The notes beneath the pieces were generated by a model that saw nothing but the letters and a program-made list of their open reading frames with translations, ran no database searches and was not told the DNA's origin. The position numbers and the translations under genes were made by a program. From Deltaproteobacteria bacterium (GTDB taxonomy: Bacteria; Myxococcota_A; Polyangia; Polyangiales; Houyiibacteriaceae), in assembly GCA_034670305.1 (NCBI GenBank), contig JAXMNT010000066.1, positions 1-37,739 of the forward strand: a DNA stretch of 37,739 bases, in the 5' to 3' direction. This document shows, piece after piece, positions 1-37,739 of the stretch. The first letter of the stretch is position 1; each line of letters starts with the position of its first letter.

Positions 1-38
1 CGATGCTCGTCGCGCTGATCAAGCGATCTGACCGCTGA
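1..38 (+). CDS. 3' end of a gene truncated by the window edge (...MLVALIKRSDR*); possibly a four-helix-bundle (23S rRNA IVP-like) protein
   Basis: Frame 3..38 reads ATG CTC GTC GCG CTG ATC AAG CGA TCT GAC CGC TGA. It resembles the C-terminal helix of four-helix-bundle proteins and is followed by GGGCAA hexamer repeats. Only 11 residues plus the stop are visible. Confidence 0.25.
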   Translation, partial: MLVALIKRSDR

Positions 39-366
39 TCCGCGGGCAAGGGCAAAGGCAAGGGCAGGGGCAAGGGGCAGGCTGCGAGAACGCCCTGCGG
101 GCGTTCTTCAGCAACCTGCTAGAGCGCCGACCGGTTTGAATCGCCCGCGCCTCCGCGGCCGATGCGGGCCGCATGCGGCCCCGCCACCCCTCGAATGGCT
201 TACAGCCGTCCTTCGGCGCGTGCAGAACCACCTTCGACACCACCTGGTCCACGCAATCACAGACGATTCAAACCGGTCGGCTGAAACGCCCGCAGGGCGT
301 TCTCGCAGCCTGCCCCTTGCCCCCGCCCTTGCCTTTGCCCTTGCCCGCGGATCAGCGGTCAGATCG
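24..366. repeat. Nested long inverted repeat: outer arms 24-105/285-366, inner arms 126-143/264-281
   Basis: The outer arms are 82 bp with 1 mismatch and contain GGGCAA-type hexamers. The inner arms are a perfect 18-bp match (GCCGACCGGTTTGAATCG). The left arm is followed by TTCAGCAACCTGCTAG (107-122), which looks like an IS5-type end. Confidence 0.9.
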
Positions 367-398
367 ATTCCCGGCGGCTTCGTCCGCTGGGCATCGGG

Positions 399-504
399 CC
401 GATTCGCGGCCTCGCCGTCGCGAAACACACGGCGTCCACGACGCGGGCAAGGGCACGGGCAAGGGCAAGGGCAAGGGAGCAGGTCGCTTTTCAGCGACCT
501 CTAG
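399..504 (+). mobile_element. IS5-like/MITE terminal sequence ending at CTAG; inverted copy of 37389-37495
   Basis: 106 bp matching the reverse complement of 37389-37495 with 1 substitution and 1 indel. Contains (GGGCAA/C)n, the hairpin AGGTCGCT-TTTC-AGCGACCT, and a terminal CTAG overlapping the NAD kinase stop. Confidence 0.75.
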
Positions 505-1400
505 CGGCCGCGGCTGCGGAGGCCGAGCAGCTGGAGCGGTTCGCGGGAGCGTTGCATCTCGATGTCTGAGCCGACGTCGACGTGGATGAGTTTGTTGGCG
601 CCGTCGAGGTAGATGCGCCCGGCTCGGATCTTGGTCTTGAGCTTGAGCACTTCGTCGGCGGGCACGAGCCCCTTCGCCAGTTGAAGCGTGATGTCGCCCG
701 GCCGGTAGGGCTCGCGCACCACCCACTGCAACTTGCGGGAGCCGATCTTCAGCACTTTGCCGCCTGCGCTCCGCTGCGCGGCGGTCGACCCGGCGGCGGG
801 ACCCACCCAGATGCCGCTGCAGATGTGGCTCTCGGTCACGCCGCCGAACTCGATGAGGTAGCGGGTCGTCGCGGCCGGCACCTCGTGGCAGAAGAGGATG
901 TCGTTGAGTACCCGCTCGTGCACGACGTCCCCGTCCACGCGGACCTGCATGCGCGTGAGCTTCGTCGGCCGGAGGTCTCCCCGCAGCGCAGCGGCCAGGG
1001 TCTCTTCGACGTCGCCGCGGTCGCCGGCGCAGAAATACCCGACGCTCGTGGTCGGGTCGCTGTTCACCGCGACCATGGGCGTGTCGGCGTCGACCTGGTG
1101 CGAGGCCCAGAGCAGCGTTCCGTCGCCGCCAAGGGTCACCACCAGATCCCAGCGTTCGTCCGGGCGCTCGGCGTGTTTGTGTCGGAACACCGCTTTGGTG
1201 CCGAGCTTCTTCAGCGCGGCACGCGCCCGGTTCATCGTGTCGAGGTGCGCGTCGTGGGCGGACCGCAGCTTCTCCACCGACGCGTCTCCGCTGACGAGCA
1301 ACTCTTCGATGCGCGGGTCGCCGTCCGCCCGCCACCGCTCGTACGACGTCTTCTTGTAGACGACCAGGATGTCGGACTTGTTGCGGGACTTCTCGCTCAT
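501..1400 (-). CDS. nadK: NAD(+)/NADH kinase (resembles the plant NADK3-type clade)
   Basis: Motifs GGDGTLL, AVNSDP, LNDIL and SGIWVGPAAGSTAA..SAGG. The ATG at 1400 overlaps the Nudix stop (ATGA). Confidence 0.9.
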   Translation of the reverse strand: MSEKSRNKSDILVVYKKTSYERWRADGDPRIEELLVSGDASVEKLRSAHDAHLDTMNRARAALKKLGTKAVFRHKHAERPDERWDLVVTLGGDGTLLWASHQVDADTPMVAVNSDPTTSVGYFCAGDRGDVEETLAAALRGDLRPTKLTRMQVRVDGDVVHERVLNDILFCHEVPAATTRYLIEFGGVTESHICSGIWVGPAAGSTAAQRSAGGKVLKIGSRKLQWVVREPYRPGDITLQLAKGLVPADEVLKLKTKIRAGRIYLDGANKLIHVDVGSDIEMQRSREPLQLLGLRSRGR

Positions 1401-2077
1401 GGGCGGCTGCTCCAGAACGCGGCCAGGCGGCGGATGCCGACCTCGCTCTTGCAGTCCCCGATGTGTCCGGCGTCGCAGGCCGCGAGCGCTTCGGGCAGCG
1501 CCACGAACCGTACTTCCGCGCGGGCTTCCACCGGGGTGCCATCTTCGGTGGGCACACCGCGCGTTCGGTCGTCGACCTCGGCCCGAAAATAGTAGAGCCG
1601 CTCCGCGATGACCCCGGGGCTCAAGTAGACCGAGGGTCCGAGCGGACAAAGCGTGTCCGGTTCGATCGAGAGTCCAGTCTCTTCGAGGGTCTCGCGCACC
1701 GCACACGCCCGCAGCCCTTCGTCGCCACGCTCGTCGGGTTCGATGAGACCGGCCGGCAACTCCCAGAGGAGCGGCGCGCAGTGTTCGAACATCGGCACGT
1801 TCTGTTCGTGCCGGAAGACGATCGGCGGCCGCAGCGAGGAGCGCACGCAGACCCGTCCGTCGGCGGTGTGCAGCACGAGCACCACCGCGTCGAGCGCGCG
1901 CCGCTCCACGCAATCGTAGAGGAAGGGTTCGCTCGACGTGCCGTCTTCGTAGGTGCTGCGCAGTTGAAAGCGCCTCAGCCGCAGAAACCCTCCGCCTTCG
2001 GTGGGCGAGCGGTCCTCGAGGCGCTCGACCGTGGTGTCCGGCAGCTGCCAGTCGAACGCGTCGCCGTCCTTCGTCAT
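1397..2077 (-). CDS. Nudix hydrolase (ADP-ribose pyrophosphatase-like)
   Basis: Nudix box ELPAGLIE...CAVRETLEETG, SPG motif and terminal DxK. The ATG at 2077 overlaps the upstream stop. Confidence 0.88.
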   Translation of the reverse strand: MTKDGDAFDWQLPDTTVERLEDRSPTEGGGFLRLRRFQLRSTYEDGTSSEPFLYDCVERRALDAVVLVLHTADGRVCVRSSLRPPIVFRHEQNVPMFEHCAPLLWELPAGLIEPDERGDEGLRACAVRETLEETGLSIEPDTLCPLGPSVYLSPGVIAERLYYFRAEVDDRTRGVPTEDGTPVEARAEVRFVALPEALAACDAGHIGDCKSEVGIRRLAAFWSSRP

Positions 2078-2580
2078 GGCGACCACGTGAGGCCGAGCGA
2101 TGGGGAGAACACCAAGGCGTCGCGCTGCCCAGTGAGTTTCCAGATGTCCACGCCGACCGTCACGTAGAGCCGTGGATCGAACGCAAACTCGATCCGTGCC
2201 GCGCCCCCCACGAGCGCGCCGCCTTGCAGGCCGCCCGCCTCGGCGCCGCCCCAGACCCCGCCCCGCAGCATGACGTGAAAGCCGACCGGCGCCGCACGGA
2301 GCCGAAGGCCGATCTGCGCCGCCAGTGGCGTGAACACCCGGCTGGCGTTCGCGTCGTCGCTCGCGAGGATGCCGATGCCAGCAGCGCCGCCCAGCGTGAA
2401 GTAGCCAAAGTCTTTCCAGAGATCGAGCAGGACCGCGCCCCCGATGTTCCGCGGGTCGCTCCGTTCGACGAGCGCGAGCGCGGACAGGGAGCCGGAGGGA
2501 TTCCAGTCGGCGCGCGCTGTAGACCCGGCGAACGCGGACAGGAGCAGCGCTGCGCAGACCGAGATCGCGAAGCGGTTCAC
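2074..2580 (-). CDS. Secreted protein, probable small outer-membrane beta-barrel
   Basis: GTG start overlaps the transaldolase stop (GTGA). Signal peptide ending ARA-D, alternating hydrophobic/Gly strands, C-terminal SLGLTW. Confidence 0.7.
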
Positions 2581-3224
2581 GTCGTCGGGATCTTCTTCGC
2601 GTCCGCCAGGAACTTCTCGAGCCCGCGATCGGTCAACGGGTGCAGCAAGAGCTGGTGGATCACTTTGAGCGGCAAGGTCGCGACATGTGAGCCGAGCATG
2701 GCGGCCTGAACCACATGAAGGGGGTGGCGGATGCTTGCAGCGAGCACCTCGGTCTTCAGGTCGTAGTTCTCGTAGATGGTGATGATCTGCGCGAGCAGGT
2801 CCATGCCGTCGCCACCGATGTCGTCCACCCGTCCGAGGAAGGGCGAGATGTACGTGGCGCCCGCCTTGGCCGCGAAGAGCGCCTGGGTCGGGCTGAAGCA
2901 CAACGTCACGTTGGTCTTGATGCCTTCGTCGGTGAACGTGCGCACCGCTTTGATGCCCTCGGCGATGAGCGGCACCTTCACGACCACGTTCGCGTGAATC
3001 TTCGCGAGCGCGCGGCCCTCTTTCACGATGCCGTCGTAGTCGGTCGCGAGGACTTCGGCGCTGATCGGTCCATCGACGAGTTCGCAGATCGACGCGATGA
3101 CTTCGGTCATCGGTTTGCCGGTCTTGGCGACCAGCGAGGGGTTCGTGGTCACGCCGTCCACGACACCCATGGCCTGGGCTTCACGGATGTCGTCGAGGTC
3201 GGCGGAGTCGAGGAAGATCTTCAT
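2577..3224 (-). CDS. tal: Transaldolase, short TalC/FSA family
   Basis: [16 protein letters not shown], Schiff-base VKVP and NVTLCFS. SAEV (Glu) and SPF (Phe) favour transaldolase over fructose-6-phosphate aldolase. Confidence 0.93.
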
Positions 3225-3313
3225 GCCGGCAGAGATACGGGAACCGCCCGGCAGGGGCAAGAGCCCCGTGCGAACCCGGTCGAGGCCGTGCGACGAACCT
3301 GCTACAGAAAGCT

Positions 3314-3529
3314 GTGCGCGTACCCGCATCGTTCGATGGCCCAGCGGTCGTTTTCTGGGTCGTGGCCATCTGCGCAGCCGCGCTCATGGCGTGGCTCGAA
3401 TGGTCCCCGGAGCAAGCGCCGGCTGCACCGGCGGCGCCCGAGGAATCACTTGTGTTCGTCGATCTCGAGCCGCTGCCGGGCACCGACGCGAACGTGGATG
3501 GTGGCGACGGCTCCGAAGAGGAGAGGTAG
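3314..3529 (+). CDS. Small membrane-anchored hypothetical protein
   Basis: One hydrophobic segment followed by an acidic/Pro tail. Fills the gap directly upstream of the peptidase gene. Confidence 0.5.
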
Positions 3530-3541
3530 GGTGGAGGGGTG

Positions 3542-5173
3542 ATGTGTTGGAACCCACGCCACGTGGCGCCGATTCTCTTCAACCTGCTCCTCGCGGGCTG
3601 CGGACCCGGGACGGGGCAGGGCACCACCCCGGCGCCCGTCGTCCCCGTCGTGTTCGATGGCGTGGTCCGCTACGAAGCACGGCATGAGACCCCGACCGGC
3701 ATCAGCCGCGAGGGCGAGCTCCGGCCGGCGCGGTTCGTTCGCGTCCGCATCGTCGACGAGTCCGGCACACCCGTGGCGGAAGGCACGACCGATGCCGTCG
3801 GGCACTACGCGCTGGAGGGCACCTCGGCGGCGACCACGCTCGAGGTGTATGCGCGCATCGTGCACGACGGGCACGACCTCGCGGTCAGCCGCGATCCAGG
3901 CGGTGGCCAGGACCACGTGCTGTCGATCCCACTCCAACAGGTCCGCGCTCTGGCCGAGAGCGCCGACGCGACCGCTGTCGGTGCGACCGCGGTCGAGACC
4001 GATCACGCTGCCACCGCACAGGTGGACATTCGAGACGCCGAGCCGATGGCCGGCGCGCTCCACATCCTCGACATGTTGTACGAGGGCGCCACCGCGGTGA
4101 AGCGGTGGGTGGACGTCACGTTGCCGCCGTTCTTCGCGTACTGGGGCCGCGGCATCACCACCGACTGGAGCTTCTACACCGGAGAACGACCGCACGGCAG
4201 CGGCCGGTACACCATCGAGTTGCTGGGCGGCGAACCGGGCCAACAGGCGACGACCGACACCGACGAACACGACGAGCTCATCGTGCTCCACGAGTTCGGG
4301 CACTTCGTGATGGACGTGCTCTCGAGCGACAGCTCGCCGGGCGGACAACACCCGCGCGGTTTCCTGCTGGACCCCGGGCTCGCGTGGGAGGAGGGCCGCG
4401 CCACGTGGTTCGCCACCATGGTGAAGCGGTCGCCGATGTACCTCGACACGATCGGCATCGAACCGGGCGGCTCGCTCCGGGTGAGTCACGACCTCGAACG
4501 CGGCCACATCCACGACGTGCGGGGCATGGGCTCCGAGTCGAGCGTGGCCGAGGTGCTCTGGGATCTCGCCGACGGCGCCGACGGGGTGCCCGATCAAGAC
4601 CACGACGGGGTCGCGCTGGGACCGGCGGGCGTACTCCGCGCGATGATCGACATCAGCCGCCAGGACGGGGCGCACCCAGCGTTGCCCGGATTCTTGCGGC
4701 ACCTCGCAGACCACGACATTGCGAGCGAAGAATCCCTGCGCGCGATCCTGATCCTCGGCGGCCATCCGACCTCGATTCTCCCCCCGAGCGGCGTCGACCC
4801 CTGGCCGCGCGCGCTCGCGCTTCCGGGCAAGGCCAGTGACAAGATCGACGGGCTCAGCGATCCGGCGCCGTCGGGTGGACCGCCGCGGCCGTTGAACGGG
4901 CAGGACGCGGTGCACGTGTACCGGGTGCATCTGCCACAGGCGGGTCGGCTGTCGGCGAGCTTGGTGATCTTCGGGAGTGGCCGAGGCGAGGATCACGAAG
5001 ACTTGGATCTGGAGCTGCGCGACATTCGAACCACGGTGCTCGACCGCAGCGTGGGCGAGACGCCGCGCGAAACCGTCAGCCGCAGCCTCGAACCGGGCTG
5101 GTACCTCCTCACCGTGCGCGACGGGGGACAGGGCAACCGGGCCGGGTACGAACTCGAAGTGCGGCTCGACTGA
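3542..5173 (+). CDS. Lipoprotein zinc metallopeptidase (HEXXH) with C-terminal PPC-like domain
   Basis: Lipobox LLAG-C. HEFGH plus downstream AWEEG third-ligand motif. C-terminal DLDLELRD...LEPGWYLLTV...YELEV is typical of a pre-peptidase C-terminal domain. Confidence 0.8.
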   Translation: MCWNPRHVAPILFNLLLAGCGPGTGQGTTPAPVVPVVFDGVVRYEARHETPTGISREGELRPARFVRVRIVDESGTPVAEGTTDAVGHYALEGTSAATTLEVYARIVHDGHDLAVSRDPGGGQDHVLSIPLQQVRALAESADATAVGATAVETDHAATAQVDIRDAEPMAGALHILDMLYEGATAVKRWVDVTLPPFFAYWGRGITTDWSFYTGERPHGSGRYTIELLGGEPGQQATTDTDEHDELIVLHEFGHFVMDVLSSDSSPGGQHPRGFLLDPGLAWEEGRATWFATMVKRSPMYLDTIGIEPGGSLRVSHDLERGHIHDVRGMGSESSVAEVLWDLADGADGVPDQDHDGVALGPAGVLRAMIDISRQDGAHPALPGFLRHLADHDIASEESLRAILILGGHPTSILPPSGVDPWPRALALPGKASDKIDGLSDPAPSGGPPRPLNGQDAVHVYRVHLPQAGRLSASLVIFGSGRGEDHEDLDLELRDIRTTVLDRSVGETPRETVSRSLEPGWYLLTVRDGGQGNRAGYELEVRLD

Positions 5174-5174
5174 C

Positions 5175-5220
5175 GCAGACGCCGAAGCCGATGCCGATGC
5201 CGAAGCCGAAGCCGACGCCG
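5175..5220 (+). repeat. Short (GCCGAN)n hexamer tract between convergent genes
   Basis: gcagac-gccgaa-gccgat-gccgat-gccgaa-gccgaa-gccgac-gccg; same unit as the longer arrays but without the tail. Confidence 0.75.
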
Positions 5221-5229
5221 GGGGCCCGC

Positions 5230-5856
5230 CTACGCGAAGCCGAGGCCGAGCAGAAAGCTGGCCCATCCGAGCACGATCGCGGCTGCATGGACCCGCACCG
5301 AGGCGCGCTGCACGCGGCCTTCGGCGTCGATGCCGCGGAGCGCGAGCGAGAACGCGCCGCCGACCCACACCACGAAACCCAGCAGCACGAGCAGCACCCA
5401 GAACACGTGCGGCCGCTCGGAGGCGGCTTGCAGCCCCGCGGCGATGTCGGCTTCTTCGATCTCCGGCAAGGACTCGACCGGGTCGCTGCTCATCAAGCGT
5501 GCGATGTTCCGGTCGGCCCGGGCCAGCCGGGAGGGATGCGGTTGCCGAAGCCATCGGGCGGTGACCGCGCTCGCGTGAATCGCCCGCCACGCGGACAACG
5601 CCCGCGCGGGGGATTCCGGTTCGGTCCGCAGCGCCATGCGCTCGAGTGCTTCAAGCGCATCCACGCAGTAGGGATTGCCCGGCGCGTACCAGTGCGCGCT
5701 GCGCCGGTAGTGAAGAAGCGCCGCGTCGTCGTCTCCGCGCGCCTCGAGCGCTTGGCCGCGAAGCAGCTCTCCGCGCGACGCCGTCACGACCCGGACCGCG
5801 CTGACGCCGAGGACCGCGGCGAAGAGCAAGAGACCGGCCGCGACCTGGCGGCTCAC
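5230..5856 (-). CDS. Hypothetical membrane protein with a TPR-like helical region
   Basis: GTG overlaps the permease stop. N-terminal TM, helical AALLHYRRSAHWYAPG segment, two C-terminal TMs. Confidence 0.75.
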   Translation of the reverse strand: MSRQVAAGLLLFAAVLGVSAVRVVTASRGELLRGQALEARGDDDAALLHYRRSAHWYAPGNPYCVDALEALERMALRTEPESPARALSAWRAIHASAVTARWLRQPHPSRLARADRNIARLMSSDPVESLPEIEEADIAAGLQAASERPHVFWVLLVLLGFVVWVGGAFSLALRGIDAEGRVQRASVRVHAAAIVLGWASFLLGLGFA

Positions 5857-6824
5857 ACGAAGTCTCGGCGCCGGAAGATCAGCGAGGCCGAGATGAGCAG
5901 GAGCGTGGTGTACACGGCCCCGTACGCCACCGACTCGCCGACGTAACGCCAGGCGTCCGCGCCGTGCAGGACGTTTCGGCCCGGCACGAAGAGGTTGAAG
6001 TTCGGGACGACCACCGCGAGCGCGTGCAGCGCGTCTTCGATCGGACCCGAGAGCAGGCGCGACTGAATGGTCTGCATCGTGTCGGCGCTTCGGCCAACGA
6101 CCCACACCCCGGTGGTCAACAGGCCGGTGAGCAGCGGGGTGGAGAACGCGCTGAAGAACAGCGCGACCGCCGCGAGCACGAAGACCTCGCCGAGGTTGAG
6201 CACGAGCGCCATCAAGACGGGGCCACCCAGGGCCTCGGTCGAAGCGACGTAGGCCAAGCCCGCGCCGAGCGCGCAAGGCGCCCACCAGGACAGCACGCTC
6301 GCGGGATCCCGAAACCGGACGAGGCCGCCGACCAACAAGACGAACACCCCAAACGCCCAGCCGAGCGTCGTCCAAGACGGCCCGCTGGCTTGGACCCCCA
6401 TCACGAAGAGCTGCACCGCGCCCATCACCAGCACGAAGACAGTGGCCGTCCAGGCGATGCCGACGAACTTGCCGACGAGGAACTCCCATCGGTGGAGCGG
6501 TTTGGGCAAGACCACGTAGAGCGTCTTGCGTTCGATCTCCTTGTAGAGGAGTGACGATCCCAAAAAGACCGCGATGACCACGGAGAAGAGCGAGATGGAC
6601 GCGAGCCCGATGTCCTCGACCACCCGGCGCTCCTGATCGAGCGAGAGTTGGGCGAGCGCCAGGCTGAACACAAGCACCGCGACCGCCAGCGCGAGCACCC
6701 CGTAGAGCACGCGATCCCGGACCGCTTCACGAAAGGTGTTCAGGCCGATCGCGAAAACCCGCTGGGTCAATCCGGTGAGCGCACTCGGTTGGCGACGAAG
6801 CGAAGAGGAAGCGGTGGAGGTCAC
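5853..6824 (-). CDS. ABC-2 type transporter permease (PilI-like)
   Basis: NTFREAVRDRVLY, EIERKTLYVVLPKPLHRWEFLVGKF and terminal FRRRDF; multiple TMs; GTG start overlaps the upstream stop. Confidence 0.85.
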   Translation of the reverse strand: MTSTASSSLRRQPSALTGLTQRVFAIGLNTFREAVRDRVLYGVLALAVAVLVFSLALAQLSLDQERRVVEDIGLASISLFSVVIAVFLGSSLLYKEIERKTLYVVLPKPLHRWEFLVGKFVGIAWTATVFVLVMGAVQLFVMGVQASGPSWTTLGWAFGVFVLLVGGLVRFRDPASVLSWWAPCALGAGLAYVASTEALGGPVLMALVLNLGEVFVLAAVALFFSAFSTPLLTGLLTTGVWVVGRSADTMQTIQSRLLSGPIEDALHALAVVVPNFNLFVPGRNVLHGADAWRYVGESVAYGAVYTTLLLISASLIFRRRDFV

Positions 6825-7492
6825 GGCGCCTCGCTCTCGGCGGGCTCCCCTTCGGGGCTGGTCGGCGGTGCAGCGTCGGCTTCGGCTTCGGCCTCGGCGG
6901 TTTCGATGGGCATCTCTCCACCGAAGAACACGGCCTTGCCGACCATGAACACGCCGAGCGCGTTGACCGAGCAGATGAAGAAGATCACCGGGAGGAGGGT
7001 CGAGCCGATCCGCACCCACCGCAGGGTCGCTTCCCGCGTCGCACCAAGGGCGATCGCACCACCGCGAAGCGCCATCTCGAAGGACACCGCGAACGCCGCC
7101 AGACCGATCGCGTACAGCGCGATGACGCCTTCGTGCGGCAGCCCGTCCCGCAGAGATTGGTAGAGCTCGACCGGCGGCAGGCCGGCCAGCGTTGGCACCC
7201 ACACCCACACGATGTGGGTTCCGACGAGCACGAGCGCGCCCGCGAGGGCCACGAGGCGGATCCGCCGGAGTGGGTCTTCTTCCCGCGACTTCAACGTGCC
7301 GACCAACGAAACGAGCAACGCGGGCAAAAGCACCGCGCCGACGACGAGGATGCGCAAATACGCCGAGGCCCCGTGTCGATCCACGAACGCTCCGCGTCCA
7401 CTCGTGGCGCCCATGTCCCAGAGAAACACGGCCGCGAAGAGGCTCGTCCACACAAGGGTGGCCATTGCGCTGCGCCGGTTGGTGATCACCAC
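6821..7492 (-). CDS. Membrane protein, divergent SdhC (cytochrome b558)-like
   Basis: About five TMs with spacing and motifs reminiscent of b558-type SdhC, but most His ligands are absent. Acidic tail. Confidence 0.6.
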   Translation of the reverse strand: MVITNRRSAMATLVWTSLFAAVFLWDMGATSGRGAFVDRHGASAYLRILVVGAVLLPALLVSLVGTLKSREEDPLRRIRLVALAGALVLVGTHIVWVWVPTLAGLPPVELYQSLRDGLPHEGVIALYAIGLAAFAVSFEMALRGGAIALGATREATLRWVRIGSTLLPVIFFICSVNALGVFMVGKAVFFGGEMPIETAEAEAEADAAPPTSPEGEPAESEAP

Positions 7493-7545
7493 GTGCTTGA
7501 GTACTCCGCCCCTTCCGAATCGGTCAACTCTGATACGGTGCCGCG

Positions 7546-8475
7546 ATGGAGACCATCGTATTGGTCGTCAATCCCCGAGCGGGCGCTGGGCGCGCAAAAC
7601 GGCAGCTGGGACGCCTTTGCCGAGCGCTCGAGCACCACGGTGCACGCGTCGAGGTCCGGGAGACCGAACGCCCCCGACACGCCACCGAGTTGGCGCGGGA
7701 CGCCCTCCGCGAAGGGGCCAAGGGCATCGCAGTCGTCGGCGGCGACGGCACCCTGAACGAAGCGGTGAACGGCTTCTTCGAGCCGGACGGCACGGTCGTC
7801 TCTCCCGGTGCCTGGCTTGGGCCGATGCCCTGCGGCACCGGTGGCGACTTCCGCAAGACCTTCGGCTTCTCGAACGAGCCGGAGGCGATGGCCGAGCGGT
7901 TGATGAAAGCGGTGCCCCGTCCGCTCGACGCGGGCTGGCTCGACTACACCGATCACGACGGCCAACCCGCCGCGTGTGCGTTCCTGAACATCGCCAGCTT
8001 CGGCATCAGTGGGCACGTCGACCGGATCGTCAACGAGAGCCCCAAGTGGATGGGCGGGCGACTGGCGTTCTTCTTGGGTTCGGCGCGGGCGATGGTGAGC
8101 TACCGCAACCAGGCGGTGCGGGTTCGAGTCGACGAGGGTGTCGCGCGGGAGACCACGGTGTTCAACTTGGCGGTCGCGAACGGGCAGTACTTTGGCGGCG
8201 GCATGCAGATCGCCCCGAAGGCCGACCCCTGCGATGGGTGGTTCGATGTGGTCGCCCTTGAACGGGCGGGTGCGCTTGGCAAGATCGGGTTCTCCCGCGC
8301 CCTCTACAACGGCACCATCCTCGAACAGTCTGGCGTGCACTACGAACGCGGCGTGAAGGTGTTCGCGGAGCCCGTCGATCCGGGCACCCACGTGCTGCTC
8401 GACGTCGACGGCGAAGCGCCGGGGCGCTTGCCCGCGACCTTCGAACTTCGGAGCGGCGCGCTCCAGATCCGGTGA
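7546..8475 (+). CDS. Diacylglycerol kinase family lipid kinase (YegS/DagK/BmrU)
   Basis: Motifs NPRAG, GGDGTLNEAVNG, GTGGDF, NGQYFGGG and DVDGE. Confidence 0.93.
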   Translation: METIVLVVNPRAGAGRAKRQLGRLCRALEHHGARVEVRETERPRHATELARDALREGAKGIAVVGGDGTLNEAVNGFFEPDGTVVSPGAWLGPMPCGTGGDFRKTFGFSNEPEAMAERLMKAVPRPLDAGWLDYTDHDGQPAACAFLNIASFGISGHVDRIVNESPKWMGGRLAFFLGSARAMVSYRNQAVRVRVDEGVARETTVFNLAVANGQYFGGGMQIAPKADPCDGWFDVVALERAGALGKIGFSRALYNGTILEQSGVHYERGVKVFAEPVDPGTHVLLDVDGEAPGRLPATFELRSGALQIR

Positions 8476-8485
8476 GCGGTCGCGC

Positions 8486-10015
8486 GTGATCGGATTTCTT
8501 CGTCGGCTCCGTCCGAGCCGCGGTGCGCTCTTCGCGTTCGGGATCGCACTGGCCACCGGTGCGATGCTCGGAGTGTCCGCGTCGTGGGGACCGCTTCCCG
8601 CGCTCGCGTTCTTCTTCCCGGTCCCGCTGCTCGCGCTGATGCAGGCGCGCCCCGGCCCGCGGCAAGCCTTCTACATCGGTTGGGGTGCCGGCATCGGGTG
8701 CAACGCGATGGCGTTCTACTGGCTCGTCGGCCTGCTCGAAGCATTCGCCGGGTTCCCCACCCCGCTCGCGCTCTTGGTCGCGCTGCTCCTCTTCGTCGCC
8801 CAGGGGCTGCTCCTCGCCTTTGCGCTGTGGATGACGGCGGCGTGCGTGCAGCGCGGCGCGGTGGCCGCGTACGTGCTCCCACTCGCCGTGACGGCCATGT
8901 TCACGCTCAGCCCGAGCCTCTTCCCTTGGCGGCCCGCGAGCGCCTCGCTCGGGTGGTTGCACTGGGCGCAGATCGGCGACCTCGGCGGACCCCCGTTGCT
9001 CGACGTGATGTTGCTCGGCGCCGCGTGCGCGACCTACGAGTGTTTCCGAACCCGGTCCCGGATCGCCCTCGCGGTGGCCGCGTTCTGCTACGTGGCGCCT
9101 GCGGCCTACGGCCTCTTTCGCTTGCCGCAAATCGAGGCGCTGCGCGCCGAGGCGCCGTCGATCCGCATCGGTGTCGTGCAGCCGAACATCGACATCGTGG
9201 ACAAACACGACCGTCGCCAACGCCCAGCCCAGCTGCGGCAGTTGCGGCGGCTGACCGCGGAGATCGAAGACGCCACCGATCTGGTCCTGTGGCCGGAGAC
9301 GGCGTACCCGTTCCCGCTCCGGCGCGGCGCGACGCGCGAACCGGCGGGCCGGGCGGCGCTGCATGCGGACGGAGTGACCGGCCCCCTTCTCGTGGGCGCG
9401 CTCACCATCGAAGAAGGCGACCGCTGCGCGAAGTGGAACTCGGCCATCGCGTACGACGCGGACGGGCGCATCGTGGGCGTGAGCGACAAGGTCGAGCTGC
9501 TCGCCTTCGGAGAGACGGTGCCGCTGCATGCCTACCTGCCGCCCCTCCAAGACATGTTCGCCTGCCCAGGCGTCCGTGCTGGCGACGCCGCGCAGGTGCT
9601 CGAGGTCGCGGACGTCCGCGTGGGGGTGCTCAACTGCTACGAAGACGTGCTCTCGGAGCACGCCCGCGGCCTCGCGGCGCAGGGGCCGGAGTTGCTCGTG
9701 AACCTGACCAACGACGCCTGGTTCGGAGACACCCGCGAACCCTTTCTGCACAACCTCATCGCGCGGCAGCGGGCGATCGAGACCCGTCGGGATCTCGTAC
9801 GCTCGGTGAACACCGGCATCAGTTCCCACATCGCGGCCACCGGCGCGATCGTCGCGCAGACGGAGACCTGGGTGGAGGCAACGCTCGTGAGCACCGCCGC
9901 CAAACTCGACGGCGAGACCGTGTGGATCCGACACGGCGACCTCGTCACCCCCCTGTGCGTGGCGTGGCTGCTCGCGTTCGCCTGGGCCCGCCGGCTCTGG
10001 GCGGTGTCGGCCTAG
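8486..10015 (+). CDS. lnt: Apolipoprotein N-acyltransferase
   Basis: N-terminal TMs, VQPNI, WPET (Glu), K..LLAFGETVP (Lys), NCYED (Cys), NLTNDAWFG and NTGIS. Confidence 0.95.
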   Translation: MIGFLRRLRPSRGALFAFGIALATGAMLGVSASWGPLPALAFFFPVPLLALMQARPGPRQAFYIGWGAGIGCNAMAFYWLVGLLEAFAGFPTPLALLVALLLFVAQGLLLAFALWMTAACVQRGAVAAYVLPLAVTAMFTLSPSLFPWRPASASLGWLHWAQIGDLGGPPLLDVMLLGAACATYECFRTRSRIALAVAAFCYVAPAAYGLFRLPQIEALRAEAPSIRIGVVQPNIDIVDKHDRRQRPAQLRQLRRLTAEIEDATDLVLWPETAYPFPLRRGATREPAGRAALHADGVTGPLLVGALTIEEGDRCAKWNSAIAYDADGRIVGVSDKVELLAFGETVPLHAYLPPLQDMFACPGVRAGDAAQVLEVADVRVGVLNCYEDVLSEHARGLAAQGPELLVNLTNDAWFGDTREPFLHNLIARQRAIETRRDLVRSVNTGISSHIAATGAIVAQTETWVEATLVSTAAKLDGETVWIRHGDLVTPLCVAWLLAFAWARRLWAVSA

Positions 10016-11178
10016 ATCGGCCCGGTCGGCACGCAGGGGCTCGACGCCGCGCCGACGATGCGGATCGGCGCCTGCGCGACGACCTCTTCCACCGACCGGT
10101 CCCCGTCGAGGTCGAACCTCAGAACTCGGCTCACGCGCGCGCGCGGACGGAGTCCGCAGATCTCGCATGGTCCCCGGACGCACGTGGCCATCTCGTCGCT
10201 GAGAAAGCCGCCGCACTCGTCCGTGAACATCGCGGTCTCGACGACGCACTGCAGATGGTCTGCGCAGACCTCATCGGCTTCGCAGGCCGCGAGCGCCTCG
10301 GGGCACGTGTCGTTCAAGCACGTGAAACACGCGGGCGGCACCGCTTCGATGAAGAGGTAGAGGTCGCCCCCGAAGAACGCCATCGCCGACGCGTTGGTCT
10401 TGTTGAACCCGTCGAGTGGGATGGTTTCGATGACGCCGCCGGTCGTGCGGTCGTATTCGATGAGCTTCACCGGATCGGTGCCCGCGAGGGCGTAGAGTCG
10501 TCCGTCCCCCGTGCCGCTGAGCTCGCCGCCGTCGTAGTCGACGGAGGCGAACGGGGTGAGGTCTCCGGAGACCGGGTCGATGATGCCGAGCTGCCCGAGA
10601 TCCGGCCCCTCCTCGAAGGGGCCCATGCCATCGTACGTGTGCACGTAGAGGTCCGCGCAGAAGTCTGTCTCGCTGCGGCTCGCGAACGAGAGGCCGAACA
10701 ACCCGAAATCCGGGTTGCGCCGGAGGTAGGGCGACTCGGTACAGGGCCCGGGGTCGTTGACGTCGAGCAGGCGCACCGAAAGGGACTCCGCCGACTGAAC
10801 CCAAGCGATGCCGTCCGAGTCCACCGCCATGGAGAACGGCGCGTCGCCGCCGCACACCGGGCCGGCGACGAACGCCATCTCGAGCGTGCCCGGGTCGAAG
10901 CTCCACAGCTCCGCGTCCTGACTCATCAAGTACACGAGCGTCGAGTGCGAGCCGAACCCGCAGTTGCAGACCTCTCCTGCGTCGATGTCTGCGTCCGCGG
11001 CTGCATCCGCTCCGGCATCTGCGAGCACGCCGGTGTCCTGCGCGTCCGCGCCAGAGCCCGCGTCCACGGGCGGCCGATCGTCGTCGCCGCCGCAGGCAGC
11101 CAGCGCTGCGACTCCCACAGCCAGCACCGCGAGGAGGGGGGGGAGGGCGGCGCGGCGAAGGGCGGGAAGAGAAGTCAC
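10012..11178 (-). CDS. Myxobacterial-type lipoprotein, probable beta-propeller with Cys-rich insertion
   Basis: Lipobox LAA-C, DAG linker, propeller-like repeats (PFSMAVD, ELSGTGDGRLY, AFFGGDLYLF, IVGAASSPCVP). TATACT lies 7 nt upstream of the GTG. Confidence 0.8.
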   Translation of the reverse strand: MTSLPALRRAALPPLLAVLAVGVAALAACGGDDDRPPVDAGSGADAQDTGVLADAGADAAADADIDAGEVCNCGFGSHSTLVYLMSQDAELWSFDPGTLEMAFVAGPVCGGDAPFSMAVDSDGIAWVQSAESLSVRLLDVNDPGPCTESPYLRRNPDFGLFGLSFASRSETDFCADLYVHTYDGMGPFEEGPDLGQLGIIDPVSGDLTPFASVDYDGGELSGTGDGRLYALAGTDPVKLIEYDRTTGGVIETIPLDGFNKTNASAMAFFGGDLYLFIEAVPPACFTCLNDTCPEALAACEADEVCADHLQCVVETAMFTDECGGFLSDEMATCVRGPCEICGLRPRARVSRVLRFDLDGDRSVEEVVAQAPIRIVGAASSPCVPTGPI

Positions 11179-11185
11179 GGTTGCG

Positions 11186-11191
11186 AGTATA
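11186..11191 (-). promoter_or_regulatory. Sigma70-type -10 box (TATACT) of a probable leaderless transcript
   Basis: TATACT-cgcaacc-GTG on the minus strand, with no Shine-Dalgarno. Confidence 0.55.
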
Positions 11192-11230
11192 GCGGGTCGG
11201 GCGGAGCAGCACCGACCCGGGGCCGCCGCG

Positions 11231-11457
11231 GCTGAGGCCGAGGCCGAAGCCGACGCCGAAGCCGACGCCGAAGCCGAAGCTGACGCCGAAGCCGAAGCCG
11301 ACGCCGAGGCCGAGGCCGAGGCCGATGCCGATGCCGAAGCCGACGCCGATGCCGATGCCGAAGCCGAAGCCGATGCCGAGGCCGATGCCGATGCCGAAGC
11401 CGAATCCGAATCCGAATCCGAATCCGAAGGAGAGGATGCGCGGTTCCCGTGCCCGTG
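11231..11457 (+). repeat. (GCCGAN)n-(TCCGAA)n array with conserved 32-nt tail
   Basis: About 30 hexamers followed by CCGAAGGAGAGGATGCGCGGTTCCCGTGCCCG (11424-11455). Confidence 0.9.
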
Positions 11458-11481
11458 AGTGCAGGCGCGTCCCGTCGTCGG

Positions 11482-13017
11482 CTATGGGTCCAGGACTGCG
11501 TCCGCGCAGAGCAACCGGGTGAAGTAGACTTCCCAGTTGCCGTCGCGTTGGTCTTCGAAGAGGACGCCGACGCTGGTGCCGCCGCGGCTCATGGTGCCGT
11601 AGACGCTGTCGACGGGGCCGCGGGTGACCATGATGTCGTCGCCGAGCCGGCCGAAGCGGGTGTCGTAGAGCGCGGCGTAGATGTCGTAGACGCCGCTGCG
11701 GTCGTCGCTGTAGCCGATGAGGACTTCGTCTCCGTTGACCAACATGCGCGGGCGGCGGGCCCAGGCTTCGCCGCCTGCGATCACCGTCGGGCCGTCGACG
11801 CGGATCCCGGGGCGTTCGATGCGCGCGCCCATCACGTCGAAGTCGCCGGCCTCGGTCTCTTCTTGCCACGCGAGCAGGTAGGCCCCGTCCGCCCAGGCGA
11901 CCTCGACCGAGAACGCGTCGGTGCGGGTGTCGCTGATCTGGAAGGGTTCGACGAGGGTCGTGCCTGCGCCGTCCACGATCGCGAACCAGATCTGTTCGTT
12001 GCCGGTGCGCCCGTCGACGAACGCGATGCCGATCTCTCCGTCGACCGCGTTGAGCGCAAGCGAGGGCGCTTCGGAGTTGTCCGGTTCTCGGGTGAGCCGG
12101 ATGTCGTCTCCGATCTCGAGTCCCTCGCGGTCGAGGAAGGTGAAGTAGACCTCGAAGTTGTCTGGCGCGGAGACGCGGTGGCGCCAGTCCTGCCAGGCCA
12201 CGACGTACTCGACGCCGGTCCAGATCAAGGTCGGGTTGATGCTCCAGTCCGCGGCGAAGGTCACCCGGCGATCGGGGCCGAGCTTCTCGCCGTCCGGCGT
12301 CAGTCGGTTGAAGTAGATCTCCCAGACTCCGTCCCGTCGATCCTGCCAGACGAGGCCGTACTCCGTGCCGGTCCAGACCATCGCGGCGCCGAACGCGTCG
12401 CCTGGCGCGCGGGTGATGAGCTTCGCGTCGTCGACCGGCACGCCTTCTTCGGAGAGCTGCCGGAAGTACACGTCGGAGGTTCCGTCCGTGTAGTCCCAAT
12501 AGGTCACGCCCCAGGTCTCGGTGAGGGGGCACCAGGTCGCAGCGCCGCGGCCGTTCGCGGCTTCGGCGAACGTGAGCCGGGTGTCGCCGCCTTCGGGCGT
12601 GTAGGACGCGCCTTCGTCGATCTGGATGTCGCAGTCGTCGTCGATGCCGTTGCAGACTTCGGTCGCGCCCGGATTCACCGCGGCGTTGAAGTCGTCGCAG
12701 TCGTCGCCGCAGGTGCCGAGCACGAAGTAGCCGTCGCCGTCGTTGTCCGCGACCTCGACCGGCGGGAAGAAACATCGACGGCCAGGTTCGTCGCAGAGGT
12801 TCTCGGTGCAGGGATCGTCGTCGACGCACTCGGGCGGCGCGCCGCGGCGGCATCGCCCCTCGATGCACTGCTCGAGTCCGTCGCAGAACACGCCGTCGTC
12901 GCACTCGGCGTCGGATTCGCAGGGAGGCAGCTCTTCGATCTCGAGCCCGGTCTTGGCGCCGCAGGCGGCGAGGAGGCACAGGCACATCGAAAGGCGCACC
13001 GAACGGTTCAGAAACAC
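11482..13017 (-). CDS. Lipoprotein with Cys-rich and MopE-like metal-binding repeats and a C-terminal beta-propeller-like domain
   Basis: Lipobox [24 protein letters not shown]...DCDD....[16 protein letters not shown]; repeated WxDxRxGxWEIYF blades. Start uncertain (13017, 12999 or 12987). Confidence 0.82.
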
Positions 13018-13547
13018 GCGCCGTACCCGGGCACATCCGTGCTTCGGCACAAGTACCCGCGGGGGCAGCTCGGTTCGCCGCCGCCCACATCGCACGCGTT
13101 CACGCACTGGGTGCCGGCGCCGGTCACGACACACAGGTGGCCTGCGGCACACTCGTTGTGGCCGAGGCAGCTGTCGCCCTGTCGGCCGGGTCCCGGCACC
13201 GCGCAGTAGGAGATGAAGATCTCTTCGCCGCACGGACCGGAGGGCGGGATCGCGCCGGCGTAGCAACCGAGCCCCGGGCCGCAGCTGTCGAAGTCGAGCG
13301 GGTCGCATTCGTACATGCGCCCGTCGCCACTGTCGCGCGGCCCGGCATCGCATCCCGGATCGATGAACACGTCGTACCGCGGGCCCACGTCTCCCGCGTC
13401 GGGGAGCATGCCGATGCGCCCCGAGTCGGCGCCGCCGTCGAGGGACGCGTCCGCGTCGCCGAGCTCGTAGGCGTTCGAACGCGCACAGCCGACGGAGGCC
13501 AGGACGGTCAGGGCGGTCAGGCTGGCGAGTAGGAAGGCGCGGCGCAC
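13008..13547 (-). CDS. Cys-rich lipoprotein
   Basis: Lipobox SVG-C, DAG linker, myxobacterial Cys-rich repeats (GxQGDSC...CAAGHLC...CVNAC). Confidence 0.8.
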   Translation of the reverse strand: MRRAFLLASLTALTVLASVGCARSNAYELGDADASLDGGADSGRIGMLPDAGDVGPRYDVFIDPGCDAGPRDSGDGRMYECDPLDFDSCGPGLGCYAGAIPPSGPCGEEIFISYCAVPGPGRQGDSCLGHNECAAGHLCVVTGAGTQCVNACDVGGGEPSCPRGYLCRSTDVPGYGACF

Positions 13548-13647
13548 GTCCTACGAGGTAGCACGGGCCGTTCCAACTGCGAAATCGTGGATTCACCGGC
13601 AGATTCGCCCGGTGGCAGCTGCGTCAGGCCGTGCCATAGCGTCCGGC

Positions 13648-15927
13648 GTGCGTTCTGGTCTCACCCTCTGGGTCTCCGTGGTCTGCCTGCTCGGGTGTGG
13701 TGGAGACGACTCCGCCCCCTCGGCCGCCACCAACGAACCGCAGCCGGAGACCCCGCCCACCGAACCCGCCACGGAAGCGAGGGTCGAGGGGCCAGAGCGT
13801 CTGCTCTACGATCTGCACGCCCACATCGCGCGCGCCGAAAACCGCCAGGGCCACGACGTTGTCGTCGACTTCGGCGAGCCGGGCGCCGCCAAGTACACCC
13901 TCGGCGGATGGCGCACCCGCATCGGGGACGACCACCGCTTCGGGGACGTCTCCACGACGCTGATCGAAGGCGTGACCGGTGAGCTGATGCTCGCCGCGCC
14001 GCGCACGTGCCCGAACTCGAGTGAAGAAGGGGTGTGCCCGGTGCACTTCACGATGCGCGCCCGCGCGTTCGGCGACGGTCGCACGACGGTGTACCTCGAC
14101 GGCGCGACCGTCGGGCACGTGCGGCTTCCGACCGACGGAAGTTTCGCGACGGTGCGCCTCGAGCTCGGGTTCGCGCCGGGAGAACATCGGCTGCAGCTGC
14201 GGGTTCCGAGCGTCGGTCGTGCGGACGGAGTGCGGGCCGGCATCGCCATCGACTGGATCCGGCTCGCGGCCGAAGATGGGGGCGAGTCGTTCGAGCCGGT
14301 GCGCCCGGGCCACTTCGTCTCGGGCACGACTTGGAGTTGGCCCCTCGAAGTCGCGGCCGGCGCCCGGCTGCGGGGCCGCACGAGTGGGCCGGCCCGGTGG
14401 AACGTCGTGCGCGAAGACGGCACGTCGACGGTGCTCGGCGCCGCCGAGGGCGCGTTCGATCTCGACCTCGCGCCGTTCGCGGGCGCGTTTGTGCGGCTGG
14501 AACTCGAGGGGCAGGGCGAAGGGCGGATCGAAGAAGCCCGCCTCGTGGATCTCGAGGAGGTCCAGGCCCGCACGACGGCCCGTCCGCGCAACGTCTTGAT
14601 CTACCTCGTCGACACGGTGCGCGCGGATCGACTGCATCCTTGGGCGCCCGGAAGCCGGGTTCAGACCCCGGGCCTCGACCGCTACGTGCGCGACGCGATC
14701 GTGATGGAGAACGGACGCACCCAGGAGAACTGGACCAAACCTTCCGTGGCCACGCTCTTGACCGGCCTGATGCCGTGGACCCACACCGCCACCAGCGGCG
14801 ACGCGGTGTTGCCGCGTTCGGTCGAGATGTTGAGCGAGACCCTGAAAGATGCCGACTTCCACACCGGTGCGTTCGTCTGCAACGGCTACGTCTCGGATGC
14901 GTTCGGGTTCGAGCAGGGCTGGACCACCTACCGGAACTACATTCGCGAGGGTCGACGCACCGCGGCGCGCTTCGTGGCCGCGGACGTGCTCGAGTGGCTG
15001 GACGAACGGCCCGAGACCTCGCCCTTCTTCCTCTACGTGCACACCATCGATCCGCACGTGCCGTACATCCCGCCCGACGAGACGCTCGCGCTCTACGATC
15101 CGCTGCCCTACGAAGGACCGGTCGACTTCACGCGAGACCGCGAGTTGCTCGAAGCGGTGAAGGCCGGGCGCTTGCGGCTGAACGCGCGGGACCGGGCGCG
15201 CCTCGAAGCGCTCTACGACGCCGAGATCACCTACCACGACGTGCACTTCGCCGCGATTCTGGACGGGCTCGAGCGGCGCGGCCTCGCGGACGACACGCTG
15301 GTCGTCTTCACGTCGGACCACGGCGAAGAGTTCTTCGAACACGACTCGGTCGGCCACGGGCACAGCCTCTACGAAGAGCTGCTCCACGTGCCGCTCGTCT
15401 TGAAAGTGCCCGGCATCGAAGGCGCGGTGCGGGTCGAAGACGCAGTCGGCCTGGTCGACATCGCGCCGACGGTGCTGGATGCGCTCGGCATGCCCTTCGA
15501 GCAGCTCGACGGGCGCACACTCTTGCCGCTCTTGCGCGGCGAGCCGAGCGGCGCGCCGCGGGTGACCGTGAGCGGCTTCATGGAAGGCTGGCGCAGCGTG
15601 ATCGTCGGCCGGTTCAAACTCATTCACCGCACCCACCGCCGCTGGATGCTCTTCGACCTCGAAGAAGATCCCGGGGAGCGACGCGACCTGGCCGAAGCGC
15701 GCCCGATGGTGGTGCGCGCGATGCGTGAACTGCTCGGCCTGGGACTGCGCGGCGCGACGCGCGCACACGAAGCCCAGAACACCGAGATCGACGCCGAGAC
15801 CGAAGCGCAGCTTCGAGCGCTCGGGTACGTCGGCGCGGACCTTCCGGCCTCGCGAGGCAACACGATGCGGGGGAACACGATGGGCACGACGATGCAGGGC
15901 ACCACCATGGAACGAGGTTCCGAATGA
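13648..15927 (+). CDS. Sulfatase-like/alkaline-phosphatase-superfamily lipoprotein
   Basis: Lipobox LLG-C; RPRNVLIYLVDTVRAD, WTKPS, DPHVPY, TSDHGEEF, HGHSLYEELLHVPL, QLRALGY. Start chosen from TAGCGT 5 nt upstream of the GTG (alternative 13612). Confidence 0.88.
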   Translation: MRSGLTLWVSVVCLLGCGGDDSAPSAATNEPQPETPPTEPATEARVEGPERLLYDLHAHIARAENRQGHDVVVDFGEPGAAKYTLGGWRTRIGDDHRFGDVSTTLIEGVTGELMLAAPRTCPNSSEEGVCPVHFTMRARAFGDGRTTVYLDGATVGHVRLPTDGSFATVRLELGFAPGEHRLQLRVPSVGRADGVRAGIAIDWIRLAAEDGGESFEPVRPGHFVSGTTWSWPLEVAAGARLRGRTSGPARWNVVREDGTSTVLGAAEGAFDLDLAPFAGAFVRLELEGQGEGRIEEARLVDLEEVQARTTARPRNVLIYLVDTVRADRLHPWAPGSRVQTPGLDRYVRDAIVMENGRTQENWTKPSVATLLTGLMPWTHTATSGDAVLPRSVEMLSETLKDADFHTGAFVCNGYVSDAFGFEQGWTTYRNYIREGRRTAARFVAADVLEWLDERPETSPFFLYVHTIDPHVPYIPPDETLALYDPLPYEGPVDFTRDRELLEAVKAGRLRLNARDRARLEALYDAEITYHDVHFAAILDGLERRGLADDTLVVFTSDHGEEFFEHDSVGHGHSLYEELLHVPLVLKVPGIEGAVRVEDAVGLVDIAPTVLDALGMPFEQLDGRTLLPLLRGEPSGAPRVTVSGFMEGWRSVIVGRFKLIHRTHRRWMLFDLEEDPGERRDLAEARPMVVRAMRELLGLGLRGATRAHEAQNTEIDAETEAQLRALGYVGADLPASRGNTMRGNTMGTTMQGTTMERGSE

Positions 15928-17105
15928 CGACCGCACCGAGGGCACGACACAAGGGCCGCCGGGTGGCGGTGGGGTTGGTCTTCGCGCTCGTCGCGATCGC
16001 CGCGTCGCTGCTCACCGCGTGGTTCCTCACCCGCGAGCCGAGCGGCCCGATCGTGGCGCTGGTGCCCACCGGGGACGGACGCGTGATCCTGCTGCGGCGG
16101 GGCTACGAGGAACGTGGCTACGTGCACCTGATGCTCTCGTCCGAGAACCTCATGCAGTGGTCCGAAGCGCTCTTCGGGGTGGAGGGCCTCGACACGGCCG
16201 GCGACGAACCGACGGTCCAGGTCGTGGGCGACCGGGTGTACGTCCGGGCCCGCGAAGCGCGCGGCCACAGCGAGCTGCACGTGTTCACACTCGACGAGGG
16301 CCGGTTCCTCTGGCGTGGGGGCCGCCCCACCGAAGAAGCGCCCGACGGCTTGCCCCGGTTCGGCGAGCAGACGTTGTTCGTCGGAGACGAAGTCGTCTGG
16401 CTCGTGCACGGCGGCGCGGAGTACGACGACCGCGCGCCCGGTCCGCAGGTCATCGCGCTCGACCTCGAAGGCGAGGAGCTCGCGCGGGTCTCGCTCGAAG
16501 TCGGAGAGCCGGGCCAGGCCACCGCGGACGCGGCGATGTTCGGTGACGCGCTCTACGTGCTGACCGAGGACGGGGTCGTGCACCGGGTCTCGTCTTCTGG
16601 CGAAGTGACCCAGGTGGGCGTGGGCATGGCCGGACTCTGCGCCACGGGCGGCGCGCTGGTGATCGGTCATCGGCGCTGGGTGCCGGGGCAGCCGAGCGGC
16701 GAGGCAGGCCTCGAGATCGGACCGATGCGCGGTTGCGATCCCGACGGTGGCCGCGTCGTCGCGATCACCCTCGGAGACGAAGTCGCGGTCCAGCGGGTCG
16801 AAGACGGAGCGTTCGTTGGCGGCGTGCCTCTCGCGGGCCTCTCGCCGGAGGGGCTCGAGTCGGCCGGCCGCTTCGACCGCTACGTGCGGCTCGGCGACTC
16901 GGTCTGGGACACGACCGACGGCAGCGTGGTCGAAGGCGAAGGCGAGGTCGTGCCGGGCGGCTGGATGGTGTCGGGCGACACGGTCCGACGGATCGGCGGC
17001 GGCGAGAAGCGGTTGCCGGGGCTTCAGGCGGTGCGCGACGACGGCGAGCGGGTGTGGGCGCACGACGGACAGGACGTCGTGGTCTGGCGGCGGGACGCGT
17101 TCTGA
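15924..17105 (+). CDS. Membrane-anchored hypothetical protein, PQQ-like beta-propeller
   Basis: ATGA overlap with the upstream gene, one N-terminal TM, and propeller-like GDRVYV / GDALYV / ALDLEGE repeats. Confidence 0.72.
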   Translation: MTTAPRARHKGRRVAVGLVFALVAIAASLLTAWFLTREPSGPIVALVPTGDGRVILLRRGYEERGYVHLMLSSENLMQWSEALFGVEGLDTAGDEPTVQVVGDRVYVRAREARGHSELHVFTLDEGRFLWRGGRPTEEAPDGLPRFGEQTLFVGDEVVWLVHGGAEYDDRAPGPQVIALDLEGEELARVSLEVGEPGQATADAAMFGDALYVLTEDGVVHRVSSSGEVTQVGVGMAGLCATGGALVIGHRRWVPGQPSGEAGLEIGPMRGCDPDGGRVVAITLGDEVAVQRVEDGAFVGGVPLAGLSPEGLESAGRFDRYVRLGDSVWDTTDGSVVEGEGEVVPGGWMVSGDTVRRIGGGEKRLPGLQAVRDDGERVWAHDGQDVVVWRRDAF

Positions 17106-17244
17106 GCGGGCAGCTGTGGCTGTGGCCGCGCGGCGCATGAAGTCAGAGTAGGGCGGCGGAGCGGGCCGGTCTGCCGGCGGGGGTGTCGGCATCTCTGCGT
17201 CAAGCGACCGCGCGTGGGCGTTCCGGGTCGTGGTAGCGTCGCGA

Positions 17245-20200
17245 ATGGATCGGGCATGGTGGGGGCAGGCGGCTCGGGTCGTCTTGGCAGGCATACGCGC
17301 GGTCGCTCCCGCGGCGTTGCCGACGAGTTTGGCGACGAGTCTCGTCATTGCGGGAACTGCGATCACGGCCGGCGCCGTCCTCGGGGTGAGCCCCATCGTG
17401 GGGTCCAACGCCGCTCACGCGCAGCCGCTCCCGGAGGCCGACGTCCCCGCTCCGCTGCGCCCGTGGGTGGACTGGGTGCTACGGGGCGATCGGACACACG
17501 AGTGCGCGTGGATGACCAACGAGCGCGAGTGCCGCTGGCCGGGGCAGCTCACCCTCGAGCTGCGTGAGGGCGGCGCGCGGTTCACCTTGGAGGTCGAAGC
17601 GGGCGCCGACGTCAACGTGCGGCTTCCGGGCGGGCCTGGCGCGTTCCCCCTCGATGTCCGAGTGGGCGGTCGTGAGGTGCCACTGCGCCGCGACGATCAG
17701 GGGATCGCGAACGTCTGGCTGGCGCGCGGGAGCCACCGGATCACAGGGCACTTCGAACTCGAGGAGCTCCCCGAGCTCTTCCTCGTGCCACAGGAGATCG
17801 CGGTCGTCCGCGTGACCCGGGGTGGGCGCGCCGTCGCCGTGCGTCGCAACGACGTCGGCGACCTCTGGCTTCGTGCGCGGGAGACCGAGACAACCGAGAC
17901 GGAAGACGATCAACCGGACGGCCTCTCGCTCGAAGTCATGCGCCACGTGCAGGACGGCTCCCCCTTCCAGGTCGAGTCGCAGATCACGGTGCGCGCGTCG
18001 GGCCGGGCGCGTGAAGTCGTGCTCGGGCGGGCCGTCCTCGAGGGCATGACGCCGACCGAACTGCGCTCCGACCTCGCGGCGCGGCTCGACCCCGAGACCG
18101 GCGAGCTGCGCGTGCAGGCTCGGCCGGGGACGTTCACGATTCGGATCCGGGCGCAGATGGGCACACCGCCCGAGACGCTCGAGGCGCCGGACCAGCCCGA
18201 CCCCTGGCCCGAAGAGGAGCGCTGGGTGTGGCAACCGGATGAGCGCTTGCGCCAGGTCGCGGTGGCCGGCGCGCCGTCGCTCGATCGCGCCCGCACGAGT
18301 GTTCCGTCCGACTGGGAGGGCAGCGTGTATGCGCTCAGCGCCGGACAAGCGCTGTCGTTCACGACGTCCCGACGGGGGGAGTCGACGCCCGCGCCGAACC
18401 AGCTCGATCTCAACCGCGAGCTCTGGCTCGACTTCGACGGAGGCGGCTTCACCGCGCGCGACCGGCTCTCGGGCCGGATGTCGCAGGGATACCGCCTCGA
18501 CCTGCTCGAGGGCGAGCTCGGACGGGTGTCGATCCTCGGCGTCGGAGACCAGGTGATCACGGAGCTCGAGGGCAACCGCGGCGTGGAGATCCGCGATCAT
18601 GACTTCGCCATGGAAGCCGACGTTCGATTCAGCGGCACCTCCTCCATCCCCGCGGTGGGGTGGTCCGAGGACATGGGCGGAGCCAGCGCGACCCTGCACC
18701 TTCCGCCGGGGTGGGTTCTGTTGAGCGCCCGCGGAGTCGACACCGTCAGCGGTACGTGGCTCGAGCAGTGGAACCTCTGGAGCATCTTCTTCGTGCTCGT
18801 GATGAGCCTCGCCATCGGCCGGCTCGCGACGCCGAAGCTCGGGGTGCTTGCGCTCGTGGCGCTGACGCTCTGCTACCACGAGTCGGGTGCGCCCTTTCTG
18901 ACGTGGATCCTGCTCCTGCCCCTGCTCGGTCTCCGTCGCGTCATCCCCGCGGGGCCTCTACAAAAGGTCAGCTCGGGGCTCTTCTGGAGCACGGTTGTGC
19001 TCTTGCTCTGGGTGTCGCTTCCGTTCGCGACGTCGCAGCTCCGCAACGCGCTCTACCCATTCATGGCCGACGCGGACGCCGGGTGGGTCGAAGCGGGCTA
19101 TCGCTCCGCGACGCTTCACGAGACGTGGGACGAAGAGACGCCCGAATGGCTCGAAGAGGCGGAGTTCGATGACTACGAGGGCGGCGGTCGCGGCAAGCGG
19201 CACCGCGGGGACGAGGGTCAGATGGGCGAGGCGGCGTCGTCCAGGTCGTCCAACCGCTACGCCATCGAAGGGCCCACGAGCGACGACCCCCATATGGCGC
19301 GCGAGTCCGCCCGGGAGGCCACGCGCAACCCCGGCGGTAGCCTGGAACCCCTCAACGCCCCGCGCGACGCCGCCGGGTGGGTTGATCCGAACGCGATCGC
19401 CCAGACTGGTCCCGGGGTGCCGACGTGGGCGTTTCACGCGCACGAGCTGCGCTGGAACGGCCCGGTCCTTCGTGGGCAAGTGGTCTCGCTCACGCTCCTG
19501 CCACCCTGGCTCTTTCGCTTGCTCGCGCTCCTTCGAGTGGGCCTGCTCGCGGGGTTGATCCTCCTGTTGCTCGTGCGTCACGTGCCGACTCCGCCGGGGC
19601 CGAAACCGGCCACAGCGGACGACGAGGACGGAGACGACGGGCCTGAGGGCGAGCCTTCGCCACCACAGGACGCGCCCGAAACCCCGTCCAGCGGATCGGC
19701 CCAGGTCGTGGGCGCCACGGCGGTGCTGGTGGCCTTCTCCTTGTTTGGAGCCGGCGGGGCCTTTGTTGGCACGACGGCGCACGCGCAGGTGCCGAACCAA
19801 GCCGCCCTCGACGCGCTCGCCGAGCGACTGACGGCGGAGCCGGAGTGCTCCGGTGAGTGCGTGCTGGTCAGTGACGCCTCGCTCACGCTTGGCCCAGACG
19901 GCGAGCTGACCGTGGAGCTGGAAGTGCACGCGGGCGCGCAGGTCGGCGTGCCCCTTCCCGGTCCAGCGACGCACTGGGTCCCCGAGAGCGTGCGCGTCGA
20001 CGGGCGACCGACCACCGCGCTTCTCCGAAGCTCCGCCAACGTGGTCCATGTTCGCGTCGACGCGGGGGTCCACCGCATCACGCTGACGGGTCCTGTGCGC
20101 GGCGACGCGTTGACGCTCGCGCTCGGCACATCGCCTTCCCGCACGCAGGCCAACCTTCGCGGCTGGGCCGCGACCGGCATCCGGCCCGACGGGAGCGGCG

Positions 20201-21864
20201 CCGAGACGCTCGAGTTGCGCCGGACGGTCCCCCGCGCGGATCCGGCCGTGGCGGATCCGGCCGTGTCTGGCGAGCCGGACGCGGCCCTCGGCGAGACGCA
20301 AGACGAACGGGAGGCTCCGTTGCCGGTATGGGCCATCGTCGAGCGGCGGCTGGAGCTCGGGGTGCGTTGGACACTGCACACCGTCGTCCGCCGGCATGGC
20401 GACGAGTCGACTGGGCAAGCGACCCTGCGATTGCCACTCCTCGAGGGCGAGTCGGTCACGGCCGACTCGGTGCAGGTCGAGGACGGCGTGGTGCTGGCCC
20501 GGGTGCCCCATCGTGGAGACGCGCTGCGCTGGACCTCGACGCTCGAGCCCGGGAGCGCCATCGGTCTCGAAGCCAGCGAGGGCCAGCACACGAGCGAGGT
20601 CTGGGTCCTCGCGTGCAGCCCGATGTGGCGCTGCGCACCCGAAGGCCTGACGCCCACCTCGCGCGGCGACCATGAGGTCAGCACCACGTATCACCCCTGG
20701 CCTGGCGAGACGCTGGCCATCACCGCAACGCAACCCCCGGGGGCGGAGGGAAGCTCGCGCACGATCCAGGACGCAGCCCTTCGTCTGACCCCCGGGGTAC
20801 GCAGCCTCGCGGCCACGCTCGAGATGACCGTGCGGGCGAGCCAGGGAGACACCCAGGCCGTCGTTCTCCCGGCCGGCGCGGAGGTGCAGTCACTAAGCGT
20901 CCGTGGTCGTTCGCGGCCCGTGCAGCTCGACGACGAGGGCCGGCTCGAGGTGAACGTACCGCCCGGGGAATCGGCCATCCGAGTCGAGTGGCGGCAGGCG
21001 GGCGGACTCGGTCTCGTGTTCGCCAGCCCCGAGGTCGGACTCCGCGACGAAATCGTCAACGCGAGCATCGACATCGACCTCCCGCACGACCGCTGGGTGC
21101 TGTGGGCGTGGGGCCCAGCGTCAGGGGTCGCGGTGCTCTTCTGGCCGTACCTGCTGCTCGTGTTCGGCCTCGCGTTCGTGCTCGCGCGCACGAAGCGAAC
21201 CCCGCTCAAGCTTGTCGACTGGTTCTTGCTCGGCATCGGCCTGACCCAAATCCCCCCGCTTGCGGGGCTGTGCGTGATCGGGTGGTTCTTCGCGATCGAT
21301 CTCCGTGGTCGAACGCCCGACATAGGACGCGGGCTCTTCGTGGTTCGGCAGATCAGCCTAGCGTTCTACTCCCTCATCGCAGCGGTCTGCCTCTACGCCG
21401 CGCTGCACGTGGGCCTGCTGATGCAGCCCGACATGCAGGTGGCCTCGGTCGAAAGCGGAGCCAACCAACTCGCCTGGTACCTCGACCGAGCCGGCGACAC
21501 GATGCCGCCGGCCGGTGTGCTCAGTGCCCCGCTCTGGGTGTGGCGGGTGCTGATCCTGGCGTGGGCGCTCTGGCTCGCGGTTCGACTCTTCTCTTGGGGG
21601 AAGTGGGGCTGGACGAACTTCGCCCGAGGTGGCTGGTTCAAGGGCGGCATCGCACCACCTGCACCGGCTCCACGCACGGCGGCGCCAGAACCGGCTGCGC
21701 CCGGGGCTTCGGGCGTTGCGCCACATGCCGCGCCGGGCGGCGAACCCGAGGTTGCGGAGGAGGGCACGGCCGCCGGGCTGCCGGACGACGGCGAGGAAGG
21801 CGAGGTTGCGGGGGCGGCGGACGATGGAGAGACCGATCGACCGGGGCCAGCGGAGGAGGAGTAG
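17245..21864 (+). CDS. Very large (~1540 aa) multi-pass membrane protein with two extracytoplasmic beta-rich regions
   Basis: Long ORF; signal peptide ending AHA-Q; TM clusters in the middle and at the C-terminus. TAGCGT 5 nt before ATG 17245. Confidence 0.85.
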   Translation: MDRAWWGQAARVVLAGIRAVAPAALPTSLATSLVIAGTAITAGAVLGVSPIVGSNAAHAQPLPEADVPAPLRPWVDWVLRGDRTHECAWMTNERECRWPGQLTLELREGGARFTLEVEAGADVNVRLPGGPGAFPLDVRVGGREVPLRRDDQGIANVWLARGSHRITGHFELEELPELFLVPQEIAVVRVTRGGRAVAVRRNDVGDLWLRARETETTETEDDQPDGLSLEVMRHVQDGSPFQVESQITVRASGRAREVVLGRAVLEGMTPTELRSDLAARLDPETGELRVQARPGTFTIRIRAQMGTPPETLEAPDQPDPWPEEERWVWQPDERLRQVAVAGAPSLDRARTSVPSDWEGSVYALSAGQALSFTTSRRGESTPAPNQLDLNRELWLDFDGGGFTARDRLSGRMSQGYRLDLLEGELGRVSILGVGDQVITELEGNRGVEIRDHDFAMEADVRFSGTSSIPAVGWSEDMGGASATLHLPPGWVLLSARGVDTVSGTWLEQWNLWSIFFVLVMSLAIGRLATPKLGVLALVALTLCYHESGAPFLTWILLLPLLGLRRVIPAGPLQKVSSGLFWSTVVLLLWVSLPFATSQLRNALYPFMADADAGWVEAGYRSATLHETWDEETPEWLEEAEFDDYEGGGRGKRHRGDEGQMGEAASSRSSNRYAIEGPTSDDPHMARESAREATRNPGGSLEPLNAPRDAAGWVDPNAIAQTGPGVPTWAFHAHELRWNGPVLRGQVVSLTLLPPWLFRLLALLRVGLLAGLILLLLVRHVPTPPGPKPATADDEDGDDGPEGEPSPPQDAPETPSSGSAQVVGATAVLVAFSLFGAGGAFVGTTAHAQVPNQAALDALAERLTAEPECSGECVLVSDASLTLGPDGELTVELEVHAGAQVGVPLPGPATHWVPESVRVDGRPTTALLRSSANVVHVRVDAGVHRITLTGPVRGDALTLALGTSPSRTQANLRGWAATGIRPDGSGAETLELRRTVPRADPAVADPAVSGEPDAALGETQDEREAPLPVWAIVERRLELGVRWTLHTVVRRHGDESTGQATLRLPLLEGESVTADSVQVEDGVVLARVPHRGDALRWTSTLEPGSAIGLEASEGQHTSEVWVLACSPMWRCAPEGLTPTSRGDHEVSTTYHPWPGETLAITATQPPGAEGSSRTIQDAALRLTPGVRSLAATLEMTVRASQGDTQAVVLPAGAEVQSLSVRGRSRPVQLDDEGRLEVNVPPGESAIRVEWRQAGGLGLVFASPEVGLRDEIVNASIDIDLPHDRWVLWAWGPASGVAVLFWPYLLLVFGLAFVLARTKRTPLKLVDWFLLGIGLTQIPPLAGLCVIGWFFAIDLRGRTPDIGRGLFVVRQISLAFYSLIAAVCLYAALHVGLLMQPDMQVASVESGANQLAWYLDRAGDTMPPAGVLSAPLWVWRVLILAWALWLAVRLFSWGKWGWTNFARGGWFKGGIAPPAPAPRTAAPEPAAPGASGVAPHAAPGGEPEVAEEGTAAGLPDDGEEGEVAGAADDGETDRPGPAEEE

Positions 21865-21964
21865 CGGCAGCCGGTTCCGTGCGTCAGTCAGCTTCGAGGA
21901 TCTCAAAGCCCTCCTGGCCGATCTGGCGTGGGCGCTTCCGCGACTGTTCCGCGACCGCTCCGTG

Positions 21965-22666
21965 TCAGCGGACGGGGAGGACGACTCGGCTTCGGGTGTC
22001 GCCGGCGGCGATGTCGAGGGTGACGGTGGAGGTGCCGGTGGCGGGGAAGAGTTGCACGATGTCCCACCAGACGCGGTCGGCTTCGCCGTCGGTGGCGCGG
22101 ACCTCGAGGCTGGTGTCCTGGAGGCGGGTGCCGGAGGCGTCGAAGAGGCGCACGGCGACGTCGGTCGCGGTGTTCGCGTCCAGGTACGCCGGTTCGTCTT
22201 CGCGGTCGCGCACGACCACTTCGATGCGGTCCACGGTGCGCGTGGAGAGCGTCACCCGGTCGTAGAGCGCGCCTCGCTCGTTCGTGACGTCGAGTACCGC
22301 GGTGCCTTCGCTGGTGGCGCGCAGGTCGAGCGAACGTTCCGCATCGAAGTACTCGTCGGTGCCGGGTCCTTCGATCTCGATCGAGCCGCTGATGCCGTAC
22401 AGCGGCGACGCGGGGAAGGCGCCTTCGATGGGCTGCATGCCGATGGTGGTCGTGCCGCCGACGGCGATCGGAAGCAGGGTCGGGGATTCCATCAGCTCGA
22501 ACCCGAGCACCGTGAACCGCAAGCCCGCGAAGCCCTCGACGCAGGTCTCGACCGGACACTCGCCCGTGCGTGCGCGCTCCCCGTCTTCGGTCGCCGAACA
22601 CGCGAGGATGGTCCCTAGGATCACCCCGCCCGAGAGCACGCCCACAAGCAACTTCCCCATCCGCAT
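21965..22666 (-). CDS. Hypothetical lipoprotein (Ig-like beta-sandwich)
   Basis: MRMGKLLVG...ILA-C lipobox, CPVETC motif, beta-rich body. CATCGT 6 nt upstream of the ATG. Confidence 0.72.
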   Translation of the reverse strand: MRMGKLLVGVLSGGVILGTILACSATEDGERARTGECPVETCVEGFAGLRFTVLGFELMESPTLLPIAVGGTTTIGMQPIEGAFPASPLYGISGSIEIEGPGTDEYFDAERSLDLRATSEGTAVLDVTNERGALYDRVTLSTRTVDRIEVVVRDREDEPAYLDANTATDVAVRLFDASGTRLQDTSLEVRATDGEADRVWWDIVQLFPATGTSTVTLDIAAGDTRSRVVLPVR

Positions 22667-22751
22667 GCCCACACGATGACACGGCTCCCACCGCTCCGCA
22701 CTTCTCGTCGGGTGGGCGGCGGTGCGGGTCACACTGGGCGAGCCACGCGGC

Positions 22752-22997
22752 TCACTCGTCTTCGATGCGCAGGGCCTCTTCGACGGCGGCGGCCAAACTC
22801 GCCTGCTCGGCAAGACTGCCGTTCTTCGGTTGGACCAACGTGCCCTTCGCCTCGAACACCTCGACGCAAAACACCTCGCGTACCGCCCGGATGAGGTGGA
22901 TGCGGGAGTGCCCTTCGGAGAGCGCGATGCGCACGGCTTCGTGGGCGGAGCGGCCCATGCGCTTCAAATCGATCAGCCGGTCGAACGCATCGTTCAC
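22752..22997 (-). CDS. Small helical hypothetical protein (L7/L12 C-terminal-like IRAVRE..EAK motif)
   Basis: 81 aa with protein-like composition; fills the intergenic gap; IHLIRAVREVFCVEVFEAK. Confidence 0.55.
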   Translation of the reverse strand: MNDAFDRLIDLKRMGRSAHEAVRIALSEGHSRIHLIRAVREVFCVEVFEAKGTLVQPKNGSLAEQASLAAAVEEALRIEDE

Positions 22998-23044
22998 CCG
23001 GTGCTCCTGCCACGAGACCGGTCCGTGGCCAACCCGCTCGGCAC

Positions 23045-23072
23045 TCGACAGATGGGCGGCATGGCGTAGCGT
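23045..23072 (+). promoter_or_regulatory. Putative sigma70 promoter of tesB (leaderless)
   Basis: TCGACA-N16-TAGCGT, ending 5 nt before ATG 23078. Confidence 0.45.
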
Positions 23073-23077
23073 GGTTC

Positions 23078-23977
23078 ATGACCGAGAAGCGAGACGTGCT
23101 CGAGGAGTTGATCGACATCCTCACCCTCGAACGCATCGAGGAGAACATCTTCCGGGGGCAGAGTCAGAACCTCGGATGGGGCCGCGTGTTCGGTGGACAG
23201 GTCGTGGGCCAGGCGCTCTCGGCGGCGGAGCAGACGGTCCCCGAGGATCGGCACGTGCACTCGCTCCACGGCTACTTCCTGCGCTCGGGCGACGCGGACG
23301 AACCGATCGCGTTTCTCGTCGATCCGATCCGCGACGGACGCAGCTTCACCACCCGCCGGGTGGTCGCGGTGCAGAACGGCAAAGCCATCTTCAACCTCGC
23401 CGCCTCGTTCCAGATCGACGAAGACGGACTCGGTCATCAGGCGGACGTGATGCCAGAGGTGCCGGGTCCCGACGAGCTCCTCTCGGAACAAGATCTCGGC
23501 AAGCGGTACTTGTCGAAGCTGCCCGAAGCGGTGGTGAAGGGCATCCCCGAAGCGATGCGCGAACGCATCGTGGCCGACCGCCCGATCGAAGTCCGGCCGG
23601 TCACGCCGATCGATCCCATGCGGCCGAAAGAGCACCCGCCGATCAAGCAGGTCTGGTTCCGCGCGACCGGCGCGCTGCCCGACCGCCGTTCGATCCACGA
23701 GTACCTCATCGCCTACGCGTCGGACTTCCACCTGCTCGGCACGAGCATGCACCCGCACTCCGTCACCTGGCTCACCCCCGGCATGCAGGTCGCCAGCCTC
23801 GACCACGCGATGTGGTTCCACCGCCGCTTCCGCTTCGACGAGTGGATGCTCTACGACATGGACGCCCCCACCAGCCAAGGCTCCCGCGGCCTGAGCCGCG
23901 GCCGCTGGTTCACGAAAGACGGAACCCTCGTCGCGACCACCGCCCAAGAAGGCCTGATCCGAGACCGCCGAAAGTAG
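23078..23977 (+). CDS. tesB: Acyl-CoA thioesterase II
   Basis: RVFGGQVVGQAL, HSLHGYFLR, RDGRSFTTRRV, YASD, ASLDHAMWFH and QEGLIR. Confidence 0.96.
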   Translation: MTEKRDVLEELIDILTLERIEENIFRGQSQNLGWGRVFGGQVVGQALSAAEQTVPEDRHVHSLHGYFLRSGDADEPIAFLVDPIRDGRSFTTRRVVAVQNGKAIFNLAASFQIDEDGLGHQADVMPEVPGPDELLSEQDLGKRYLSKLPEAVVKGIPEAMRERIVADRPIEVRPVTPIDPMRPKEHPPIKQVWFRATGALPDRRSIHEYLIAYASDFHLLGTSMHPHSVTWLTPGMQVASLDHAMWFHRRFRFDEWMLYDMDAPTSQGSRGLSRGRWFTKDGTLVATTAQEGLIRDRRK

Positions 23978-23986
23978 CGCGGCGTC

Positions 23987-24236
23987 GCCGAAGCCGAAGC
24001 TGACGCCGTAGCCGAAGCCGAAGCCGATGCCGAAGCCGAAGCCGATGCCGAAGCCGATGCCGACGCCGAGGCCCAAGCCGACGCCGAAGCCGACGCCGAG
24101 GCCCAAGCCGACGCCGAAGCCGAAGCCGACGCCGAAGCCGAAGCCGAAGCCGAATCCGAATCCGAATCCGAATCCGAATCCGAAGGAGAGGATGTGCGGT
24201 TCCCGTGCCCGTGCCCGTGCCCGTGCCCGTGCCCGT
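23987..24236 (+). repeat. (GCCGAN)n-(TCCGAA)n array with conserved tail and (GTGCCC)5 between convergent tesB and ilvD
   Basis: Tail CCGAAGGAGAGGATGTGCGGTTCCCGTGCCCG at 24180-24211. The GTGCCC expansion runs into the ilvD stop. Confidence 0.9.
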
Positions 24237-25930
24237 CACGCGTCGGTCAGACACCCCTCGCTCGCGGGCCCGACGAGTTTGACGTACTTGGCGAGGGTGC
24301 CGCGGGTGGCCTTTGGCGCCGGCTTCTTCCACGCCGCGCGCCGGACCGCGAGCTCTTCTTCGGACACTTCGAACTCGAGGGTGCGGGCGGTGGCGTCGAT
24401 GCGGATCGGATCGCCGTCTCGGACGAGCGCGATGGGTCCGCCCTCGGCGGCTTCGGGACAGACGTGGCCGACGATGAAACCGTGCGAACCGCCGCTGAAC
24501 CGGCCGTCGGTCACGAGCGCGACGTCCTTGCCGAGGCCGGCGCCCATGATGACCGAGGTCGGCGCGAGCATCTCGGGCATGCCCGGGCCGCCCTTCGGGC
24601 CTTCGTAGCGGATCACCACGACGTCGCCCGCGACGACCTCGCTGCGTTCGACCGCCGCGAGCATGTCTTCTTCGCAATCGTAGACGCGGGCGGTGCCTTC
24701 GAAGCGCAGACCTTCCTTGCCGGTGATCTTGGCCACCGCACCATCGGGGGCGAGGGAGCCGCGAAGAATGGTCAGGTGGCCGGTCGCTTTGATCGGCGCG
24801 GACACCGGCACGATGACCTTCTGGCCCTCTTGCAGATCCGGCAGCCCGTCGAGGTTTTCTTCCAGCGTCTTCCCGGTGACCGTCCGGCAGCTACCGTCGA
24901 GCAGGCCTTCGTTCAACAAGAGCCGCATCACCGCGGGCGTGCCGCCGATGGCGTGCAGGTCTTCCATCACGTAACGCCCGCTCGGTTTGAGATCGGCGAG
25001 CAGCGGCACCCGGTCGCTCACCGATTGGAAGTCGTCGAGGGCGAGTTCGACGTCGACCGCGTGCGCCATCGCGAGCAAGTGCAGGATCGCGTTGGTGGAT
25101 CCGCCGAGCGCGGTGATGATCACCATCGCGTTCTCGAACGCGGCGCGGGTCATGATGTCGCGCGGTTTGAGATCGAGTTCCAGCAGCGTGCGGATCGCCT
25201 GGCCCGCGCGCGCGCACTCTTCGATCTTTCCGCCGTCCGTGGCCGGGGTCGACGCCGAGTACGGGAGACTCATGCCGAGCGCTTCGATCGCGGACGCCAT
25301 GGTGTTGGCGGTGTACATGCCGCCGCACGCGCCGGCGCCCGGACACGACTTGGCGACGATCTGCGCGCGGGTGTCTTCGTCGATCGCGCCGACGAGCAGT
25401 TCGCCGTAGCTCTGGAACGCACTGACGACGTCGAGCCGGTGCGCCTTGCCGTCCGCGTCGTGCCGCACCCCGGCGCGGATGGTGCCGCCGTAGATCATGA
25501 GCGCGGGCCGGTTGAGCCGGCCCATCGCGATGAGGCAACCGGGCATGTTCTTGTCGCAGCCGGGAATCGCGACGAGGCCGTCGTAGAAGTGCGCGCCCAT
25601 CACGGTCTCGATGGAGTCCGCGATCAGATCGCGCGACTGCAGGGAGAAGGACATGCCGTCCGTGCCCATCGAGATGCCATCGCTCACCCCGACGGTGTGG
25701 AAGCGCAGGCCGTGCATCTCCTCGGCGGTCACGCTCGCTTTCACGTGCCCGGCGAGGTCGCCGAGGTGCATGTTGCAGGAGTTGCCGTCGTACCAGACGC
25801 TGGCGATGCCGACCTGCGGCCACCCGAGTTGCGCTTGGGTGATGCCGGTCGCGTGCAGCATCGCCTGAGACGCACCCTGCGCCTTGTGTTCGGTCAGCCG
25901 CGCGCTCGTCTGGTTCAGCTTCCTCTTCAT
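24236..25930 (-). CDS. ilvD: Dihydroxy-acid dehydratase
   Basis: [57 protein letters not shown] and [11 protein letters not shown]. Confidence 0.97.
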
Positions 25931-25985
25931 CCGCAGACCATGAATCGGAAGGACCGCGGGTGCGAGCGGACCGGGGCGCGGCAGC

Positions 25986-26705
25986 TCAGAAGGGGTTGTT
26001 CGGAACCGGGGACGCGGGCGCGGCGGGCGCGGCGGGCGCGGGCGCGGGCGGCGTGGGAACCAACGCAGGCTCCTCCGACGCCGCGGCCACGCTGCGGGGT
26101 GCGCGGGTGCGCGGTGCACGGTTGGGCGCCATCTCAACCGCAAGCGTGAACTCGTGCCTGTTCTCCGCGAGCGTGAACTCCGCCGGTGCGATGGAACGTT
26201 CGAAGGTCTGGTGACCGTCGAGCGTCACCACGAGATCGACCGGCTCGGTCAAAACACCGAGGTCCATCGTGGTCCCGGTCTGGACTTCGTCGTCCACCCG
26301 AACTTCGGCGCCGTCCGGGACGGCTTCGAGGCGCAGTTGGTGGCCGAATGGTTCGAGGGCGATCGACAGTTCGGCCCCCTCGACCGGTGCGGTCTCGGTG
26401 CGCTCGACGAGTTGGTGTCCCTCGAGCCGGGCCTCGAGGTCGAACACGCGTTCTGCTTCGACCTCCACTTCGAGTGGGGTCTGCCCGACCACTTCCCCGT
26501 CGAGCCGGATCTCGGCGCCTTCCGGAGTCGAGGTCACGGAGAGGGTGACCATCGCTGGCGCCGGTTCGGCCCCCGCCTCCTGGGCGTCCGCGGACCAGAG
26601 CGGGGCCAACACGGCCGCGAACGCGACGAGGACCCCGAGGGCGATCGGGAGCAGCCAGGACTTCGGTTCGGCGGGTGGGGGAGGCATCTGCATGGGGACA
26701 TGCAT
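25986..26705 (-). CDS. PEGA domain membrane protein
   Basis: N-terminal TM, two PEGA-like repeats ([28 protein letters not shown]), Pro/Ala tail ending NNPF. Start 26705 or 26693. Confidence 0.82.
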
Positions 26706-26792
26706 CGCTGAGGTCGGTGACGAGCGTGTGTCTTGGACGTCACGAAGGCGCGGCAGGTTGTCCGTTCCACAGGCACCTCGTAGAACGCCGAG

Positions 26793-27176
26793 ATGGGCCA
26801 CGATGTTCTCGAAGGCGGGTGTCATTGTGGGGCGGTGCGGTTTCGGGTCTCCGTCTCCGAACGGCGTGCGCTCGACTGCAACTGTTCCATCTGCTCGCGC
26901 AAGGGGTTCCTCCACTTCATCGCGACCGCCGCCGAGTTCGAACTGCTCACGCCCGAGGAGGCGCTGTCGGACTACCGGTTCGGCACGCGGACCGCGCGCC
27001 ACCTGTTCTGCAGTACGTGCGGCATCCACCCGTTCTACGTGCCGCGCAGCCACCCGGACGGGTTCGATGTGAACGTGCGCTGTCTGGACGAGGTCGTCGC
27101 TTCGGGCCTCGACCGCTGGACGATCGAGCCCTTCGACGGCCGCGACTGGGAGTCGCACATCGACTCGATCCGCTGA
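26793..27176 (+). CDS. GFA / CENP-V family Zn-binding protein
   Basis: GGCHCGAVRF, CNCSICSRKG, FCSTCGIHPF, RSHPDG..VNVRCLD and FDGRDWE. Confidence 0.93.
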   Translation: MGHDVLEGGCHCGAVRFRVSVSERRALDCNCSICSRKGFLHFIATAAEFELLTPEEALSDYRFGTRTARHLFCSTCGIHPFYVPRSHPDGFDVNVRCLDEVVASGLDRWTIEPFDGRDWESHIDSIR

Positions 27177-27184
27177 GCGGGCGA

Positions 27185-28447
27185 TCAGAAGCAGAGGTTC
27201 GTGCACTCGGTGGCGCCGTTGCGGTTGCACGACTCGCCGCTCGTGCTCGCGTCGCCGATCTCTTCCCACTGGCCGCTCGTGTGGTTCACGACCCAGACGT
27301 CGTTGGCGTTGCCGCAGTCGGTCTTGCCGAACACGACGAACGAGCGGTCCGCGCCGCGGGCGATGCCGAAGCCGTGGCGGCGTTCGGGGGCCGCGAGGTC
27401 CGGGATGGTGAAGTCGCTCGGGAACATACACGCGCCCGACGGTCGGCCGTTGAGGGTGTCGCCGTGCTGGGTCTCGGTCCACGTGCCGCTCGGGTCCACG
27501 CGCCAGAGATCGTTCACGTTGCCCAGATCGGTGCTGTCGTGGCCGGCGACCATCATCAGGTCGTCTGCGGTGGCGAGCAGCGCGCCGCCGAAGCGGCTTG
27601 CAGGCGCGGTCGGCCCGCCGCCGATGACCAGCCGCCAGGTCTCGCCCGCCAGATCGAACGCCCACAGGTCGTTGAGGAATGGGCCGTCGAAGTCGGGGGT
27701 GCCGCCGAAGACGAAGAGCTCCGAACCGAACACCACCATGTCGTGGTAGTAGCGCGGCGGCGGCGGTCCGTCGGCGACGATGACCCGCCAAGCGAGCGTG
27801 TTCAGGTCGAGCGAGAAGAGCTCGCTGTCGCCGGTCGGGGTGAGTCCGCTGGTGGAGGTGTTGCCGCCGAAGACGAGCAGCTGGTTGCGCTCGGTGTCGA
27901 TCGCGACGCCCGCGTTGTTGCGCGCGCTCGGGCCGGTGCCGGTGGTCGCGAGCTGCGTCCACGCCATGGTCGCCAGATCGAGCGACCACACGTCGTCGAA
28001 GTTCGTGTACGGACCGCTGTCGCCGGCGCGGAAGCGGCCGCCGAAGAGCAGCCCCCGGTCGCCGGCCGGATCGTAGACGAAGCCGGACCGCACCCGAGCG
28101 CCCGGTCCGCTTCCGTCTTGCGGCACCTGGGCCCAGGTCTCGCAGGCGACGTCGTACATCCAGACTTCGTCCGTCGCGGTGAAGCGCGGGCTGCACATCA
28201 CCGGTGCGGTCGTGTTGCCGCCGTGCACGACGATGCGGTTGCGGGTCGGATCGTAGAGCGCCGCATGTTCGCCGCGGCCGAGGGGCACTTCACCGACCCC
28301 GCATTCGATGCCCGAGTCCGTGCCCGCGTCGACGGCTGGCGCGTCTTCCATGCTGGCGTCGGTCCCACCGGCGTCGACACTCGAGTCGTCGTCGCCGCAG
28401 GCGGCCAGGAAGAGAAGGGCGGAGAGAAGGGAGATCGAACGGCGCAT
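27185..28447 (-). CDS. Kelch-repeat lipoprotein
   Basis: Lipobox LAA-C; repeated P.AR...YD....LLFGG...DVW..DL...W blades. Confidence 0.88.
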
Positions 28448-28495
28448 GGGCAACGCTGTACCGGCTCCCGTGAGGGCTGGCAATCGGCGGCGTGA

Positions 28496-28697
28496 GCCGA
28501 CGCCGGCGCCGAAGCCGAAGCCGACGCCGAAGCCGACGCCGAAGCCGAAGCCGACGCCGATGCCGATGCCGAAGCCGATGCCGACGGCGAAGCCGAAGCC
28601 GAAGCCGAGGCCGATGCCGATGCCGAAGCCGATGCCGATGCCGACGCCGAAGCCGAAGCCGAAGGAGAGGATGCGCGGTTCCCGTGCCCGGTGCCCG
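28496..28697 (+). repeat. (GCCGAN)n array with conserved 32-nt tail in a divergent intergenic region
   Basis: Tail CCGAAGGAGAGGATGCGCGGTTCCCGTGCCCG at 28659-28690. Confidence 0.9.
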
Positions 28698-28819
28698 CGG
28701 TTTGCCGACGCCGACGCCGCATCCGGATCGCGGCCCGCTCTGACCCGTTCACACGCTGTGCGCCGCGGACGGGCGGGGCCGTGCTCGACGGGCTGGGGTT
28801 CTCGGCCTAGACCCGGCGC

Positions 28820-29941
28820 ATGTACTTGAACCGAGCGACCGCGAAGAGGGTCGTACGTTCCGCACTTCGCCACGCGAGCGTGTCTCGGCTGCCGACGTGG
28901 GCGGGGTTCGGCAGCGCGTGGTTCGGACTGCGCACGTTGGTGGGGGCCGGCCGCAAGGTCGACGACGTGCTCTACCCGGCGTGGGCCGACCAGCAGGTTC
29001 GGGAGCCGGTGTTCATCTTCGCGAACGGCCGGAGCGGTACGACGCTCTTGCACCGGTTGCTCGGGCTCGATGAAGAACACTTCGCGGGGTACAAGCTCTA
29101 CCAGTCGGTGTTCAGCGCGGTGGTGTACCAGCGGCTCATCGAAGCGATCGATCGCACGCCGGTGCTCGGTGATCTCGGCCGGCGCGGCGTCGAACTCATC
29201 AACACGAAGTTCTTCACCGGGTGGGAGGGCATTCACGAGATGGGCATCAACAAGGAAGAAGAGGACGAAGCCACCTTCGCGCTCGCCCTCGAGACGCCAT
29301 CCATCTCGCTCTTGCATCCGTACTTCGAGGGGTATGAGGAGCTCGGCAAACTCGACGACGAACCCCCGGACGTGCGGGCGCGGTTCATGGATTACTACGA
29401 GGCCACCATCCAGAAGCACCTGTTCTCGGTTGGCGGCAACAAACACCTACTGGCCAAGAACGTCTTCACCGCCCCGCGGGTGCGCACCATCCTCGAGCGG
29501 TTCCCCGACGCACGCTTCATCTACCTCGTGCGCCACCCGTACCGCTCGTTGCCCTCCTGGCTAAGCCTCTTCCATGAGAAGTGGATGACGCATTCGCCCG
29601 AGCTCGCGAACGACACCGAGCACTGCCGCGCGCTCGCCCAGATGTGTTTCGAGTACTACCGGATCGCCATCTCGGTGCGCGAAGAGCTCGACCCGCAGCG
29701 GCTGCACGTCGTCCGGTACGAGGATCTCGTCAAGGATCCGAGCGCCATCGTGCGGGGCATCTACGGGTGGATGGGACTCGACATGAGTCCGGCGTACGAG
29801 CAGGCGCTGGCGGCGCGCACCGCCAAGCAGCGCACCTACAAGAGCGGGCACCGCTACTCGCTCGAACAGTTCGGTCTGAGCGAGGCCTACGTCGCCGAGC
29901 AGATCCCCGACGTCTTCGAGGCATTCGGCTACAAACCGTAG
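28820..29941 (+). CDS. Sulfotransferase (PAPS-dependent, Sulfotransfer_3-like)
   Basis: 5'-PSB motif [16 protein letters not shown], 3'-PB motif [22 protein letters not shown] and [10 protein letters not shown]. Confidence 0.9.
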
Positions 29942-30004
29942 AACTTTCAGCCGATCCCGCGGGCGGGAACGTTTGACGCGATCCTCGGGTACATTGGGCG
30001 AAGC

Positions 30005-32188
30005 GTGACCTCCTCCACCCCCAGCATTCCGACCGCCGCCGAATCCCTCATCGGCAAGACCCTCGCGGACTACGCGGTCGAAGCGAAACTCGGCTCCGGC
30101 GGCTTCGGCGCGGTGTTCATCGGGCGCCACCTGCGCACCGGCCGACGCTACGCACTCAAAGTGCTGCGGCCGGACCGCGCGCTCGTCTCTCCCGACGCGC
30201 GTCAGAGGTTCCGCCGGGAAGCGGAAGCGCTCTCGAGCCTCGGCCACATCGGCATCGTGCAGATCCACGACTACGCCAGCGAGAACGGCGTCGACTTCCT
30301 CGTCATGGATCTCCTCGAGGGAGAAGACCTCGCAGCACGGCTCGCGCGTGGTCCGCTCACGCCCGCACGCGCACGGGAGATCGCCGCGCAGGTCGCCGAT
30401 GCGCTTCAAGCGGCGCACAGCCGCGAGTTCGTGCATCGAGATCTCAAACCCGCGAACATCTTCCTCGCGCAGCAGACCGGCGACCAAGAGCGCGCGGTGC
30501 TGCTCGATTTCGGTCTGGCCAAGAGCGTGGCCGAAGGCGCGCCCAGTCTGACCGGATCCGCCGAAGCGCTCGGCACGCCTCAGTACATGGCGCCCGAACA
30601 AGCGACCGGCGAGTCCGTGGACCCCCGGGTCGACGTCTATGGACTGGCGGCGATCACCTTCGAGATGTTGACCGGTCAGCCGCCCTTCACCGGTCAAAGC
30701 GCCGCGTCGATCCTACTCGAGGTGATGACCGTGGTGCCGCCGCGGGTGGACAGCCTGGTCGATGTGCCCGCGACGTGGGCCGATGCGATCGCGCGCGGTC
30801 TCGACAAGGATCGAACGCGTCGCTTCGACGACGTCGGCGCCTTCATCGACGCGCTCGACGGCGAGGTCGGCGGACTCGCCGCAGCCTCCGCGGTGCCCCA
30901 GACACGCGTCTTGCCGAGGAGTTCGGGCGGCGTCGGCGGCGTGCGCTCGAGCGACGGCGCGCTGCAACAGACGTCGCTGCCGGTCAGCAGTGTGCGCCCG
31001 CCGCCCCCGACGGCCGAGAGTCACGCGGTCGTTCCTGCGCGCAGTGGCCACTCGATGGGGCGCATGGCCCTCCTCGGCGCGCTGGTCGGGCTCGTCGCGC
31101 TGGGTTTGCTCGCGGTGGTGTACGCCACCCTGCACGCGCCGCCCGATTCCCCCGTGGCAGTGGCGGATGGCCCGCCCGAACCTGCCGAGACCACCACTGC
31201 GACGCCCACGGTCAGCACCGCTCCGGACCGGGAGGTCGTGCCCGCGGAAGCCGACGGTTCGGACACGACCACGCCTTCTGATTCAGAGGCCAGCGAGATC
31301 GAAGCGGAGTCCGCGGAAGTCGGCGCGCCACCGCCGGAGATGCCACCCTCGCCGCACGCTCGGCAGAGCGAGACGCGGGCCCGCCAGGTCGAGACCTCGA
31401 TGCGACCGCCTCCTCGGACCGCACCCAATGAAGAAACGACTCCGGTGTCCGTCCAGAGTGCGCCTACCGTTGCGGTCGCACCCGTGGGCCTGCCTCCCGC
31501 CGTCAGCGACGCCAACCGCATGATGATCACCCAGTACGAATCTCAGATCGAAGCGATGCGCGAGCTGCTCCAGTTCGTGGGGCCGCTGCGTACCCAGCTG
31601 CAGCCGCTCAGCCGCGGTCGCGAGCCGGTGTTCTGCAACCGACGCCCAGGTCTGCCGCGCGGCAGCGAGGTGCCGCTCGTGGTCTCGTCCTCTCAGCGCT
31701 TGCGGTCGCTCATCGACGACGCCTGCACCCCCTTCGAGCAAGGCCGCAACCCACCCGACGAAGCGCGCTCGCGGATCGCCGCCGTGCCCGCGGTGCTCGA
31801 TCGAAGCCTCGTGATGGCGCAGGATCGCCGGCTGTCGAGCAACGAACCGGTGGCGATCGCCGAAGAGGTCGAAGCGGCCATCGGACGCGCCCGCACCGCA
31901 CTCGATGGCGTCGTGACCGGCAGCCGCCCGTTTCCCTGCGACGACCCGGTCTGGGCGGACTTGCGACGGTTGTCGAACGCCGGCAACAGCTGGTCGGGCG
32001 CGGCCGCGCAGCGGGTGTGGCGTGCGGTCGATCGCAGCTGCCAATCGCTGGGTCTTGGCCGCAGCCGACTCTCTCGGGTGGCGGAACGGGGCTCTGAGAC
32101 GCTCGACTCGATCGAGGGCACCCTGAACGGTCAGATCCGCACGCTCGAGCGGGTGGTGGCGCCGCTGCGGGTCATGGTGAACCCGTGA
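30005..32188 (+). CDS. Transmembrane Hanks-type Ser/Thr protein kinase with Cys-containing helical ectodomain
   Basis: LGSGGFGAVF, ALKVL, HRDLKPANIF, DFGLAK, GTPQYMAPEQ and DVYGLA. One TM, a Pro/Thr linker, then a ~220-aa C-terminal domain. Confidence 0.93.
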   Translation: MTSSTPSIPTAAESLIGKTLADYAVEAKLGSGGFGAVFIGRHLRTGRRYALKVLRPDRALVSPDARQRFRREAEALSSLGHIGIVQIHDYASENGVDFLVMDLLEGEDLAARLARGPLTPARAREIAAQVADALQAAHSREFVHRDLKPANIFLAQQTGDQERAVLLDFGLAKSVAEGAPSLTGSAEALGTPQYMAPEQATGESVDPRVDVYGLAAITFEMLTGQPPFTGQSAASILLEVMTVVPPRVDSLVDVPATWADAIARGLDKDRTRRFDDVGAFIDALDGEVGGLAAASAVPQTRVLPRSSGGVGGVRSSDGALQQTSLPVSSVRPPPPTAESHAVVPARSGHSMGRMALLGALVGLVALGLLAVVYATLHAPPDSPVAVADGPPEPAETTTATPTVSTAPDREVVPAEADGSDTTTPSDSEASEIEAESAEVGAPPPEMPPSPHARQSETRARQVETSMRPPPRTAPNEETTPVSVQSAPTVAVAPVGLPPAVSDANRMMITQYESQIEAMRELLQFVGPLRTQLQPLSRGREPVFCNRRPGLPRGSEVPLVVSSSQRLRSLIDDACTPFEQGRNPPDEARSRIAAVPAVLDRSLVMAQDRRLSSNEPVAIAEEVEAAIGRARTALDGVVTGSRPFPCDDPVWADLRRLSNAGNSWSGAAAQRVWRAVDRSCQSLGLGRSRLSRVAERGSETLDSIEGTLNGQIRTLERVVAPLRVMVNP

Positions 32189-33351
32189 CCCGCCTCGCGA
32201 CCGCGTGTCTCGCCGTATGTCTCTCCGTGTGTGCGCGCACTCCGGTACACGCGCAGGTGTGTCAGCGAACTGCACAGGACTGTGGGGCGCAGACCACCGA
32301 CCTCGATCGCCAGGTCGCCCGGCTTCGCCGACAACATCCCGGCGTGCCCGCCGAAGCGCTCGAAGTGATCCGCCTCGAACGGCGTTCGGCCTGCCACGCC
32401 CACAACGCCTGCCTGCTCGACGACGCTGGTCTGGCACGGACCCAGGCGTGGGCCGAGGCCGAACTACGCGCGCTCGGCACGATGCAGGGCGACGCGGCCG
32501 AAGCGGCGTGGGCGAGTGGCGTGGCGCAGCGGCTCACGCTCATCCGGGGCGCCAACGCCTCCCAGGTCGCGCTGACCCCGAGCATCCCGCCCGAGATGCG
32601 CGCGCGCATGCAGGTGACCATCGACCAGATGACCACGCAGAACGAGGAGCTGTCTCAGTTCGCGGCGCTTTTGAGTGGTCTGGATCAGCAACTGGACCCG
32701 CGGCGCCGTCGGCGCCGACTCGAAGCACCGGCAGCGTGTGTGCCGGCACTCCGCGAGCAGCTGCGCACCATGGTCCGGCAGGGCCACGACATGGCGAGCG
32801 AGGCGCGCTCGATCATGCAGAAGCTCGACGAGGTCTGCGAACCCTTCGCACTCTGGGACGAACCGAACGAGTCGATCCAGGGACGCATCCGACGTTTCCT
32901 CGAGCACGTCGGTCGCATCGAGGGCTGGATGGCCGACATCGGCGAATGCCACGCGGCGGAGAACTACGAGTTCCGGTGCAGCAACGCCTACGGCGAGCGC
33001 AACGCGAGTGCGATCGAAGAGGCCCGCGAAGTGCTGGCGTTGATGCGTGAGGTCCGCACGGTGATGCGCGGCGTTCCGGGCCGGCGCTTTCCGTGCGGTC
33101 ACGCGCTGTGGCGGCGCCTGCGGGAGAGCACCTGGACCGTTCGCACCGCCACCGCTCAGGTCCCTCGCCTCGGTGCCTCGGCCGTGGATGTCTGCGAAGC
33201 CATCGGCGTCGATCCGGCGAACCTGCAAGAGGCCAAGACCGACATGACCAACACCCTCGAACGAACCCTCGCCCGAATTGCACAACGGCGAACCCAGAAC
33301 GAGCAGACCATCGTACGCTTGCGCCAGGCCTACAACATCCCCGCTCCCTGA
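32185..33351 (+). CDS. Secreted Cys-rich helical protein, paralogous to the upstream kinase ectodomain
   Basis: GTGA overlap with the kinase stop; signal peptide ending VHA-Q; colinear motifs shared with the kinase C-terminus (CxPF, FPCxxxxW, C..xG). Confidence 0.82.
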
Positions 33352-33360
33352 ACGCCCTCG

Positions 33361-33723
33361 ATGAACGCAGTCGTCAACCTCTCCCACCGTTTCGATCTCC
33401 CGCCCGACGCGTTGTTCGCGCTCTTGCTGGATCCGACCGCCTGGTGGGACGAAGACGCGACCGGCACGCTGGAAGCCACGGTGGGCGGCGCGTTCACCTC
33501 GAGCGACGAATGCGGCACGGTCCGCGCGATGGAAGCCGCGCAAAAGCTCACCCTCGAGCTCGACGACGACACCCTCGTCCTCCTCGTTCTGAACGCCGGC
33601 CTCGACGGAACCGAACTCACCGTCCTCCACACCCGCTTCGAAAGCGGCACCGCCCGCGACGAATACCTCCCCCGCTGGCAAGCGCGCCTCACCCGCCTCG
33701 CCGCCCTCGCCACCCCCGCCTGA
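33361..33723 (+). CDS. SRPBCC/AHA1-like domain protein
   Basis: [13 protein letters not shown]...[17 protein letters not shown]...L..L pattern. Confidence 0.75.
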
Positions 33724-33735
33724 GCCCGCCAAAGA

Positions 33736-34034
33736 ACGGGCACGGATTCGGGCTTCGGCGTCGTCGGCGGCTTCGGCTTCGGGATCGGGATCGGTGTCGG
33801 CGTCGGCGTCGGCTTCGGCTTCGGCTTCGGCTTCGGCTTCGGCTTCGGCTTCGGCGTCGGCGTCGGCTTCGGCGTCGGCTTCGGTGTCGGCTTCGGAGTC
33901 GGCTCTTCGGCGTCGGCGTCGCTTCGGTGTCGGCTCTTCGGCGTCGGCGTCGGCTTCGGAGCGTCGGCTTCGGAGCTTCGGCTTCGGCTCTCCTGGCTTC
34001 GGGCTTCGGCGTCGCTTCCGGTTTGGGCTTCGGT
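33736..34034 (-). repeat. (GCCGAN)n array in reverse orientation with degenerate tail
   Basis: Minus strand reads GCCGAA/GCCGAC units with occasional AAGA inserts, ending ...CCCGAATCCGTGCCCGT. Confidence 0.85.
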
Positions 34035-34123
34035 CAGCGGCCAAAAAGATGCTATAAACAATAAGATATCGCCAACAACAACATCAATCCGCCGCTTTCG
34101 TTGAAATCATTCATGTTTTCGGT

Positions 34124-34139
34124 TGGCCCGTGTTTCGCA
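34124..34139 (+). promoter_or_regulatory. Sigma54 (-24/-12) promoter
   Basis: TGGCCCG-TGTT-TCGCA with exact GG-N10-GC spacing. Preceded by the only clearly AT-rich patch in the window (34043-34120) and followed by AGGAG and ATG 34168. Confidence 0.65.
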
Positions 34140-34167
34140 ATGTACCCCGAGCAGGAGAACACGGAAC

Positions 34168-34851
34168 ATGACGACCGACAGCAGCGTACTTTTTGCCCTT
34201 CGCGAACTTCAGGATCTCGAGCAGTCACGGCAGGCCGAGGAGCAAGCCGAAGCCGCCGCCCGAGCCCAAGCCGAAGCGGCCGCCCGCGCCGAGGAAGTCG
34301 AGCGCGCCGCCGAAGCCGCCAAGCGCAAGGCCGCCGAAGAGGCGGATCGGGCGCGGCTTCTGGCCGAGAAGGCGAAGCTGGACGTGGAAGGCCAGGTCGA
34401 AACCCGCACCGCGGAAGCGGAACAGCGGATCGCGTCGATGCGGGCCGAGCTCGCCACGATTCAAGCCGAGCGCGAACTGCTCCACCTCCGCGCGCTCGAA
34501 GCCGCGTCCCGTCCCCCCGAGCGCAAGTCGAACGGCTGGATGGCGGCCCTCGCGATGGTGACGCTCATCGCTGGTGTGCTTGGCGTCGTGCTCGTCGTGA
34601 AGATGACCACGCCTCCCCCCGCGCCGGAAGTCATCGTGCGCGAGGTCCACGTGCCGGTTGCGACGCCGGTCGTCGAACCGGAGCCCGAGCCGACGCCGGA
34701 AGTGGTGGCGGTCGCCGACCCGGTGGTCGAAGAAGCACCGCGGAACCGCAACGGCAACGGCATGCGCGTAGTGCGCATGGTGGACCGCCACGAGCGCAGC
34801 CTGAGCGCGGTCGAGAACTGCGGCGACGACCCGCTGTGCGGGGTCGAGTAA
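34168..34851 (+). CDS. Myxobacterial coiled-coil single-pass membrane protein (SSVLF..ELxxLE N-terminus, DDPLCG C-terminus)
   Basis: AGGAG RBS, Ala/Glu/Arg coiled coil, one TM, Pro/Glu linker, terminal C-x5-C motif. Confidence 0.8.
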   Translation: MTTDSSVLFALRELQDLEQSRQAEEQAEAAARAQAEAAARAEEVERAAEAAKRKAAEEADRARLLAEKAKLDVEGQVETRTAEAEQRIASMRAELATIQAERELLHLRALEAASRPPERKSNGWMAALAMVTLIAGVLGVVLVVKMTTPPPAPEVIVREVHVPVATPVVEPEPEPTPEVVAVADPVVEEAPRNRNGNGMRVVRMVDRHERSLSAVENCGDDPLCGVE

Positions 34852-34883
34852 CACCGAGACTCTCGACCGTCCTCCCGGGCACC

Positions 34884-34911
34884 ACGCCCCCGCCGGTTTC
34901 GGCGGGGGCGT
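34884..34911 (+). terminator. GC-rich hairpin after the 34168 gene
   Basis: ACGCCCCCGCCG-GTTT-CGGCGGGGGCGT, a perfect 12-bp stem with no U-tract. Confidence 0.55.
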
Positions 34912-34937
34912 CGTGCGTCCGGTGGCATACTTCGGCG

Positions 34938-35378
34938 GTGTCGGAGCTCTTGGTGATCGAAGATGGGCATGAGTACGAGGAGTTCGCTCGGCTCTTTCTC
35001 TCGTCGTGGTCGATCCGCGCCGCCCACTCGGCCGAAGAAGCGCTGCGGCTCCTCTCCGAGCGGGCCGCCGATGCGTTCCTCGTGGACCTGCGCTTCGAAC
35101 GTTCGCCGGTGGACGATCTGGTCGGAGACGTAGAGCAGACGGCCAAACGCCGGTTCGGCGGCGACGTGCACCGGGCGGTGCGCTACCTCAAGGAACAGCA
35201 GGGCACGCTGGTGTTGAACGAGATCCGAAACGCCGGACATCAAGGCCCGGCCGTGTTCGTGCACGACTTCCCCCCGCGCCGCCTCGCCAACTTGAAGAAG
35301 CTCTACGGCAACGTGCACGCCGTCGGCGGATTCGACGCCAAGGCGATCGGTGCGGCCTTGGCCGAGGGCGCGGCGTGA
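34938..35378 (+). CDS. Atypical stand-alone response-regulator receiver protein
   Basis: LLVIED, AHSAEEALRLL and DAFLVD (phospho-Asp position); long insertion; no conserved Thr or Lys. CATACT 6 nt upstream of the GTG. Confidence 0.78.
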   Translation: MSELLVIEDGHEYEEFARLFLSSWSIRAAHSAEEALRLLSERAADAFLVDLRFERSPVDDLVGDVEQTAKRRFGGDVHRAVRYLKEQQGTLVLNEIRNAGHQGPAVFVHDFPPRRLANLKKLYGNVHAVGGFDAKAIGAALAEGAA

Positions 35379-35725
35379 CGCCGGTCGAACAGCTGCGCCT
35401 CCTCTCGCACGACCTCGGCAAGTACCTCGCGCGGGCCGCCCGCAACTTTCCGGACGCCGACCCCGTGCCGGAGGTGCTCGTCGAGATGATGATGCGCGAC
35501 GTCTGGGGAGACGAGGGCACCGATGCGCTCGGCCGGTTTCAGAAGCTCGTCGCAGACGCACCGTCGGTGCGCCTCGAACTGGCGGACGTCGAAAAGGACC
35601 TCGAGACGTTGGTCGGCTTGGAGGCGGCGGTGCGCGGGTTCGAGCCGAAGGCGGTCCGCCAAGCCGCGGCGCTGTGCGTGAAGGTCGACGCGGACCTGCG
35701 CCGCCGCCTGGAGCAACGCTCGTGA
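35375..35725 (+). CDS. Small helical protein with HisKA-like H-box (putative phosphotransfer protein)
   Basis: 116 aa; LSHDLGKYL; GTGA overlaps at both ends; no HATPase motifs. Confidence 0.7.
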   Translation: MTPVEQLRLLSHDLGKYLARAARNFPDADPVPEVLVEMMMRDVWGDEGTDALGRFQKLVADAPSVRLELADVEKDLETLVGLEAAVRGFEPKAVRQAAALCVKVDADLRRRLEQRS

Positions 35726-37392
35726 GCGCACCCAAAGTCCTGGTGGTCGACGACGGAGACCGGTACGTCGAGCTCTTCCACGCGCTGCTGCGCGACTACC
35801 AGTACGCCACTCGATGCGAGCTGCCTGGGCCGTGCTGGACTTGCCCGCACCGCGCGCCGAAAGACGAACCGCGCTGTCAGCTGACCCACGCGCACGATTG
35901 GGCGGAGACCGAACAGGCGCTGGCGCGGCACGCGGATCTCGATGTGGTGTTGCTCGATGTGGCGTTCGACCTTCCCGCGACCCGGCTGCTTCCCTACGGC
36001 GACGACGCCGAGACTCGAAAACGAAAACAGGGGCTCGCGATCCTCCAGCGGCTTCGCGTCCGGCGCCCGGACCTGCCGGTGATCCTGATGACCTCGGCGA
36101 CGCAGCTCGGCGTGGATGGCTCCCCGCTCGAGGCCGACGAGTGGGTGACGCTCGCTGGCGAAGACGCGTTCGACGCCCGCGCACTCGGTCTGCTCGTCGA
36201 ACGCATCCTTGCGCGGGACCGGCAGGTCAGCCTTCGACCCGGGCTTGGCCGCGGGACGGACTATCTCTGGGGCACGACGACCGCGATGGCGCGGGTGCGC
36301 CGCAACGCCCGCGTGCTCGCGCGCACGTCCTTGCCGGTGCTCATCGAAGGCGAGACCGGCACCGGCAAGTCCGCGCTGGCCGAGCGGGTGCTTCACGGCG
36401 AGTCGGGCCGGAGCGGCGCGTTCGTCTCGGTCGACTTGAGCGCGATCCCAGAGACGCTCGTCGCCGCCGAGCTCTTCGGTTCGACGCGCGGCGCGTTCAG
36501 CGGCGCGACCGATCGGGTGGGTCGGTTCGAAGAGGCCAAAGGCGGCACGCTCTTTCTCGACGAGATCGGCAACCTGCCGCTCGACATCCAGCGGCTCCTC
36601 TTGCTCGCGCTGCAGGAAGGACGGGTGACGCGTCTCGGGGAGAACACCTCGCGCACCTTGGACGTGCGTCTGGTGGCGGCGACCCACGTCGACCTCGCCA
36701 GCGCAGTGCGCGAGGGGCGGTTTCGGGCGGACCTGCGGGCGCGCCTCAACCCGGCCAGCACGATCCGGCTGCCGCCGTTGCGTGAGCGGGTGGAGGACAT
36801 CGAAGCGTTGGTCGCGTCGTTCGTCGAACGGCACTTCGCCTCCGGCTCCGAGCGCGGCCTGCTCGCGGAGTACGCGAAGAAGGCGGGGCTGGAAACCGAG
36901 CCCACCGCGCACCTGCTCGAGGACACCGAACCGCCGGCCCGCGGCGTGTGGTTCTCGTGGGCGCCCGCACTGTGGGAGCGGCTTCGTGCGCACGCTTGGC
37001 CCGGCAACGTGCGCGAGTTGCAGCTCTTGGTGGCGACCGCGTGTTCGCTCTCGCTCGCCGATGCGCTCGAGGGTGCCGAAGCGGGCAGGGCGGGGCCGCT
37101 CGCGCGCGTGGTGCCGATTCCGGCGCGGCTGGTCGGGGAGCTGCTCGCCAGCAGTTGGCTCGGCCCGGAGGCCGACGTGCCGACCGCGACCACCGACGTC
37201 ACCCCGCGCGATCAGCTGCGGGACGTGTCACGCGAACTCGAACGCGCGCTCTTCATGCGGCTGTTCCGCGAGACCCGCGGCGACTTCGAACGCATGGCGG
37301 CGCGGCTTCTGACCGGCGATCCCACCGAGAACGCGCGCCGCGTCCGGATGCGCTTCAACCAGCTCGGACTTCGGATCCGCGAGCTGCGCTAG
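35722..37392 (+). CDS. Sigma54-dependent enhancer-binding protein with Cys/His-inserted receiver domain
   Basis: KVLVVDD...DVVLLD receiver, GETGTGKS, ELFG..RGAFSGA, GGTLFLDEIG, FRADL..RL, WPGNVREL; Fis-like but atypical C-terminus. Confidence 0.92.
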   Translation: MSAPKVLVVDDGDRYVELFHALLRDYQYATRCELPGPCWTCPHRAPKDEPRCQLTHAHDWAETEQALARHADLDVVLLDVAFDLPATRLLPYGDDAETRKRKQGLAILQRLRVRRPDLPVILMTSATQLGVDGSPLEADEWVTLAGEDAFDARALGLLVERILARDRQVSLRPGLGRGTDYLWGTTTAMARVRRNARVLARTSLPVLIEGETGTGKSALAERVLHGESGRSGAFVSVDLSAIPETLVAAELFGSTRGAFSGATDRVGRFEEAKGGTLFLDEIGNLPLDIQRLLLLALQEGRVTRLGENTSRTLDVRLVAATHVDLASAVREGRFRADLRARLNPASTIRLPPLRERVEDIEALVASFVERHFASGSERGLLAEYAKKAGLETEPTAHLLEDTEPPARGVWFSWAPALWERLRAHAWPGNVRELQLLVATACSLSLADALEGAEAGRAGPLARVVPIPARLVGELLASSWLGPEADVPTATTDVTPRDQLRDVSRELERALFMRLFRETRGDFERMAARLLTGDPTENARRVRMRFNQLGLRIRELR

Positions 37393-37495
37393 CAGGTCGC
37401 TGAAAAGCGACCTGCTCCCTTGCCGTTGCCCTTGCCCGTGCCCTTGCCCGCGTCGTGGACGCCGTGTGTTTCGCGACGGCGAGGCCGCGAATCGG
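37389..37495 (-). mobile_element. IS5-like right end/MITE terminus at CTAG
   Basis: Inverted copy of 399-504. Hairpin AGCAGGTCGCT-GAAA-AGCGACCTGCT. CTAG coincides with the activator stop codon. Lies directly downstream of the transposase-like remnant. Confidence 0.75.
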
Positions 37496-37501
37496 TCGGT
37501 G

Positions 37502-37720
37502 CTACGCGGCGCAGCTCCGCAGCCGCGCGACGCGTAGGAGGTTGTATGCGGCGCCGGCCATCACAGCTCGTTCGCGCTGTCGATCCCGAAACCGGGTACC
37601 CCTCAGCCCGATGCGCGCATGGCTTTCGACCACCACAAGCTCCAGGTCCATCGACGAGCGCTCGAGGCCCTCGACGCCTGCGACCTCATCGCCGAGCAGC
37701 TCCCGCGAGGCCGTGCTCAC
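37502..37720 (-). pseudogene. Degenerate C-terminal fragment of an IS5-family-like DDE transposase
   Basis: GLRGTRFR...MAGAAYNLLRVARL matches the recalled transposase C-terminus (GLRKTRFRG...AAYNLLR). The expected upstream RIEExFGW motif is not visible. Confidence 0.6.
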
Positions 37721-37739
37721 CTCCGAGACCAGATCGATC

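Follow-up and report, generated by a model that had tools for sequence, protein, structure and literature searches.

The window, which is the whole stretch of 37,739 nt analysed here, contains a receptor Ser/Thr kinase gene directly followed by a gene for an exported protein (the partner), whose C-terminal domain is a paralog of the kinase's own ectodomain, and the two genes form a conserved module that is mostly translationally coupled. The pair is a candidate two-gene periplasmic sensing module, in which the partner probably, at somewhat better than even chances, pairs with the ectodomain and sets the oligomerisation of the kinase. Myxobacterial Ser/Thr kinases number in the hundreds, with signals and partners unknown for nearly all of them, while here the genome itself points to a candidate for an extracytoplasmic partner, namely a paralog of the sensor domain that is strictly inherited along with the kinase.

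The kinase, its partner and their shared domain

The features of the locus are listed in Table 1. The gene positions and the GTGA coupling described in the earlier note were recovered as given, with the GTG start of the partner sharing 4 nt with the TGA stop of the kinase. The catalytic domain is of the Hanks type, and the motifs by which such kinases are known (Gly-rich loop, VAIK Lys, HRD, DFG and APE) are complete, as GSGGFG at residue 30, ALKVL at 50, HRDLKP at 144, DFGLAK at 168 and APE at 196. The sole stretch with a 19-residue Kyte-Doolittle mean above 1.6 covers residues 350–379 (maximum 2.7), which places one transmembrane helix between the catalytic and the C-terminal domain, as in a single-pass receptor. 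It is followed by some 110 aa of flexible tether rich in Pro, Thr, Ala and Glu (residues 377–495 contain P 23, A 18, T 15, E 14, S 12 and V 12), which carries the 240-aa ectodomain at its end. The whole 727-aa kinase has only four Cys, all in the ectodomain (544, 574, 645 and 679). From the cytoplasmic nature of the kinase domain and the confinement of the Cys to the ectodomain, we infer that the C-terminal domain is periplasmic.

Table 1. Features of the locus, with positions in the window and the evidence for each.
Feature	Position	Strand	Evidence
Sulfotransferase gene, 63 nt upstream of kinase	28820..29941	+	PF13469, E 2.9e-29
Receptor Ser/Thr kinase gene, 727 aa	30005..32188	+	ORF; Pkinase PF00069, 157.9 bits (curated cut-off 31.7)
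Cytoplasmic Hanks-type catalytic domain, aa 23–273	30071..30823	+	Pfam matches aa 23–236 (PF00069) and 25–273
Single transmembrane helix, aa 351–376	31055..31132	+	Kyte-Doolittle
Low-complexity P/A/T/E/S-rich periplasmic tether, aa 377–487	31133..31465	+	Composition; no Pfam match
Kinase ectodomain, all-helical, four invariant Cys	31466..32185	+	Alignment A1; AF2 model; hhalign to partner domain
Partner gene, 388 aa, GTG start overlapping kinase stop	32185..33351	+	ORF; overlap
Putative signal peptide, aa 1–23, VHA|Q cleavage motif by eye	32185..32253	+	Hydrophobic N-terminus; A-x-A-Q in homologs
Partner N-terminal domain, four predicted helices, Cys 26, 33, 70, 76	32254..32559	+	AF2; alignment A5
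Partner C-terminal domain, kinase-ectodomain paralog	32563..33348	+	Alignment A2; hhalign; AF2 pLDDT 90.9
Partner-specific insertion, C-x9-C (Cys 255, 265)	32947..32979	+	A2; gap in kinase in hhalign
AHSA1/SRPBCC-family gene, 120 aa, optional neighbour	33361..33723	+	PF08327

The signal peptide of the partner was read by eye in the window, and a cleavage-like A-x-A-Q ahead of the first Cys is kept among its homologs. The earlier note had ascribed to the partner an additional Cys-rich N-terminal domain and an extra C-x9-C loop, and both were found. In the AF2 model of the partner, the N-terminal domain is predicted to have helices at residues 10–27, 33–51, 57–76 and 80–100 of the mature protein, and its four Cys are invariant or nearly so. 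The insertion takes the place of the kinase's conserved S-x-N-x-P loop, with C129 and C139 invariant in A2, while Cys 185, 218, 304 and 337 of the partner are in register with the four Cys of the kinase ectodomain.

Lipoprotein signal peptides end in a lipobox, for which the consensus [LVI][ASTVI][GAS]C was used. The window's partner reads L-S-V-C, with V at −1, and does not fit this consensus; its 96%-identical homolog P0004 also has no lipobox by the regular expression. A lipobox was observed by eye in the partners of five of the 16 fetched loci, and by the regular expression in at least 16 of the 63 non-kinase hits of the protein library. Partners are of two types, those of the window's lineage being soluble with the extra N-terminal domain and those of other lineages being lipoproteins on a long low-complexity tether, from which the four-helix domain is missing. 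The earlier description of the partner as secreted does not hold for the many relatives in which it is a lipoprotein. Because it carries a Sec signal peptide or a lipobox in a diderm, the partner would by default be periplasmic and not on the cell surface.

The likeness of the kinase C-terminus to the partner had been aligned by eye in the earlier note. BLASTP gave a single colinear alignment (kinase 485–726, partner 124–384; 23% identity over 273 columns, 16% gaps, E 6e-4) that covers every segment pair listed there. A Smith-Waterman comparison of the two C-terminal parts scored 107, against 36 ± 5.8 for residue shuffles, and this score was reached in 0 of 1000 composition-preserving shuffles, whichever of the two sequences was shuffled. 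Comparison of alignment A1 (17 kinase ectodomains) with alignment A2 (17 partner domains) by hhalign gave a probability of 99.87% and E 9.7e-32 over 224 columns. The four Cys (C57, C87, C158 and C192 of the 240-aa ectodomain), also reported earlier to be in register, are invariant in all 34 rows of the merged alignment, as is an F-P-C motif, and cross-matches between the kinase type and the partner type were obtained in most fetched loci. Kinase and partner are homologous over their C-terminal ~240 aa and ~260 aa, respectively, the pairwise signal being weak but real and the profile-profile evidence decisive. The low pairwise identity, the gaps and the helical, Arg/Ala-rich character of both proteins would fit a chance or compositional likeness, with adjacency as local synteny, but this is ruled out by the shuffles, the hhalign result and the invariant Cys and F-P-C, and the cross-matches and the keeping of the pair over five GTDB families, though flanking genes differ, leave it next to no probability.

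The domain had not been recognised at first reading, and no described family was found for it. It matches no Pfam family at E ≤ 1 in the window's proteins, and across all members no family was matched by more than two of the 34 domain sequences or more than one of 20 partners. in NCBIfam the kinase matched kinase-domain models only and the partner matched no family; no PDB sequence fell below E 0.0048, the matches at that level being short coiled-coil stretches; and the ESM Atlas gave no usable match with the partner domain as the query. The structure models and Foldseek search that had been proposed yielded a confident helical fold (kinase ectodomain pLDDT 95.5, pTM 0.85, seven helices) and no match in the PDB at E ≤ 0.001 for the kinase ectodomain model or the partner model. 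The best sensor match of Foldseek was McpS (2yfb; probability 0.93, E 0.14, TMq 0.35, rmsd 11.5). A TorS-TorT entry is also listed among the Foldseek matches to the PDB, none of which reaches E ≤ 0.001. VIA-align matches to 4k0d_B (Adeh_2942; Z 9.1, rmsd 3.2, 125 aligned) and 8f7n_A (McpZ; Z 8.8, rmsd 7.6, 205 aligned) lie within the noise level for helical bundles (Z about 13), and the best wide matches (Z 9.4 and 9.1) are generic helical bundles. The domain is predicted to be an all-helical bundle of confident fold with no specific structural match. The literature listings and abstracts searched contained no description of the pair or the domain.

A total of 82 among 1.84 billion library proteins contain the domain, 19 of them with a kinase domain and the rest partner-type or fragments, save six weak unclassified hits; it forms either the ectodomain of a kinase or part of a partner that has a signal peptide or is a lipoprotein. 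The word-index protein search with the partner returned two proteins (96% and 50% identity), the closer one from an independent metagenome. With the single partner protein as query, the genome-contig search returned no relative, whereas three loci were retrieved there with an alignment of three closely related sequences. The own-genome search with the single protein missed the kinase ectodomain, which the profiles did list. These results define a new and very narrow domain family, which would be limited to a small number of Polyangia-type myxobacterial families, with a confident model that is usable for structural and binding studies.

Inheritance and selection of the gene pair

The search for conserved kinase-plus-paralog pairs suggested in the earlier note was fruitful, as each of the 16 loci, fetched from as many other genomes, has kinase and paralog adjacent and on the same strand. 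Co-occurrence was ascertained independently with the kinase ectodomain profile as query, which detected the kinase type in 17 of 61 relatives, the same 17 genomes that scored E ≤ 2e-14 with the partner query. An order-wide sample revealed the domain in 26 of 401 genomes, 22 of which have two matches side by side on the same contig and strand. Two of the other four are cut by contig ends, one has an unpaired kinase only, and in the last the kinase is followed by a truncated 213-aa lipoprotein still overlapping the kinase stop. The pair is present across five GTDB families. The genes overlap or are separated by at most 2 nt in at least 11 of 17 loci; gaps of 58–78 nt separate them in three others, and a further three loci are ambiguous.

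The evolutionary tree contains a kinase clade and a partner clade, each with 100/100 support and with matching subclades, so that the two copies go back to one old duplication followed by joint descent side by side. In three close genome pairs dN/dS ranges from 0.07 to 0.13 for the ectodomain and from 0.09 to 0.17 for the partner, with nearly equal dN of the two in each pair, so both are under purifying selection. The ectodomain distances follow the partner distances better than those of the kinase's own catalytic domain (partial Mantel r 0.68, reached in 0 of 2000 permutations), which is soft evidence because the genomes are kin. Diverged unpaired kinases with the domain were detected in three or four genomes, including this one (contig 21), with no second copy of the domain within the fetched flanks, so that the domain evidently does not need a paralogous partner in order to function.

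Candidate mechanism and competing readings

According to the mechanism that we consider most probable, the partner would associate in the periplasm with the kinase ectodomain, probably via the surface otherwise used for ectodomain self-association, and this association would set whether kinases come together and trans-autophosphorylate. As the tether is long and disordered, a piston-type signal is unlikely and control by association or oligomerisation is more plausible; the kinase would then offer a concrete, testable case of a floppy-tether bacterial receptor kinase that is switched through association rather than by a piston across the membrane. The suggestion in the earlier note that the partner is a ligand, co-receptor or decoy binding the ectodomain is plausible on contextual grounds, namely the strict co-occurrence, the parallel evolutionary rates and the shared compartment of the two proteins, an activating co-receptor and a restraining decoy not being separable from sequence.

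Each paralog has conserved loops of its own. Those of the kinase read S-x-N-Q-P and A-G-N-x-W-S-G-A-A-A, those of the partner C-x-x-P-G-P-Y-x-x-R-C-x-N-A-Y-G and W-T-x-R-T-A-x-A-Q-x-P. All are candidate binding sites, and the differences between the two sets may fit the binding of different things as well as complementary surfaces. Among kin genomes, adjacency and shared rates can likewise arise without contact, through common descent and residence in one compartment. The complex prediction of ectodomain (A1) with partner (A2), run without controls, scored 0.31, 0.31 and 0.26 against a mark of 0.32 and is counted neither for nor against contact.

A more specific version of the association mechanism, which we hold tentatively and at rather less than even chances, is a receptor/pseudo-receptor pair, in which a heterodimer with the partner mimics the ectodomain homodimer and gates trans-autophosphorylation of this eukaryote-like Ser/Thr kinase; it includes a predicted, previously undescribed disulfide-stapled helical sensor fold. 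If true, the pair would be a prokaryotic counterpart of decoy receptors and co-receptors and of SRK/SLG, and the regulation of a receptor by a truncated copy of itself would have arisen independently in bacteria.

It is less likely, though worth some weight, that ectodomain and partner have no contact with each other and independently bind one periplasmic molecule or two related ones, the partner serving as a buffer, scavenger, carrier or enzyme-like handler and the kinase only reporting the level of the signal. The conservation of both domains under purifying selection, the invariant loops particular to each and the existence of unpaired domain-bearing kinases agree with such parallel binding, as does a weak structural likeness to small-molecule-binding helical sensors (2yfb, 4k0d and 8f7n). 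These structural matches, however, are below the helical-bundle noise level, and it is not obvious why the gene of a carrier or scavenger should be strictly adjacent to the kinase gene, with overlapping stop and start, over five GTDB families.

NlpE reports to CpxA, and a kinase that detects a mislocalised or misfolded partner in this style, the partner reporting lipoprotein sorting, disulfide formation or envelope spacing, is an improbable reading. The lipobox counts given above for library hits and fetched loci, the invariant Cys pairs of both proteins and the long flexible tethers on which both domains sit are in its favour, but a canonical lipobox is missing from the window's partner, in which an extra domain takes the place of a tether; the reading is also a special case of direct binding, with the same sequence predictions as the association mechanism.

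The kin or self recognition raised in the earlier note, an allele-specific cell-cell pair of secreted paralog and receptor that formally resembles SRK/SLG as described in PMC11170026, is very improbable, because dN/dS is 0.07–0.17 in both domains in the three close genome pairs, a 96%-identical homolog occurs in an independent metagenome, both proteins are predicted to be periplasmic, and SLG is, in that same account, not the specificity determinant even in Brassica (PMC11170026).

Known systems and neighbouring genes

Membrane sensor kinases whose output is set by a periplasmic or lipoprotein accessory protein in contact with the sensor domain include CpxA with CpxP and NlpE, and TorS with TorT, while RetS and GacS are regulated through heteromerisation of paralogs, both of them full kinases. 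The general kind, a sensor kinase plus an accessory protein, is already known, and the pair may be regarded as a variant of it. Like the CpxA and TorS systems, it has a membrane sensor kinase and a separately encoded periplasmic or lipoprotein partner, contact here being a candidate; unlike here, CpxA, TorS, RetS and GacS are histidine kinases, and CpxP, NlpE and TorT bind sensor domains to which they are not paralogous. The predicted antiparallel periplasmic bundle with long first and last helices may resemble helical sensors (four-helix-bundle, HBM of McpS, TorS), for which no Pfam match and no PDB sequence match to such a domain was obtained. In contrast to these sensors, the domain here sits on one transmembrane helix via a disordered tether with a free C-terminus, is not inserted between two transmembrane helices, and has two conserved Cys pairs.

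The PknH-like sensor domain of Mycobacterium tuberculosis is described as a receptor Ser/Thr kinase ectodomain with two intramolecular disulfides that also occurs in free-standing secreted proteins or lipoproteins (LpqQ, LprH, LppH, LpqA and Rv3705c), and signalling via altered kinase localisation or oligomerisation is proposed there (PMC4118811). The likeness lies in a bacterial receptor Ser/Thr kinase ectodomain that also occurs as a separate exported protein, going by that account of PknH. There is, however, no sequence relation, PknH_C being absent from the Pfam matches at E ≤ 1 for kinase and partner and at E ≤ 0.01 for the 34 domain sequences; the fold here is predicted to be all-helical, and the free copy is a single ortholog beside the kinase, usually overlapping its stop. 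No such strict kinase-paralog pairing is known for PknH.

In SRK/SLG of Brassica, too, the ectodomain of a receptor Ser/Thr kinase has a secreted paralog that is genetically linked to the kinase, an arrangement that is also found here. SRK and SLG are reported to be 76–97% identical and highly polymorphic between haplotypes, and SLG to strengthen the SRK response by an unknown mechanism (PMC11170026). The differences are that SRK/SLG is eukaryotic with an unrelated lectin/EGF/PAN ectodomain, whereas the paralogs here are ~23% identical, ancient and under purifying selection; the diversifying selection of SRK/SLG was not observed at the above dN/dS values, which cover three close genome pairs only.

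The AHSA1/SRPBCC-family gene (PF08327, 25.7 bits against a curated cut-off of 22.1, E 1.5e-5, aa 12–116), which starts 9 nt past the partner gene, had been put forward as a third component. Only six of the 16 fetched loci have it after the pair, and reading by eye revealed no signal peptide; it is at most an optional, lineage-limited neighbour. The sulfotransferase gene is found in the fetched flanks of seven of the 16 loci at varying distance and orientation, in none from other families, and is thus syntenic within the family only. The window's downstream coiled-coil protein, receiver-like ORF and sigma-54 activator are present in 0 of 16 loci and the Kelch lipoprotein in three, and these were therefore dropped as components of the module. 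Two inverted hexamer arrays flanking the four-gene block were considered as borders of a mobile unit, a reading that was rejected because the GCCGAA array recurs twice elsewhere in the window and also lies near a locus that is unrelated to this one.

Architecture of the gene pair and its shared domain

Three co-directional genes are located in positions 30005-33723 of the forward strand, and the coordinates of all features are listed in the table below. The first gene encodes an intact Hanks-type Ser/Thr kinase (Pkinase, 157.9 bits against a Pfam cut-off of 31.7) with the full set of catalytic motifs, a single hydrophobic helix at residues 351-376 and a P/A/T/E/S-rich segment from this transmembrane helix to approximately residue 487, followed by a C-terminal domain for which no Pfam family was matched. 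All four cysteines of the kinase are within this C-terminal domain. The second gene encodes the partner, which starts with a hydrophobic signal peptide, is predicted to be exported, carries four cysteines in its N-terminal part and six in its C-terminal part, and was recognised by neither Pfam nor NCBIfam.

Features of the kinase-partner region and of related loci
Feature	Location	Strand	Remarks
Kinase gene	window 30005-32188	+	727 aa
Partner gene	window 32185-33351	+	388 aa; GTG start overlapping the kinase TGA (GTGA)
AHSA1/SRPBCC-family gene	window 33361-33723	+	120 aa; 25.7 bits against a cut-off of 22.1 (Pfam)
Kelch-repeat lipoprotein	window 27185-28600	-	upstream of the pair
Sigma-54-dependent activator	window 35350-37392	+	AAA+; N-terminus weakly receiver-like; 2 kb downstream of the pair
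GCCGAA-type hexamer tandem arrays	window 11237-11429, 23987-24185, 28495-28664, 33751-34033; L042 5886-5974
Shortened lipoprotein (G523)	L045 3488-4129		213 aa; overlaps the kinase stop (ATGA)
Kinase in two frames (G049)	L038 3361-5740
Second receptor Ser/Thr kinase (G000, contig 21)	L042 5992-8163	-	723 aa

The earlier note had aligned the kinase C-terminal domain and the partner by eye, with four cysteines in register, and the similarity is confirmed by the sequence comparisons. BLASTP aligned kinase residues 485-726 colinearly with partner residues 124-384 (23% identity over 273 columns, E 6e-4), and this alignment contains every segment listed in the note. The local alignment score of 107 is 12 sd over residue shuffles (mean 36, sd 5.8), and none of 1000 shuffles reached it, whichever of the two proteins was shuffled. 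When a profile of 17 kinase ectodomains was compared with one of 17 partner domains, hhalign gave a probability of 99.87% and an E-value of 9.7e-32 over 224 columns. Six positions of the merged 34-sequence alignment never vary, namely P54, F156 and the four cysteines C57, C87, C158 and C192.

The AlphaFold2 model of the kinase ectodomain, built with the 34-row alignment (mean pLDDT 95.5, pTM 0.85), contains seven helices, the long terminal ones at 11-50 and 199-238 and five between them. The model of the mature partner (pLDDT 90.9) comprises a four-helix N-domain at residues 10-100 and a low-confidence hinge at 103-108, followed by the same helical domain as predicted for the ectodomain, together with a short hairpin and an insertion bearing the C-x9-C loop. 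Foldseek against the PDB returned nothing at E ≤ 0.001 for either model. The top VIA-align rows had Z 9.4 and 9.1, below the value of 13 that, according to the tool, helical models frequently attain through their arrangement alone; the best rows were de novo bundles, the periplasmic histidine-kinase sensor 4k0d_B, chemoreceptor ligand-binding domains, flagellin-like hairpins and plant invertase/PME inhibitors. The fold is thus a helical bundle resembling sensor domains in general, and no specific structural relative was found.

Distribution, coupling and history of the pair

A search with the partner detected homologs in 19 of 61 related genomes, although two of these matches are weak (E 0.004-0.007) and were regarded as spurious. 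In all 16 loci fetched from this search, the kinase ectodomain is followed by the partner domain on the same strand, and the catalytic domain is also visible in 15, the contig of L014 stopping inside the kinase. Since the loci had been found with the partner, the search was repeated with a kinase ectodomain profile, which detected 17 of the 61 genomes at E ≤ 1e-69, identical to the set with a strong partner match. Even samples of the order and the phylum, with scoring limited to six first-look candidates per genome and weak copies therefore liable to escape, contained the domain in 26 of 401 genomes (E ≤ 1e-8) and in 3 of 401 genomes, respectively, the latter three all belonging to this order. 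Two adjacent domain matches on one contig and strand were present in 22 of the 26 domain-bearing genomes, with the pair found in five GTDB families (f1, f13, f14, f22 and f23). Among the remaining genomes, the two halves of the pair sit at two contig ends in G498, the partner sits at a contig start in G459, and G055 has an unpaired kinase only. In G523, the kinase is followed by a lipoprotein keeping only the first half of the domain, with the first helix and the first two cysteines, so this partner is either shortened or in decay.

In 12 of 17 loci, a start codon in frame with the partner gives a 4-nt overlap with the kinase stop, though in three of these (L025, L026 and L027) a later partner start is likelier because the signal peptide is encoded well downstream. 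The other loci show a 1-nt overlap (L036), a 2-nt gap (L028) or gaps of 58-78 nt (L030, L031 and L035). Kinase and partner are co-inherited and mostly coupled.

In the maximum-likelihood tree of the 34 domains, kinase and partner copies fall into separate clades, both supported at 100/100 and holding matching subclades, so a single duplication is older than the spread over these families and both copies have since descended together. Estimates of dN/dS from three close genome pairs were 0.03-0.10 (catalytic part), 0.07-0.13 (ectodomain) and 0.09-0.17 (partner domain), and dN was nearly equal between ectodomain and partner (0.050/0.061, 0.050/0.052 and 0.185/0.177). Both genes are functional. 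Ectodomain and partner distances correlate over 15 loci (r 0.79; partial r 0.68 with catalytic-domain distances removed, reached by 0 of 2000 permutations), which is soft evidence given the relatedness of the genomes and the liberal nature of such tests.

The 34-domain profile, searched against 1.84 billion representative proteins, gave 82 matches at E ≤ 1e-3, of which 68 reached E ≤ 1e-10 and 53 reached E ≤ 1e-30. BLASTP with segments of the window's proteins sorted the 82 into 19 that have a kinase catalytic domain and end in the new domain, and 57 partner-type proteins or fragments; no other architecture was seen, six weak matches being unsorted. The Cys-rich N-domain occurs in 13 of the 82, and a lipobox in at least 16 by regular expression, with a few more by eye. 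The domain, which the earlier note did not recognise, has no common Pfam family (any one family matches at most 2 of the 34 domain sequences and at most 1 of 20 partners) and matched no PDB sequence; the family is undescribed and very narrowly distributed. In three lipoprotein-type partners (P0037, P0042 and P0047), the N-terminal segment contains cysteines but is of another kind (Q-C-T-I-D-G ... R-D-C). The P0047 domain is nearer the kinase type than the partner type (BLASTP 8e-29 versus 3e-11), and this may represent a further sublineage or a second duplication.

Possible control of the kinase by its partner

The invariant cysteines, confined in the kinase to the ectodomain, fit periplasmic disulfides. 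The ectodomain would hang from a disordered tether of ~110 aa, which makes a conformational signal across the membrane unlikely, and control by association of ectodomains would be likelier; such control has also been proposed for PknH (PMC4118811). The partner, keeping the core and the cysteines with conserved loops of its own, would be well suited to bind the ectodomain instead of another kinase molecule, and might act either as a co-receptor that recruits the kinase or as a decoy that keeps it apart. We consider direct pairing slightly favoured. The interpretation in the earlier note is partly supported.

It is rather unlikely that ectodomain and partner bind a common ligand in parallel, without contact. 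Unpaired diverged kinases with the same domain and no second copy nearby were found in G000 (contig 21), G004 (L043), G023 (L044) and G055 (L049); they show that the domain can stand alone and argue against an obligate pair. Less probable than such parallel binding is a partner reporting envelope status in the manner of NlpE. Kin recognition, raised in the earlier note, is very improbable; no overall diversifying selection was seen in the ectodomain or partner domain among the three close genome pairs. Chance similarity of ectodomain and partner can practically be dismissed.

Three known systems resemble the pair. Histidine kinases have periplasmic accessory proteins that act in a similar way, yet these are not known to be paralogs of the sensor with which they make contact. 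The nearest bacterial precedent is the PknH-like sensor domain of Mycobacterium tuberculosis, a disulfide-bearing kinase ectodomain found also in free lipoproteins and one secreted protein (PMC4118811). By Pfam it has no sequence relation to the domain here. Formally, the closest analogue is the SRK/SLG pair of Brassica, which is young, polymorphic and eukaryotic (PMC11170026). No account of the kinase-partner pair was found at the level of titles and abstracts. The pair is built on an undescribed and very narrowly distributed domain family.

Neighbouring genes and further observations

The SRPBCC gene, suggested as a third component, is 3′ of the pair in only 6 of 16 loci, all from f1 (one of the ten misses, L037, lacks downstream room), and its protein has no signal peptide by eye; it is at most an optional neighbour. 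An upstream sulfotransferase (PF13469) is present in the flanks of 7 of the 16 loci, with varying distance and orientation. The window's downstream coiled-coil protein, receiver-like ORF and sigma-54 activator are beside the pair in none of the 16. The core is the two-gene pair.

In L038, the kinase catalytic domain and transmembrane helix are in one frame and the ectodomain in another, which must reflect a frameshift in the low-complexity tether, owing either to misassembly or to the gene being broken; an intact relative of 780 aa (P0049) is among the library proteins. The second kinase of the window's genome (L042) has the same layout as the first, with a diverged ectodomain keeping the four cysteines and the F-P-C motif (profile E 8e-10 to 4e-10), and no adjoining paralogous gene. 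The GCCGAA-type arrays contain 28-45 copies, are intergenic and lie in either orientation, and two of them, in inverted orientation, flank the sulfotransferase-kinase-partner-SRPBCC block. As it also occurs elsewhere, the array looks like a genome-wide intergenic microsatellite.
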